64,000 bases of DNA from Candidatus Xenobia bacterium (lineage in GTDB: Bacteria > Vulcanimicrobiota > Xenobia > Xenobiales > QWHO01): the NCBI GenBank assembly GCA_045863235.1, contig BTUM01000013.1:32001-96000 (forward strand), given 5' to 3'. The translations under genes and the position numbers were made by a program. The notes below the pieces were generated by a model, which was not told where the DNA came from, did no database searches, and saw only the letters and a program-made list of their open reading frames with translations. Shown in pieces: positions 1 to 64,000 of this stretch (its first letter is position 1; each line of letters starts with the position of its first letter).

Positions 1-273
1 CCGAGCCCCTGGTTCAGCGTGCTGGTCAGCGGCCTCCTCTACTATGGCTTCTTCCAGGCTCGCGGGCGCCAGACGCTGGGACAGTATGTGCTGCGCCTGA
101 CTGCCCTGACCAGCGAGCGCTACCCCCTCAAGCTGGCTCAAAGTCTCTTGCGCTCCCTGCTCGGCGCCTTGAGCTGGGCTCTGGTCATCCCCCCTCTGCT
201 GGCCCTGCGCGACCCTCAGCGGCGTACTCCAGTGGATCGATGGCTGAAGGTACAGGTCTACCTCACCCCGTGA
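1..273 (+). CDS. RDD family membrane protein, 3' part (begins before the window)
   Basis: YYGFFQA-RGRQTLGQ..L.L and C-terminal D..RRT..D.W pattern typical of RDD proteins; GTGA overlap with the next gene. Confidence 0.7.
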   Translation, partial: PSPWFSVLVSGLLYYGFFQARGRQTLGQYVLRLTALTSERYPLKLAQSLLRSLLGALSWALVIPPLLALRDPQRRTPVDRWLKVQVYLTP

Positions 274-1127
274 GCCTGGAAGCCATCCAGGCCCTGCTGC
301 TCAGCCTGGTGCCCTGCTTTTTCTGGTTATGGTACATCCAGGGACTGGGGCGCTACCGCCGCGAGCCAGCCTGGATGCTGGGCCTGGCCTTGCTGGCCGG
401 GGCGGGCAGCGCGTACGGAGTGCTCTTGACCTGCGACCTGCTCGAAGAGTTGGCTCCTGGTTTTTTGAGCGTGCCTCACGAGCCGCTGCGCCTGCTGTTT
501 TATTTCGTGGTGGCGGTGGGTCTGGTGGAGGAAGGCTGGAAGATGCTGTGTTGCTGGCTGGCGGTCTACTTTCTGCCCAGCTTCGACGAGCCGGTGGACG
601 GCCTGCTCTATGCCGGTTGCGTGGCACTCGGCTTTGCTACGGCTGAGAACGTCAAGTACATCTTGGAGGCAGGCGGTCCGGCCGTGCTGGTGGGTCGCTC
701 AATTCTCAGCACCTTTGGGCACGTGCTGATGTCGGGCGTCTGGGGCTATGCGCTGGGCATGCAAAAGTGCCGTCCCACCCGCGCTCCTCTCTGGCTCCTG
801 GCCCTGTTCGGAGCTGCCCTGGGGCATGGTCTGTTCGACTGGTTCCTGATGATGGGCTGGCCGTTGGCAGCGGTCGCGGTGCTGGCCGGACTGTGGTGGC
901 TGTTCAGTCAACGCATCCAGGAGGCGGCTCGGCTCTCGCCTTACCGGGTGCATCGCGTGCACCGCGTCCGTGAGTGTCCCCACTGCGGCATCCTGCATCG
1001 TGCCGAGGCCAGCTATTGCACGGGCTGCGGCCGGCGTAACGAGACGACGGGTGCTTTATGCGCCAACTGCCTCACCCCGGCGGGGGGCGAGGAGCGTTGC
1101 GGCAAGTGCGGTTGCCTGTTCGCGTGA
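270..1127 (+). CDS. PrsW-family intramembrane metalloprotease with C-terminal double zinc ribbon
   Basis: Motifs VEEGWK, GFATAEN, GH, HGLFD; four C-terminal CxxC pairs; GTG at 270 overlaps the upstream TGA. Confidence 0.85.
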   Translation: MSLEAIQALLLSLVPCFFWLWYIQGLGRYRREPAWMLGLALLAGAGSAYGVLLTCDLLEELAPGFLSVPHEPLRLLFYFVVAVGLVEEGWKMLCCWLAVYFLPSFDEPVDGLLYAGCVALGFATAENVKYILEAGGPAVLVGRSILSTFGHVLMSGVWGYALGMQKCRPTRAPLWLLALFGAALGHGLFDWFLMMGWPLAAVAVLAGLWWLFSQRIQEAARLSPYRVHRVHRVRECPHCGILHRAEASYCTGCGRRNETTGALCANCLTPAGGEERCGKCGCLFA

Positions 1128-1135
1128 CTTACGCG

Positions 1136-3574
1136 TCAGCTGCGGGGTAGCGTTTCCTGCACGATCTTCTCACGCTTGGCCCGCTCTTCGAGGGTCGGCG
1201 AGGCGTTGACCCGGTTGCGCCCACCTCGCTTGGAAACATAGAGTGCCTCGTCAGCCGCCTCGGCCAGCTCTTTCTTGTTGTGAGCGTCGCTGGGGAAGCA
1301 GGCCATGCCGATGGAGGAGGTGATGCGAACTTTGTGGCTCGAGAAGCGCAACTGGAAGGCTTCGCGCACGCGCTCACAGGTGCGCATGGCATCTTCTTTG
1401 CTGGTTTCCTTCAAAATCAGAGCGAATTCGTCGCCACCATAGCGGCAGACGATGTCGGTGGTGCGCACCTTCTCTTTCAAGAGGGCGGCGATCTCCTTGA
1501 GGAGTGAGTCACCTGCGGGGTGGCCCAGCGTGTCGTTGTAGCTCTTGAAGTGATCGGTATCGACCATGACCAGGCACATGTGGCGGTTGTGCCGCTCGGC
1601 CCAGTCGATCTCGTCCTGCAGGCGGGTCTGGAAGTAGCGGTGGGTATACAGGCCCGTCAGGCCGTCGGTCAACGATTGCATCTCGATCTGGTTGAACAGG
1701 CGCGCGTTCTTGATGGCCATCGCGGCCTGGTAGCTGACCGTCTGGACCAGGTTCTTGTGCTCTTCTGTGAAGGTGTTCTCGTCCTTGGCGCCCACATAGA
1801 TACAGCCCATCAGATCCGACTCGGTCACCAGCGGCGCCAGGATCACCGAGCGCTCGTAGTTGATGATGTTGGTGATCTGGTACATCTGGGTATCGGTCAT
1901 GAGCATGGTGTCCTTCTTGTCGAAGGCCATCTTGAAGAGCCCCTCGTCCTTGCGCACCGGCAGCGTCTCGACGTACTGGGCGTAGGGGCTGGAGGCGTAC
2001 TCAGCCTTGAGCTGTTGGGTATCATCCTTGCCGTTGGTGAACACGATGACGCTCTGGGCCCGGGGGATCATCTCCTGAAGTCCCTCGGCTACCACCTTCA
2101 TCGTATGGTCGATCTTGAGCGAGGAACGGGTGATCTCCTGACCCATCTTCTGGATGCCCGAGAGCTGGCGGTTCTTGGCTTCCTCGGCTTCGCGCCGACC
2201 CTTTTCGTTGGCAACCTCTTTCTCTTTGTCCTCGAAGAGCAGAGCAGTCTTGAGCGAGGGCGCGGCGTAGGCCGCAAGCATCTTTAGCTTGTTGACGTGA
2301 TCGGTATTGTGAGTGCCGGGCTTGATGGAGCCGACATACACGACTCCCACGGTTTCCTTGCTGACCACCAGCGGCACGGCGATGGCCGAGCGCTCGTCCT
2401 TGAAGATACGCTGCTCGGCCGAGGCTCCTAACTCGAATTCCGACTGGGGTTTGCGGGTTTGCATAGCCTTCTTGATGAGCGTCTCCTCGAGTTGCAGGAG
2501 CGACGACATCTGCAAGACGTTTTCGTAGGGCGTGTCGGTCTTGGCGGGGACCAGGGTCTCCTTGCCATCGGCTTTGACCAGGAAGATGACGCACGACTGG
2601 TAGGGGATGTGCAGCCTTTTGATAAACGTTTGCACCACGGCCAGAGTGCCGGCCAGGTCGGTGCTTGCGCCAAGCTCGTTGGCCAGTTCGTAGACCAGGT
2701 TGTTTTCGTCTTTCTTGCTGTCCAGGTCTTGAACCAGGGCCCGGTTCTCGTCCGTGAGGGTGCGCACGCGGAACTGCTCGCGCTTGAGGTCTTGCTCAAG
2801 CTTCTCCTGGTCTTGCACCACGATCTCTTCGAACGACTTCTTGAGCGCGAAGCGCACCGCCGCCATGAGGCTCGCTCCCAGGAGGGAGGCGCAGGCCAGG
2901 TCGACCATCGGGGGCAGGGTGCCCGCCGCGGCCTGGGCAAAAGCAGCCGCCAGGAGTCCGACGGGAATCCCGACCAGGGGCAGATAGCCCGAGTCCTTGC
3001 TGCCGGCCCGGTAGACTTTCGCCTCGCTCTCTCCCTCGACGGTCTCCACCACGGCTCCGGTCAACAGGGCATCCAGTCCGGCGTAGAGCGCCATGGCCAG
3101 CAGGGCAGCGCCCAGTGAGCGAAGGGAAACGATGGCGGCGTCGCCTCGGGCGATGCCGAAGGCGAAGCTCACGACCCCCACCCGGAGCAGGTTGAGAGAC
3201 AGATAGGCCAGGCGTTGCAGGCCGGATTGGAAGCTGCCGACCCCCACGCGAAGGATCAGGGCCGGAGCGGCTACGATCAGTCCCTGAGAAGCAAGCACCA
3301 GGGCCGCCATCGGTGCAGACTGAGGCCGGGCCACCGCCAGGAAATAGATAAACGAGGCCAGGCTGACGTAACCGTAAGCGGTGAGAGGTTGCGACCAGAG
3401 CTCGAGCGCCACGGCGATGACGGCCAGGAGCACCAGGGGGTAGAGCATATTGCTGGCGTTGGGGAGGAAGAGGAAGAGGGACACCACGAGGAATGCGAAG
3501 CCGATGAGGCCGCTGAGCCCCACCAGGAAATTCCCTTTACCGCCTGTTTGCACGCTCAAAAAGCTATCACCCAC
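1136..3574 (-). CDS. Membrane-bound diguanylate cyclase (TM region, coiled coil, two GAF domains, GGDEF)
   Basis: TDGLTGLY, DTDHFKSYNDTLGHPAGD, RYGGDEF; hydrophobic N-terminus; two GAF-like segments. Confidence 0.92.
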   Translation of the reverse strand: MGDSFLSVQTGGKGNFLVGLSGLIGFAFLVVSLFLFLPNASNMLYPLVLLAVIAVALELWSQPLTAYGYVSLASFIYFLAVARPQSAPMAALVLASQGLIVAAPALILRVGVGSFQSGLQRLAYLSLNLLRVGVVSFAFGIARGDAAIVSLRSLGAALLAMALYAGLDALLTGAVVETVEGESEAKVYRAGSKDSGYLPLVGIPVGLLAAAFAQAAAGTLPPMVDLACASLLGASLMAAVRFALKKSFEEIVVQDQEKLEQDLKREQFRVRTLTDENRALVQDLDSKKDENNLVYELANELGASTDLAGTLAVVQTFIKRLHIPYQSCVIFLVKADGKETLVPAKTDTPYENVLQMSSLLQLEETLIKKAMQTRKPQSEFELGASAEQRIFKDERSAIAVPLVVSKETVGVVYVGSIKPGTHNTDHVNKLKMLAAYAAPSLKTALLFEDKEKEVANEKGRREAEEAKNRQLSGIQKMGQEITRSSLKIDHTMKVVAEGLQEMIPRAQSVIVFTNGKDDTQQLKAEYASSPYAQYVETLPVRKDEGLFKMAFDKKDTMLMTDTQMYQITNIINYERSVILAPLVTESDLMGCIYVGAKDENTFTEEHKNLVQTVSYQAAMAIKNARLFNQIEMQSLTDGLTGLYTHRYFQTRLQDEIDWAERHNRHMCLVMVDTDHFKSYNDTLGHPAGDSLLKEIAALLKEKVRTTDIVCRYGGDEFALILKETSKEDAMRTCERVREAFQLRFSSHKVRITSSIGMACFPSDAHNKKELAEAADEALYVSKRGGRNRVNASPTLEERAKREKIVQETLPRS

Positions 3575-3581
3575 TCGACCT

Positions 3582-3790
3582 GAGACCGGGCTTGTGACCG
3601 AGGTTCCAGACCGGTGAACGGATTCCCTGCAGCAATGGCGGAGCCGGGCCGCCTGGACAGGGTGTGACGGCTCAAAGGAGGCTCTCGTGCGGGTGCTTTT
3701 CCCGCAACCTGGAATTCAGCCCGGTCCCCATACTCCTCCAGTGGTTCGGTCTCGCCTCTGAGTGGGCGGATCCGAGCCACATTTCCCTGA
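3582..3790. ncRNA. Candidate structured RNA or long 5' leader of unknown family
   Basis: Nested inverted repeats (GACCGGGCT/AGCCCGGTC, TTCCAG/CTGGAA, GAGCCG/CGGCTC, TGCGGG/CCCGCA) plus a separate long hairpin at 3742-3780; lies directly downstream of a promoter. Confidence 0.4.
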
Positions 3791-3794
3791 ACTA

Positions 3795-3824
3795 ATTTTA
3801 GCATCAACTAACCTGGTTCGGCAA
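3795..3824 (-). promoter_or_regulatory. Sigma70-type promoter upstream of the structured leader and the diguanylate cyclase
   Basis: TTGCCG-18 nt-TAAAAT with TG extended -10 on the minus strand. Confidence 0.6.
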
Positions 3825-3826
3825 CC

Positions 3827-4840
3827 TCAATGGCTGGCTTCGGGCCGCGGCTGGAGGGCCTGGATGGCTTCGGCGAGGCTCTCTACCGGCACAATATTCA
3901 GGCCGGTCTGGGCCGAGCGCGCCTCGTCGAGGTCTTCTCGAGGGCAGAGGAAGATGCTGGCACCCGAGCGCTCGGCGGCGATCGCCTTAAAGCGTGCTCC
4001 AGTGATGGAGTACACCCGGCCGTCCGGGGACATCGTGCCGGTGCCTGCGATCACTCGTCCCCCGGTCAGGTCCAGGGGGGTGAGCTGATCCACGATTTCG
4101 AGGCTGAAGATCAGTCCGGCCGACGAGCCGGCGATGTTGCCTGATTCGATCTCGATGGCCACGGGCAGTCGCTCGGGCGCTTCCTCGGTTTCGATGGTGA
4201 CCCCCAGTCGAGCACTGCCCTCGATGCGGACTGGAGTCAGCTCGAGTTGGAGGCTCTCGTCGTCTCGGCGGAGCTCGAGTTGCATGGTGCCCGAACTGCC
4301 GCGCACGGCATTTCGCAGATCGTCCGCCGTTCGAATGGGCGTGCTGCCGGCCCGGATGACCAGGTCGCCCGGCTGCAGGCGACCCTCAGCCGGAGTCCCC
4401 GGAAGGACCCGGGTGACTCGTGCCCCTACCGGCTCGAGTTGCACGTCGTAGCCGAGGTAGCGCAGGGCAGCCACCTGGGATGTGTAGTGGCTGATGGCCA
4501 TGGGCAGGTCGGCGCCATCGTCGGAGCGCTCCTGGATCGGGGAGGAACCGTCCGAGGGAACGAGCTCGGCGTCGGGCTCCATCATACTGTAGAGACAGGC
4601 CAGCGCGCTGGCTTTCTCGATGAAGACGGTGGTGATCAGAAGTTGGCCGTAGCTAGGATAGGTCTTCTGGTCGAGTATGTGCACCATCGGCGCGGCCGAA
4701 GCCGTGCGGCCAGGAGCCCGCAGCACATAAGGGGTGGGTATGTAGAACAGGATGGTGGAGGTGAGCACGGCCAGCAGGGTCGCCCGCAGGAAGGTTGCGG
4801 CCACCTTGCGCGGAGTCAGTTTCTTTTTGTTGGCGGTCAA
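3827..4840 (-). CDS. YlbL-like PDZ domain / Lon-type (S16) protease
   Basis: N-terminal TM, PDZ (PAEGRLQPGD), GSSAGL Ser and FK Lys dyad, IAGTGT; usual neighbour of coaD. Confidence 0.85.
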   Translation of the reverse strand: MTANKKKLTPRKVAATFLRATLLAVLTSTILFYIPTPYVLRAPGRTASAAPMVHILDQKTYPSYGQLLITTVFIEKASALACLYSMMEPDAELVPSDGSSPIQERSDDGADLPMAISHYTSQVAALRYLGYDVQLEPVGARVTRVLPGTPAEGRLQPGDLVIRAGSTPIRTADDLRNAVRGSSGTMQLELRRDDESLQLELTPVRIEGSARLGVTIETEEAPERLPVAIEIESGNIAGSSAGLIFSLEIVDQLTPLDLTGGRVIAGTGTMSPDGRVYSITGARFKAIAAERSGASIFLCPREDLDEARSAQTGLNIVPVESLAEAIQALQPRPEASH

Positions 4841-5433
4841 GGCGCTTCGGCCGAGGCCAGGGTGCGAGGGGGTTGAGCTTCCTCGCGCTGGGACTTGAGC
4901 GTCTCCTGGTGCTTCTTGATGATGGCCAGGATCCGGCTGAGCTCACCCTCCATACCATTGAGCACGCCGGCAGCGAAGCGCTCGGATGCTTCGCGGACCT
5001 CGCGGGCTTGAGTCTGGCTCTCGCCCTGCAGGCGCTGGCACCTGTCGCGGGTTTCCTCCAGCAACTTGCGCCCTTCTTCCCGGGCCCGCGCCATGACCTC
5101 GCTTTCCTGAACCAGCCGTTGCGATTCTTCACGGGCAGTCCGCAGGATCTCGCGCGCCTTTTCCTCTGCGTCGCGCAGGATTCGGTCAGCATCGCTGCCC
5201 GCCTGGCGGACCACGTGGGTGGCCTCTGAAGTCGACTCTTGTGCGATCCGGTCGCGTTCTTGCAGGATCCAGTGAGCGTCCTTGACCTCCTGAGGCAACT
5301 CTTCGCGAGCCCGGCTCAGCAGCTTGAGGAGCGGATCGCGGTAGAGCACCACCCGATCGTTCATCGGCCAGGGGAGACTCTGCCCGTTCTGGGCCAGAAG
5401 CTCGAGTTTCTCCAGATACTCATAGATTTTCAC
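4837..5433 (-). CDS. Coiled-coil protein (DivIVA/ATP synthase b-like hypothetical found after coaD)
   Basis: Repeated A..I...A helical pattern; overlaps coaD and the ylbL-like gene. Confidence 0.65.
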   Translation of the reverse strand: MKIYEYLEKLELLAQNGQSLPWPMNDRVVLYRDPLLKLLSRAREELPQEVKDAHWILQERDRIAQESTSEATHVVRQAGSDADRILRDAEEKAREILRTAREESQRLVQESEVMARAREEGRKLLEETRDRCQRLQGESQTQAREVREASERFAAGVLNGMEGELSRILAIIKKHQETLKSQREEAQPPRTLASAEAP

Positions 5434-5948
5434 GATTCGCGCTCGACTTTCTGTCCCACCGGCTCGGCTCGCGGACCAAATTTTTCTTGCAGTTTCAGTT
5501 CCACGTAGGAGGGCACCATGCGGGCCACGGTTCCGCCCAGGGAGGCGATCTCCTTGATGGAGCTGGAGCTGAGAAAGGCGTGCTGATCGGCGGTCATGAG
5601 GAAAATCGTGTCCACGTCAGGTGCCAGATTCCGGTTCAAGAGCGCCATCTGAAACTCGAACTCGAAATCGGACACGGCTCGCAAGCCTTTGAGGATGATC
5701 GTGGCCTTTCGTTGGCGCACGAAGTCGACGAGCAGCCCCGAGAAGGCGTCGACGCGCACATTGGGCAGGCCGCACACGGTCTTGGTCAGGATCTCTTTGC
5801 GCTCGTCCAGGGTAAAGAGGGGTTTCTTGGCCGGGTTGGTTACCACTGCCACGACCAGTTCGTCGACCAGCGCCGCTCCACGGGTGATGATATCCAGGTG
5901 CCCATTGGTAACCGGGTCGAAGCTGCCCGGGTAGACTGCTCTGCGCAT
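5430..5948 (-). CDS. coaD: Phosphopantetheine adenylyltransferase
   Basis: YPGSFDPVTNGHLDI, GLRAVSDFEFE, SSSSIKEIA; ATG at 5948 (upstream start at 5969 possible). Confidence 0.96.
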   Translation of the reverse strand: MRRAVYPGSFDPVTNGHLDIITRGAALVDELVVAVVTNPAKKPLFTLDERKEILTKTVCGLPNVRVDAFSGLLVDFVRQRKATIILKGLRAVSDFEFEFQMALLNRNLAPDVDTIFLMTADQHAFLSSSSIKEIASLGGTVARMVPSYVELKLQEKFGPRAEPVGQKVERES

Positions 5949-5992
5949 TCTCTGATCCTCGTCTGACAACGAGATTCGGGTCGCCCCACGGT

Positions 5993-7345
5993 CTACCTGC
6001 CGCTGAGCACGCTCCCGTCGGGGATTCGCTCGGCGTGGTCGCTCTCCAGACGAACCACGCCTTGCACCACGATCTCTCGGCCGAAGGTAAAGTCCCCCCG
6101 CACGGTCAGGCTGACCGCCTGGCGCAGGGAAGGCGTGGATGGAATACGGGCCTCGAAGTCGTCGTACATTGCGTAGTAGCGACTATCCAGGTCGATCAGG
6201 GGGTTCTCGCCCGGGGCCGCTCTCTCCAGTCCCGGTTCGGAGGTCAAACGATAAAAGTCCGAGCGGACCAGCAGCAGATCGTTTGTGTTCTTGACGGGCA
6301 GAAAGCGCGACCTGTCCACCACCAGCCCCTGCGAGCCCTTCAGGCAGCCCAGGGCCGAGCCCATGGCGCTCTCCAACTGGTAAACTGGCTCGGAATCGGG
6401 ATCGCTCGGGTCCACCGTCTTGCGGTTGACGATCAGGGGAAGGTCCAGAAAGCCGCCCGCGGATTTCAGTTGCGAGTAAAGGCTCTCGAGTCTCAGCCAC
6501 AGGTTGTTGGTGTTGAAGTATTCGTAGCGGTCAATGTCCTGAAAAGCGTCCAACTCGTCGGGCGGGCACTGCGCGACCTCGCGCAGCAGCAGTTCTCCGT
6601 TGGCCCGTCGGCGAGCCAGGTGGCCGCCCTTGCGGTCGGCATGGGTGCGCTGAGCGACCTCCATCAGGAGGGGAGCTGAGCTGGAGGCGAAGTGAGCCAG
6701 AATGCGCACGTCCAGAGTGGCGCCCACGTTGTCCACGTTGCTGACGAAGAGATAGCGATAGCCCCGCTCGAGCATCTTCTCGAGCAGGCCACTGGACCAG
6801 AGCGTGGGGTAGAGGTCTCCATGTCCCGGCGGGCACCAGGTCAGCTCGGGGTCGGGATGCTCGGCGGGGGCCAGATCGCGTCGGCGAACCTTGGGCACGC
6901 GCGACTGAAGCAACTCGACCGGCAGGTCGCGGGAGACCCCCGGGTAGGCTCGCAGTGCCTCCAAGGACTCGTCCCGGGTGTGGAAGCTGTTCATCAGCAT
7001 GAAGGCCGGGGCCTTCAGGTTCTGGACCTGGCGAGCGGCAAAGTCGAGGAAGGTTAGCCCTTCTCGCACGGGTAGCAAGGACTTGGGTCCGTGCAGACCC
7101 ATGCTGGTGCCCAGGCCCCCGTTCAGCTTCAGGCACACGGTCTGCCGGAGCGCATCCGGGTCGACGCGCTCCTTCAAGTCGGCCAGTCGAGGGAGCGAGC
7201 CGACCTGGGTCAGCTCGCGTTCGGGCAGTTGGCCGCTCGAGCCGCTGGCCAGCTCTTCATAGCGTCTCGCGAAGAAAGCGATGTGCGATTCGGCCAGGCC
7301 GTCGGCTCGCATGCGGGCCGCGAACGGCTCGAAATTGGCCGGCAC
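5993..7345 (-). CDS. UTP--glucose-1-phosphate uridylyltransferase, eukaryote-like (UDPGP family)
   Basis: KLNGGLGTSMG, WCPPGHGD, SNVDN, KGGH, FNTNNLW, RFLPVK. Confidence 0.92.
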   Translation of the reverse strand: MPANFEPFAARMRADGLAESHIAFFARRYEELASGSSGQLPERELTQVGSLPRLADLKERVDPDALRQTVCLKLNGGLGTSMGLHGPKSLLPVREGLTFLDFAARQVQNLKAPAFMLMNSFHTRDESLEALRAYPGVSRDLPVELLQSRVPKVRRRDLAPAEHPDPELTWCPPGHGDLYPTLWSSGLLEKMLERGYRYLFVSNVDNVGATLDVRILAHFASSSAPLLMEVAQRTHADRKGGHLARRRANGELLLREVAQCPPDELDAFQDIDRYEYFNTNNLWLRLESLYSQLKSAGGFLDLPLIVNRKTVDPSDPDSEPVYQLESAMGSALGCLKGSQGLVVDRSRFLPVKNTNDLLLVRSDFYRLTSEPGLERAAPGENPLIDLDSRYYAMYDDFEARIPSTPSLRQAVSLTVRGDFTFGREIVVQGVVRLESDHAERIPDGSVLSGR

Positions 7346-7348
7346 GAG

Positions 7349-7966
7349 CTACTGGTAGTTGAACTTCAGTTGGTAGGAAACCCGCGTCCACTCGCCGTTA
7401 AGCAGAATCTTATCGTGAATCAGTCCATCGGCCACGATGGGGGCTCCGTACGAGTTCACCACGTACCCTTCGAAGAGGTTGAACTCCAGCGTCCGGCTCT
7501 CGCCTGGAAGAAGGCGCCCGACATCGCGTGTCACGGCGGTCACTTCGCGCAAGCTGCCATCCTTGAAGATGCAGATCGCTTCCACGTTTTCGGCGGCTGC
7601 ATCGCCGGTGTTACTGATGGTGGCCATGACCTTGGCATTGTTGCCAGTCATGTATTTCTTTTCCCAGCGTACTTTGATGTAGGGGCGAATGAGCTCGCGT
7701 CGGACGGGCGGTGCTGGATTGCCTACCATGACCTCGGCCTGGCCGGTCTGGGGGTTGTAGCTATACGAGCCTCCGGTGGCGGCAGCCACCTCCTCCAGGG
7801 CAACATAGACCTTCCCTTTGTACCAGAGCGCCTTGCCTTTGACGGGGTAGCCGTTGATGACCACGGAGAGCGCTCGCGGAGCGGCGGCCAGCAACTCCCG
7901 GCCACCAGGCATCGCCACCAGGACCGTCGTCAGCAGGATCATGACCCAGGAAATCTTCGTCTTCAT
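7349..7966 (-). CDS. Secreted hypothetical protein (copper-amine-oxidase-N-like stalk plus Ig-like domain)
   Basis: Signal peptide MKTKISWVMILL; YVALEEVAAATGG; ATISNTGD; SD AGGAG and upstream TATAAT. Confidence 0.6.
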   Translation of the reverse strand: MKTKISWVMILLTTVLVAMPGGRELLAAAPRALSVVINGYPVKGKALWYKGKVYVALEEVAAATGGSYSYNPQTGQAEVMVGNPAPPVRRELIRPYIKVRWEKKYMTGNNAKVMATISNTGDAAAENVEAICIFKDGSLREVTAVTRDVGRLLPGESRTLEFNLFEGYVVNSYGAPIVADGLIHDKILLNGEWTRVSYQLKFNYQ

Positions 7967-8157
7967 CGCCTTGGCTCCTAACCCGGTGCTCCTTTGATTA
8001 TACCGGCTGGCCGTGGAGGCGAGCAACGGGCCACATGTAACATTTTTTCGCTTTCCAGTTGCGCGTACTGATAAGGTCAGGAATATCTGTAAGACGACTC
8101 TTCGCGAGGTTGGCAGGTGTTGAAGGAAATTCTTCAACTTTGCAGAAAGCTGCTCCG

Positions 8158-9591
8158 ATGGTGAGCAACAGAGTTCTGGTTGGGCGTTACCAACTGGAAG
8201 CCAAACTCGGCGAAGGCGGCATGGGCTCGGTATATCGGGCTCTCGATCTCACCACCCGGAAGACCGTCGCTGTCAAAATCCTGCGTCGCGACCTGTGTGA
8301 GTCCAAGCACGCTCGACGTCGTTTCGCGCGGGAAGCGCGAGCCTCAGCCATGCTGAATCATCCGGGCGTCGTTCGGGTGTTCGATTACGTGGACGACGTT
8401 CGCCCCTTCATCGTCATGGAATTGATCGACGGGGTTTCCCTGCGCCGCCACATCCGCCGCGAGAAACCCCCGGTCGACCGGGTCCTCGAGTTGCTCCAGA
8501 TGGTCTGCGAAGCCCTTGGCCATGCTCACCATCGAGGCGTTGTCCACCGTGATATGAAGCCCGACAATGTGGTGGTCACTCGGGATGGACGCATCAAAGT
8601 GCTCGATTTTGGCCTGGCTCGAGTGATGACGCCCGATCTTTCTCAGTTGACCCGGTCCGGCTCGGCTTTGGGAACTTGTTCCTACATGTCGCCTGAGCAA
8701 GCAGCCGGTAAGGACGCTGACGAACGCAGTGACCTGTATGCCATGGGTGTCATGATGTACGAGTTTCTGTGCGGCTCGACGCCCTTCTCTGCCGACGATC
8801 CTGCCTCCATTCTCTACATGCACGTTCATGAAGAGCCAGAGGCGCCCCGAGTGCTCAATCCTGACCTGCATCCCGAGCTCGAGCGCTTGATCCTCTCTTT
8901 GATGGCCAAGGACCCGCTCGAGCGTCCGGCCACTGCACGGGTCCTGCACCACGAGCTCGACCGGTTGCGTCGGATTTTACGCGGCGAGGAGCCGGTGACG
9001 GAAGATACAGCCGAGTTGGAGGCACCGGCGCCTCTGGCCCAGGGCCCCGAGCCCGTGCCAGGGGACCAGGTCAGCCTGCTGGCTGCTGACATCCCCAACT
9101 TCGGGCGCTTGACTCGCGATAAAGGCCCCCTGGAGACCACCGAGCTCGAGGCAGTGCTGGTCGAAGAGCTGGAGAACTCGGTGCGCACGAATTCCGGTCG
9201 GCTCCTGGAACGCTATGGTACGAAGGTTCTGGCTGCCTTCTGCGGGGATGATCATGGGGTGAGGGCGGTCCGTTCTGCTCGCACGATGAAAACTCGAATT
9301 CAGGCTGTTTTGCAGCGCTACAGCCTGGAGTCCAGGCTGCCCAGTTTTTCCGCGGGGATCTTTGGCGGCCGACTCCCCGACCGGGGTCCCAACGACTCGT
9401 GGGAGGACGTGGCCCGGCAGGAATTGATGCACGGCGCCTCACGGTTGGAGAAGCTCTCGCGTGACCTGCAGGATGAGATCTTGATCAGCGCAGATAGTCT
9501 GAACCAGGAAGTCGTGGCCGAGCCTCTGCGCTCGCTGTTTGTGAGAGGCCGTCAGGAGCCCATTCAGGTCTATCGAGTCCGCTCGGCCTGA
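8158..9591 (+). CDS. Ser/Thr protein kinase fused to a degenerate class III nucleotide cyclase domain
   Basis: LGEGGMG, VAVK, HRDMKPDN, DFG, YMSPEQ; C-terminal ADI..F, SRLE, ILIS, VRGRQEPIQVY. Confidence 0.85.
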   Translation: MVSNRVLVGRYQLEAKLGEGGMGSVYRALDLTTRKTVAVKILRRDLCESKHARRRFAREARASAMLNHPGVVRVFDYVDDVRPFIVMELIDGVSLRRHIRREKPPVDRVLELLQMVCEALGHAHHRGVVHRDMKPDNVVVTRDGRIKVLDFGLARVMTPDLSQLTRSGSALGTCSYMSPEQAAGKDADERSDLYAMGVMMYEFLCGSTPFSADDPASILYMHVHEEPEAPRVLNPDLHPELERLILSLMAKDPLERPATARVLHHELDRLRRILRGEEPVTEDTAELEAPAPLAQGPEPVPGDQVSLLAADIPNFGRLTRDKGPLETTELEAVLVEELENSVRTNSGRLLERYGTKVLAAFCGDDHGVRAVRSARTMKTRIQAVLQRYSLESRLPSFSAGIFGGRLPDRGPNDSWEDVARQELMHGASRLEKLSRDLQDEILISADSLNQEVVAEPLRSLFVRGRQEPIQVYRVRSA

Positions 9592-9624
9592 TTTTGTTTC
9601 AGCGACGAGGAGCGGTCGATTGAA

Positions 9625-9654
9625 TTGACAGCGCCCTGATGCGAGGGGTAACCT
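9625..9654 (+). promoter_or_regulatory. Sigma70 promoter, probably leaderless transcript
   Basis: TTGACA-18 nt-TAACCT-6 nt-ATG(9661). Confidence 0.65.
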
Positions 9655-9660
9655 GAGCAT

Positions 9661-10074
9661 ATGGAGTGGGTGCGCCTGTACTTGTTCCCACTGGGACTGA
9701 CTCTGATCGGATGCGTGCTCATGCATCTCGAGCTGGCCCATTACGCCCGCGAACGACGCCGGGGCCGGCAACCCGCCAGGCTCCGGTTTTTTCGGCGAAT
9801 GGCGGGGGCTCTCACCATGATCGCGATCGCCGTCCTGGTTCATCTCGGAGAGGTGGCGCCCGGGCAGGTCCAATCCGTGGATGAAGCGCGGGCCATGCTC
9901 GACCACTGGCTCTGGGTCATGGGGCTGGTCATTCTGGCGATGGTGCTGGCCATCTGGGATGTGCTGGAGGGAGTGCGCAGCCTGCGGCGGTACTTCGAGG
10001 ATATGGAGCAGGAGGAAGTCGCCCGCATTCGCGAGCACCTTTCGGCTGCACAGCGCGAGGTAGACCTGAACTGA
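9661..10074 (+). CDS. Hypothetical membrane protein (3 TM)
   Basis: Three hydrophobic helices; own promoter; coupled to trpF. Confidence 0.7.
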   Translation: MEWVRLYLFPLGLTLIGCVLMHLELAHYARERRRGRQPARLRFFRRMAGALTMIAIAVLVHLGEVAPGQVQSVDEARAMLDHWLWVMGLVILAMVLAIWDVLEGVRSLRRYFEDMEQEEVARIREHLSAAQREVDLN

Positions 10075-10718
10075 AGGTCAAGATCTGCGGCCTGACCGAC
10101 GTTCTATCGGTCCAGATGGCCCTGCGAGCCGGGGCCGCGGCGGTGGGATTCGTGCTCGCCCCCAGCCGACGACAGGTCAGTGTGGAGTTAGCCCGTGAGC
10201 TTGCCAGTCAGGCCGGGGGCGCGGTGCGGGTAGCGGTCCTGGTCAATCCTTCTCCGGCCCAGGTGGAGGAGTGTCTGGAGTTTTGTGAGTTCGTGCAACT
10301 GCACGGCGACGAGTCGCCTGAGTTCTGTCAGGGCTACGCTCCGCGGGTGTGGAAGGCATTTCGGCTCGAGTCGCGAGCTCAGCTCGAGCAGGTAGGAGCC
10401 TATTCAGGCAAAGTGGCTGCCTTCTTGCTGGATGCGGCGCAGCCGGGCGCAGGTGCGCCGTTTGCCTGGGAATGGCTGGCGGGCTGGAGTCGACCTGGAC
10501 CGATCTGGTTGGCCGGGGGACTGACTGCCGACAACGTGGCCCAGGCAGTCAACCTTGTGAGACCTGATGGAGTGGACGTCTCCACCGGGGTCGAAGCCTC
10601 CCCAGGTCGTAAGGACGCCGAGTTGATCCGACGCTTTATGGCCAGAGCCCTCAGCGGGTCGTCTCGTGCAAACCTTCCAGAATCCAGTCCGACACACCGC
10701 CCAGGGGCATCCCCTTGA
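10071..10718 (+). CDS. trpF: Phosphoribosylanthranilate isomerase (probable CTG start)
   Basis: KVKICGLT, VQLHGDES, LAGGL, GVDVSTGVE..PGRKD; the conserved N-terminus lies upstream of the first ATG (10116). Confidence 0.9.
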   Translation: MKVKICGLTDVLSVQMALRAGAAAVGFVLAPSRRQVSVELARELASQAGGAVRVAVLVNPSPAQVEECLEFCEFVQLHGDESPEFCQGYAPRVWKAFRLESRAQLEQVGAYSGKVAAFLLDAAQPGAGAPFAWEWLAGWSRPGPIWLAGGLTADNVAQAVNLVRPDGVDVSTGVEASPGRKDAELIRRFMARALSGSSRANLPESSPTHRPGASP

Positions 10719-12348
10719 GGGTCTTGTCGTAGTGAATGCTGCTGGCGTTGGCGGTGACCACCTGGCCCACGACCGAGCCGAAGACTTCGGTGTTCTTGAG
10801 GGTCACCGTGGTATCTTTTCCGGCTGCCACGAAGGTGCCGCTGCCGCCCTCGACGTTGAATTGGGAGCCGGGATTCAGGGCTGCTGAGCTCGACCCATCG
10901 GCAGCAGCTGTCGTCGCCCCGCCGCGTAATCCACCGGTGGTCGCGGCACCAGATGCGGCGGCGGTGCCGGTTGCGGCCAGAACTTCGGGGGGAACTTCGT
11001 CGGTGAAGTAGATTTGCAGGTCACGCGGATTGAGGTTGTTGATCTTTGTATTCTTAAGATTCATCTGGTAGCCAACGTAGAGGATGACCGGGCCTCCTCC
11101 AGAGTCGATATCGATCTCGGCTCCGTCAGCACTGAAGGTATTGGAGATGTAATAAGTACCTGACTTGAGCTTGACCCGGTCTCCGGGCGGCACGGTTACG
11201 TTCTTGTAGGTGGTGTTGGGGGGAAGCTCGCCGGATGGGGGCGGCGGTGGGGGGGGGGGCGGGCTGTTATTGCCGCCGCCATTGTTCCCCCCTCCGTTGT
11301 TGTTCCCTCCGCCATTGCCGCCTCCGCCACTTCGAGGGAGCGTGGAGGTATCGATGTCGGGGTCGGTCGGAGTCTGCTGATAGGGGGCGCGGAAGCCGGG
11401 CACTACGGTCGGCTCGGCAGCCGTCTTGGTGGTGCCGGTCATGATGCCCCCCTGGAGGCGAACCCGCTCCGGGGTGCCGCTGCCGGTTGCTCCTCCTGCT
11501 GCCAGCCCGGTGGTCCCTCCGGTCGTGGCAGCCCCACTGGTGGCAGCTCCCGAGGTGGCAGAGCCGCCGGTGGTGGAAGCGCCGGCGAAAAGCTCGTTCA
11601 GCTTGGCGACAGGGGACAGCTCGGCGTTCCCGTCCACCCAGACGCCGCTGCCGAGCTCGATGTACCCTGCGCTGGCGACGGTGCCCTCGCCGACAGTCAC
11701 GTTGCCCCCGTTGTTTCCACCTCCCCCGTTGTTTCCGCCACCGCCGTTGTTTCCGCCACCGCCGTTGTTTCCACCACCGCCGCTCCAACTCACTCCGGAG
11801 GGAGCGTTCGAGGGGGGACCCCAGTAGCCTCCGAACGAGTCGTAGCTGTCCGTCCAGCTGCCATTGGCAAGACCGACGAAGAGATCGCCGTAGGCAGCCT
11901 GGTCGAACACCGGCTTGTTCTTCATGGCCAGCCCGGCCATGCCGCCCACGATTTTGGTGCGCGGCCCGCTGCTGCCCACCCGGTAGCCGGTGGAGTCGAT
12001 GTAAGCCGCTCCGCCGGGAACGTCCTTGGAGGTTCCCGGTACGGTTCTCGGGTTGGCTCCCGTGATGTTGCTCCAGACGGCAACCTCATAGCGCAGGCTG
12101 GCGTCCCCCGGCATGGTGCCGTCGAAGGTGTAGGGCCAGCGATCACAGGTGGCCTCGTCGGCCAGCAGGCGAGCCATCGCCTCCTGAATTCCCGAGTAAG
12201 CGATGTAGCGCGCTTCCTTCTTTCCACCCACCTGGGTTGTATTCTGCATGTGGAACACGGTGCTCGAGCCGATGATGGCCACCAGGAGAACCAGAATGGA
12301 GGTGGTCAGGATAGCCACCGCCAGCAGTGAGCCTTTTCTCGACGTCAT
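10651..12348 (-). CDS. PilX/GspK-like minor pilin with Gly/Asn-, Pro- and Thr/Ala-rich inserts and a C-terminal beta-helix-like domain
   Basis: RKG|SLLAV prepilin-like N-terminus lacking Glu5; ARYIAYSGIQEA; low-complexity repeats. Confidence 0.7.
   Translation of the reverse strand: MTSRKGSLLAVAILTTSILVLLVAIIGSSTVFHMQNTTQVGGKKEARYIAYSGIQEAMARLLADEATCDRWPYTFDGTMPGDASLRYEVAVWSNITGANPRTVPGTSKDVPGGAAYIDSTGYRVGSSGPRTKIVGGMAGLAMKNKPVFDQAAYGDLFVGLANGSWTDSYDSFGGYWGPPSNAPSGVSWSGGGGNNGGGGNNGGGGNNGGGGNNGGNVTVGEGTVASAGYIELGSGVWVDGNAELSPVAKLNELFAGASTTGGSATSGAATSGAATTGGTTGLAAGGATGSGTPERVRLQGGIMTGTTKTAAEPTVVPGFRAPYQQTPTDPDIDTSTLPRSGGGGNGGGNNNGGGNNGGGNNSPPPPPPPPPSGELPPNTTYKNVTVPPGDRVKLKSGTYYISNTFSADGAEIDIDSGGGPVILYVGYQMNLKNTKINNLNPRDLQIYFTDEVPPEVLAATGTAAASGAATTGGLRGGATTAAADGSSSAALNPGSQFNVEGGSGTFVAAGKDTTVTLKNTEVFGSVVGQVVTANASSIHYDKTLKGMPLGGVSDWILEGLHETTR
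11702..11782 (-). repeat. Imperfect 18-nt tandem repeat encoding (GGGGNN)x4
   Basis: CCGCCGTTGTTTCCGCCA-type units read directly from the sequence. Confidence 0.9.
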
Positions 12349-12373
12349 TCTTCGCTTACTCACGGGCCACACC

Positions 12374-13060
12374 TCAGTTCTTGGGGGTCACTTTGGTTTC
12401 GAGCTCGACTTTGAACTGGTAACGATCATACACCGAGGCTTCGATGAGGATCGGGAGCGGGAAGCTCTGGGTCGACTCGAGTCGGGAGATATTGCGAGCT
12501 ACAATTCTGGCCTTGTTGCCAGCTGTGCTGCGAAAATACTCGGCGTCCCAGGCGGTGGAGATGGGCGGAGGAAAGGCGCCATTGCCGGTACCGGGGAAGT
12601 CCGTCAGCGGCCTTTCCGTGCGCATCAAGCATGGAACATCGTTGATCACATCTAAATAGTAGCACACGAATTTGCTCCACTGAAGCTTGGTGTCGGAATA
12701 GTTGACCTGGCCGGTCTGGTCTCGGGGGGAGCCGAACACGATCCCGATGGTGGGTGGGTTCATGTCGGTCAGCATGCTGCCAGGATTCGATTCCACCAAC
12801 TCGTTGGTGAGGGCCGACATGGCGATCAGGGCGCTCTGTTGCACGTCGATGGTCGCGCTCTGGGTTCGGTAGTAGTTGATCCCGTACATCAAGATGGTGT
12901 GAATGGTCATCATGATGAGGCCGAGCAGAAACGTCGCCACCAACATCTCGAACATGCTGGTGCCGCGTGAAGGTCCAAAAGCGCGGCCCGAAACCCACCT
13001 GACACCGTTCTTAGCCCGCGCGGGATAGCAGCGACTCAATGCGAACCTCCCGCAGCTCAT
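12374..13060 (-). CDS. PilW-like minor type IV pilin (start uncertain, probably near 13000)
   Basis: SRG|TSMFEMLVA prepilin motif with Glu5 and hydrophobic helix. Confidence 0.7.
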   Translation of the reverse strand: MSCGRFALSRCYPARAKNGVRWVSGRAFGPSRGTSMFEMLVATFLLGLIMMTIHTILMYGINYYRTQSATIDVQQSALIAMSALTNELVESNPGSMLTDMNPPTIGIVFGSPRDQTGQVNYSDTKLQWSKFVCYYLDVINDVPCLMRTERPLTDFPGTGNGAFPPPISTAWDAEYFRSTAGNKARIVARNISRLESTQSFPLPILIEASVYDRYQFKVELETKVTPKN

Positions 13061-13427
13061 TGGACTCGGTCCAGGTGACGCGCACCTCGATTGACTTGCG
13101 GTCAGGATCGATGTCGGTGACTTTGATGTGGTAGTGGTAAATGAAAGTGTTCTCGTAGCCTCGCAGGGTGGTCTTCATGTACAGCTCTTTTTCCGTGTCC
13201 GGGTCGCCGGTGTTATCCATCCCGTCCACCCCGAAGAAGCCGCGGGCCAGGCACTCTTCCATCTGGCGCTCGGCCAGAAAGTTTCCGGCCATCCGGGTGC
13301 GGGCCTTGGCAACCGAGCGCGCGTGGGTGATCCAGACGCTCATCAGGCTCAGCATGATGGTGGAGAAGATCAAGCTGGTGACCATAATCTCCAGGAAGTT
13401 ATAGCCACGCCGCCGATCCCGGAACAT
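13011..13427 (-). CDS. PilV-like minor type IV pilin
   Basis: RRRG|YNFLEIMV prepilin motif; LAERQME; IEVRVTW. Confidence 0.8.
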   Translation of the reverse strand: MFRDRRRGYNFLEIMVTSLIFSTIMLSLMSVWITHARSVAKARTRMAGNFLAERQMEECLARGFFGVDGMDNTGDPDTEKELYMKTTLRGYENTFIYHYHIKVTDIDPDRKSIEVRVTWTESNELREVRIESLLSRAG

Positions 13428-13433
13428 ACTCAA

Positions 13434-13462
13434 AGTGTAGCATACGGTCCGAAAGCCTTCAA
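13434..13462 (-). promoter_or_regulatory. Sigma70 promoter of the pilin operon (leaderless)
   Basis: TTGAAG-17 nt-TACACT (TG extension)-6 nt-ATG(13427). Confidence 0.7.
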
Positions 13463-13502
13463 TGGAAGAAGGCACTGCTGGTCTTGAAGCGAAACCGCTT
13501 CA

Positions 13503-14708
13503 ATGCAGTTACCCGTTGGCCCCATGCGCTCCCAGCTGGCCGACTCCCGGGGCCGATTCGGTGCTTACGGTGGGCGGTTTGTTCCCGAGACTCTCATCAC
13601 TGCGCTCCAGGAGCTTGAGGCGGGTTATGCCCGGGCCTGCGCCGACGAGTCTTTCTGGAGCGAGCTGTCCGCCCACTTGAGCCTGTTTGCCGGCCGTCCG
13701 ACCCCCCTTTACCCGGCCGAGCGGCTCACTGCCCACTGGGGCGGAGCGCGCGTCTGGCTCAAACGCGAAGACCTGAATCACACCGGCTCGCACAAGCTGA
13801 ACAACTGTCTGGGGCAGGCGTTGTTGGCTCGTCGCATGGGGAAGCGCCGCATCGTTGCCGAGACAGGCGCGGGCCAGCACGGCGTCGCCACCGCGACCGT
13901 TTGCGCCCGGTTTGGCCTGGAGTGCGTGGTCTACATGGGGGCCGAGGATGTGCGTCGTCAGGCTCTTAATGTCTACCGCATGCAGCTTCTGGGGGCCAGG
14001 GTCGTGAGCGTCGAATCGGGCTCGCGCACCCTCAAGGATGCCACCAACGAAGCCATGCGCGACTGGGTGGCCACGGTCGATGACACCCACTACATTCTGG
14101 GCTCGGTGGTCGGGCCTCATCCCTTCCCTACGCTGGTGCGCGACTTCCAGGCGGTGATCGGACGCGAGGCGTCCACCCAGCTCGGTCGGCCGCCCGCGGT
14201 GGTGGTGGCTTGCGTGGGCGGGGGGTCCAATGCGGCTGGGATGTTCGCCCACTTCGTCGACCAGAGCGGAGTGCGCCTGGTGGGGGTGGAGGCCGGCGGC
14301 GTCGGCACCGGTCCAGGCCAGCACGCCGCTTCGCTCAGCTCGGGCGAGCCCGGAATCCTGCACGGAGCGCTCACCTACCTGCTGCAGGATGCTCAGGGGC
14401 AGGTGCTGGCCACTCATTCGGTGTCGGCCGGCCTGGATTATCCCGGGGTGGGCCCTCAGCACAGCTTCTGGAAAGACAGCCGGCGGGTGGAGTATGTGGC
14501 GGTTTCCGATCGGGAGGCCCTGGACGCCTTCTTGCTGTTGTGCAGGCTGGAGGGCATCGTGCCCGCTCTCGAGTCCGCTCACGCCCTGGCCTGGTGCCAG
14601 CGCGAGGCTTCCTCAATGAGTCCGGATCAGGACTTGCTGGTCTGCCTGTCGGGCAGAGGCGACAAGGACGTTGCCGAAGTGCAGCGGTTGCTGGGAGATG
14701 AGCAATGA
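13503..14708 (+). CDS. trpB: Tryptophan synthase beta chain
   Basis: [43 protein letters not shown]. Confidence 0.97.
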
Positions 14709-15439
14709 TCAGCCTGCCGGAGCGGTCGGTGATCCCCTACCTAACGGCCGGCTGGCCTGCTGAGCAGGCCTTTCTGGAGGCGGCCGCAGCGGCCGGTCGG
14801 GCGGGCTGCCCCCTGTTCGAGGTCGGCATCCCCTTCAGCGACCCGGTGGCCGACGGACCGACCATCCAGCGGGCTTCGCAACAGGCGCTGGAGAGCGGTG
14901 TAACGGTCGAGCGCTCGCTCGAGTTGATCCGCCGGGCGGTGGAGTTGAGTGGAATTCCGGCCGTGGCCATGACCTACGCCAATCTGGTCTATCGGCGAGG
15001 ATACGAGAAGTTCTGCCAGGACCTGGCGGCGGCCGGTGGGGTGGGGCTGATCGTGCCCGATCTGCCCCTGGAGGAGTCCGACGAACTCGAGGGGGCCAGT
15101 CAGAAGGCAGGGATCGACCTGATCCAACTGGCGACCCCTACGACTCCCGTTCAGCGGCTGGAGCTTCTGGGCCGGCGCAGTCGGGGTTTTCTCTATCTGG
15201 TTTCGGTGCGAGGGGTGACCGGCAGTCGAGGTCAGTTGGCCGAGAATCTGGATGAGCTGATCGCCCGGGCGGTGGCCAGCTCCAGGGTGCCGGTCTGCGT
15301 GGGTTTTGGCATCTCGACTCCCGACCAGGTGCGTCAGGTCACCCGGCAGGCCCGCGGCGTCATCGTTGGGAGCGCTCTGCTCGAGAGGTTGGAGCGGGGT
15401 GAGGATGTGGAAGCTTACTTGCGAGGATTGACATGCTGA
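14705..15439 (+). CDS. trpA: Tryptophan synthase alpha chain
   Basis: [31 protein letters not shown] overlap with trpB. Confidence 0.96.
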
Positions 15440-16458
15440 TCGTAGTGATGGAGAAGCACGCCCCCGTGCGCCAGATCGGCGCGGTTCTCAAAGAGATCGA
15501 GGGGCTGGGGTTGCAGCCGCACCTGTCTCGGGGCGAGCACCAGACGGTCATCGGCTGCATGCTGAGCGGCGAGGCCGAGCCCGTCAAGTCGCGTCTGGGC
15601 ACCATGGAGGGGGTGGAGCGGGTCTTTCCGGCCAGTCGACCCTACCGCCTGGCCAGCCGTGAGTTTCGGCCCGAGGACAGTCTGTTTCACATCAGTGGAG
15701 TTCCGGTGGGGAGCTCTCGTCTGGCCATGATGGCCGGGCCGTGCGCGGTGGAAAGCCATGCCCAGTTGATGGCCGTGGCCGAGGTATTGACCGCCAGCAA
15801 GGTCCCCTTCCTGCGAGGTGGAGCCTACAAGCCGCGCAGCTCTCCCTACAGCTTCCAGGGCCTGGGTCCCAAAGGCCTGGAGCTGCTGGCCGAGGTGAAG
15901 AGTCGCACCGGCCTTCGCATCGTGACCGAGTGCCTCACCACCGGCGACGTCGAGCTGGTGGCGCGTTATGCGGACGTGATTCAGGTGGGCGCTCGCAACA
16001 TGCAGAACTTTGCCCTCCTGCAAGAGCTGGGTCGGTGCCGGGTGCCTGTGCTGCTCAAGCGGGGGATGATGAACTCGCTGGAAGAGCTCTTGATGTCGGC
16101 CGAGTACATCTTGTCCAAAGGAAACTCTCAGGTCATGCTCTGCGAGCGAGGCATTCGCACCTTCGAGCAGGCCACTCGCAACACTCTGGACATCAGCGCC
16201 GTTCCGGTTCTCAAACGGCTCACCCACCTTCCGGTCATCGTTGACCCCTCCCACGCCGCAGGCGACCGCGCTCTGGTGCCGTCGCTGGCCCTGGCGGCCG
16301 TCGCCGCCGGAGCCGATGGGTTGATCGTGGAGACCCATCCCGATCCCGACCGGTCAGTTTCGGATGCCGCGCAGGCACTCAGCCTCCAGGCTTTCGCCGA
16401 GCTGATGCAGCGCTCCGAGGAGGTAGCAAAGGCGGTAGGTCGCTCGTTTTACAATTAG
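15433..16458 (+). CDS. aroF: DAHP synthase, type I-beta with N-terminal ferredoxin-like regulatory domain
   Basis: [45 protein letters not shown]. Confidence 0.95.
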
Positions 16459-16463
16459 TTAAC
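16451..16463 (+). repeat. Left att core ACAATTAGTTAAC (includes the aroF stop codon)
   Basis: Identical to 27249-27261. Confidence 0.85.
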
Positions 16464-16499
16464 CGATGTCTGCCCGTCGAACGACGATTCTACGCCACT

Positions 16500-17698
16500 T
16501 CAGACCTGTTGGGACTCTTTCAAGTGTACCTCCTGTGTACCAACACGGGAAACACCGGTGGCTTTGCGGATTGTGGCATCGAACACCAGGCAATCCATTG
16601 TAGCTGCAGCATCTTCTTGCATGGTTGGCAGCACGTGGGAGTAGCAGTCGAGGGTGATCACCACGCTGGCGTGCCCAAGCCGCTCCGCCACCACTTTCGG
16701 GTTGAAGCCCGCCAGGAGCAGGCTGCATGGGTGTGGCGCAATGTGTAGAGCCGCATTTCCCTTAGCCCGACGCGCTTGAGCAGGCGCTTGAAGCGCTGGT
16801 CGAGCGAGTCTCTCCAGTGGAAGCCGCCGGTCGGGTTGGGGAAGAGCAGGTTGTGGTCGGTCCACTTCGGGCCGGCCTGCAGGCGCAGCTCGGCCAGGTG
16901 GGCGCGGTGGGCACGCAGCCTGCGCACCAGCTCGGAGCCCAGCTGGAGCCGACGGTTGCCGGCCGGGGTCTTCACCTCGTCCACCTCGAGCCGCCAGGTC
17001 TCCCCTTCCTGGCGCCGGATCAGGTTGCGGGTGACCTGGAGCGCCGAGCCCTGCCAGTCGACCTGGTCCCATTGGCAGGCCAGCAGCTCGCCCGGCCGCA
17101 TGCCGGTCGAGACGGCGAAGACCAGGAAGAACCACCAGAAAGGCTCGGAGCTGGCCGCCTCGAGCACGCGCTCGAGCTCGTGGGGCTCGAGCACCGTCAC
17201 CACCCTCCGCCTGCGTCGGGGCAGCTCGAGCCCCTGAGACGGGTTCCCCGCCAGGAAGCCCCAGCGCACCGCCTGGTTCAGGGCAGAGCGGAGCACCCGG
17301 TGGATCAGGGCGATGGTGGCGGGCGAGCGACCCTCCTGCTCGAGCGCGAGGTAGAGCTCCTGCACCTGCCCGCGTTGCAGCCGGTCGAGGCGCAGGGGCC
17401 CGAGCCGGGGCCGCACGTAGAGCTCGAGCATCCGCCGGTAGTGGTCCGCTGTCTGGGGCTTCACGCTCTTACAAGTCTCGAGCCACTGGTCGAGGTACTG
17501 GTCGAGCGACTTTCGGGCTGGCTCCACCAGCTGGCCGAGGTCGCGGTCGCGCAGCACCTGGTTGAGGTAGCGCTCGGCGTCTTTCTTCGTGCCGTGGATG
17601 GTCTTGTTGTGGTTGAGCCGCTTGCCGGCGTGGTTGCGACCGAGGTAGACGCGCACCAGCCAGGTCTTCTCGCCTCGCTTGATGATGCTGCCGGCCAC
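16500..17698 (-). pseudogene. Tyrosine recombinase/integrase with a one-base frameshift near 16725
   Basis: TGMRPGE and LRHTHA in one frame; SLLLAGFNPKVVAERLGH...YSH in the next frame. Confidence 0.88.
16524..16543 (+). promoter_or_regulatory. Putative integrase arm-binding sites (GTGTACC x2)
   Basis: CCTGTGTACCAA at 16532-16543 recurs at 27124-27135. Confidence 0.65.
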
Positions 17699-17700
17699 GG

Positions 17701-18192
17701 CTACACGCCCAAGATGAGAGGGGCTCCAAAGCTACGGAGCATCTCAAACGTATTCAGGAACTGAACATTGAAGGCAATGCAGACATCGGGGAGCTTGACA
17801 TTGTTCTTGCTTTCTGGCGCTGGTGTTTCCAATGTAACAACAATGCGACCATGGATGACAGCGTATGCGACTAACCAACCGTCCGCCCCCTGGAAGAACT
17901 TGGTCTTCGCAGACTGCTTGAACCGTGGTTGAGATTCTACCCAACGAGCCACCTCTGAATAGGCAATCTGCACCTCGGGGCTGTCAGTCGACAGGAAGGC
18001 TGTGGGCGGAGCCACATGTTCGACCCAGTGCCTGATCTCATCGTTTCCAAGTCGTAGCTCATCTCTTACTCGATCGATGCTGCTGAAAGGAAGCTTGACG
18101 AGGGCATCCCAGAAGCCCGGGCAGATGTCAAAGCCATAGTAGCGGTTTTTTGCCTCGATGAATACGTTGGCATCCAAGAGGAAGTCACTCAC
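17701..18192 (-). CDS. DUF4411-type PIN-domain protein (putative toxin)
   Basis: FLLDANVFIEAKNRYYGFDICPGFWD, ADGWLVAYA, KLPDVC. Confidence 0.85.
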   Translation of the reverse strand: MSDFLLDANVFIEAKNRYYGFDICPGFWDALVKLPFSSIDRVRDELRLGNDEIRHWVEHVAPPTAFLSTDSPEVQIAYSEVARWVESQPRFKQSAKTKFFQGADGWLVAYAVIHGRIVVTLETPAPESKNNVKLPDVCIAFNVQFLNTFEMLRSFGAPLILGV

Positions 18193-19325
18193 GGCGTGAG
18201 CCGATCAGCGAGTTTCTGGAAGGCGGCTCCCTGGAGCCCAACCAGAGAGTAGGCTTCACGATAGAGCAGTCGTCCTTCTTTTGCCGCTCTAACAACAGTC
18301 CTGGCAAAGCGATCTCCCACGCGATAGGTTTGCACCTTCCAGAAGTCGCCTCCGGCGCTCTCCGTTCCGCCAGAGCTGTCCGAAAGATGGGCGCGGTAGA
18401 ACGCAAGAAACTCATCTCGCGAGATAAAACCCAGGTCAAGAGCACGACGAGCTACCACCAGCTGGCTGACCTTGAAGCGCCGGGCGAGCTGCAAGAACCG
18501 GCGGGAGCTTGTGAAATTGGCTCGCCAAACCGGCTCGAATTCCGCTTGAGGAACCAGGAACTCCGCTGCAACTCGGTTACAGAACAGCTCCGCACGGTCC
18601 TGCGTGGGCATCAGGTGATGAAGGTCAAAAATACCACTCAGGTCCAGCCAGAGATGCGCCAGCTCGTGCGCCATGGTGAACATCTGCGCAGCTTTCGCAT
18701 CTGCGCCGTTGACAAAGATAAGTGGCGCCAGGTCGTCACTCAGAACGAAGCCTCTGAACTCCTCGGGGTCGAGCGGACGGTGCGTGTTGTTTCCTACCAC
18801 GCCGTTAATGAACACGAGAATCCCAGCGTCTTCGATGTGCTCACGCAGCAGCCCCCGAGCTTGTTCCCAGGTCGCGACCTGTTCGGCCCAACCCCCTTCC
18901 AAACCCAGCGTCGTTCTTATCCTTGCGGCCACACTCTCGGGGGCGTCTTCCAGGGATGCCGAGCCAACGAAGTCGAGAGGCTCTCCCCCTTCCTCCTGAA
19001 GATACTCGCGCATCCACGCCTGCCGACGCTCCATCGTCTGCACTGTTTCTAACAGATCGGGGCTTGGTCGACTGACCGGCTTGTCTCGAATCGTGCGGAA
19101 GTCGGGAACCGGTAGTGTCTCGACGGGTGGACTATCTAAGAATAGGTATCCGAATGGGGTGGAGGTCAACCGTGCAAAATTCTCGAGCTGCTTCAGCGTA
19201 GGCTTGGATTCCCCACGCTCCCAATCCGGGTAGCGTGGAAACCTGGCGGCAACCTCATCCAGAGCAAGGCACGCACGCTCGCGGGCCCACCTCAAGAGAT
19301 TGGGCGCAACAGTGACACGGCTCAC
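18189..19325 (-). CDS. Xre HTH fused to ImmA/IrrE-family Zn metallopeptidase
   Basis: LLRWARER..., WERGESKPTLKQL, LPVPDFRT, FTMAHELAH, ELFCNRVAAEFLVP. Confidence 0.92.
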   Translation of the reverse strand: MSRVTVAPNLLRWARERACLALDEVAARFPRYPDWERGESKPTLKQLENFARLTSTPFGYLFLDSPPVETLPVPDFRTIRDKPVSRPSPDLLETVQTMERRQAWMREYLQEEGGEPLDFVGSASLEDAPESVAARIRTTLGLEGGWAEQVATWEQARGLLREHIEDAGILVFINGVVGNNTHRPLDPEEFRGFVLSDDLAPLIFVNGADAKAAQMFTMAHELAHLWLDLSGIFDLHHLMPTQDRAELFCNRVAAEFLVPQAEFEPVWRANFTSSRRFLQLARRFKVSQLVVARRALDLGFISRDEFLAFYRAHLSDSSGGTESAGGDFWKVQTYRVGDRFARTVVRAAKEGRLLYREAYSLVGLQGAAFQKLADRLTP

Positions 19326-19514
19326 GATACCTCCTACCGGAAAATAGTGAACATTTGTCCACCTCTCCCTTCCGGCTTGCCCATCGGGATACCTTCCATG
19401 TGCCGGGCTCCCATCCTACCAGGTCGGCCCCAACGCTCGCTCGAATTATCAGGGCATGCAAGAGCCGGTGCGCCTGGAGTTTCTCTGTGAATTGGCTGAC
19501 GAAGTCGTTGGCGC

Positions 19515-19904
19515 CTACGACCAGTATTCCGCAGCATTGTGCCGTTCGCCGCGGTGACCGACTGCGCGCTCGACCTGCCTCAGCCCTTGCGTCAGGGCCT
19601 GCATCTCTTGTCGCATCGAGCGCATTTCGAGCAGCAACTCGGTGAGCAGTTGGTCGGTCAGGCCCTCGACGGGCGGCGGATTCTCCCGCGCTGGAACGCT
19701 ATGACGGCCCGCCAAGCCCATAAAGACTGAAGAGGGAAGCCCCAACAGGTGATTCAGCCCTCGAATGTTCTCGATGCTAGGCCTACGCCTCTCAGCCTCC
19801 CAGTCTTTGACCGACTGCTTGGAGACGTCTAGTGCCTCTGCGAGAGACTCCATTGTGTAGCCGCACTGCAGACGTGCTTGCTTTATAGCTGGTCCATAGC
19901 TCAT
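19515..19904 (-). CDS. Xre-family repressor
   Basis: IKQARLQCGYTMESLAEALDVSKQSVKDWEAERRRP HTH. Confidence 0.85.
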   Translation of the reverse strand: MSYGPAIKQARLQCGYTMESLAEALDVSKQSVKDWEAERRRPSIENIRGLNHLLGLPSSVFMGLAGRHSVPARENPPPVEGLTDQLLTELLLEMRSMRQEMQALTQGLRQVERAVGHRGERHNAAEYWS

Positions 19905-19910
19905 GGTTCT

Positions 19911-19950
19911 ACACTAAAGTAGCAACCTGCTACCCACTTGACAGGTAGCA
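19911..19950. promoter_or_regulatory. Phage-type genetic switch remnant
   Basis: Palindrome GTAGCA-ACC-TGCTAC (19919-19933); minus-strand -10 TAGTGT 6 nt before the repressor ATG; plus-strand TTGACA (19938-19943) followed by a half-site GTAGCA. Confidence 0.6.
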
Positions 19951-21514
19951 CAGGTCGACGGCCTGGGCCTGGTCGAGCTAACTCCTGAGCGCAGGCGCTT
20001 CCTGGAGCAGCGCCCCGACCTGCTGCAGCAGCCTGTCTCCGAGGTGCCGGTCCCCGAGAGCATGCGCCACCTTCCTCGGTCTTCTTCAGCTGGGAAGAAA
20101 GCCGCCGATCGGGAGGGCCTGAGCAGTCTCCAGCAAGGCTACCAGGGAAGTTCAGCCGATCACCTCGCCGGTTACGAGGGATCTGAGATGTTCTCGCGGG
20201 CCGCCCAGCGAGCTCTGACCCCCGTTTTCCAGGCGCTCCTGACCCCTGACCAGGGTCGATCTGACATCCCGAACCCTTTCGACGCTCAGGATCTTCGCGA
20301 GTTGGTCGCGCCCGAAGGGCAGGGGAAATATCAGACCTATCGCGAGTTTGCTGGCCTGGAGCAGGGTGCACCCTATGCCAGCGGGGGCACACTGCCGCCA
20401 CCCGCCACCGCACACGAGCGCCTGCAACGAGAAGCGCTGGTGACCCTGGCGGAGATGCTCACTCCTGACGTAGATGCGATCACAGAGGTGGCCACCGCGG
20501 GAGCGCCCTCGCTACTGAAGAGACTGGGCCGCACTGCCTCGAGGATGTCCCGCGGCCGAGCTCTCAGCCGCCTGCAGCCCAGCGTTCCCCGGGGACAGGT
20601 TCAGGAGATGGTCGACGCTGCGGCGACAGGGGCGCCCGTCCAGGTCGCAAGCCCCCAGGTTCAGGCTCGACTCGAGCGACAAGCCGACCTGGCCGCCGAC
20701 ACCGAGACACCGGCCCGGCCGCTGGCGCAGTTGGCCGAGACTGAACGGCAGCTTGCTCAACCGCGACCGAGGCCGGCGGGCCCTAAGAGTGCCTACGAGC
20801 TCCGCAGGGAGCTGAGACGCTCCCGAACTGCCGACGATCCCAATGTTGCTTTCGATGAGTTCACAGAGAGCCTCCAAACGAGGGCACCGGATGACCCGAA
20901 TGATGCCTTCGACCGCTATGCCGAGGGGTTGAGCAGGGCCGCGAGTGGTTCCGCCCGGTCGGAGGAAAGTCCCTTCTTCCCCTCGCCCGAGTTTGAAGGA
21001 ATGGGCCCCCAGGGCTCGAGCGCGCTCGAGTTGTCTCACGCCACCCGGCCCGACGGCGAGATGGTTCGCCCGGAACTCTCGCTCGAAGACCTCGAGCTGC
21101 GCCTGAATCGGCCCAGAGCAGAACCAGAAGCGCCGGCCCTTCCGGCCCCCCGCCCGCCCCGGCGGCGCCAGGCTCGCAAGCCCCTTATCCAGGAGATCCT
21201 CGAGGAAGTGGACCAGGTCGACACGTCACGTGTCTCTCCCGCCGAGGAAGCTCGAGCCCGGGTTGAGGTGGTCTCCGACCTGTCCGATACCGAGGCCGCG
21301 ACAACAGCACCCACCGTCAGCCCCGAGCAGACGCGCGCCTGGGCCCGGACCCTTTCTCGTTGGGACCAGCTCCAGCAGCCCCATCTGGTGGCCGCCCGTC
21401 AGAGTGGCCAGGATGTCAACGCCGTCCGCGAGTGGTTCCGCTCAGTCGAGCCGCCGGAAGTCTCCGAGGCCCGCACCCGGCTTGAGCAGCACCTCGCGGC
21501 CCAGAACGCCCCCA

Positions 21515-21681
21515 CTCCGACCCGGGTCGACCAGGTGGACCCACCGATACCTCGGGCAGCCCCGACCGGGCCCAATGTCGATCAGGTGGTCCCGCCCCTA
21601 CCGGCCGCTCGAGCTGCTGACCCGGTCGCTCCGACCCGGGTCGACCAGGTGGACCCACCGATGCCTCGAGCAGCCCCGACC
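21515..21681 (+). repeat. 53-nt direct repeat (PTRVDQVDPPxPRAAPT x2) with a diverged intervening copy
   Basis: 21515-21567 vs 21629-21681, two mismatches. Confidence 0.9.
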
Positions 21682-24600
21682 CGGCCAACCCTCGACCAGG
21701 CTGCCCGGACGGCGCCGAGCGCGGCCGACCAGTGGCAGTCCCTTCGAGCCCCCGACTACGTTCGCCCCGAGGGCGGTGGCCGGCGTATCAAGCTCACCCA
21801 ACGGGACAAAGTCTGGTGGCCGACATGGACGCCCGAGCAGCGCCGCAACGTCCTGGGCAGCCGAGGCCGGGCTCGGGTCGGCATGGACTTTGAGCCTGAC
21901 GCGGCCGGCGTGAGGCTCGCACCCGACGAGCCGCCAACCGGGGGGACGACGCCCCGAGGCTCTCGTGCTGCAGCGGCCCAGCAGAGACTGGATGAGGCTG
22001 GCGAGTATCTGGCCCAGAAGAGGGCGGCTGCCGCCGAGGCGGCCAGCAGCGGACGCTTCCGGGAGCAAGCGGCTCGCGAGCTGGCTCAGGCCGAAGAAGA
22101 CCTGGAAGTCGCCAAGAACCAGTTCAACAGTTCAATCGCCTCGTATAGCAGGACGAGGCGCGCCCGCCCAGGACGGCCTCCGATCTGCGACGCGAGATGG
22201 CTCAGAGTCGGGGGAGCGAGGTCGATATTCTCGCCTCGACAAACCGAGACACGCTGAACCTCGAGCAGGCCAGACAGCGCCTGGGTGGGCCTGAGCAGAA
22301 GGAGATGCTCAGGCAGTACCGGGCTATCGATGAGAGCGAAGGGATCGGTCGGGTTGAGTACCTATCGCAGCTCGGTGTCTACGAGGATTCAGTGGAGAAC
22401 ATGGCCATCTCGCGGATCCATGGAAGGGTGCACGACGAGTCGTTGATGCGGGCCGCAGCGAAGCGAGGCACTATCGACCCGACGGACCCACAGAAGGAAG
22501 TCGCCTTCTGGCACAGTGGAGACCGCCGCTCCGGCCTCAGTCACCAAGACCCTCAAAGATACCGGTCGGCTCATCGCTTTGTCTTCTCAGCCCCGGACGG
22601 GATGACCCTGGAGGACTTCCACAGAATTCTGGGGAAAAGGTTCACCAGCTACACGTTCGACGATTCAAACGGCCTGCGAGCGCTTGTGGTAACCTCCTAC
22701 GACAACGCGGCCGAGATGCGGAAGGTCCTCAATGAGTTCGAAGAGTTCATCGATGCGAACGGCTTCCGACTGGAAGCGGCCGACGACGGCTACTTCCGAC
22801 GAGTCTTCCGGGACGAGTATGAAGGGATCCTCAGGGCCGACCCTGGAGGAGATGCGCCTCGCCCGCGAGGAGATTCTGGGCCACCTGCTCCCCAAGGACC
22901 GAAAAGCACCAGAGGGCCACCTGGTGGAGATGTACGGCAAAGGGACGGCTCCGGCCCCCGAGTAGGCCAGGACGCCGGCCCCTCCGGCGGACCCGCCCCG
23001 AGCTACACCGTCGACGGTCAGCGGGTCGAGCTGGCTGGCATCCAGACCCACCCCCTCCACCCGAGTTCGCTCGTCCGCCTGGCCAAGGAGCTGAGCGGGA
23101 AGGTCGAAGTCTCCGAGGCCCTCCAGGAGCTGGGCCGGCGCATGGGCGGCCGGGTGCGCGGCCGAGTGAAGGGCCGCAACATTGAGCTTGAGCCCGGGGT
23201 CTGGCGGGACCCGAAGGAGGCGGCGCGGGTTCTGGGCCACGAGATCGGCCACCTGCCCGACTGGGTCCCGAACATGGACCCCGAGACCATGGGGGGGCGG
23301 GTCAGCCAACTGCGCAGTAAGATGCGCGCCCACTTTCGGTCTATGTCGCAACCGATGCGCGCCGAGCTGCTCGAGCTCTCCAAGTGGTGGCGCCCGTTCG
23401 ACGAGCAACAGGCGACGAAAGACTACATGCGTTACCGAGAGGACCCCGAGGAGCTCTTCGCCGACGCTATCAGCCTGCTGCTGAACAACCCGGCCGAGCT
23501 GCGCCAGCGCGCCCCGCTGTTCTGGGCCCAGATGGAGAAGTTCCTGTCCGACAACAAGGAGATGCAACAGCTCCTGGCGCGCGCCTTCGACGAGATGAGC
23601 GGCACCATGGACGACCTGGCCGAGGGGCTGCACCACCGGATCACCGCCGCCTGGGCCGACGGCGATGCCTTCCTGCAGGACCTGGCCCACGCGGCCGAGC
23701 TGCGCAAGATGAGCCTGTGGGAGCGGCTGCGTCAGCAATGGCAGGCAAAAAAGCACCAGGCTGAGCGCGACTTCTCCGACCGGGGCGCCTACCTCAAGCG
23801 TCGGGCCGAGGAGCTGCGCAAGCAGGGCAAGGAGATCCCTGTTGATCTCGACCCCACTGTGAGTTCAACCTGGCCGGCAACAAGCTCTGGGTGGCCAGCC
23901 GCGACTGGAAAGACAACGTCATGGACGTGCTCGAGCAGGCTGACCTGGCCGGGTTCGACCTGGGCAGCTACATGCTCAATCAGGCGGCCACAAGCGGCTC
24001 CCTGCGCGGCGTGGCGCTGCCCGAGGGACTGACGGCCGACCTGGCCGCCCTGGACCGGCTGACTCGCGGGATGTCCCCCGAGCAGGTGCAGGCGGTCGAG
24101 CGGGCCGCCCGGGGAGCCCGAGACGTCTTCTACCACGCCCTGCGAGACGGGGTGGAGGCGGGCACCATCAGCCGCGAGATGGCCGAGCAGCTCGAGGCCA
24201 CGCGTGACTTCGTGCCTCTGGCCGCTCGCGAGATGAGGGGACGCATCCCCGAGGAGATCAGGCTCCAGACCCGGGGCACCCTGGACTCTATCCGCGACCC
24301 TGCGGTGGCCCTGCTCCACGACGCGCTCGAGTTGCACAACCTGAACACCTCCAACCACGCCAAGCTGCGCGCCACCCGGTTCGCCGAGCTGGCGGGCGAC
24401 CCGGTGGTGGAGCTGGCCGAGGGTGCAAAGCCACCCCGGGGCCTCGAGCCCCTGGAGGTCTACCAGAACGGCCAGGTCAAGCGCTATGCGGTGGCCCCGG
24501 ATCTGGCCGAGGTCTTCCAGCGGGTGGAGCTCGGGCCCATCAAGCTCTGGACCGACTTCCTGACCCAGGAGGACAACCTGTTTCGCTGGCTCTGGATCGC

Positions 24601-24966
24601 GGCCAGCCCGATGTTCCACGCTAAGAGCTTCGTGCGCGACCTGTTGCGCTACGTGCGCAACATGTCGTCCCTGGGCCACCTGCGCTGGTGGGACCCGACC
24701 AACATCGTTCGGGCGCTCGGAGACTACGCCAGTGTGATCCGCCCGGCCCTGGCCTACGCCTTTGATGCCTCCGACCTGGCCCGATTCGGGTTCAGCCCTC
24801 GGCAGATCGACGAGTCGAAAGCGCTGGTGCGCCAGGCTATCGACGAGTTCGCGCTGGTCCCACCCGAGGACAGCATCGCCGCTCAGATCGCCGGCAACCT
24901 GACCAGCGGGCGCGAGCAGCTGGCCCGCTACTTCGACCCCAACGCGGCCGAGCAAACCCGTGGCAC

Positions 24967-25148
24967 CATGAGGATCATCATGAGGATCCTGGCCCGTCCC
25001 ATCATATCGGCTGGCCAGGTGCTCGAGAGCACCCGTGGCATCCTGGGCCGTCGCATCACCCAGGCTGGCCGTCGCATCACCCAGGTTGGCCAGGTGCTCG
25101 AGAGCACGTCCATCACCCAGGTTGGCCAGGTGCTCGAGAGCACGTCCA
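24967..25148 (+). repeat. Cluster of nested in-frame tandem duplications (12, 21 and 36 nt)
   Basis: CATGAGGATC x2; GGCCGTCGCATCACCCAGG x2; 36-nt unit 25075-25110 equals 25111-25146. Confidence 0.9.
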
Positions 25149-26307
25149 AGCTCGCCGCCTACCGTCGCATCGCCCGCCAGGGGCGCGTCTCGGTGGCCGA
25201 GCGAGCGGCCCATATCCGCGACTACGTAGGCATGCCGAACACCACCATCTCCGGCCGCCTGACCCCCATCAGCAATCGGCTCTTCATGTTCAGCAACGTG
25301 GCCCTGCAGGGCTGGAAGGCCGACCTGCGCCTCCTGAGCAAGCCCAGTTCGGCTCTGGGTGCCTGGACCCAGATGTTCTACCAGACCCTCTGGCCCACCG
25401 TGGCCATGAGCGCCGGGCTGGCCGGGCTGTTCGGCCGCGACGTGCAGGTCGCGCTCGAGGCCATCCCCGAGCGCGACCGGGAGGGCTCGTTCGTGATTCC
25501 CCTGGCCGTCCTGACCGGCGGTGAGCACGGCCAAGCCACCGGCTATCTGTCCATCCCGCTCGACCCCACGGCCAAGTTCTTCCGGGTGGCCACCTCGCGC
25601 GTGCTCAACCAGCTCGCCGGCGTCGACCCGCGGCCGATGGAGAGCACCATCGGAGCGCTCTTCAAGAGCGTGGTGGACGAGATCCCATCCGGCAGCCCCT
25701 CCATGGCTCTGGCCGCCAACTGGGTAAGCATCATGGCCGGCGAGAACCCGACCGACAGCTTCGGGCGGCCTGTGCTGACCTCGAGCGAGCAGGACGCTGG
25801 CTGGCAGGCCCGCACCAAAGGGACGCTGCGCTACACCGCCGGCCAGTTCGGCCCGATTGGCAAGGGCCTCTCCAGGCTGCTGGGTCCCTACAAGCCGGGT
25901 CGCAACGACGAGGGCATTCTGGCCTGGGCAGCCAGTATGCCCGGGCTGAACGACTACATCAAGATCTCCGATTACGGCTACTCCGAGCAGCAGCGCCTGC
26001 GCCGCGAGCTCGACACGCAGGCTCGGGCTCGACGCAAGGAGAGCTACGGGGCCAAGACCCGCTACCTCTACGACGAGATGAACCGGCTCAAGCGCCTGGG
26101 CGGGCAACGCACCGCCCAGCAGACCCGGGCTTACCAGTTCCTGGACGTGTTCGAAGGCCAACTGAAGGCCGTGGACGAGCAGGTCGCCCGGCTTGAGACG
26201 GTCGGCAAGCACCGCCAGGCTCAGGCATTGCGCCAGCGCTTTGAGCGCAGCCAGGCCGAGGGGATGGCTGCGGCCTACAACCGACTGACCAGGAGGAGGT
26301 GACAACG

Positions 26308-26571
26308 ATGGAGGACACGACTCAGACCACGATCGTGGGGGCAATCTGCGGCCTGCTCGGCACCCTGGCCGGCGGGTTCGGCCAGCGCTGGCTCTCCAAC
26401 AGCCACCAGCTCCGCTCGAGTGAGATCGAGTATCTGCGCACCCAGCTGGCCGAGCTGCGCGCGGACTACGACGCCCTGCGTGCCGACTACGACGCCCTGC
26501 GAGACAGCCTGGCCGCGGCCCGGCTCGAGCTGGCGCTGGCGCGCCGGGAGATCGCCAAGATGAGAGAGTAG
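26308..26571 (+). CDS. Small TM plus coiled-coil protein, putative holin/lysis accessory
   Basis: AGGAGG SD; one TM; ADYDALR x2; directly upstream of the amidase. Confidence 0.55.
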   Translation: MEDTTQTTIVGAICGLLGTLAGGFGQRWLSNSHQLRSSEIEYLRTQLAELRADYDALRADYDALRDSLAAARLELALARREIAKMRE

Positions 26572-26579
26572 GAGGCCCC

Positions 26580-27122
26580 ATGCCACTCGTGAAGCCAACC
26601 ATCGTCACTCGCGCCCAGTGGGGGGCGCGCCAGGCCGACGTGGCGCTCTATGACGCCACAAACGAGACCGACCTGGCCAAAATCTACACCCGGCTGACCG
26701 TCCACCACGAAGCCCGCCCCGCTCCCGAGCGCATGACGCTCGAGCAGGGCAAAGCTCGCATGCGGGAGATCCAGGCCCAGCACCAGGCCCAGGGGTGGTC
26801 CGACGTGGGCTATCACTACGTCATCGACCGCGCAGGTCGCATCTACTCCGCCCGCACCCTGTTCGGGCCGGGGGCCCACGTGGCTGGCCGGAACACCGGG
26901 AACCTGGGCATCTGTCTCATGGGTGCCCTGCACCAGCAGCCGCCCACCCTGGCTCAGGTAGAATCCCTGATAGACCTGATGGCCTGGTTCTGCCACCGCC
27001 TGTCTATCAGCCCGGACCAGATCCAGGGCCACCGCGACCACCTGGCTACCGAATGCCCGGGTGAGCACCTCTACCGGATGTTGCCGGAGATCCGCACGCA
27101 GGTGCGACTTTTGCTCCCCTGA
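26580..27122 (+). CDS. N-acetylmuramoyl-L-alanine amidase (Amidase_2/PGRP, T7-lysozyme-like endolysin)
   Basis: VHH, GWSDVGYHYVI, GAHVAGRN, GICLMG, GHRD...TECPG. Confidence 0.92.
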   Translation: MPLVKPTIVTRAQWGARQADVALYDATNETDLAKIYTRLTVHHEARPAPERMTLEQGKARMREIQAQHQAQGWSDVGYHYVIDRAGRIYSARTLFGPGAHVAGRNTGNLGICLMGALHQQPPTLAQVESLIDLMAWFCHRLSISPDQIQGHRDHLATECPGEHLYRMLPEIRTQVRLLLP

Positions 27123-27123
27123 G

Positions 27124-27146
27124 CCTGTGTACCAATTTGTGTACCA
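27124..27146 (+). promoter_or_regulatory. Putative integrase arm-binding sites (TGTGTACCA x2)
   Basis: Tandem copies matching the left-end motif. Confidence 0.65.
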
Positions 27147-27248
27147 CCTGGACGCACACGGGGGAGTTTCTCGCGCAAGTCGCTCGAACATTTTGCGTCG
27201 TTACAGGATCCTCGCGCCTGGAAGACCATTCGCCTGGCCTGGCACTTA

Positions 27249-27261
27249 ACAATTAGTTAAC
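27249..27261 (+). repeat. Right att core ACAATTAGTTAAC
   Basis: Identical to 16451-16463; overlaps the dyad TTAAC-AATTA-GTTAA. Confidence 0.85.
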
Positions 27262-27335
27262 AAGGCAGGCGTTTACCAACTTTTGCCGTGTCGTGAGATC
27301 CGGGTCAATAGACAACATCGAGGAGGACCAGGTCC

Positions 27336-27848
27336 ATGATGGTAGGAGCGTTTGCGGTAGCCGGGGCGGGGAGTCTGCAAGAGAATCGCTTTGGGGGGCA
27401 GTGCTGCGGTCAGCAGAACCCGCTCAAGCAGATGCTTCGGACCTTGATGCAGGTGCTGCGGGGCCTGACCGGTCAGCCGGGTTGCGGTCCGCAGGGCCCC
27501 CACGGTCACCACTGCTTCAACCAGCAGAACCCGAACTTTGGACACGGTGTCTTCGCCCAGGCGGGCGTCGGCAATGGCGGAGCATTCGCGGCCGCCGGCG
27601 CGGGCGGCCACGGGATCAGCGGCGGCCTGGCGGCCCGCGATCCTTTCGGGGGCGGAATCGCCGCCTCTCACGCAGCAGGCGAAGGGGGGCTGGCACACAG
27701 CCTGGCCATCAAGGACCCGTTTGGCGGTGGCATCTCGCTGGCCGGGGCGGCAGGCAAAGGCGGCCTTTCCCATTCGCTGAGCATCAAGCTGCCCTTCGGT
27801 GGGCCTTCCCTGAGCCTGGGGGGGGCCATCGGCGGACTGCTCGGCTAA
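27336..27848 (+). CDS. Gly/Ala-rich hypothetical protein with 25-aa repeats
   Basis: GGAGG SD; DPFGGGI...GGL.HSL.IK repeats; followed by a terminator. Confidence 0.7.
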   Translation: MMVGAFAVAGAGSLQENRFGGQCCGQQNPLKQMLRTLMQVLRGLTGQPGCGPQGPHGHHCFNQQNPNFGHGVFAQAGVGNGGAFAAAGAGGHGISGGLAARDPFGGGIAASHAAGEGGLAHSLAIKDPFGGGISLAGAAGKGGLSHSLSIKLPFGGPSLSLGGAIGGLLG

Positions 27849-27873
27849 GTCATCGGGCGCTTTCTTGGAGAGG

Positions 27874-27901
27874 AAGAGACGGGTCTGACCCGTCTCTTTT
27901 T
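27874..27901 (+). terminator. Intrinsic terminator
   Basis: AAGAGACGGGT-CTG-ACCCGTCTCTT followed by T run. Confidence 0.8.
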
Positions 27902-28517
27902 ACAGACGCACCTGCATGCCGAAGCGCTCGATCAAGCTTTCCAGAAAGGAGAGGAGGTCGGGTAGCTCCACCGGACGCAGCAGGCCCTCCGGGAGCCTGG
28001 TCGGTCGGGACCGGGCCAACTGCACTGCCAGCGCTGACGGGGTCAGACCCAGGTCTTTGGAAGCCGCTCCCTTTGCGGCTGCCAGGAGATCGACCCGATA
28101 TCGCTCGAGAAAGTAGAGGTCCACCAGCAGGCTGACCTGGGCGCCGCTGGCCAGGCGCAGCAATCGGTCAGCCGCCAGGTCCTCCAGGGAATCGGCCTGG
28201 ATCCCATTCTCCATGGGCTTGCTGGTTTCGAGCACGTGGGCATGGTCCACCATCAAGTCGACCTCTTCATAGCGGATGAAGCCGGGGAGAACCTGGCGGG
28301 GCTGGCTGGTGACCTCGCTCTGAAGCCGGTCGAGCGCCTCCTGGCTGGTGAGCACCACCTCCACTCGGTCCACCTGACGATGGTGAAACCAGAAGCCGGC
28401 AAGAGCAGCTTCTCCGCCCACGAATCGCTCGCTCTGGCCGGGTAGATACATCTGGATGAACGCCCAGGCCCGAGGAGGGAGCAACTCGGGGTTCCAGCCC
28501 AGCGGACGGCTCATCAA
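27900..28517 (-). CDS. AbiEii/AbiGii-like nucleotidyltransferase-fold protein, degenerate
   Basis: FVGGEAALAGFWFHHR, DSLEDLAA, VDLYFL, KDLG. Confidence 0.6.
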   Translation of the reverse strand: MMSRPLGWNPELLPPRAWAFIQMYLPGQSERFVGGEAALAGFWFHHRQVDRVEVVLTSQEALDRLQSEVTSQPRQVLPGFIRYEEVDLMVDHAHVLETSKPMENGIQADSLEDLAADRLLRLASGAQVSLLVDLYFLERYRVDLLAAAKGAASKDLGLTPSALAVQLARSRPTRLPEGLLRPVELPDLLSFLESLIERFGMQVRL

Positions 28518-28630
28518 ATGGGCGTGGGAGCCGTTGTCACGGCTCCCACCTGGGTGACTCGATATGTTGGGGCGCGGAACACTTCAGGGTTTGTTCGACA
28601 TCCCTCCTGTCCTTTTACTTTTTCATTCGG

Positions 28631-29086
28631 TCAGATGCTTTCCAGCGAGCGGAAGCGCTTGGTGAAGTCGCGGATCTTCTCGCGCTCGAAGAAGCTGCAC
28701 ATCAAGGCCAGCTCGCCCCGGCACTCGCCTTCCACGATGAGGGCCGAGGTTACCCGGGCTTCCATCTCCAGCGTGCAGTGTCCGAGCAGAATCTGCAGAT
28801 GCATCTCGTCACCCACCCCGAAGCGCGTGTCGCTTCGAAAGTTGACCCGGGCGGGGGAGAGCAGGTTGGTCATGAGACGAACCGGTTCGGCATCCCAGGG
28901 CCGCTGGCCCATCATAATCAGGATGCGGTCCACCTTGGTCATCGGGACAAAATCGTCGGCGGGAGAGCTGGCCAGGCTCGCTTTGACGGGAGTCGCGACG
29001 GAGCGCGCCGGTGTCGGGAGGCCTTTGAGCTGGTGAATCAGCTCCATAGCTTGACGGGCCTTGCGCCCGAAGAATCCTGTCATCAT
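28631..29086 (-). CDS. PilZ-like domain protein
   Basis: NLLSPARVNF..D..F.VGD...LQI.L, EARV; fold inferred only. Confidence 0.45.
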   Translation of the reverse strand: MMTGFFGRKARQAMELIHQLKGLPTPARSVATPVKASLASSPADDFVPMTKVDRILIMMGQRPWDAEPVRLMTNLLSPARVNFRSDTRFGVGDEMHLQILLGHCTLEMEARVTSALIVEGECRGELALMCSFFEREKIRDFTKRFRSLESI

Positions 29087-29166
29087 AAATCACCTCTGCG
29101 AGAAGCTGGGGGAGGTTTTGTGTCCTCAGTATAGCCTGGTGACGGCTCTCGCGTCTGTGAGCGGGA

Positions 29167-29595
29167 TCACATGTCCTCCAGCACTGAGAGTCGCAGGCTG
29201 GCCACGATCGTCTCCAGGGCCGGGCGGTGACTGTCCTGGAACTCGGCCGGGCAGTTATAGGAGAGCAGGGCCCAGGTGGCTTGATTCCCCACCACCCAGA
29301 GTTGCCAGAAGTGCTCTCCCTCGGTGTATCGATAGGAAACCCCCTGGCTTCCATCGGCCTGGATGCTGGTCAGAGCGTCGGCAGCCACAGGGCGTCCTCG
29401 CAGGGTGAGAAAGCCCGCCAGCATCCGGGAGAGATTGGGAAGCCGGGTAGGGTCCTCCACCGCCTGGGCAGAGATGACCAGGGCGCCGGGCGCGCCCGGG
29501 GGGACGGCCGCTCCCCCGTCGGGCTCGTTGTGCCAGCCCCAACCGGGCGGAAGGTCGAGGGCGAAGAGCCCGGTCGGATGGACGATCTCCAACAT
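29167..29595 (-). CDS. Hypothetical protein, PsbP/Mog1-like
   Basis: FALDLPPGW...GALVISA...LLSYN...IVASL pattern; upstream TATACT. Confidence 0.55.
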   Translation of the reverse strand: MLEIVHPTGLFALDLPPGWGWHNEPDGGAAVPPGAPGALVISAQAVEDPTRLPNLSRMLAGFLTLRGRPVAADALTSIQADGSQGVSYRYTEGEHFWQLWVVGNQATWALLSYNCPAEFQDSHRPALETIVASLRLSVLEDM

Positions 29596-29596
29596 G

Positions 29597-30748
29597 TCAG
29601 ACCCCAGTATAGCGGGCCCGCGGTCTGATCATCCAGCCCTGGCGGTACTGCTCCATGGCGTGAGCCAGCCAGCCCGCTGTGCGACCGAGTGCAAACAGAG
29701 TCAGAGGAGCTCCTGAGGGCAGAGACATGGACCGGGCCAGGCTGACCAACGCGAAGTCGAGCGAGGGGGGCCGCAGGTGCAGGCTCTCGGCAGCCTGGAG
29801 CAGCTCGCGCCCCAGGGCGCAGGCCGTCACCTTATCGAGCAGATGGCGCGCCCGGGGGTCTCCCTCGGGGTAGAGGGGGTGGCCGAAACCTGGGATGGGC
29901 TCGCCCCGTCGCAAACGGTCTTCCAGGGTGGGGCGGGCGCCGCGGTGGCTGGCCTCCTCGAAGAGTGCCGCCACGCGACGGGTGTGCCCCCCGTGACGAC
30001 CACCCTCCAGGGCTGCCAGGGCCGCGCCCACGACCGCGTAGGGACTGGCTTCGGCTGAGGCCACGCAACGGGCCGTGAAGGCGGAGGTGTTCAGCTCGTG
30101 GTCGGCGCACAAGATCAGGGTGGCCTCCAGGGCTCGCTCCGCGGCCGGGTTCCCGGGGGTCCACGCCGAGGCCAGGGAGCGAGCCAGCGGGCGCCCGGCT
30201 CGGTGCGAGTCGGTGAGACAGCGTCCGAGCAGGGTCAGGATGCGAGAGCCCGTGCGGCGAACGGAGTCCGGCTGGAGATCGCGGGCGGCCGGATCGGTGG
30301 AGCCGGCCGCCACCAGGACCAGCCGGAAGGCTTCAGTCGGCTCCAACCTGCTCGCCAGCTTGAAAGCCTCCTGCCAGGGGCCCGGGGGAGGGAGGCCAGG
30401 TCGGTGCTGACCTTCCCAGAGGAGCTCCACCACTTGCTCGAAGCACGTTCGCGAGGCCAGCTCGGTGGCCAGCTGACCGCGGTAATAGAGCTGGCCGTCT
30501 TGAATGCAGGTCAGCGCCGATTCCAGCACGGGGCTCCCCCATTGCAGGGCTTCAGCGGCCGCCTGCTCGGGATGGCGGCGATGGCGACGGCGGCTGGCCA
30601 GCCGTTCGACCTCCTCCTCTCGATACAGGCAGCGTCGTGTGCCCGGCTGGCCTTCGGAGCCGAGCAGGCCGCGACTGACGTAGCTATAAAGGGTGGCCGG
30701 GCTGACACCCAGCCGCCGGCAGGCTTCTTCGGCGGTGAGGTAACTCAT
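29597..30748 (-). CDS. HTH (excisionase/MerR-like) fused to citrate-synthase-family domain
   Basis: YLTAEEACRRLGVSPATLYSYVSRG; ADHELNTSAF, GFGHPLYPEGDPRA, GRTAGWLAH. Confidence 0.9.
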   Translation of the reverse strand: MSYLTAEEACRRLGVSPATLYSYVSRGLLGSEGQPGTRRCLYREEEVERLASRRRHRRHPEQAAAEALQWGSPVLESALTCIQDGQLYYRGQLATELASRTCFEQVVELLWEGQHRPGLPPPGPWQEAFKLASRLEPTEAFRLVLVAAGSTDPAARDLQPDSVRRTGSRILTLLGRCLTDSHRAGRPLARSLASAWTPGNPAAERALEATLILCADHELNTSAFTARCVASAEASPYAVVGAALAALEGGRHGGHTRRVAALFEEASHRGARPTLEDRLRRGEPIPGFGHPLYPEGDPRARHLLDKVTACALGRELLQAAESLHLRPPSLDFALVSLARSMSLPSGAPLTLFALGRTAGWLAHAMEQYRQGWMIRPRARYTGV

Positions 30749-30756
30749 GTTGATTG

Positions 30757-30787
30757 CTTGATCAAGATTGACGAACCAGATCAATCT
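30757..30787. promoter_or_regulatory. Operator palindromes between the divergent citrate synthase genes
   Basis: CTTGATCAAG (30757-30766) and AGATTGA-9 nt-TCAATCT (30765-30787). Confidence 0.6.
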
Positions 30788-30828
30788 ATACCATGATGGG
30801 CGCGAGTGGAGCAAGGAGGAAGCATCGG

Positions 30829-31872
30829 ATGACAACCGGTTTGGAAGGCGTAGAGGTGACCCAGACTCACCTCAGTCGGGTGGACGGGATCAAGGGGGAG
30901 CTCGTGCTGCGGGGCCGACGACTGGAGGAGTTGGCCGGCAAAGTCAGCTATGAGAGCGTATGCGGGCTCTTGTGGGAGGAAGAGGAGGTCGAGCTGGGCA
31001 GAGCCCGGGCTCTGGCCTACGCCCAGTTCGAGAGCTGGTTCGAGCGAACCGACGGGCTGACCTATCCCGGAGCCCTGCGCCTGTTGCTCACCATCTTGCG
31101 TCCTGAGAGCGAGGTGAAGCCTCACCATCTCGCCGCCGGGGCGGTGGCCGTTGGCCTGGCCAACGTGATCCGGCGCCGTCGAGGATTGGCACCGGTGGCC
31201 CCGCGGGCCGAAGTGGGTCAGGCTCAGAGCCTGCTCGAGATGCTGGAAGCTGGCCCTGTCGAAGAGTCGCGCTGGAAAGCGCTGGAGGCCTATCTGGTCA
31301 CCGTGGCCGAGCACGGGCTCAACCCGTCCACCTTTACCGCGCGAGTGATCGCCTCCACCGGGGCCGAGCTCTTTCCTACCCTGGTGGGCGCGCTCTCCGC
31401 TTTAGAAGGGCCCCTTCACGGCGGAGCTCCAGGCCCGGTGTTGGACATGCTGGATGCCTGCCAGGCCGATCCGCGGGGCTGGATCCGCGAGCAGCTGGCC
31501 CGCGGTCAGCGCTTGATGGGCTTTGGGCATCGAGTCTACCGGGTGCGCGATCCCCGCGCCGAAGTGCTGAAGCGAGCGGTGCTGACGCTGGCTCAGAGCC
31601 CACGCCTGGCGCAGGCCGAGACGGTCGAGCGGGTGGCTCTGGAAGAGCTGGCCCGGCACAAGCCGGATCGGCGCCTGGAGACCAACGTCGAGTTTTACAC
31701 CGCCGTTCTGCTCGAGGCCGTCGGGCTACCGCGAGAGGCGTTCACGGGCGTGTTCGCGACCGGACGGGTGGCCGGCTGGTCGGCCCATTTCTATGAGCAG
31801 AAGCACGGGGGCCGCCTGCTGCGCCCGGTCGCCCGCTACGTAGGTCCAGAGCCGGCGAACGGAGAAGGCTGA
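30829..31872 (+). CDS. Citrate synthase / methylcitrate synthase
   Basis: GLEGV, EHGLNPSTF, GPLHGGA, GFGHRVYRVRDPRA, NVEFY; AGGAGG SD. Confidence 0.92.
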   Translation: MTTGLEGVEVTQTHLSRVDGIKGELVLRGRRLEELAGKVSYESVCGLLWEEEEVELGRARALAYAQFESWFERTDGLTYPGALRLLLTILRPESEVKPHHLAAGAVAVGLANVIRRRRGLAPVAPRAEVGQAQSLLEMLEAGPVEESRWKALEAYLVTVAEHGLNPSTFTARVIASTGAELFPTLVGALSALEGPLHGGAPGPVLDMLDACQADPRGWIREQLARGQRLMGFGHRVYRVRDPRAEVLKRAVLTLAQSPRLAQAETVERVALEELARHKPDRRLETNVEFYTAVLLEAVGLPREAFTGVFATGRVAGWSAHFYEQKHGGRLLRPVARYVGPEPANGEG

Positions 31873-31875
31873 TGG

Positions 31876-32412
31876 ATGAGAAAGACCACCTTCTTCCTGC
31901 TCAGCGCGGCCATCTGCGTGCTGGGCGCCCTGGCTCAAACCTCGGGCCTTGCACCGGGAGACTTTGCGCCTGCCTACGATCCCACCCACGTGGCGGGGCC
32001 TGACAAGGGCACAACCACCTGCCCGGTTTGAAAGTACGGCCCCAGACCTGCGGTGCAGGTCTATCTTCAAAATGAGACCCCGGCCAATACCGTGGCCATC
32101 GCCAGGGTGCTCGACGAGGCCGTCAAACAGCACCAGAAAGCCGAGTTCAAGGCTTTCATCCTGTTCAAGCCGGGTGATCCGGCTGAGGCCACCCTGGTCA
32201 AGCTGAACGCCCCTGGCGTGGGGGTGGCCACCTTGCAGGGTGAGGCCATTGAGGCGCTCAAGCTGTACAAAGTCAGCTCCGACCCCAAGGTGAAGAACAC
32301 CGTGATCTTGTATCGCAAGCGAAAGGCCGCCGAGACCTTTGTCAATCTCGACTGCACTCGGGAGGCGGGCCGAAAGACCCTGCTCGATGCGATCGCTCGT
32401 CTGAGCAAGTAG
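31876..32412 (+). CDS. Putative secreted selenoprotein, thioredoxin-like CxxU (178 aa, Sec at codon 52)
   Basis: Signal peptide MRKTTFFLLSAAICVLGALA; TTTCPV-TGA-KYGPRPAVQV continues in frame to TAG at 32410-32412; SECIS-like hairpin after the TGA. Confidence 0.8.
32044..32062 (+). promoter_or_regulatory. Bacterial SECIS-like hairpin
   Basis: AGACCTGC-GGT-GCAGGTCT; stem starts 12 nt after the TGA (32029-32031); G/GU apical loop 20 nt after it. Confidence 0.7.
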
Positions 32413-32471
32413 CGTCAACGGTTGAAAAGGGTTCCTGGAGAAGGGGGCGGAATATCGCCTCCATCCTTCTC

Positions 32472-33077
32472 ATGGACATCGCAGCAACAATCGCTGAAGC
32501 TCGCGGCGCTCTCGCCGAGGGTCGAGCCAAGGACGCCCTGGGTCTTCTGTCCGACGTACTCCGTGAAGACGTGGCTTGCGAGCCGGCCCACGACCTTGTC
32601 TTCGACATTCTTTCCGAGCCGAGTCAGAATCTCGAGCTGGTTGAGTTCTATCGCGACCTTCTCAAAGTTCACGTCGAAGATACCGAGCTGACCATCCGCC
32701 TGTCGCGGGCTTACGCTCAGGGCAACAAGGATTCGCTGGCCGTCCTTCAGCTGCAGAAGATCCTGAAGAAGGAAGCCAATCCCAAGGCTTTTGCCGAGTT
32801 GGCCCGCACGTACGGGCGGATGAACAAGATCCGGATGGCCCTGGAAGCGATCAACAGCGCCATCGCCGCTGACCCCTCCTATGGCGCGGCTCATCGCGAG
32901 CGTGTGCGCCTGCTCACAGCTTCGGGCGAGAAGGATGAGGCGGCCGTGCATGCCGTCGACTCGCTTTGTTGTGCCGAGCTCGACCCCGACACCCGGGCCT
33001 GGCTGGAGGTGGCCGACGCCTTTTTAGAGGCCGGCCACAATCCCCCCGATGGCTTTCTGCACAACGGCAAGGCCTGA
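32472..33077 (+). CDS. TPR-repeat protein
   Basis: Helical repeats (LSRAYAQG, AFAELARTY, AIAADPSY). Confidence 0.75.
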   Translation: MDIAATIAEARGALAEGRAKDALGLLSDVLREDVACEPAHDLVFDILSEPSQNLELVEFYRDLLKVHVEDTELTIRLSRAYAQGNKDSLAVLQLQKILKKEANPKAFAELARTYGRMNKIRMALEAINSAIAADPSYGAAHRERVRLLTASGEKDEAAVHAVDSLCCAELDPDTRAWLEVADAFLEAGHNPPDGFLHNGKA

Positions 33078-33120
33078 TTTTCAGCTCTTTGTAAGAGCTA
33101 AAGGGTAGCCTTGGCAGGCT

Positions 33121-33699
33121 ATGACACTGACTTCTCTACCGAGCCTTTCGGCCGGACCGGCCGCCCAGAAGAGTCGCCCCCCTCGAACCGCTCTTCAAAA
33201 GCATGTTGATTTCTTTGACCGCAATGGCGACGGTCAAATTCGCGTTTGGGAGACCTACCAGGGTTGCCGGGCGCTGGGGATGGGGCGGCTGCTCTCGACT
33301 GGCGCAGCCGTGGCCATCAACCTGGCCCTGGGCATCAAGAGCGGGTCGCCCTGGTATAAGCTGCTCACGATTCAGACGGATGGAATTCACCAGGGAAAGC
33401 ACGGGGGAGACACGGGCATCTATGACGCCGACGGCAACTTTGTGCAAGCCAGGTTCGACGCGATGTTCGCCCAGCACGACAGCAACTCCGACGACGCGCT
33501 CAGTGAGGCCGAGGTCGAGCAGATGCTGGTCGTGAATGGAGGCGGCCAGCCCAGCCTGGGCTCCAAGGCGGAGTTTGGCCTGCTGATGAAGCTGGCCGGG
33601 GAGGACACGCCCGACGGGCGGGTGCTCACGCGCCAGCGCCTGGAAGCTTTCTACGACGGCTCACTCTTTTACCAGCTGGCCGGGGAGAAGGTCCCCTGA
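33121..33699 (+). CDS. Caleosin-family protein (EF-hand, peroxygenase-like)
   Basis: TALQKHVDFFDRNGDGQIRVWETYQGCRALG, IHQGKHGGDTGIYD, EFGLL, FYDGSLFY. Confidence 0.88.
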   Translation: MTLTSLPSLSAGPAAQKSRPPRTALQKHVDFFDRNGDGQIRVWETYQGCRALGMGRLLSTGAAVAINLALGIKSGSPWYKLLTIQTDGIHQGKHGGDTGIYDADGNFVQARFDAMFAQHDSNSDDALSEAEVEQMLVVNGGGQPSLGSKAEFGLLMKLAGEDTPDGRVLTRQRLEAFYDGSLFYQLAGEKVP

Positions 33700-34172
33700 G
33701 ACTCGAGATTCTCCCCACCCTGATCATCGTGGCAGCGGTCGTGTTGACGGCCGTCCTCGGGGCCCTGGCCACCAACCCGCAAAGTGCCTGGTATCTCGAG
33801 CTGGTCAAGCCTTCCTGGCAACCGCCCGGGTGGCTCTTCGGGCCGGTCTGGACGCTCCTTTACGCGCTCATCGCCACCAGTGCGGTCATCGTCTGGCATG
33901 CGACCGAGGGAAACGCTCGCCGCGAGCTGATGCTGCTCTTTGCCGTCAACCTCATGCTCAACCTGGCCTGGAGCGCGCTCTTCTTCCGGGCTCAGTCGCC
34001 GCTGGGAGGCGGGGTGGAGATCATCCTGCTGCTGGGGTCTATTGCCCACCTTGGCTGGCGTTGCTCCAGCCTCAGCCCGGTTGCGGCCTGGCTGCTAGCC
34101 CCCTATTTCGCCTGGGTAGCCTTCGCTACCATCTTGAACTGGACGATCGCCATCTTGAACTGGGAGAAATGA
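33696..34172 (+). CDS. tspO: TspO/MBR family protein (probable CTG start; first canonical start at 33729)
   Basis: WY..LVKPSWQPPGWLFGPVWTLLY, LNLAWSALFF, PYFAWVAFATILN. Confidence 0.9.
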   Translation: MRLEILPTLIIVAAVVLTAVLGALATNPQSAWYLELVKPSWQPPGWLFGPVWTLLYALIATSAVIVWHATEGNARRELMLLFAVNLMLNLAWSALFFRAQSPLGGGVEIILLLGSIAHLGWRCSSLSPVAAWLLAPYFAWVAFATILNWTIAILNWEK

Positions 34173-34200
34173 AAAGTGGCACGCCCCCGGGGGGTGCCAC
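34172..34200 (-). terminator. Intrinsic terminator of the S41 peptidase gene
   Basis: GTGGCAC...GTGCCAC stem followed by TTTT on the minus strand. Confidence 0.65.
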
Positions 34201-34218
34201 ACCCGAACCCGGATCAGT

Positions 34219-35445
34219 TCAGGGCTGAACCCCTGCGCCGTCAAGCTTGTCGCCAGAGGCGTTGTACCAGCTCTCGGCCGGAATCTGCAGGGCGGTCCCG
34301 TTGGCCAGGGGCACCATGGTCAGGCTGGCCGGTTGGCCCGCGGTGGTCGTCCCGACCAGTTGGGCCCCGTTTTCCTGCAAGCAGGAGGCCAGCAGCTCGG
34401 CCGAGCCGCTGGTCTGCTCATTGACCAGCACCGTCAGTTGCCCGGAATACTGGCGCGGGGTCATTGTCCGCAGCTCGTGGCGGGAGCCCTCGCGAGACTC
34501 CATGCGGGCCACCAGGGTATCAGCCGGAACGAAGCTGCTGGCGATGCGCTGAACAGCGGTCACGTCGTGGCCCCCCAGGTTGCGCAGGTCGAGCACGATC
34601 TGGCTGGCGCCCTCCAACTCGCTCAAGGCCACGCTGACCTGGTCGGCACTGGTGTAATCGATCCAGTTCAGCTGGATGTGGCCGGTCCTGGAATCGGACC
34701 AGGAGGAGCTTACCGAGGGCCCGGGGTCGATGGGCTCGCGGGTGATGCTCATGCGGCTCACCTGTCCCTGGCGCTCGACAGCGATCTCCACGCTGGTTCC
34801 GGCCTCGCCTCGCAGGCGGGTCATGCCGGTGTACAGGCCCATTTCCAGGGTGGACTCGCCATCGACCTCGATGATGCGGTCGCCGGGCTGCAGGCCGGCG
34901 CGCTCGGCCGGGTGACCGGGCAGGGGACGTTGGATGACCAGGCCCTGACCATCGACGCTGGGGGCAAGCACCGCCCCGATGCCGTTCATTGGCAACGAAT
35001 AGAGCGACTGGTAGGCCTGCATCTCTTCCGTGCCCATCAGGCGAGCCTGCCCGCTCACGGCCTGAGCCAGGCCCTCGGTGGCAGCCTGCCACAGCCGGTC
35101 GGTCGGAACCTGGGCCGAGAAAGAGCCGACGAAGCGCTCTGGCTGGCCCGGCAGATAGAGCATCTGCATGAAACCGACCAATGCGGTGCTCTGGCCACTC
35201 TCCTCCAGTTCGGCGCTGACGGCCTGGGCCACGCTCTGGCTGATCTTGCGATGGTCGAGCTGGCCTCGATCTTCAAGTAAGCTCAAGGTCTCCTGGTAGA
35301 CCTGCTGCCCGGTCGAAGGGCAACTCGCCAACTGTGGGCGGGCTTGGAAGGGGCAAGAGCCCCCCGTAGGGAGGGTGCTGAGCGCGCTCATCGCTCCCAG
35401 TCCGAGGATCAGGATGCTGCTGGGCCAGATGCGACCTTTGTTCAT
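34219..35445 (-). CDS. S41 C-terminal processing peptidase-like protein with PDZ, secreted
   Basis: GIGA, PAERAGLQPGD, LRGEAGTSV, VLDLRNLGG, VLVNEQTSGSAE. Confidence 0.85.
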   Translation of the reverse strand: MNKGRIWPSSILILGLGAMSALSTLPTGGSCPFQARPQLASCPSTGQQVYQETLSLLEDRGQLDHRKISQSVAQAVSAELEESGQSTALVGFMQMLYLPGQPERFVGSFSAQVPTDRLWQAATEGLAQAVSGQARLMGTEEMQAYQSLYSLPMNGIGAVLAPSVDGQGLVIQRPLPGHPAERAGLQPGDRIIEVDGESTLEMGLYTGMTRLRGEAGTSVEIAVERQGQVSRMSITREPIDPGPSVSSSWSDSRTGHIQLNWIDYTSADQVSVALSELEGASQIVLDLRNLGGHDVTAVQRIASSFVPADTLVARMESREGSRHELRTMTPRQYSGQLTVLVNEQTSGSAELLASCLQENGAQLVGTTTAGQPASLTMVPLANGTALQIPAESWYNASGDKLDGAGVQP

Positions 35446-35514
35446 GCTGGTTCACCTTCAAGCGGTTGGAATAGGGACAGATTTCTTCGCCCCTCCCCGG
35501 CAGGGGACCTGTCG

Positions 35515-36714
35515 ATGATAGGCCAACTTCCTGGACAGGTGGAGCAAGATCCCGAGCTCGGAGAGCTGCTGAAGGGACTGCGCTCGGAAGGCGAGATCGA
35601 CTCTTCCGGCTCGTTCTCGGTCGACTTCCTGCAGGCCCAGCGCAAGCTCGGCCAGTATCAGCTTTCCCGCCCGGGTGAAGGTCTGCTGAAGATCATCCAG
35701 GCCTGCGTGGCCTCGGCGGCCAGCGCGGTGGACCTGGTCAACCGCGGGGCACGGCTCACCCTCAGGGCGGATGCCCGTTTGCCCGAAGACGAGCTCCGGA
35801 AGCTCGATACTTACTTACTGCACACTCACGTGCACGGTCCGCGTAGCCTGCACCACCTGGCCGTAGGCCTGAATGCCCTGGTGGCAGAGAAGCCCCGAAG
35901 GCTGGAGCTGCGCTACGGGTCGTGGCTCTGGACGCCCGAGCAAGAGTGGAGTGAGACCGCCGAGCATCGTCCCCGGCTGGAGTTGACCCTGCTGCGCGGA
36001 GAGCGCCAGGAGGCTCGCTGGGAACGGCTCGGGGACGCCCTGCGGGTGCCGCTCTCCCAGGTGCCTCACTACCTTCGTCGGGCCGCCCGCTCGGATCTCG
36101 ACGAGGTGGCCAGCCGCACGGCTTTCTGTCCGATTCCCGTTCGCCTGAATCGGGTGCTGCTCAACAATCCGACCCTGGAGGCCCTGTTTGCGCCTCGTCG
36201 CCAGATCTTGCAGTTGGGCATCCTCACTCAGGGGGGGGCGCCGGCCGAGATGATCGCGATTCCGAGCGAGCGCAAGGCGCGACTGGCCGAGCAGATCTGG
36301 GCTCCCTCGCTGTACTCGCTTCCTGCTCCTCGTCTCAAGCAAGATCCACCGCCTCGTCCCGTGCAGCTGCCTGGCAACGACCGCAAGGTGGTACTGGCTC
36401 ACGGGGTGCTGATGTTTCTGAGCGATCCTCCGGGGCCGGAGGCGGCACTGCTGTTCGTGCAGGACGGGGTGACCCTGTCCCTCAAGCGGGCCGACCTGGG
36501 GTTTCCCGGGGTGGTGGCGGTGCTCTCGGCCCACGGCCTCAAGACCGACCTTTCTGGCTTTGACCTGCTCGAGGACGAAGCCTATCAAGAGTTGCTGGCT
36601 CGATTGCGCTACCAGGTGCGCGACCTGGTCTATCACGTGCAGGGCCAGCTGGAGGGAGCCAGCTGGCTGGACCGGGCGACCTGGGGCGCGCCCTTTCTGC
36701 GCCCCCTGCGGTAG
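35515..36714 (+). CDS. Hypothetical protein, possibly degenerate GHKL/HSP90-like N-terminus (start uncertain)
   Basis: SGSFSVD...KLGQYQL..P...LKIIQA; coding-type codon usage. Confidence 0.5.
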   Translation: MIGQLPGQVEQDPELGELLKGLRSEGEIDSSGSFSVDFLQAQRKLGQYQLSRPGEGLLKIIQACVASAASAVDLVNRGARLTLRADARLPEDELRKLDTYLLHTHVHGPRSLHHLAVGLNALVAEKPRRLELRYGSWLWTPEQEWSETAEHRPRLELTLLRGERQEARWERLGDALRVPLSQVPHYLRRAARSDLDEVASRTAFCPIPVRLNRVLLNNPTLEALFAPRRQILQLGILTQGGAPAEMIAIPSERKARLAEQIWAPSLYSLPAPRLKQDPPPRPVQLPGNDRKVVLAHGVLMFLSDPPGPEAALLFVQDGVTLSLKRADLGFPGVVAVLSAHGLKTDLSGFDLLEDEAYQELLARLRYQVRDLVYHVQGQLEGASWLDRATWGAPFLRPLR

Positions 36715-36745
36715 GGATTGGCCCCCGGGGCCCAAACAGGCAAGC

Positions 36746-38266
36746 ATGGATCTCTCGGCCGCCGGGATCATGGCCCTCCTGGCCCTGCCCACCGCCTGGT
36801 TGTTGACTCTCGACCAGCATGCCCCGATCCGCCGCTGGCCCTGGGCTCTCGCCATCGGCTGGATCTTGCTCTCGGGCTACAGCCTGCCGTTGGCCCTGAT
36901 CAGCCTTCCAGCCAGCACTCTGCTCTGGCTGGGTTGGCGGCGCAGGCTCCAGCGCCAGGCACTGGCCGCCCTGATCCAGAGGGCCGGCTGGGTGCCCTGC
37001 CAGCCTCCGGCCGGATTCGCCAGCGCCTATCGGACCCGCCAGGGGCTGGTGGTGGCGTTGGGAATCCGCGTGGGGTCGGGAGCGCCCGGTAAGAGGGTCG
37101 TGCAGCCCATCGCGGGCTTTCAGCGCCCCCAGGGCTGGCCCGATGGCTGGCGCCAGGCAGCCGCCCGGCGCAGCCTGCTCTGGCCCCAGAGGGAGCTACC
37201 CATCCAGTTCGAGGGCACCTTGCTCGTCTTCGAGGCCTTGCCTCAGGCCGAGGTCTTACAGGCTCGGCTCGACGATCTGGAGGCCTCGCTTCTACCGGGC
37301 TTCGACTGGGCCACGCTGGGCCGGCGCCGCTCCAGCCGTGTCTGGCTGTGGCTGGTGGGGGGTGGCCTGCTGCTGGTCGGCTTGAGTCAGTGGGTGGGCT
37401 GGCAGAAGCTGAGGGTCTTCCCGGCCGAGCCCGCCCTGTTGCTGCGGTCTTTGACCAGCCTCCCCCGGCTCGAACGGGTGCTGTCGGCCGTTGGCCGCCC
37501 CGCGGTGGCGGTGGGTGGCGCTCCCTTGACCGTGGCGGTCTCTTCGCCCTACCAGCCCATCGAGCTCTACACCCTGGAGGGCGAGCCTCAGAACCGTCTG
37601 GAGGATTCCTCGGGCTGGACCCCGGCGGTCTTTTCAGAGGGGGAGGTGGTGGCCGTCAGCGCCGAGGGGGTTGTGCGCCGCTTTCCCAGCACCGAGGTCG
37701 GTCGCCAGTCGGGCGCCCCGCTCACTCTGGCTGCGGCCGGGCCCTGGGTGGCCGTAGGGGGCACGGCCCTGGAGGTGGTGACCTATGGCCGCGAGGGCTT
37801 GCAGTCTCGCATGACCTTGCCCATGGCTGCGGTGCGAGCCCTGGCCTGCGCCGGAGAGGAGGGCGTGGCCGGCTGCGAGGACGGCAGTTTGTACCGCTTC
37901 GAGCTGACCACTGGACGCCTGCTGGCCGCTTTCGAGCAAGGGGGGGCGGCCATCCGGGCGCTGGCCATCGTGGGCCAGCGCATCGTGACGTTCTCGGATG
38001 AGGGCTGCCGGGCCTGGAGCCCGGATCTTGTCCCCTCCATCAGCTACACTCAGGCCCCTGCCACGGCCGGTGCGGCCGACCAGCGCGTGGTCTGCGTGGG
38101 ACGCTCGGACGGCTCCATTGAGGTTTACCCCCTGGAAGGGGGGCCGGCTCGTCTGCGCCTGGTGGGCCATCAGGCTCCCATCGCCTCGCTGGCGCTCAGC
38201 CCCGACGGCAAGCGACTCTATTCGAGCGCCAACGACACCACCGTCAAGATCTGGCGCCTGGACTGA
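36746..38266 (+). CDS. Membrane protein with C-terminal WD40 repeats
   Basis: GHQAPIASLALSPDGKRLYSSANDTTVKIW; N-terminal TM segments. Confidence 0.8.
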   Translation: MDLSAAGIMALLALPTAWLLTLDQHAPIRRWPWALAIGWILLSGYSLPLALISLPASTLLWLGWRRRLQRQALAALIQRAGWVPCQPPAGFASAYRTRQGLVVALGIRVGSGAPGKRVVQPIAGFQRPQGWPDGWRQAAARRSLLWPQRELPIQFEGTLLVFEALPQAEVLQARLDDLEASLLPGFDWATLGRRRSSRVWLWLVGGGLLLVGLSQWVGWQKLRVFPAEPALLLRSLTSLPRLERVLSAVGRPAVAVGGAPLTVAVSSPYQPIELYTLEGEPQNRLEDSSGWTPAVFSEGEVVAVSAEGVVRRFPSTEVGRQSGAPLTLAAAGPWVAVGGTALEVVTYGREGLQSRMTLPMAAVRALACAGEEGVAGCEDGSLYRFELTTGRLLAAFEQGGAAIRALAIVGQRIVTFSDEGCRAWSPDLVPSISYTQAPATAGAADQRVVCVGRSDGSIEVYPLEGGPARLRLVGHQAPIASLALSPDGKRLYSSANDTTVKIWRLD

Positions 38267-38421
38267 GGCTGGGTCTCTTGCACGAAACATTACAGCCAGG
38301 TTTCCAAGGTTTCCAGACTGATCGAGCCGGGCCGGACAAGTGTAACAAATTCTTCAGATACCCGACCGGGCCGAACCGCTATTCTGTTGCAGGGGTTCTG
38401 ATTTCAGGCTGGAGGCAGTTG

Positions 38422-40734
38422 GTGACGTCCATCCCGAGCGCGGTCTTCATTCGTCCCCAAGCAGCCCTGGCCGTCGTGCAGGGCGATCTCCGCCCCGACC
38501 CGATGAGCCAGCTGAATTCCGAGGAGATCGCCGAGCTGGCCACCAGCGCCCAGGGGCTTCAGGTCGAGAATCCCATCCCGGGCGACCAGTTGCAGCGGAT
38601 GACCGAGGCCGGCAAGCTCACCCCCGCCGATCAGGACAGCCTGGCCAACCTGGCCCGCCAGGCCCGCACCCAGCACCGCACCTTGCACCAGCGCATTCGC
38701 GAAGGCGACCGGTCGGTGGCCGGAGCCCTGGCCGATCTGCACGTGTTTCTCGACCAGTATCAGCGCTGTCAGGATACCGGAGAGTTTCGCATCTATCGCC
38801 AGGCTGTCGGCCAGATTGCCGGCGGAACTCCCGCCGATACCCCGGTTGCAGCCGCGCTCTTTCAGGGCCTGGATGAGACCACCGAGGGTATCGGGGCGGT
38901 TGCCGAGTCCTATAACGCCATGGTGGCTGGCAAACACCCTCTGCTCCTGGCTGGCAATCAGGTGGAAGTGCTGGTGCGCGGCTCCATCTGGCAGAAGAAG
39001 CTGGCCCTGCTCGAGGGAGCCATCCAGAGCGCTCGGGCCGGCCAACCTCAGGAGATCGATCTGCAGTACCACGAGCTGAGCAATCGGAGCTTCCTGGAGA
39101 AGGTGGCCCAGGCGGCCAAAGCCGGGTGCCCGGTGCGGGTCAACATGGACCCCGGGCGACTCGAGAAGGAGCCGGACAGTCGTTCCTTCGATGCCAGCGA
39201 GCTGCCGCGCAAGATGCGCAACCTGTTTCAGCTCTTGAGCACCACCGCAGGCACCGACGCTGCAATCACCCTCTTTCCGGTCTCCAAGAAGCTGGGCAAC
39301 ACCGAGAACCTGATGCACCGCAAGCTCTTTCGGGTGGGCGACAGCGTGTTGCTGGGCGGAGTGAACGCCAGCGCCTCGTCGGGCGACAACGTGGACTCGG
39401 CCATGCTCATCCAGGGTCCCGCGGCCCACAAGCTGGTCGAGATCTACCGGCGGGATCTGGCCGAGTCGGCCAGAGCCGACCTCAAGGACATTTACGGTAC
39501 TCGCCAGCTTTCCACCCTGCAGGCGGGGAACGCTGTGTTAGGGCCGGCCGGGCTGGTGGCGCTGTGGGAGAGCATCCACTTCCTGGATCAGGGCGCTTTC
39601 CCCACCCTGGCTTCCACCCCCACCGAGCAGATCGCCACTCATGGCCAGGACATGGCCCGCCTGGTGCAGCTGGAGGACCTCAACGGGGATGGGCAGTCTG
39701 ACCTGCAGGACTTGAAGGTCTTCCTGGAGCGAGGGTTGGAGCCTGGCAACTATCTGCACATCACCCCCGAAGGAGCGGATAAGTTGCTCAAGATGCTGGG
39801 CTCGGCCGTGCGGCGTACTCAGGAGGCGGGGAACGTGGAGCGGGCCGGTCGCGTCAGCGATCCGGACGGGTCGGTCAAGGGCAGCGCCAGCCTGGCCCTG
39901 GGCCACCTGCCGGCCGACCGACAGGCCATTTTGCTGCATGCCATCGCCACCGCCGATGAGTTTCTGTACTTGCCCGACTTCATGATCACCCCCGCCGTGG
40001 CCCGCGCCGTCGCCGAGCGGATGGCCGAGGTACCGGGCCTGGACGTTCGCGTGGTGGCCGATGCCGGGGTCTATCCAGACGGTCACACGCCCAACGACCT
40101 GGGCATGCGCACCCTGGAGGATGCTGGCGCTCAGACGCGGTGGAGCCTGCTGATGGCTCCCGTCAGCGGACAGGACCGCAAGCTTCACCAGAAGGCCGTG
40201 ATCACCGAGAAGATGGCCATGCTTGGCTCCACGAACTTGTCCCGCAAGGGTCTCTCGGAGAACTGGGAGCTGTCGGGCCTGCTCTCGTTTGAGGAGGGCG
40301 ACGACCCCAATCGCACCCGCCTGGTGGAGGACTTCCAGCGCACCTTCGAGGAGGAGGCCATCGACCTCAGCTCCCGCACCATTGCCACGGCCCGGCTCGA
40401 AAGCTTACAGGCACGCGACAAGCACGTTCGTATCGAGGAGGCCCGCTACGGGGTGACCCGGGACATTCTGCGCGCCATCGGGGCCTATGAGATCGCCTCC
40501 ACTCAGGTGCTGACGAAACTGGCCGAGGAGACTCCCGGAGTGCGCGAGGCCGCTGCCAGCCTCCAGGCTCAGGGGCTGCCTCGAGGTTACGCTTTACAGC
40601 AGGCCCTGCGCGACTCTCTGGGAGCGGAGCGGTTGGTGGGCGAGCTGCGCAAGACCACCGCCTATGCCGACCTGCTTCGTCTGCGTCGGGGCGAGCGCCT
40701 GGACGGCTCGTTCAGCGAGGAGTCGGCTTCTTGA
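38422..40734 (+). CDS. Phospholipase D superfamily protein
   Basis: MHRKLFRVGD..LLGGVN and LHQKAVITE...LGSTN...NWE; GGAGG SD before GTG. Confidence 0.82.
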   Translation: MTSIPSAVFIRPQAALAVVQGDLRPDPMSQLNSEEIAELATSAQGLQVENPIPGDQLQRMTEAGKLTPADQDSLANLARQARTQHRTLHQRIREGDRSVAGALADLHVFLDQYQRCQDTGEFRIYRQAVGQIAGGTPADTPVAAALFQGLDETTEGIGAVAESYNAMVAGKHPLLLAGNQVEVLVRGSIWQKKLALLEGAIQSARAGQPQEIDLQYHELSNRSFLEKVAQAAKAGCPVRVNMDPGRLEKEPDSRSFDASELPRKMRNLFQLLSTTAGTDAAITLFPVSKKLGNTENLMHRKLFRVGDSVLLGGVNASASSGDNVDSAMLIQGPAAHKLVEIYRRDLAESARADLKDIYGTRQLSTLQAGNAVLGPAGLVALWESIHFLDQGAFPTLASTPTEQIATHGQDMARLVQLEDLNGDGQSDLQDLKVFLERGLEPGNYLHITPEGADKLLKMLGSAVRRTQEAGNVERAGRVSDPDGSVKGSASLALGHLPADRQAILLHAIATADEFLYLPDFMITPAVARAVAERMAEVPGLDVRVVADAGVYPDGHTPNDLGMRTLEDAGAQTRWSLLMAPVSGQDRKLHQKAVITEKMAMLGSTNLSRKGLSENWELSGLLSFEEGDDPNRTRLVEDFQRTFEEEAIDLSSRTIATARLESLQARDKHVRIEEARYGVTRDILRAIGAYEIASTQVLTKLAEETPGVREAAASLQAQGLPRGYALQQALRDSLGAERLVGELRKTTAYADLLRLRRGERLDGSFSEESAS

Positions 40735-42919
40735 CCACCGAGATCAACTCGTAGCGGCCTTTGCGGATCTCCACCACGTAGGCGTTGCGCAGCTCGAGCT
40801 GGCGTCCGAGTGCGAAGGGGCCGGTGACCCCGTGGTAAGGTGGCTGAGAAATCAGGAACTCGTGCACCGTCTGCCGGTCGCGGCCAGCCCGGGCCAGGGC
40901 CAGGCCGGCCAATTGCAGGGCGTCGTAGCTGCCGGAGGGCACGTGGCTGGGCAGATTGAGCCCGAACGACTGCTGATACTCGGCCACGAACTGGCGCACG
41001 GCCGGGTCGGGAGCTTCGGGATGAAAGTAGCTGGCCGTCAGAAGGCCGTTGCAGGCCGAGAGGCCCGGGGCAAAGAGGGCCACCTGGCTGGCCACGGGCA
41101 GTCGCAGGTGTTTCTCAACCAGGGCCTGCTCGAACAATGCCAGCCGTGAGGCCCTGTAGTCGGAGAAAAAGACGCAGTCCACCCCGCGTTGCTCCAGGGT
41201 GGCGACCTGGGGAGCAAAGCTGGCCGGTGTGCCCACGAAGTTGAGCACGGCCACCACCTCGCCCCCTTCCTCCTGAAAGGCCTTGTGGAAGATCTCCGAG
41301 CACGAGCCCGAGAACTTGAGGCTCTCGTCCACCAGCATGCCGGCCTTGCTGAGCCCTTGCTGGCGCAGGTAGCGAGCCAGAGCCTGGATGCGGAAGGTAT
41401 TGGTGTCGGCCACCGTGACCAGATAGGGACTGGTTTGCCAGATGGCCGGGTCGGAGGCGGTGGGGGCGAGCAGGGTCATGCGGGCCTGATCGAAAGTCAG
41501 AGCCATGTTGAGCGAGCGCTGGGAAGAGAAGGCCCCGATGGCCAGCAGATACTCGGGAGTGGCGACGATCTGCTCGGCCAGCTTGAGGGCCCGGTCCCCG
41601 TCCGAGCCGTCGTCGAAGACGTCGAGCACCAGCGGGTGCTGGCTGATGCCGCCCTGGGTGTTGATCTCGCGCTGAGCCAGGGCGAAGCCGTAGAGCATGG
41701 GATAGCCTTCGACCCCATCGGCTCCGGTCAGGGAGGTGATCACGGGCACTCGGACCACCTCGCGCCCGGTCATGCGGGCGTAGAGGTTGTTCTTCAGGAT
41801 GTGGGCTTCCGCGTCGTCGGGATGCTGGGTGAGCTGCTTGTCGAGCAGGGCCACGGCCTGGTTGGGACGGCCCTGGGCCACCAGGTCGAGGGCCTGGGCA
41901 CAGGCCTGGGAGCGGGGAGTATGGCCGGGAAGGCTGGTTGGCAGTCGCAGAGCCAGGGCCCCCAGCACGAAGGTCAGGCTGGCCAGAGCCAACAGGATGA
42001 GCGGCCAGCGCGAGAGCGGTCGCTGGCGCTGGGCCGGGCGGGCGAGGCGCGGCCGGGAAGGGTCTCCCTCTTTGCGAGGGATCAAGCGGGTGATGGGTGG
42101 GGGCAGCCCCAGGTCGCCCGAGGGCAGGCGGCGCGAGAGCAGCAAGAACAGCTCGTGCACCACCCGCGCCGCCGAGCCGTAGCGCTTGTCCGGGTCGATC
42201 TCCAGGCAGCGCTGCACCAGTTGCTCGAGCTCGGGGTCGAGGTCGTCGCGATGCTTGCTCAGCTGGTTCGAGCCGTAGACCGGCGAGGGAGCCTGTCCGG
42301 TCAGCACGTAGAAGAGCGTGGCCCCCAGCGCATAAAGGTCGGAGCGGGCATCGGTCTGGCCAGCCTCGTCCCACTGCTCGGGGGGAGCGTAGCCGATCGA
42401 GCCCGAGGCGTGGGTGTCGCGGCTCTTGCCTTCCACGAAGTGGCGGGCCAGCCCAAAGTCGATCAGCTTGAGGCTGCGGTTCTCCTGGACGATGATGTTT
42501 TCTGGCTTGAGATCGCGGAAAATGACGGGAGGCTCGCGCGAATGCAGGTAGTCGAGCAAGCGGGCGATCTCCAGGCCCCAGCGAAGGGCTTGAATCTCGT
42601 CCACCCGGCCGCGCAGGCGGACCTCCTCGTGCAGGGTGCGACCCTCCACATACTCCATGACCAGGTACTCATTGCCCTCTTCGTGGAAGTAGTCCACGAT
42701 CATGGGCAGGTTTCGGTGGCGCAGGCCGGCCAGAATGCGTACCTCGCGCTCGAAGCTCTCGCGAGCCCCGTAGGGGAGGCTCTCGGGGCAGAGCATCTCC
42801 TTCACGGCCCACTGTTTCCCGGGCAGGCGCAAGTCTTCGCACAGGAAGACGGAGCCCATTCCCCCGTGTCCCAGCGTGCGCATGATCTGGTAGCGCGTCT
42901 GCAGACATTTGTTGCTCAT
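40712..42919 (-). CDS. Ser/Thr kinase with TM, TPR and LivK-like periplasmic ligand-binding domain
   Basis: LGHGGMG, AVKE, FRDLKPEN, DFG, YAPPEQ; EINTQGGI, YDA, YHGVTG. Confidence 0.88.
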   Translation of the reverse strand: MSNKCLQTRYQIMRTLGHGGMGSVFLCEDLRLPGKQWAVKEMLCPESLPYGARESFEREVRILAGLRHRNLPMIVDYFHEEGNEYLVMEYVEGRTLHEEVRLRGRVDEIQALRWGLEIARLLDYLHSREPPVIFRDLKPENIIVQENRSLKLIDFGLARHFVEGKSRDTHASGSIGYAPPEQWDEAGQTDARSDLYALGATLFYVLTGQAPSPVYGSNQLSKHRDDLDPELEQLVQRCLEIDPDKRYGSAARVVHELFLLLSRRLPSGDLGLPPPITRLIPRKEGDPSRPRLARPAQRQRPLSRWPLILLALASLTFVLGALALRLPTSLPGHTPRSQACAQALDLVAQGRPNQAVALLDKQLTQHPDDAEAHILKNNLYARMTGREVVRVPVITSLTGADGVEGYPMLYGFALAQREINTQGGISQHPLVLDVFDDGSDGDRALKLAEQIVATPEYLLAIGAFSSQRSLNMALTFDQARMTLLAPTASDPAIWQTSPYLVTVADTNTFRIQALARYLRQQGLSKAGMLVDESLKFSGSCSEIFHKAFQEEGGEVVAVLNFVGTPASFAPQVATLEQRGVDCVFFSDYRASRLALFEQALVEKHLRLPVASQVALFAPGLSACNGLLTASYFHPEAPDPAVRQFVAEYQQSFGLNLPSHVPSGSYDALQLAGLALARAGRDRQTVHEFLISQPPYHGVTGPFALGRQLELRNAYVVEIRKGRYELISVVKKPTPR

Positions 42920-42967
42920 GGGCCGAGTTAGCCCTTGGATTGCGGCGGTGAGGAATCCTTCACCCGC

Positions 42968-43504
42968 TCAGATCAGGATCAGACCCCGGCGAATGGCAGC
43001 GGTGACGGCTTCGGTGCGGCTGTTGGCGTCCAGCTTGGTAAAGATGGAGCTGAGATGGAACTTCACCGTGTGCTCGCTGATGCCCAGCCGGCCGGCCATC
43101 TCTTTGTTGGCCAGCCCATCGGCCAGCAAGCTGAGGAGCTCGCGCTCTCGAGCGGTCAACGTTTCCGAATCGGGCTCGGAGGCCGCGGCCAGGTCCGGGT
43201 GGAGCACGATCAGCCCGCGAGCCACCGCCTCCAGAGCGGCCAGGATGTCCTCCTCATCCAGGTCGGCCGGGATCCACCCTCGCACGCGGCTGAGCTCGGT
43301 GGGGCGGGGGGGCCGTCCCGCCAGCACCAGGACGGGTGAGGCGTCCAGCGAGAGGGTCTCCCCTGGCTCGAGCTCGAGCAGCACCAGCTCGGCCGAGCTT
43401 TCAACCAGCTCGAACGAGGGGCTGGCCCGAATGAGCGCAGCCAGCCCCCTTCGCACCGAGTTGGAAGTGGCTCGCACCGCCACTCGGGCGGGCGGACTCA
43501 GCAT
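42968..43504 (-). CDS. LuxR-family response regulator with degenerate receiver domain
   Basis: LTARERELL..LADGLANKEMA..LGISEHTVKFH. Confidence 0.88.
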   Translation of the reverse strand: MLSPPARVAVRATSNSVRRGLAALIRASPSFELVESSAELVLLELEPGETLSLDASPVLVLAGRPPRPTELSRVRGWIPADLDEEDILAALEAVARGLIVLHPDLAAASEPDSETLTARERELLSLLADGLANKEMAGRLGISEHTVKFHLSSIFTKLDANSRTEAVTAAIRRGLILI

Positions 43505-44418
43505 CCCGAGTCTTTGTAGACCTCGCGAAGCACCTCGACCGGTCCGGGACGAAGGCCCGCTTCCAGCGTCACCTCGCGCGGCTCTCCTCCCCGCAGGATT
43601 CCCAGCGTGACGCTGTCACCGGGGCTCACGTCGCCCAGCCGGGCCAGCAGCTCTTCCAGACCCTCGGTGGCCTGACCACCAAGCGAGGTCAGGATGTCGC
43701 CGGGGAGCAACCCGGCCCGATCGCCCGGGCCTTCGGGCTCGACGTGCAGCACCAGTGCTCCCCCGGGGGCCTGGAGTTTGTCGGGAAGTCTGACGCTGTG
43801 CATCGCCAGCCCGAGATAGGCCCGGCCGATTCTTGCTCCTTTCTGCCAGCTCTCGACGAGCTCACGAATGGTGCCGGCGTCGATGGTCACGACCCCGACC
43901 CGGGTCAGGGCGTCGGTGTTGAGGCCGAGCAAACGACCCTCGGCGTCCACCAGCGGACCGCCCGAGTAGCCCGGGTAAAGCCTGAGGTCGGGTTGCAGGT
44001 GCCGCTCCAGGCGCGAGCCGGCAAAGGTGCGCCACGGCCCCCCGTGCTCGCTAAGAATGCCGAGTGAGCTGCCCAGTCCGTCGACCGGCGAGCGGCCCAC
44101 GGCCAGCACCAGCTGGCCGACGACGGGCGGCTCAGCCAGTTGGGGAGCCGGTGCCTCCAGACCCTCCACTTTGAGCAAGGCCAGGTCTCGCCCGGGGTCG
44201 CGGGCGGCCAGGCTGGCCGGTAGCTCGCGACCGTCGGGCACAAACACCGTGAGCCCCTGATCGCGCTTGATGGTATGGGCGGCGGTGACCACCAGGTCAC
44301 CCCCCCAGAGGATGCCGCTCGAGGTCAACCGGCGGCGCGCGTTGACCGCCACGGTGAGCTCTCCGGCCTTCTGCACCAGCTCGGTCAGCTGGCGGGACAT
44401 CTCGCTGAGAATCATCAT
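43498..44418 (-). CDS. S1C (HtrA-like) serine protease with PDZ
   Basis: VTAAH, DLALL, PGYSGGPL, PGDRAGLLPGD; CATAAT 6 nt before the ATG. Confidence 0.88.
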   Translation of the reverse strand: MMILSEMSRQLTELVQKAGELTVAVNARRRLTSSGILWGGDLVVTAAHTIKRDQGLTVFVPDGRELPASLAARDPGRDLALLKVEGLEAPAPQLAEPPVVGQLVLAVGRSPVDGLGSSLGILSEHGGPWRTFAGSRLERHLQPDLRLYPGYSGGPLVDAEGRLLGLNTDALTRVGVVTIDAGTIRELVESWQKGARIGRAYLGLAMHSVRLPDKLQAPGGALVLHVEPEGPGDRAGLLPGDILTSLGGQATEGLEELLARLGDVSPGDSVTLGILRGGEPREVTLEAGLRPGPVEVLREVYKDSGC

Positions 44419-44498
44419 AGTCGTATTATGACGCATCAAGGCCCGGTTTGGCTTCATGCAAACGGGTGGCTCGGGCCCCGGACATTCGGGGAGGCAGT

Positions 44499-45497
44499 CT
44501 ACTTCTTGGGCTTCTTGCTGGCCGCTTCCAGCTCTTTGAGGCGCTTCTGGTAGCGCTTCTCCTTGGGAAAGTTCTTGACCAGGGCCTGCAGCTGCTCGCG
44601 CGACTTGTCGAATTGTCCGCTCTTGGCGTAGGCCTCGCTCAAGAGCTCGCGCACCGGACGCGTCTCGGCCGCCGACCCCTTCCGCTCTTTCCATAGCTCC
44701 AGGGCCAACTCGCCATGGTTGATGGCGCTCTGGAGGTCAGAGGCTTTCAAGGCCGCCTTGGCCTCGTTCAGGGCCCGCATCGGGTCACTGTTCTTGGCCC
44801 AGAAAAGGCCCATCTTCCAGCCGCCGAAGGCCATCCCGGCCAGCATCAGAAAGGCCACCACCCACATGGCCAGCTGCCCGACGGTCGCTTTGCTCTGTTT
44901 CTCGCGGTTGATTTTGGTGGTGTCGGACTCGGTGGCCGCCCACAGCGCTGCCTTCAAAGCCATCGACTCTTTGAGACTCTGGCACTGCCACTCTTCAGCT
45001 TCCAGCTTTTTGGCCAGCGGTTCCAACACGTGGGTGTAGAGCACCCCGGTCAGCACGTCCTCGGCCTTGGGAATTTCGGCGCCCTTGGCAAACCGGGGAA
45101 GCTCCATGCGCTGGATGAAGGCTGTAAAGACCTCCAGAGCCGGGCTCTCGGGCGGCTCGCCGTCGACTTCCAGGTCGGCAGGCCCTGAATAGGCCTTCAG
45201 ACGCACCCGCAAACGCTGGTAGCCGCTGTTGTCCTGGCTTTCCAGGGCGGACAGGGCCTCCTGCAAGATGGACTGAAGATCTTCTTCAGAAAGTCGGTTG
45301 CGCCCGAGATTGGTGATCAGCAGCCACAGGCGAAACGACTGCATTCCCAGGTAGAGCTCTGCCTCATGGCGCTCTTGCGCATCGATGCGCAGGCGTCGAT
45401 ACTCCTCGAGCACGCCCTGATAGCCATCCGGAGGAAGGCTCAACAGATCGCGCAGCGCTTTGAGCTGGCTTGGGTTTACGAGAGCTTTGCGGGCCAC
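44499..45497 (-). CDS. Hypothetical membrane protein with C-terminal TPR (start uncertain)
   Basis: One TM then helical repeats; the ORF-track extension to 46334 is antisense to PBP1A. Confidence 0.6.
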   Translation of the reverse strand: MARKALVNPSQLKALRDLLSLPPDGYQGVLEEYRRLRIDAQERHEAELYLGMQSFRLWLLITNLGRNRLSEEDLQSILQEALSALESQDNSGYQRLRVRLKAYSGPADLEVDGEPPESPALEVFTAFIQRMELPRFAKGAEIPKAEDVLTGVLYTHVLEPLAKKLEAEEWQCQSLKESMALKAALWAATESDTTKINREKQSKATVGQLAMWVVAFLMLAGMAFGGWKMGLFWAKNSDPMRALNEAKAALKASDLQSAINHGELALELWKERKGSAAETRPVRELLSEAYAKSGQFDKSREQLQALVKNFPKEKRYQKRLKELEAASKKPKK

Positions 45498-45560
45498 GGT
45501 CTGGGTCGCTTCATTCCCCTCCGGGTAGGGCTCGCCCTTCCGAGGGCGAAAATCCTCTTG

Positions 45561-47822
45561 ATGGGCGGGCGAAAAAAGGAAGCCAGGCGCCGGGTCGGCT
45601 GCTTTACACTGCTCATGCGGCTTTTTGTCATGTGCTTTCTGCTCGCCCTGGCCGGAGGCTTGATCGCGTTTGCGGTGGCCTACCGGATGGTTTCCGAGCT
45701 CTCGCAGGGCCTGCCCGACGTGCGCCGGCTGGACCATTACGAGCCTGCCGAAACGACGCGCATCTATGCCGCCGATGGCTCTCTCATCGCCACTTTGTTC
45801 CAGGAGAATCGCACCTGGGTGCCCCTCAAGAAGATCGCTCCGGGCGTGGTTCAGGCCTTGCTGGCAACCGAGGACTCTCGATTCTACGAGCACGGAGGGG
45901 TGGACTGGGTGGGTGTGGGCCGCGCCGTCTACGTCGATTTGACCCACAAAGGTCGGCGTGAGGGTGCATCCACCATCACCATGCAGCTCGCTCGCAACCT
46001 GTTCCTGTCTCCCGAGCCCAGTATGAAGCGCAAGGTCAAGGAAGCCGTGCTGGCCCAGCGGATCGAGAAGGAATACAGCAAGGACAAGATTCTCGAGCTC
46101 TATCTCAATCAGGTCTACTTCGGGGCCGGGGCTTACGGCATCGCGGCCGCGGCGAGTCTCTACCGCGAGAAGCCAGCCGACAAGCTGTCGGCGGCCGAAT
46201 CGGCCCTGCTGGTAGGGCTGCTGCAAGCGCCTTCGGCCTATTCCCCGCTCGTGGACCCGAAAGCGGCCCGTACCAGAGCCGAGGTAGTGCTGGGGCGGAT
46301 GCTGGCAGTTGGGGCGTTGACCCCTTCCGAGCACAAGAAGGCGGTGGCCGAGATTCAGGCGATGCGCTTTCCCGATCCGCAGCGCGACAAGACGACCACC
46401 CTGCTCAAGTATCCTTACTTCACCACCTACGTGATTCGCGAGCTGTCAGTGCGCTATCCCGAGGAAGTGCTCTATCGCAGCGGCTTGAAGGTTCACACCA
46501 CGCTTGATATCAAGGTCCAGCAGCAAGCCGAGCGCATCCTGCGCGAGGAAGTTCAGAATGCTGGCTACGCGCTCAACGTGGACACCGGGGCGGCCGTGCT
46601 GGTCGAGAATCAAACCGGATACATCCGGGCCATGGTAGGAGGCACGGGCTACAGCAAGACCAATCAGTTCAATCGGGCCTGGCAGGCTTTGCGCCAGCCC
46701 GGCTCGTCTTTCAAAGTCATCGTTTACGCCTGCGCTCTTGAGAACGGCTTTGTCCCCGACAGCGTGGTGGCCGATTCGCCGGTCAGCTACAACGTGGGGG
46801 GCACCACCTGGACGCCCAAGAACTCGGATGGTCAGTTCATGGGTGAGATCCCGCTCAAAACGGCCCTGCAGCACTCGCGCAACGTGGTGGCGGTCAAGCT
46901 CCTCTCCCAACTGGGCATCGACCCGGTCATCTCGCTAGCTTACAAGATGGGGATCAAGCAAGAGCTGCCTCCCCACCTGTCCATTGCGCTCGGCTCGACC
47001 GAGGTCTCCCCGCTTGAAATGGCGGAGGTGTTCTCGGTGGTTGCCAACGGCGGCATCCGCCGCCGCCCCACGGCCATCAAGCTGGTTCAGGACTCGCACG
47101 GCGAGGTCGTGGAAGACCATCGCCGCCCGGATGACATCCCGGTGCTTCGGCCCGAGACCGCCAGCTCGCTGACAGACATGTTGGTCAGCGTGGTCACGGC
47201 CGGCACGGGAACTCGGGCTCAGGTGCCGGGGCGCCCTATCGCCGGCAAGACGGGCACCACCGACAGTTTCAAGGACGCCTGGTTCTGCGGCTTCTCGCCT
47301 CAGTTCACGCTGGCCGTGTGGGTGGGCAACAACGACAACTCGCCCATGTGGCGCTCTTACGGTGGCGATCTGCCGGCTGCGATCTTCCGCCAGATCATGG
47401 GGGTGGCCCTGCAGGGGGCTCCAGTGGGGAGCTTCCCCAGGCCGACCCGGCCCAGCGCCGCAGCCCCCGCCCGGCCGGACCGCGAGGTGAGCCTGCGCCT
47501 CTGCTCGCAGACCCGGCTGATGGCCACCGAGGGTTGCCCCGAGGTAGAGGACGTCTTGATGAAGCCATCGGCTGCCCCGGCCGACATCTGTAAAGTGCAT
47601 TTGAAGGCGTCCGACGTCGCTCCACCGCCGGCCGAACTGCTTCCCCCCGAAGAGCCCGCCGGCGAGGAAGTTCCCATGGCCGAGGAGACCCCTTCTGATG
47701 AATGGGTGGATGAAGAGCCGCCCAGCGCTCCGCCCACGCCTATGGAGGTTCTCCCTCCGCCTCAGCCGGTCGCACCGCCCCCTCCGGCTCCCACGGCCGC
47801 TCCCGAGGATTCGGACTTTTAG
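45561..47822 (+). CDS. Class A penicillin-binding protein (PBP1A family)
   Basis: TEDSRFYEHGG, GASTITMQ, RKVKE, RQPGSSFK, SRN, AGKTGT; Pro-rich tail. Confidence 0.95.
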   Translation: MGGRKKEARRRVGCFTLLMRLFVMCFLLALAGGLIAFAVAYRMVSELSQGLPDVRRLDHYEPAETTRIYAADGSLIATLFQENRTWVPLKKIAPGVVQALLATEDSRFYEHGGVDWVGVGRAVYVDLTHKGRREGASTITMQLARNLFLSPEPSMKRKVKEAVLAQRIEKEYSKDKILELYLNQVYFGAGAYGIAAAASLYREKPADKLSAAESALLVGLLQAPSAYSPLVDPKAARTRAEVVLGRMLAVGALTPSEHKKAVAEIQAMRFPDPQRDKTTTLLKYPYFTTYVIRELSVRYPEEVLYRSGLKVHTTLDIKVQQQAERILREEVQNAGYALNVDTGAAVLVENQTGYIRAMVGGTGYSKTNQFNRAWQALRQPGSSFKVIVYACALENGFVPDSVVADSPVSYNVGGTTWTPKNSDGQFMGEIPLKTALQHSRNVVAVKLLSQLGIDPVISLAYKMGIKQELPPHLSIALGSTEVSPLEMAEVFSVVANGGIRRRPTAIKLVQDSHGEVVEDHRRPDDIPVLRPETASSLTDMLVSVVTAGTGTRAQVPGRPIAGKTGTTDSFKDAWFCGFSPQFTLAVWVGNNDNSPMWRSYGGDLPAAIFRQIMGVALQGAPVGSFPRPTRPSAAAPARPDREVSLRLCSQTRLMATEGCPEVEDVLMKPSAAPADICKVHLKASDVAPPPAELLPPEEPAGEEVPMAEETPSDEWVDEEPPSAPPTPMEVLPPPQPVAPPPPAPTAAPEDSDF

Positions 47823-47959
47823 AGCGATCAGCGCGCTGGGTCGGGCCCCTCATCCTTGGAGCCGCTCGGAACAGTTCTTCGCGGCAAGTCACGGGCCCGG
47901 CTCCAGGCTCTGGGGCAGGCAGGCCTTCAGCCGACCTTCAGGGAACTTTCCCGCCCGTC

Positions 47960-50683
47960 ATGGCCTTTTGGAACAAGTTGTTCGGTCGCGCGCAAGCGGG
48001 GGAAGCGGAGGGCGCTCCCACTGCTCCGGCGCCGCCCGTTCCCGTTCCCGAGCCTTCGCCTGCCCCTCCCCCCGTCGTGCCGGCGACCCTGCCCGTTCAC
48101 GAGATGGGCGAGCTTCTGCGGGGGCTCACCCAGGAGAAGCGCACGCTGCACTCGGTGCTGCTGAACCTGGCCCGCTCGGCCCGGCCCGAGCTGGCGGCCC
48201 GTCTCGAGGGCCTCTCGCCGGCCGACGTGGTGCTGGATGCCGAAAGCCAGGTCTCGGTGCACGAGTTGGCCATGCAGCTGCGCTTTCAGGCCAACACGGT
48301 GGCTGCTTTTGCGCTGTTGGCCCGGGCCAGCCGCGACGCTCTGAGCGACTGGAGGGTCGAGCCGGCCGATCTGGGTCTGGTCCAGGACGCCTTCGGAGGC
48401 TCGGGCGAGAGCGAATTTGCCCGTACTATGGCCGGTTTGCGCACCCGGCGCACGGCTCTGGACGTGCTCGAGGATTTGGCCCGCGACAGCGGCAACGAGC
48501 GCGTGCGGGCCTTTGCCAGGAAGCTGCGCGAGGTGCATCCGACGGGCCACTTCCGGGTCAACGACGAGCAGACGGCCCTGACCGGCCTGCTGGTGGATCG
48601 GGGTAAGCCGATGAACCCCCACACCATGATGGCCATCTGCCTGTTCGTGGACACCGACGCGGGTTTGCTCGGGCCCGAGATGCTGCCGGAGCTGGTCGAG
48701 CACGCCGACACGGTGGATACTTCGCTGTACGCCATGGTGGCGGCCGCGCAGGCTTTCGGGCTACCGCTGGTGGCGCTGGCTCTGGACGAGACCCTGCCAG
48801 CCGAGAGTGCCGACTTTCTGGCCGAGCTGACGCGAGCCACAGCCAGCAGCCTGATCGCCTGCTACCGCCGTCAGGGCAGCCCCGGTCGCTGGTGGGAGCG
48901 GCTGGCCGACCCCGCGGACGCAGCCCGAGTCGAGCTCGAATACGAGCTGGAGTTCTCAGGGCTGGTCATGCTCTCTCCCCCCGATCCGGTCAGTGGGCCG
49001 CAGGTGCTGGGCCGTCAGGGCGATTTCTGGACGGTGCACTCGGGGCAGGGGATGGCGGTGCAGCGGCCCGAGGTCTTTCCAGCCCGGCTGCGTGAGCTGG
49101 AGAGCTCCAGCCTGGTGCGCTTCGATCCGGCCGAGCCGGAGCGGTACCTTCTGCGCTCGCGGCTGGTGCACGCTGTGCACGAGGCGGTGCGTCCGGTGCA
49201 GAGAGAGTCCTTGCGGGCCAATCCCGAGCTGCTCACGAATCTGCTCCGCTTTCTTCGCACCGACCGGGCCCATTCGCTGCTCGAAGGTCTGGTCCACAAG
49301 GACACCCTCGAGGGCCTGTTGACTGTCCTGGAGGAAGATCGCACGCTGGATTTCCACTTCTACGCGCCATTGGCTCAGGCTCTGCGCACCGCCGAGCGCC
49401 TGGACTGGCTGGCTTTGCCGGTGATGCTGCGCCTGTGCGAGGATGACACGCTCAAGTTGCGGGGCGCCTACAAGCAGTTTGACGGAAAGCGCCTGGCCAC
49501 GCTGGTGCGCCAGCGTCTCTCCGACCAGCTTTTCTCGGAAGAGCCCGAGGTGCGCCTGACGGCCGCTCGTCTGCTGGCCACTCGCGAGGGTGCGGGCGAG
49601 GGCCAGACCCGCATCCTGGCCGAAGACATGCTGGCCAGCGTGCTGCAAGAGCCCGATCCGGTTCTGGTCGCCGCCGCCACCGAGGGATTGGTTCGGTTGG
49701 TGCTGCTGGAGGATCTGCCGGGCCTGGTAGAGGTGGGAGCCAGCACGCTGCAGCCTCCCCAGGAAGACCTGCTCGACCGCGACGAGGTGGCGCGACAGCT
49801 CGAGCAGATCCGGGTGTGGGTCTCGGAGCTGGCTCGTAAGGACGAGCTCGAGCCGCTGAAGCTGCCGTTTACCGACCAGCAAGGTCACGTCCTGGACGAG
49901 CTGGCCCTGCCGCTGGCCGAGACCCTGGCGGCCGCCCAGCAGGGATGCCGGTCCGATCGCAGCCACCTCGACCACGTGTATCTTGCAGTGGTGAGCGAGG
50001 CCGAGGTGAGGGAAACCGGCCTGGAGCTGGTCGAGGGTTTCCGGAAGCTGGCCCGCAGCGAGAAGAAGTCGCTGTACCAGCTCATGCGCGAGGGTGCCGA
50101 GCGGGTTCAGCTCTACCACCGATCGTGGTTGGAGGAGTCGTCCCGGCCCCCGGTGCTGGGCGGCTGGCACGGGCCGTATACAGTGTTTCACCAGGGCCCG
50201 GGCCAGGAAGTGGGCGTCTTCATCGAGCCCGGCAAGCCCTCGCCGCTCTTTTTGGAGCTGGTCGAGCGCCAGCGTCGCGCCGCCGAGGTGCGGGTGGTGC
50301 GGCTGGTGGAGGAGGGAGCCAGGCCGCCTCGGGGGATGGATGTCATCGAGCACTCCTATCGCACCGATCGTGCTTTCGAGCCGCGACAGATCCAGCTCTT
50401 GCAGGTGCGTTCGGCCCGCTTCGTGCCGCTGGTGATGGAGCTCTACGCCTTCCTGCCTTCCGATCTGACCCCGCCCGAACGTCCGCTGGTGGCGGCCCTG
50501 CTCGACCTTTATCAGAACAAGCGCACTGGCACTCTGTGGGAGAACGCCCTGCAGAGCGAGGTTGAAGTTTCGGTGGAGCGGCCTGGTCGCGAAGCCCTCA
50601 AGCCTCGCCTGAACCGCCTCAGCCAGCGCTTTGGACTGCCCGAGGGGGCCCTGGCGGGCATTCAGGTTCCGGGTTTCGACTGA
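47960..50683 (+). CDS. Large hypothetical helical protein (HEAT-like segment)
   Basis: 907-aa ORF with coding-type usage; SEEPEVRLTAARLL. Confidence 0.7.
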   Translation: MAFWNKLFGRAQAGEAEGAPTAPAPPVPVPEPSPAPPPVVPATLPVHEMGELLRGLTQEKRTLHSVLLNLARSARPELAARLEGLSPADVVLDAESQVSVHELAMQLRFQANTVAAFALLARASRDALSDWRVEPADLGLVQDAFGGSGESEFARTMAGLRTRRTALDVLEDLARDSGNERVRAFARKLREVHPTGHFRVNDEQTALTGLLVDRGKPMNPHTMMAICLFVDTDAGLLGPEMLPELVEHADTVDTSLYAMVAAAQAFGLPLVALALDETLPAESADFLAELTRATASSLIACYRRQGSPGRWWERLADPADAARVELEYELEFSGLVMLSPPDPVSGPQVLGRQGDFWTVHSGQGMAVQRPEVFPARLRELESSSLVRFDPAEPERYLLRSRLVHAVHEAVRPVQRESLRANPELLTNLLRFLRTDRAHSLLEGLVHKDTLEGLLTVLEEDRTLDFHFYAPLAQALRTAERLDWLALPVMLRLCEDDTLKLRGAYKQFDGKRLATLVRQRLSDQLFSEEPEVRLTAARLLATREGAGEGQTRILAEDMLASVLQEPDPVLVAAATEGLVRLVLLEDLPGLVEVGASTLQPPQEDLLDRDEVARQLEQIRVWVSELARKDELEPLKLPFTDQQGHVLDELALPLAETLAAAQQGCRSDRSHLDHVYLAVVSEAEVRETGLELVEGFRKLARSEKKSLYQLMREGAERVQLYHRSWLEESSRPPVLGGWHGPYTVFHQGPGQEVGVFIEPGKPSPLFLELVERQRRAAEVRVVRLVEEGARPPRGMDVIEHSYRTDRAFEPRQIQLLQVRSARFVPLVMELYAFLPSDLTPPERPLVAALLDLYQNKRTGTLWENALQSEVEVSVERPGREALKPRLNRLSQRFGLPEGALAGIQVPGFD

Positions 50684-50754
50684 GAAGTCGGTTTCGCGCA
50701 AGGCCTTTGGTAGGCACTGGACAACGCCCTGGAACGCAGTTCCCGGGTTACACT

Positions 50755-50791
50755 CCGCGCGTTGACCTGTTCAAAATGAGAACGCGCGCGG
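50755..50791. repeat. Intergenic hairpin element, copy 1
   Basis: CCGCGCG-TTGACCTGTTCAAAATGAGAA-CGCGCGCGG; matches 52473-52506. Confidence 0.75.
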
Positions 50792-50823
50792 CGCCTTGAT
50801 TGCATGACCAGAGTGCGAGCACA

Positions 50824-51933
50824 TTAGCGACGCTCGATGACCACCACGTGCATATGGTCGCCGGTCTTGTATTTGCTGGTGCGCACGTACTCGTTAAAGG
50901 GCTTGAAGCCCGACTGCCAGGAGAGCTCCTCCACCAGCTTGGATTCCTCGCGGGTCAGGTTCTCGACCACGAAGTCCACCGCCAGGCCGTTCTTGTGGGC
51001 CGGGTCGGTGTGTCGCCCGGCCGTGGTGGAGGTGATGCGCACCTCGCGGTCCGGGAAGTGCTCGGCCAGCTTCTCCTCCAGGCGGGCGTAGGCCAGAGCG
51101 GTGGAGGGCTTCATCTTGTAGCCCTTGAAGCGCACCATGAGACTGGGTTTCTTCTGGACCAGCTCGACCATCTTGGGGTCGTCCTTGCTGGTGTCCAGCT
51201 CCACCACCACCCGGGCAGGGTTGCCCAGCCGGACGTCCTCCCCCAGCAACGCCCGCTGCTCGGGCGGCATGGCCGCGGCCTGGTCGGCCGAGACCAGGGT
51301 TCCGGTATCCTTCCAACGCCCCTGGTTGAAGAGCTGGCCGCCTACGGGGCGGTGCCCGAAGCGGCGCGTGCCATCCGGTTCGGTCCCGTAGGAGCGCTGG
51401 GTATCCACCAGCTCGCCCGGCACGGCCTTGCCCACGGCCGGGTGGATCAGCACCTGCTCGGCGTCGCCACTCTTGATCTCCTCGAGCTTGATGCCCACCC
51501 GGGTGGCAAAGGCTTTCTGCTGGGCCGCGGGCATGGCTGCGAACTGGTCGGCCGTGACGGCGGTGTGGGTGTCGGCCCAGTTGCCGGCCCGGTCAAACCA
51601 TGCTCCGCCTCGCATCTCGTGGCCGAAGGAGCGCCATCCCCGGGCGTGGGCGGGGCTGAGACCGTTGTCCAGCGTGGTGGCCGTATCGATCTTGGCGACG
51701 GCCCGCGCGTCCACTTCCTCCACCGGTTTCTCCTGGGCCACGGCCAGGGCTGGAACCAGGCTGGCAAAGGCCAGCAGCCCCAGGGCCGCGGTCCGTCGTA
51801 GCCCGCTCAGCGAGCTGTCCTCGGTTTCGTCCTGGGGGGCGGGGAGGGGGATGTCGACGCTCTCGCCGGGCACCACGGGCTCGCGAGAGCCGGGGGGCGG
51901 GGAATAGGGATTCAGACCCAGAGGCTGGAGCAT
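50824..51933 (-). CDS. Hypothetical exported protein with internal duplication and C-terminal M15-like Zn peptidase domain
   Basis: ITST..GRH....H..GLAVDF...HMHV; hydrophobic AVA segment. Confidence 0.6.
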   Translation of the reverse strand: MLQPLGLNPYSPPPGSREPVVPGESVDIPLPAPQDETEDSSLSGLRRTAALGLLAFASLVPALAVAQEKPVEEVDARAVAKIDTATTLDNGLSPAHARGWRSFGHEMRGGAWFDRAGNWADTHTAVTADQFAAMPAAQQKAFATRVGIKLEEIKSGDAEQVLIHPAVGKAVPGELVDTQRSYGTEPDGTRRFGHRPVGGQLFNQGRWKDTGTLVSADQAAAMPPEQRALLGEDVRLGNPARVVVELDTSKDDPKMVELVQKKPSLMVRFKGYKMKPSTALAYARLEEKLAEHFPDREVRITSTTAGRHTDPAHKNGLAVDFVVENLTREESKLVEELSWQSGFKPFNEYVRTSKYKTGDHMHVVVIERR

Positions 51934-51959
51934 ATCGTGCCCAGCTTAACCGACGACCC

Positions 51960-52424
51960 TTAAAGAGTGTTGATACTGTAAGCCACCTGAGTGTAGTAGC
52001 TGCCCGTCAAGACGGCTACCAGCAAGGCCAGCACCAGCGGCCAGGCGAGGTAGGCGGCCACCGCAAACAACTGCCTCAACTGGGCCACGCCGTGCATCAG
52101 GTGGGAGATGTCGCTCCCCTCGGTGCAGACGATCTGCACGAAGTCCGCCGAGGCCTTCTTGAGGTAGAGCCCCAGGAACATGATGACGAAGGCTGCAAAA
52201 ACCGACAGGATGACGGGAAAGAGCACCGGCAGGCCGCTGGTGGTGCCGGCCAGTTGCAGAGCCAGGAAGCAGCCGTAAATGACGTAGAGCGCCCCGCCCA
52301 TGAAGAGTGAGTAGGAAAGAATGCGCATGTTGCGCGTGAGGGACACGAAGAGCTTGTTTTCCTCTTCATTGAACTCGTAGTTTGCCGTCTTTACGGTGGT
52401 TTCGGTCGTGGTTTCGTCAGCCAA
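51960..52424 (-). CDS. Hypothetical membrane protein (3 TM)
   Basis: YEFNEEEN...; IVCTEGSDISHLM; TTG start after GGAGGAG. Confidence 0.7.
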   Translation of the reverse strand: MADETTTETTVKTANYEFNEEENKLFVSLTRNMRILSYSLFMGGALYVIYGCFLALQLAGTTSGLPVLFPVILSVFAAFVIMFLGLYLKKASADFVQIVCTEGSDISHLMHGVAQLRQLFAVAAYLAWPLVLALLVAVLTGSYYTQVAYSINTL

Positions 52425-52470
52425 GGTCGTTTGAACGCTCCTCCCCGGAAATCCCCTTGGGGTTCTACAG

Positions 52471-52509
52471 TCCCGCGCGTTGACCTGTTCAGAATCAGAT
52501 CGCGCGGGA
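52471..52509. repeat. Intergenic hairpin element, copy 2
   Basis: TCCCGCGCG-TTGACCTGTTCAGAATCAGAT-CGCGCGGGA. Confidence 0.75.
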
Positions 52510-52558
52510 TTGTGGACAATCTGTTGAACGGCGCCGCGCAAATTCCTGAAGCGCCGCC

Positions 52559-54503
52559 TTACAAGCTTGTTTTGACTCCCCCCAGACGGTAGGCGAGCAT
52601 GTAGGGGACCAGGATCAGGCAGAGCAGCACCAGTCCGTAGGCCGAAGCTTCGAAGATGCGCCCGTTGGTGATGGCGTGGAAGACGAACATGCCGGCCGGA
52701 TACGACTTGGGCGGGCAGATCATCATGGTGATGGCTACGTCCTGCATCATGGAGATGAAGGCCATGATCCCGCCCGCCAGCAGGCCAGGCAACACCAGGG
52801 GCACGGTCACCTTCCACAAGGTCAGGCCGGCGGGGGCGCCCATCGTCTTGCTCGCTTCCTCCATCGAGATGCCGATCTGCTGGAAGGAAGCCAGGGTGGA
52901 GCGCACCCCGTAGGGCATGCGGGTGACGATGTAGGCGATGATCACCAGCGTCACCGTGAAGTGGAGAGGCAGGGGGGGATTGTTGAACGCCCCGATCAGA
53001 GCCACGGCGAAGGCCACGCCGGGCACCACGAAGGGCAGGGCTACGGCGAAGTCGAGCAGGTGGCGGCTCCAATGACGGCTGCGCGAGATCAGGTAGGCCA
53101 CCGTGAAGGAGAGGACCAGGGCTCCGCCCAGGGCCGGCAGCACCAGCTTGAAGCTGTTGACCAGGGGCGAGTTGGGCCGCATCAGGTCGGCGAAGATGTG
53201 CTGGTAGCGGGCGAAGGTGTAGTGGGTGGGGAAGGTCTCCGCGCCCCAACCGGCGGCCAGCGAGATGAGGCCCATGGTGGCCAGCAGGGCGGCCGGCACC
53301 GAGAGGACGGCCAGGCACCAGAGCAGCGCCCCGTAGCGCACCAGGGGCGATTTGGAGAGCCCTCCGGAGGCGCCCGAGCGACCCGTCACGGTCTGGAAAC
53401 TTCCCCGCTCCACGAAGTACTTCTGCAGGGCCAGAAGCAGCAAGATGGTGAGGATCATCAGGGTGCTGAGCATGGAGGCTCCCCCCCAGTAGGTGGAGCC
53501 GGACTGGTCGCGATAAGCCTCCAGCACGATCAGGCGGTAGCTGGTCGGCACCAGCAGCTCCAGGGTGCCGAAGTCGCCGAACGAGCGGATGAAAACCAGC
53601 AGCGCCCCGGCCGAGATGCCGGGGAGGATGACCGGCAGGCTGACCGTCCAGAGGGTGAAGTTGCGCCGCGCTCCCATCACCTCGGCGGCTTCGCCCAGGC
53701 TGGGGTCCATGCGGTCCAGGGCGGCGGCGGTGGTCAGCATGACCAGGGGAAACTCCAGGAAGGCCTGCACGCAACCGGCCGAGAGCACTGACTGGGAGGC
53801 AAAGGGGTGAACCAGGCCGACGGCCTCCATCAGGTTGGTCACGATGCCGGCGTCGCCCATCAAGATCTTGAAGGAGAGCGCGGCCAGGAAGGATGGGATG
53901 GCCAGCGGCACCACGCACAGCAACCGGACCCAGTGCCGGCCCGGCATGGTGGTGCGGGTCAGGCAGAAGGCCACGCTGACGCCCAGGGCGGTGGCCGCCA
54001 GGCTCACCAGGGGGCTGAACCCGAAGGCGTAGAGCAATCGCTCGCCCAGGTTGCCCTCCTTGAGCGCCAGGCACGCGAGCAGGGCGACCAGGAAGACCGA
54101 ACCCATGAGGGGCAGGCCCAGCCACTTGCGCTGGGCAGGCTTCAAGAGGGCCTGCACGGGCAAGCCCACCAGCCAGGAGAGCGAAGCCGCCAACGGGGCC
54201 ACGCCCACGCTGTTGAGCAGGCCCTCCCAGTAGCGCGGGTACTGGAAGAACTCGCTGTAGTACTTCAAGCCGGGCGGAGTCTGGCTCAGCTCCTTGAGAA
54301 GGCCCGGGAGGTCGAGCGTCAAGAGCAGTCCGGGCAGGTTGATCGGCTCGCCGGTGAAGCCCACCAGCACCAGGCCCAAGATGGGCAGGCCCAGGAAGAG
54401 CAGCAGAAAAAGGCTGACAGCCAGGACCAGCACGCCCCGCGTCCAGGCCGGCCGCACCAGCGGCACCACCACCAGGGCCAGGGCCATCAGGTAGAGCAGC
54501 AGC

Positions 54504-54511
<8 letters not shown>
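52559..54511 (-). CDS. ABC transporter permease (Fe3+/FbpB-like, two EAA repeats)
   Basis: LGEAAEVMGA and MEEASKTMGA; many TM helices. Confidence 0.9.
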
Positions 54512-55606
<1,095 letters not shown>

Positions 55607-55610
<4 letters not shown>

Positions 55611-56668
55611 TTGTCGATCTCCTCCACTTCGTTCTGCCAGCGCTTCTTGATGGGCTCGAGGTGCTCGGCCATCCAGTCCGGCTCCAGGCGCATGGCCCGG
55701 CTGATGAACTCGTCGTAAGTGAGGCCCTTGAGGCCTTTGGGGGGCGGGAAGCTGGGGTCGATGGTGAAGAACAGGCGGTTGACGATGGCCTGGCCTTCCT
55801 TGCCCACCACGAAGTCGATGAAGAGCTTGGCTTCCTCGGGGTTCTTGCAGCCCTTCACCAGGGCGATGGGGTCCACCGTGATGGGGCTGTCGGGAGGCAG
55901 CACCCAGCGGATGTTCTCGCGCTGCTCGCCCAGGTCCAGGCCAGCCGTCTGCTCTTCCAAGAATTCCAGCACCTGGTGCTCGAAGTGGATGCCCAGCTCG
56001 ACCTCGCCCCGGGCCACGCTGAAGGCCGGCTTGCCTTCCTTGGTGTAGCCCTTGAGGTTGACCCAGAAGGCCTTGAGGTAGTCCCAGCCGGCCTCCTCGC
56101 CTTTGTCTTCCTGGATGGCCCGCAGCAGGGCGGCGTTGAGGAAGAGCATGGCGGTGCCGCTCGAGGAGGGGTCCCACATCTCGATCTTGCCCTTCCAGCG
56201 CGGGTCGATGAAGTCGTTCCAGGTCTTGGGGGCCTGCTCGGGCGGAACCACCTGGGGGTTGAAGGCAAAGCCCAGCCCGATGACCGACATCCCCATCCAG
56301 TGCCAGTCTTTGTCGCGCAGCAAGAGGTTGCCTCGCCGCTCACCCATGCCCTCGTAGCCTTTAGGGATATAGGGCTCGAGCAGCCCCTCGCGGGTAGCGT
56401 CGATAAAGGGGATCATCCCGGCCGCTCCGTACCACACGTCGGCTCGCGGGTTCTCGCGCTCGGCCTTGATGCGGCCGTAGACCTTGGTGGTGCCCTCCAT
56501 GACCTGCTCCACCTCGATGTGGGGGTACTTCGCCTCGAAAGCCTCGGCCAGGGCGATGGCGGTGAGCTGGGGGAAGGGGGTGTAGACCACCACCCGCTTC
56601 TTGGGCGGGCCCTGGGAGCAGGCCGAGACCAGCGTCATGGCGAGGATCAGGAGGAGGGCGCGAAACAC
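55607..56668 (-). CDS. ABC transporter substrate-binding lipoprotein (Fe3+/AfuA-like)
   Basis: LVSAC lipobox; NPRADVW, PKTWND, DPSSSGT. Confidence 0.88.
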
Positions 56669-56724
56669 GCCCCGGCGATTCTGCGCCGGGCTCGCAAGGG
56701 CCTGCCCGGGTGGGACGATTCTGG

Positions 56725-57162
56725 TTATCCTTCCGCTTGAAGGGGGTTTCGCCACCTGAGCCCGGAGAAACGAGCAAAGTCGGCATCATTTGAGTGAATC
56801 TCAGCCTGGTACTCGATCGCGATGGCAGCCAGGTGCGCATCTGTGACCAGGTTCCCCCCCACACCCGCCTCTCGCAGGGCGCGCTCGAAGAGCTCGAGAT
56901 GACGAGGACCCGGGTCGAGCACCTCCACGCTGGCAAGGCTCAGCCAGGATCGGACGTGCTCGAGAGCCCGCCTGGGATCAAGCGGCTCGAGAAGCACCGC
57001 CGGGTGGGTCATCAGCCGCACGAACCCGCAGGTGACCGCCCACGGCAGCCCGATGGGCTGATCCCCGGAGAGCAAATCCTCCCACCAGCGCCGGGCCTTT
57101 TCGTGACCGGGGGCATCCGCGTTGTAGGCATAGACGAGCAGGTTCACGTCAGGGATGATCAC
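56725..57162 (-). CDS. vapC: VapC PIN-domain toxin
   Basis: MIIPDVNLLVYAY, DAHLAAIA, SNDADFARF. Confidence 0.92.
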   Translation of the reverse strand: MIIPDVNLLVYAYNADAPGHEKARRWWEDLLSGDQPIGLPWAVTCGFVRLMTHPAVLLEPLDPRRALEHVRSWLSLASVEVLDPGPRHLELFERALREAGVGGNLVTDAHLAAIAIEYQAEIHSNDADFARFSGLRWRNPLQAEG

Positions 57163-57425
57163 CGGTCCCCGCGTGCCTCGCGAGCAAAATCCTGGACTTC
57201 CAACTCGTCGAGCAGTTGATTCAGTCGGCCGGGATCGATGCCGGGGCGGAACCCACCGTGATGAGGCTTGACCTCAAATCGCGCTCTCCTGGCCGGCTCT
57301 TGCTGCGCGCTCAGGCCCCGTCGGATCAGCTCGTTCAGGGCCTGCTTGAATGACAGCTTCTCTCTGTGAGCATAACTCTTAAGTTTTTCAGCAACGTCGG
57401 GCTCGAGTGTTACGGTGGTTCTCAT
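57159..57425 (-). CDS. vapB: VapB antitoxin (RHH/CopG type)
   Basis: MRTTVTLEPDV...SFKQALNELIRRGL; GTGA overlap with vapC. Confidence 0.88.
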   Translation of the reverse strand: MRTTVTLEPDVAEKLKSYAHREKLSFKQALNELIRRGLSAQQEPARRARFEVKPHHGGFRPGIDPGRLNQLLDELEVQDFAREARGDR

Positions 57426-57460
57426 GGTGACATCATGAGGACAGAAGTCTCTGCTGTCAA
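57421..57460 (-). promoter_or_regulatory. vapBC promoter/operator (leaderless)
   Basis: TTGACA-17 nt-CATGAT-6 nt-ATG; palindrome CTCATGGTG-A-CATCATGAG over the start. Confidence 0.7.
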
Positions 57461-57579
57461 GATGCTCGCAGGCGCTCGGCTCCATTCCGCAGCTGTGACG
57501 CTCCTTCCCGCGCGCAAAGGGGGTCCGCGGGTAGAAACGAAATGGCTGGGCCCAGAGAACAAGAAGAGGAGGGCTGTCT

Positions 57580-58500
57580 GTGTCACAACACGTCCTGATT
57601 GTCGGGGGCGGCACGATGGGAGTGGGCATCATCGCGACCTTCCTCGCGGGTGGTTGGACGGTCGAGGTTGTCTCCCGCTCGAGTTCGACGCTGGAGAAGT
57701 TGCCGGGACAGGTTTCCCGGGCCTTGGGCGAGATGGGTAAGCCGGCCGACGTCGGCGCTTTGAGAACCTGCGCCGGCCTGGCCGAGGCCACGTGGTCCCG
57801 GATCGAGCTTGCGGTCGAGACGGTCACGGAGGATCTGGCCCTCAAACAGCGCCTGTTCGCCGAGATGGAGCAGCTGGCTCGACCCGAAATCGCGCTGACC
57901 TCGAACTCGTCCAGTTTTCCGATCAGCCGGATTGGCCAGGGCCTGAAAACGCAAAACCGCATGTTGGGCTTGCATTTCTTCATGCCGGCCAACCTGATTC
58001 CGCTGGTGGAGGTCGTCCGCTCGGCGCAGACCGATGTCGCTCTGGCCGAGAGGGTGGGTGATGTCATGAAGGCACTCGGCAAGCGTCCGGTTCAGGTGAA
58101 GAGGGACGTAATTGGGTTTCTGGCCAACCGGATGCAAGACGCCCTGATGCGCGAGGCTCTCTGGCTGATCGATCAGGACATCGCCTCGGCCGAAGACGTC
58201 GATGCGACGGTGCGCTTGAGCTTTGGTTTTCGCTATGCCGCCGCCGGTCCGATCATGCAGAAAGAGCACTCCGGTTGGGACACGACCTGTGCGGGCGCCA
58301 GGATGATCTGGCCGGATCTGTGCAATGCCTCGGAGCCGCCTGCGATGTTGGTGCGCCAGGTACAGGAAGGGCACCTTGGCTTCAAGACGGGGAGAGGCTT
58401 CTTCACCTGGGACGAGCCCTCGATCACACAGGAAAACGCCCGCTATGAGCGAGCCCTGCTCAAGTGCCTGGAGATCTTCCGCGAGGAGGGGATCGTCTAA
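57580..58500 (+). CDS. 3-hydroxyacyl-CoA dehydrogenase family protein
   Basis: VGGGTMG, ETVTEDLALK, SNSSS, LHFFMP, GFLANR. Confidence 0.92.
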   Translation: MSQHVLIVGGGTMGVGIIATFLAGGWTVEVVSRSSSTLEKLPGQVSRALGEMGKPADVGALRTCAGLAEATWSRIELAVETVTEDLALKQRLFAEMEQLARPEIALTSNSSSFPISRIGQGLKTQNRMLGLHFFMPANLIPLVEVVRSAQTDVALAERVGDVMKALGKRPVQVKRDVIGFLANRMQDALMREALWLIDQDIASAEDVDATVRLSFGFRYAAAGPIMQKEHSGWDTTCAGARMIWPDLCNASEPPAMLVRQVQEGHLGFKTGRGFFTWDEPSITQENARYERALLKCLEIFREEGIV

Positions 58501-58826
58501 TTGCTGGACGCCCTTCCAACTGGCCCGGCGTGTCCTTCTGAGCGCCAACTCGGCGCAGAAGAGGCAGCCTGGCGGCGGAAAGTTCGTCCTGCGCACCGCC
58601 ACGGATTTCCCCGCCGTCCCTACTGCATTGAAGGCTGGGTATCCATCTTTATGGATATGTCTGGATTGACCTTCAGTTGCTTGCTCGCGTGTTCTGATGG
58701 TCGAACTCGAAGAAGAACGACCAGATTGGTGATCTGGGGTACCGAACAAGCGTGCATTCGGGCACTGAGCGTGCCCGCATCGAGAGCTAGACTGGGAGCA
58801 TCCCAACGACACGGAGGTATCCCAGA

Positions 58827-59315
58827 ATGTGCCAACGACTCACCCTGATTGCCCTCTCCCTTGTGCTGCTGGCTTTGCCAGCGCCGGCCCAGACGCTGAA
58901 CATGGACTTCAGCTGGGGCATCCAGAGCCAGCAAGCGGCCTGGGACTACGGTCAGTGGGCCGCCGCCAACGCGGCTCAGAACTGGTATGACCAGGTGCAG
59001 GCTTACCGCCAGGCCACCGGCTACACGGGCTTCATCCCCGGGCCGGTTTCGCAAGCCCAGCTTCAGAGCTCGATTCGCGAGATGAACCAGGCTTTCGACC
59101 GCTACAACCAGCTCTACGATGAGACCCCCTCCTCGCGCTACGCTGAGCAGGCGATCATGAACCAGTCGACCTGGGTCAATCCTGGCACCGGCCAGGAGTA
59201 CTGGCTGCCCACCGACCACGATCAGTACAGCGTTAGCCCTGACGGCACGGTGTGGAGCGGGCCTTACGCACCGGGCGGCTCCACCCTGTGGACCCCGCTC
59301 ACTCCCGCCTGGTAG
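58827..59315 (+). CDS. Secreted hypothetical protein (Trp/Tyr/Gln-rich)
   Basis: GGAGG SD; signal peptide ending APA. Confidence 0.75.
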   Translation: MCQRLTLIALSLVLLALPAPAQTLNMDFSWGIQSQQAAWDYGQWAAANAAQNWYDQVQAYRQATGYTGFIPGPVSQAQLQSSIREMNQAFDRYNQLYDETPSSRYAEQAIMNQSTWVNPGTGQEYWLPTDHDQYSVSPDGTVWSGPYAPGGSTLWTPLTPAW

Positions 59316-59419
59316 CACACCCGGTTGGGGCGCCCAGATCGGGACATCCGCTCGAGCAGGGCGCCCCATTTCAGGGTGGTGGTCGCGCCCGAGCAAGGCG
59401 GGTTTATTCCTAGCCACGC

Positions 59420-59466
59420 TTGACTCGAGGATCCGTAGGTGACTATTATGACTATAATGACCAGAA
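59420..59466 (+). promoter_or_regulatory. phd-vapC promoter/operator
   Basis: TTGACT-18 nt-TATTAT; three 9-nt TGAC repeats over the start codon. Confidence 0.6.
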
Positions 59467-59711
59467 AAGAAACGTGGACCGTGGCCGAAGCCAAAGCCCA
59501 TCTGAGTGAACTGCTCGAGAGAGCTGCCAGCGAGCCACAGGTCATTACGCGCCGGGGGCGCCGCGCGGCAGTGGTCGTCTCAGTCGAGGAGTGGGAACGA
59601 AAAACCAGACGCGTGGGCAGTCTGGCCGAGTTTTTTGCCGGCTCACCCCTGCGCGAGGGACCGCTCGAGGTGGAGCGCTGGCCCGATCCGTTGCGCGAGC
59701 CCGAGTTGTGA
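59457..59711 (+). CDS. Phd/YefM family antitoxin
   Basis: WTVAEAKAHLSELLERA..EPQVITRRGR.AAVVVS. Confidence 0.92.
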   Translation: MTRKETWTVAEAKAHLSELLERAASEPQVITRRGRRAAVVVSVEEWERKTRRVGSLAEFFAGSPLREGPLEVERWPDPLREPEL

Positions 59712-60124
59712 GCTTTCTGCTGGATACCAACGTCCTCTCCGAGTGGCAGAAAGAGCGTCCCAACGCCGGCGTGGTGCGATGGTTGCACGAAGTGGACGAG
59801 GACCGGGTCTACCTCAGCGTGGTGACCCTGGCTGAGCTTCGGTTCGGAGTCCAGCGACTGGCAGGGGGCAGACGGCGTCAACGGCTGGAAGCCTGGCTCA
59901 CCGATGACTTGCCAGCTCGCTTCGAGGCTCGCCTTCTGGCAGTCGATGCCTCTATCGCCGACGACTGGGGTCGCCTGATGGCCGACCGAGCGGCTAAGGG
60001 GCGCCCTGCTGGCGCCATGGACGGGCTGCTGGGGGCCACTGCGCGAGTCCATTCTTTGACGGTGGTGACGCGCAACAAGGCTCACTTTGCTCCCGATGTC
60101 ACCGTGCACAACCCCTGGACCTGA
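59708..60124 (+). CDS. vapC: VapC PIN-domain toxin
   Basis: FLLDTNVLSE, LAELRFG, DGLLGATA, VTRN..HF, NPW. Confidence 0.92.
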   Translation: MSFLLDTNVLSEWQKERPNAGVVRWLHEVDEDRVYLSVVTLAELRFGVQRLAGGRRRQRLEAWLTDDLPARFEARLLAVDASIADDWGRLMADRAAKGRPAGAMDGLLGATARVHSLTVVTRNKAHFAPDVTVHNPWT

Positions 60125-60191
60125 TTTCAGCATCCTTTCAGCCCGGGTGTGCAAAGTAGGGACGCAAATCTTCCCAGGGGGTCCACCACCA

Positions 60192-60755
60192 ATGCTCGTC
60201 CAGCCCGCCGCTTTCAACCAGCTTCCCGTCCGCGCCAGCGCTTCCAATCCCGCTCCGGCCAACCCGCCGAGCGCGCCGGCCGATGCCATCGATCTGTCGG
60301 GTCTGACCGGCCTTCCCAAGGTGCTTCAGAAGACCGGAGAGGGCCTGGCCAAGATCGGCGGCTGGGGCGGGGCGGCCCTTGGCGCCGGGTTGGGCGTGGT
60401 GGCTCAGGGTGGGCTGAGCGGCGGCTGGTTGATGCCGGCCCTGTCGGCTTTCATCATCGGCACGGATGCGGCCAAGGCCAGGCGTGGCCAGGAGACGCTC
60501 GAGCAGGGCGCCGGCGCGGTGGTCAATGCCTTCCGCAATCGCCAGGAGTTCACCCCCGCTCGCGGGGCTGCCTCGGCCCTGACGGTCTGTGCCTGCGTGG
60601 CCGAGCTGGCTACCGGCTATGCAATCGCCGGATTGCCTGGAATGTTCGTGGCCATGCCGGCCATGCTGGGGACCGCCTTCCTGATGGGACGCGCCGCCGG
60701 GCAGGTGGAGGAAGCCGTCCTGGGTCAGGCCCTCCAGAAGCAGCTTCAGCCCTGA
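60192..60755 (+). CDS. Hypothetical membrane protein with Pro/Ala-rich N-terminus and glycine-zipper-like helices
   Basis: GGWGGAALGAGLG; several hydrophobic segments. Confidence 0.6.
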   Translation: MLVQPAAFNQLPVRASASNPAPANPPSAPADAIDLSGLTGLPKVLQKTGEGLAKIGGWGGAALGAGLGVVAQGGLSGGWLMPALSAFIIGTDAAKARRGQETLEQGAGAVVNAFRNRQEFTPARGAASALTVCACVAELATGYAIAGLPGMFVAMPAMLGTAFLMGRAAGQVEEAVLGQALQKQLQP

Positions 60756-60835
60756 GGAACCCCTCAATTTCTGCTTCCCGCGCGGGCTCCGAACTCCGCC
60801 TGCCCAGTTCGCGGCTGTGCCGGTAAAGTAGCCTG

Positions 60836-61369
60836 CTATTCAGGCAGACGGAAAGAGGCCACCACGTATTCGAAGGCCGCCAGGCTGTCGTTGAGCAGCT
60901 CCGGCTTGCTGTAAAGCGCGATCGTGACCACCCGCCGGGGTGGCACCGCAATGAAGGCCACCTGGCCCGCGAAGCCGCTCTTGCGCAGGGTGGTGAAGGC
61001 AATGACTCTGGCGACAAGACCGCTCTCGGTGTTCAGATCGGGCAGGTCGGAAAACTTCGTAGACGGGCTGTCCACCTTGTAGCTCTGCCGCGCCTGCTCG
61101 ATGTGCTGCTCGAAGGTTTCCTGCTCTCCCAGTGTGCCCCCGTGGGCATAGATCTTCACCTTGGCCGACTTTTCCACCGAGCCGCGCGGATAGATGGCCA
61201 GCTCGCCTCCGGACTCGGCCAGGCTCTCGTCGTCGAAGATCCAGCCCTCGGGCGCCTTCAGGCGGTACTGGTCCTGGTGGAACAGACCCTCGCCGCCTTC
61301 CTCGCGTTTGGCCGGGGCCACCAGGCCCAGGCTCAGGACCAGCAGCAGGGCAACCAGGCGTTCTTTCAT
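60836..61369 (-). CDS. Secreted hypothetical protein (PsbP-like)
   Basis: GGAGG SD; signal peptide; YRLKAPEGW...FEYVVASF. Confidence 0.65.
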   Translation of the reverse strand: MKERLVALLLVLSLGLVAPAKREEGGEGLFHQDQYRLKAPEGWIFDDESLAESGGELAIYPRGSVEKSAKVKIYAHGGTLGEQETFEQHIEQARQSYKVDSPSTKFSDLPDLNTESGLVARVIAFTTLRKSGFAGQVAFIAVPPRRVVTIALYSKPELLNDSLAAFEYVVASFRLPE

Positions 61370-61389
61370 GAGCAATCCCCCCTCCAGCT

Positions 61390-63249
61390 TCAAGGTTGGA
61401 CGTCCTGAGGCAGTGCGTAGAGGGTATCCAGCCTCTTCATCTGGTGCTCGATGATGTCCACCTCCTGGGCGTTCATGTTGATCCGTGCATACAGCTTGAC
61501 CTTGTCGAACGACTTCTGCACCCTCACGAACTCGTCGCGGGTGGTCTCGAGAGTCGCCTTCGGGTCATTCCAGGCCGTCTCGAACTGGCGGGCCTTCTCC
61601 ATGAAGCTGCCCGGCATGTTCGGGCTCATCTGCCACTCGGGCCCGGCCGGCAGAGGCGTGAAGGTGTAGAGGCGCTCAGCGCTCATGCGCAGCCAGCGTG
61701 CCTCGCGGCGCATGTCCTGCAGCTCGATCTGGGCCCAGGCGAGGCAGCTCAACATGAGCACCAGCAGCACGCTCACCCATGCGCGCGAGCGCTCCACCGC
61801 CCGCTTCCAACCTTCGAGCAGGGCCTTGCGGTCGCCCGGTGAGGGCTCAAAGACCCGCTCCACCTGGCGCCGGGCCCCGATCTCCTCGGTGCTGCCGAAT
61901 ACGCCGGCGCCCAGCCCGGCCAGGCAGCCGGCTCCCAGGGCCGTGGACTCGATATGGCGCGGACGTTCCACGGCCACGTCCAGGACGTCAGCTTGAAATT
62001 GCATCAGGAAGTCGTTGGCGCACATCCCTCCGTCCACCCGCAGGCGGGCGGGGGACTGACCGGCGTCGGCGGCCATCGCCTCCACCACGTCGCGGGTCTG
62101 GTAAGCCACCGACTCCAGGGTGGCCCGCACCAGGTGCTCGCGGCGGGTGCCCCGGGTCAGGCCGACCAGCGTCCCCCGGGCGAACGGGTCCCAGTAGGGC
62201 GCGCCGAGCCCGGTGAAGGCCGGGACCAGGTAGACCCCCTGGCTGTCGGCCACCCCTCGAGCCAGCTCTTCGCTCTCGGCGGCCGTCTTGAGCAGGCCCA
62301 GCCCGTCGCGCAGCCACTGCACCGCCGAGCCGGCCGAGAAGACGCTGCCCTCCAGGGCATACTCCACCCCCGCGCTGGTCTGCCAGGCCACCGTGGTCAA
62401 CAGGCGATGCCTGGAGAGCACGGGCTTTGTGCCGGTGTGCTGCACCAGGAAGCAGCCCGTGCCGTAGGTGTTCTTGACCTGACCCGGCTCAAAACAGGCC
62501 TGTCCGAACAGGGCCGCCTGCTGGTCGCCGGCCATGCCCGTGATGGGGATCTCGCGACCCAGAATGCCTCTGGCCATCACCCCGAAGTGCCCAGCGCTGG
62601 GCCGCACCTCGGGGAGGATGCTCATGGGGATCTGCCAGCGCTGGCAGAGATCCTCATCCCACTTCAGGGTGTTCAGGTTGTAGAGCATGGTGCGCGAGGC
62701 GTTGGAAGGCTCGGTGGCGTGGACGCGTCCCTCGGTGAGCTGCCAGAGCAGCCAGGTATCCACTGTGCCGAAGGCGATCGAGCCAGCCTGGCAGCGCTCG
62801 CGCAGGCCCTCGACGTGCTCGAGCATCCAGGCTACCTTGGAGGCTGAGAAGTAGGCGTCAGGGATCAGCCCGGTGCGCCGCTGGATCTCCTCGTCTGGCA
62901 GCTGGCTGCGCCACCCCTCCACGATGTCGGCGCTGCGCCGGCACTGCCAGACAATGGCATGATGCACCGGCAGGCCGGTCTCTCGGTCCCACAGCAGGGT
63001 GGTTTCGCGCTGGTTGGTCAGCCCCAGCGCGGCCACCCGCTCCAGGTCGACCCCCTGCACCACCTCGCGCAGCGTATCCAGGCTGGTCTGCCAGAGGTCT
63101 TCCGGCCGATGGCTGACCCAGCCCGCTCGGGGATAGATCTGCTCGAACTCGCGGTAGGCCCGGGCCAGAATGTCCAGGTTCAGGTCGAGCAGCAAGCAGG
63201 TGGTGCCGGTGGTTCCCTGGTCGAGTGCCAGCAGCAGGTCTTGAGGCAT
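61390..63249 (-). CDS. glpK: Glycerol kinase with an unusual ~120-aa C-terminal extension
   Basis: DQGTT, NQRET, VWQCRR, YFSASK, GDQQAALFGQ, YGTG, GLGAPYW, DGG. Confidence 0.95.
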   Translation of the reverse strand: MPQDLLLALDQGTTGTTCLLLDLNLDILARAYREFEQIYPRAGWVSHRPEDLWQTSLDTLREVVQGVDLERVAALGLTNQRETTLLWDRETGLPVHHAIVWQCRRSADIVEGWRSQLPDEEIQRRTGLIPDAYFSASKVAWMLEHVEGLRERCQAGSIAFGTVDTWLLWQLTEGRVHATEPSNASRTMLYNLNTLKWDEDLCQRWQIPMSILPEVRPSAGHFGVMARGILGREIPITGMAGDQQAALFGQACFEPGQVKNTYGTGCFLVQHTGTKPVLSRHRLLTTVAWQTSAGVEYALEGSVFSAGSAVQWLRDGLGLLKTAAESEELARGVADSQGVYLVPAFTGLGAPYWDPFARGTLVGLTRGTRREHLVRATLESVAYQTRDVVEAMAADAGQSPARLRVDGGMCANDFLMQFQADVLDVAVERPRHIESTALGAGCLAGLGAGVFGSTEEIGARRQVERVFEPSPGDRKALLEGWKRAVERSRAWVSVLLVLMLSCLAWAQIELQDMRREARWLRMSAERLYTFTPLPAGPEWQMSPNMPGSFMEKARQFETAWNDPKATLETTRDEFVRVQKSFDKVKLYARINMNAQEVDIIEHQMKRLDTLYALPQDVQP

Positions 63250-63310
63250 GCCAGAGCCTTTCGAAAAAGGTCCGAGGAATCCATTCCCGCTCCGAGAATC
63301 GTGGCCGGCG

Positions 63311-63832
63311 ATGGTATGGCCGGCTCTCGTGATTGTCCTGGCGATGGTGGTGGCCCTGATCGTCATGGGCCAGCCCCTGTGGTGCGAATGCGGAGCGTGG
63401 GCGCCCTGGTCGGACGACATTCACTCGGTCCACAACTCCCAGCACCTGGTGGACCCCTACTTCTTCACCCACATCCTGCACGGGGTCTTGTTCTATGCCC
63501 TGCTCAAGCTGCTCTGGCCACGCCTGGCATTGGTTCGACGTTTCTGGCTGGCTTTGAGCCTGGAAGCGGTGTGGGAGCTGGTCGAGAACAGCGACATCGT
63601 GGTCGAGCGCTTCCGCCAGACCACCGTCTCGCTGCACTACCACGGCGACAGCATCGCCAACTCGGTGGGGGACCTGCTGGCCTGCGCGGCCGGGTTCGGG
63701 GCGGCGGCCAGTCTGCCCGTTTGGGGCTCGCTGGCCCTGGTTCTGGGCACCGAGCTGATGCTCTATCTGTGGATCAAGGACAGCCTGTTCCTGGTTATCT
63801 GGGCGCTGATTTTTCCCGAGAAGCCTCAGTAG
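63311..63832 (+). CDS. DUF2585 (UPF0314) family membrane protein (start uncertain)
   Basis: MG..LWCECG, NSQHLVDPYFFTHILHG, WELVENS, YHGDSIANS. Confidence 0.85.
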   Translation: MVWPALVIVLAMVVALIVMGQPLWCECGAWAPWSDDIHSVHNSQHLVDPYFFTHILHGVLFYALLKLLWPRLALVRRFWLALSLEAVWELVENSDIVVERFRQTTVSLHYHGDSIANSVGDLLACAAGFGAAASLPVWGSLALVLGTELMLYLWIKDSLFLVIWALIFPEKPQ

Positions 63833-64000
63833 CCGGTCGCATACTGGAAGTGATGGGCGTCGTTGGGGAGCTGCTGGAAACCGTGGCTCTTCAAGATCTC
63901 GGCGATCTGGCGGAATTTCTGCGAGGTCTGGGCGGGCGAGGTCCCAAAGGGATACCGGTCGGCGTTGAGGTCGAAGGAGATGCCCCAGGAATGGGTACTG
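63826..64000 (-). CDS. M15 family metallopeptidase, 3' part (continues beyond the window)
   Basis: STHSWGISFDLN...HGF...DAHHFQY-stop. Confidence 0.75.
   Translation of the reverse strand, partial: STHSWGISFDLNADRYPFGTSPAQTSQKFRQIAEILKSHGFQQLPNDAHHFQYATGY

Follow-up and report, generated by a model that had tools for sequence, protein, structure and literature searches.

A candidate exported selenoprotein with a TlpA-like predicted fold and an apparently displaced Cys-x-x-Sec pair in a Candidatus Xenobia bacterium

The list of bacterial selenoproteins comprises 119 families or subfamilies (PMC13188914). As far as Table 1 of this source goes, the thioredoxin-fold members are Prx-like proteins of PF00578 with the motifs UxxC and UxxU, Redoxin proteins of PF08534 (UxxC), UGC-type TlpA proteins, Prx (TxxU), Prx-SUH NF045827 (CxxU) and Trx7/PDZ NF041199 (CxxU) (PMC13188914). 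For the bSECIS hairpin the consensus given there is a stem of 4-16 bp with a loop of 3-9 nt at a distance of 16-37 nt from the UGA, a G within the first two loop positions and an MFE of at most -7.5. Here we describe a gene in a stretch of 64,000 nucleotides from a Candidatus Xenobia bacterium (the window). We give a probability of roughly 0.6 to the overall reading that this gene encodes a genuine selenoprotein, which is exported, TlpA-like and carries a displaced Cys49/Sec52 pair with a redox role. With the catalogued thioredoxin-fold selenoproteins it shares the UGA at a Cys position, a hairpin within the coding sequence, the pairing of Sec with Cys and the (predicted) thioredoxin fold, but the motif and its place differ, and none of the 87 aligned members of its family matches their models beyond noise. 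The catalogue entries that have a CDD identifier or a representative only, for example the cd02966 and cd02970 types, differ in their listed motifs (UxxC, UGC and UxxS versus CxxU).

The gene starts with an ATG three bases past the TGA stop codon (31870-31872) of a citrate synthase gene, within the 3' end of which the candidate ribosome-binding site is located, and its frame holds one TGA, at codon 52, after which 126 codons follow until the TAG at 32410-32412 (Table 1). The GTG start codon of the 119-aa ORF falls inside the hairpin loop. The start position, the frame open beyond the TGA and the truncation by gene callers had all been put forward in a first-pass annotation; the first two are confirmed from the sequence and the third is borne out by the database entries. 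The TGA is covered by contigs from four of four runs, belonging to four studies, with no alternative letter listed, and an assembly error is therefore ruled out; the TGC or TGT that the first-pass annotation had named as evidence against a Sec codon does not occur in these independent contigs. All eight listed differences within the gene are located past the TGA, affect the third base of a codon and read as synonymous. Contigs of RNA libraries span the gene in two studies, although contigs cannot show transcription, and a scan for promoters and terminators revealed nothing tied to the gene.

Table 1. Position of the gene and of its predicted features in the window.
Feature	Position	Strand	Remark
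Read-through gene	31876..32412	+	178 aa, putative Sec at residue 52; homologues match both flanks of the TGA
In-frame TGA, inferred Sec codon	32029..32031	+	Codon 52, TCPV*KYG
Possible ribosome-binding site, purine-rich GGAGAAGG	31861..31868	+	Sequence reading; putative function
Probable signal peptide, residues 1-20	31876..31935	+	Putative cleavage after ALA
His38	31987..31989	+	Present in 82/87 aligned sequences
C-P-V-U motif (Cys49, Sec52)	32020..32031	+	Model: short helix preceding the first core strand
SECIS-like hairpin, 8-bp stem, GGU loop	32044..32062	+	Folding and conservation
119-aa ORF, reported by gene callers instead of the full gene	32053..32412	+	ORF list; database entries P0002, P0003

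The genome, which is 97.6% complete, contains selA, selB, selD and the gene for tRNA-Sec (selC), all of them over the cut-offs and all located on contig C23; the anticodon loop of the tRNA has UCA, and selD carries an in-frame TGA of its own. A lack of selA, selB and selC, which had been named beforehand as grounds for giving up the Sec reading, is thus not the case. Besides SelD, further selenoprotein candidates, named from their motifs, are FdhA, a SelW-like protein, two thioredoxins and a peroxiredoxin-like protein (contigs C36, C122, C4, C86, C14 and C23, that of SelD included). The genes for FdhA, both thioredoxins, the SelW-like and the peroxiredoxin-like protein show the TGA at the expected place in a genome-wide scan, which is a crude filter that also passes many false candidates. 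No paralogue of the gene described here was found in the same genome. Judged from the sequence, the TGA at codon 52 is almost certainly decoded as Sec: following the standard bacterial pathway, and since all four parts are encoded, SelB would bind the hairpin that closely follows the UGA and deliver the Sec-tRNA(UCA). That the UGA is instead a true stop of a split gene or pseudogene, a codon reassigned to Trp or Cys, or a site of leaky read-through is scarcely credible. TGA terminates 2213 of the 3359 long ORFs of the genome and is otherwise its main stop codon, so that there is no global reassignment. Moreover, both flanks of the TGA are conserved, the hairpin being still unaltered at 62% identity, and where a stop codon stands at the motif it is always TGA and never TAA or TAG, nor was TGG seen there. 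The linkage of the TGA copies to selA and selB, which is described below, likewise speaks against a UGA that is not Sec, whereas a Trp in one homologue and some TGA copies in which no hairpin is evident would fit it.

In an alignment of 87 sequences, Cys49 is invariant (87/87) and position 52 is occupied by Cys in 84 of the 86 homologues, with Trp in one and Ser in another. Homologues with Cys or TGA at this position and conservation on both sides had been predicted in the first-pass annotation, and a prevailing non-Cys residue, which would have told against Sec, was not encountered. The family is large, with matches of its profile to 1041 clusters (50% identity), and a metagenome pattern permitting any TGN at the motif gave at least 119 matches, at least 108 of them distinct, with TGC or TGT in 90, TGA in 18 and TGG in none among the matches listed. 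Close relatives are labelled "bacterium CPR1" and "Candidatus Eremiobacteraeota", the latter being 86% identical; a 94% identical copy is encoded in a record titled Burkholderiales (L024), a title that may be a mislabel. The family has a match in 13 of 301 genomes of the phylum, and 11 of 11 within the order carry TGA at the motif. All 14 relatives that were tested for selA have it. Within the class there are also two genomes in which the copy has Cys although selA is present. In the Armatimonadota, the phylum of a Fimbriimonadaceae locus, 72 of 251 genomes match, of which 25 hold 27 copies with TGA at the motif; selA is present in 24 of these 25 genomes versus 20 of the 47 without a TGA copy, and the single genome with a TGA copy but no selA match does have selB. 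Cys-only Bacteroidota genomes had selA in none of five tested. As the genomes counted are related and incomplete, these counts overstate independence, and no probability is attached to them. As a side observation, the selA match of genome G336 (C1:1103614-1104993), whose family copy is a Cys form, includes one TAG.

Sec and Cys have been exchanged repeatedly in this family, with nine changes on a tree of 111 rows, at least four of which are forced by strong branches; this tree is a quick search for which 111 of 161 rows were kept and 50 Bacteroidota-type rows were thinned out. Tandem paralogues, one with Cys and one with TGA, are present at L026:1429-2549 and G504 C46:4295-5583, the former flanked by two ORFs which we take to resemble the halves of a carbamoyl-phosphate synthase large subunit. 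Among the best 150 library matches 27 start just past the motif, which suggests that many more family members may be truncated Sec forms. The 120 listed members are annotated as "hypothetical" or, wrongly, as protocatechuate dioxygenase, and none is named a selenoprotein. In Bacteroidota (L027-L038; P0034 and others) the family domain follows a dioxygenase-like domain in proteins with an N-terminal signal and often an extra CxxC, and the dioxygenase label has spread from these fusions onto stand-alone members. The C-terminal domain of the Bacteroidota "intradiol ring-cleavage dioxygenase" fusions belongs to the same family in its Cys form, behind Dioxygenase_C, with 25-33% identity, an identical TCPVCKYG motif and Cys in all copies seen, and has no name of its own.

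The hairpin consists of the stem AGACCTGC/GCAGGTCT with a GGT loop, begins 12 nt past the TGA and has a folding energy of -12.5 kcal/mol, and hence the perfect 8-bp stem with a GGU loop that was originally noticed is confirmed. Taken alone, it is weak evidence, only modestly beyond chance: the folding z values are -2.2, -1.2 and -1.7 for three window lengths, for which 3, 25 and 12 out of 200 shuffled sequences reach the same stability; among 5000 synonymous recodings, 159 yield a stem of at least 8 pairs with a loop G, and 36% of the recodings are as stable; and an equally strong hairpin is found at 36 of the 1043 coding-like TGAs of the genome. We regard as the decisive control the comparison of Cys and TGA genes that code for the same RPA(V/C)Q peptide, in which the hairpin is present in 14 of 15 TGA copies versus 0 of 12 Cys copies, and the fifteenth TGA gene retains the stem via a G-U pair. 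The hairpin employs the rare codons AGA (2% of the Arg codons) and CCT (11% of the Pro codons). Its conserved core is a stem of 6-7 bp with a 5-nt loop and G as the second loop base. Armatimonadota copies from three different branches have exactly the same hairpin sequence. One compensatory change was seen (L050), and no covariation among nine close sequences, in which six of the seven pairs never vary. Of the seven sister-family copies, six (L043-L046, L048, L050) carry an additional Cys in the first core strand, which is encoded within the hairpin loop.

Scored with a simple in-house scorer, the hairpin agrees with the bSECIS consensus (a loop of 3 nt, a stem of 8 bp, G at the first loop position, a distance of 20 nt and -12.5 kcal/mol), and all properties of a bacterial bSECIS selenoprotein that can be computed are found in this putative member of the class. 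With the same kind of simple scorer, a consensus-type hairpin at -7.5 or better is present in 12 of 35 distinct TGA copies versus 1 of 48 Cys copies. The loop of the hairpin in the genome's own FdhA gene lies 18 nt past the UGA, compared with 19-20 nt here, and the SelW-like gene also has a hairpin at a nearly equal distance. In common with the bSECIS of the E. coli fdhF type are the short stem, the G in the apical loop and the consensus distance, but the loop has 3-5 nt here, the lower stem is not conserved, and elsewhere in the family there are clades with a different hairpin or with none that is evident. One TGA clade (L219-L232, and in metagenomes L055, L072, L082 and L114) has a different, longer hairpin, which begins about 18 nt past the UGA and has an 8-nt loop, and in the most divergent TGA copies (L234-L242) no common hairpin is evident.

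The N-terminus contains a hydrophobic stretch with a 10-residue mean hydrophobicity of up to 2.8, which recurs in 82 of the 87 aligned members, and the type I signal-peptide pattern of a basic n-region, a hydrophobic h-region and AxA is visible, as judged by eye and hydrophobicity only. Residues 1-20, which have low pLDDT in the model, probably form a cleavable signal peptide through which the protein would be exported, as the first-pass annotation had supposed. For the remainder, the AlphaFold2 model (pLDDT 93, confident over residues 21-178) resembles the TlpA/DsbE/peroxiredoxin folds, with Z values of 16-17.6 for TlpA-type structures; the best match is the DsbE structure 3gl3 (Z 17.6, rmsd 2.2), of which 138 of 141 residues are aligned collinearly. 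This is in line with the proposed thioredoxin-like fold, at a sequence identity to the matched solved structures of just 7-19%; of two sequence searches of solved structures, one gave no match and the other a single match at E 0.057. Taken together, the proposal of an exported thioredoxin-like selenoprotein has passed its computational tests for Sec recoding and fold, and its export is probable. With TlpA, ResA and DsbE(CcmG) (PDB 3gl3, 8t4c, 4grf, 2f9s) the protein shares the predicted fold, the order of elements, the G..aP.F start and, probably, the export signal. However, membership in TlpA/DsbE was rejected, as both the defining CxxC between the first core strand and the following helix and the cis-Pro are absent, and in the model the CxxC/U is instead located on the preceding short helix.

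The position of the motif follows from several comparisons. The elements of the model are H50-54, E59-64 and H69-85, and those of a modelled TlpA-like control protein of the same genome are H39-42, E47-52, the CxxC and H59-72; element by element, CPVU hence corresponds to the "SLSxFxG" helix that precedes the strand. No Cys is present at residues 59-74, the canonical place of the CxxC, in any of the 87 sequences, and the cis-Pro before the penultimate strand is missing, the column being K-N-T with no Pro among the common residues at 139-142. Two of three profile alignments, among them the global one, place CPVU/C before the strand, although all profile alignments are weak (probability 40-85). 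According to the model it is thus likely that the reactive pair is displaced onto the helix that precedes the first core strand. From the topology, the canonical and the present site would lie at opposite ends of the central strand. In an alternative reading the protein is a real but merely divergent TlpA-like selenoprotein, in which the pair is an ordinary thioredoxin-type site and the displacement an artefact of modelling or alignment. The low identity to solved structures and the third, local profile alignment, which pairs CPVC with the canonical motif, agree with this, but that alignment deletes a whole strand via two long gaps, and the confident model with its collinear match to 3gl3, the control protein and the two other profile alignments argue against it, which makes an ordinary site improbable. 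Of the CxxC-type motif claimed originally, the TGA at its second Cys position therefore stands, but apparently it is not the ordinary thioredoxin CxxC.

Searches of family collections did not assign the protein. NCBIfam (release 20.0) and Pfam each contain no family for it; in NCBIfam, the 87 members give only single-member matches (best E 0.006), and the AhpC-TSA and Redoxin models of Pfam stay below the cut-off, being matched by three of the 87 members (best E 0.0028) and by one of them (E 0.031). The models NF041199 and NF045827 have no match at the locus. For Trx7/PDZ neither a score over the HMM cut-off of NF041199 nor a PDZ domain was found, and for peroxiredoxins the PxxxTxxC/U motif is absent after the strand and the score stays below the HMM cut-off of Prx-SUH NF045827. 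Proteins of the SelW/Rdx type (PF10262, CxxU) likewise have Sec second in a CxxU motif, but no Pfam match exists here. The fold of SelW/Rdx is different and smaller, its motif following the first strand, and the genome holds its separate SelW-like candidate on C122. The family is absent from the catalogues compared, namely NCBIfam, Pfam and, as far as this table goes, Table 1 of PMC13188914. The families of Haft and Tolstoy (2025) were compared only as they appear in that table and in the NCBIfam scan. No description of the family is contained in the parts considered of PMC13188914 (Table 1), PMC12013277, bioRxiv 2022.07.06.499078, PMC4807772 and PMC13326102, and literature searches turned up none either. 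The suggestion that the family might be uncatalogued is thus borne out within this scope, since no NCBIfam or Pfam family fits the 87 members.

Concerning the function, we propose that the canonical thioredoxin active site was lost and that its role has passed to the Cys49-x-x-Sec52 pair of the short pre-strand helix, which would cycle between the selenol/thiol and the selenenyl-sulfide form. The pair might then serve a partner protein as an extracytoplasmic site for thiol-disulfide exchange or as an electron relay, and the Cys-only forms would fulfil this function wherever Sec is not employed. A redox role is probable rather than a metal-binding or structural one because of the repeated Sec/Cys exchange, the fusions of the family domain to thioredoxin, YceI, SGL and, in Bacteroidota, dioxygenase-like domains, and the extra N-terminal CxxC in 11 of the 18 long forms inspected. 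As an alternative, Cys49/Sec52 of a real selenoprotein could, together with His38, bind a soft metal (Cu, Zn, Hg, or Fe for a dioxygenase-like partner) as a chaperone or sensor. The conservation of His38 and Cys49, the loss of the canonical site and of the cis-Pro, the Dioxygenase_C fusion in 7 of 16 long forms scanned and a fold common to Sco copper chaperones, which are among the structural matches, are consistent with such a role, and in the part of their work considered Haft and Gwadz argue that Sec faces a metal in exported proteins of other kinds (bioRxiv 2022.07.06.499078). However, no metal-transport neighbour recurs across lineages and CPxC at a helix start is a typical redox geometry, so that we consider metal binding rather unlikely. 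Still much less probable is that the protein is exported but non-catalytic and that its pair forms a permanent structural bond (Se-S or S-S), comparable to the Cys-free YtfJ-like proteins of the thioredoxin fold. The export, the absence of the canonical site and the nearest named Atlas clusters, which are YtfJ-like (0.84-0.86, under 0.9, and therefore leads only), would fit this, but repeated Sec/Cys exchange and a conserved hairpin would be costly for such a bond, and the CxxC spacing would be strained.

The genomic neighbourhood does not indicate a conserved partner, as none of the neighbours within about 1.5 kb is shared between lineages. We reject a functional link to the citrate synthase, next to which the gene lies in genus-level loci only; since no neighbour is conserved beyond the genus, this adjacency is probably incidental. 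The citrate synthase gene (30793-31872, +) stands back to back with a gene for an HTH-citrate-synthase fusion (29597-30835, -), and downstream of the selenoprotein gene, at 32472-34172 (+), a TPR protein, a bacterial caleosin-like protein (Pfam E 2e-41) and TspO are encoded. Elsewhere in the window, the region of about 20000-27200 has long ORFs, a small, possibly holin-like ORF and an amidase-like ORF (26580-27122), which, going by the ORF list only, suggests a prophage or integrated element.

In the widest reading, to which we give about even odds, a large unnamed family gave up the thioredoxin site and evolved a second reactive CxxC at the opposite end of the central strand, where Cys and Sec were switched many times and an identical 17-nt SECIS occurs in two phyla; it would then represent a new type of exported protein for selenol/thiol redox reactions or metal handling. 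The finding would add a widespread family to the list of bacterial selenoproteins and point to the use of Sec in two little-studied phyla in which gene callers split the gene. The paralogue pairs with Cys and Sec, in which one and the same peptide is encoded either with the hairpin or without it, offer a ready natural test of a minimal bacterial SECIS. Should the model be right about the location of the pair, a second site for chemistry exists in the thioredoxin fold.
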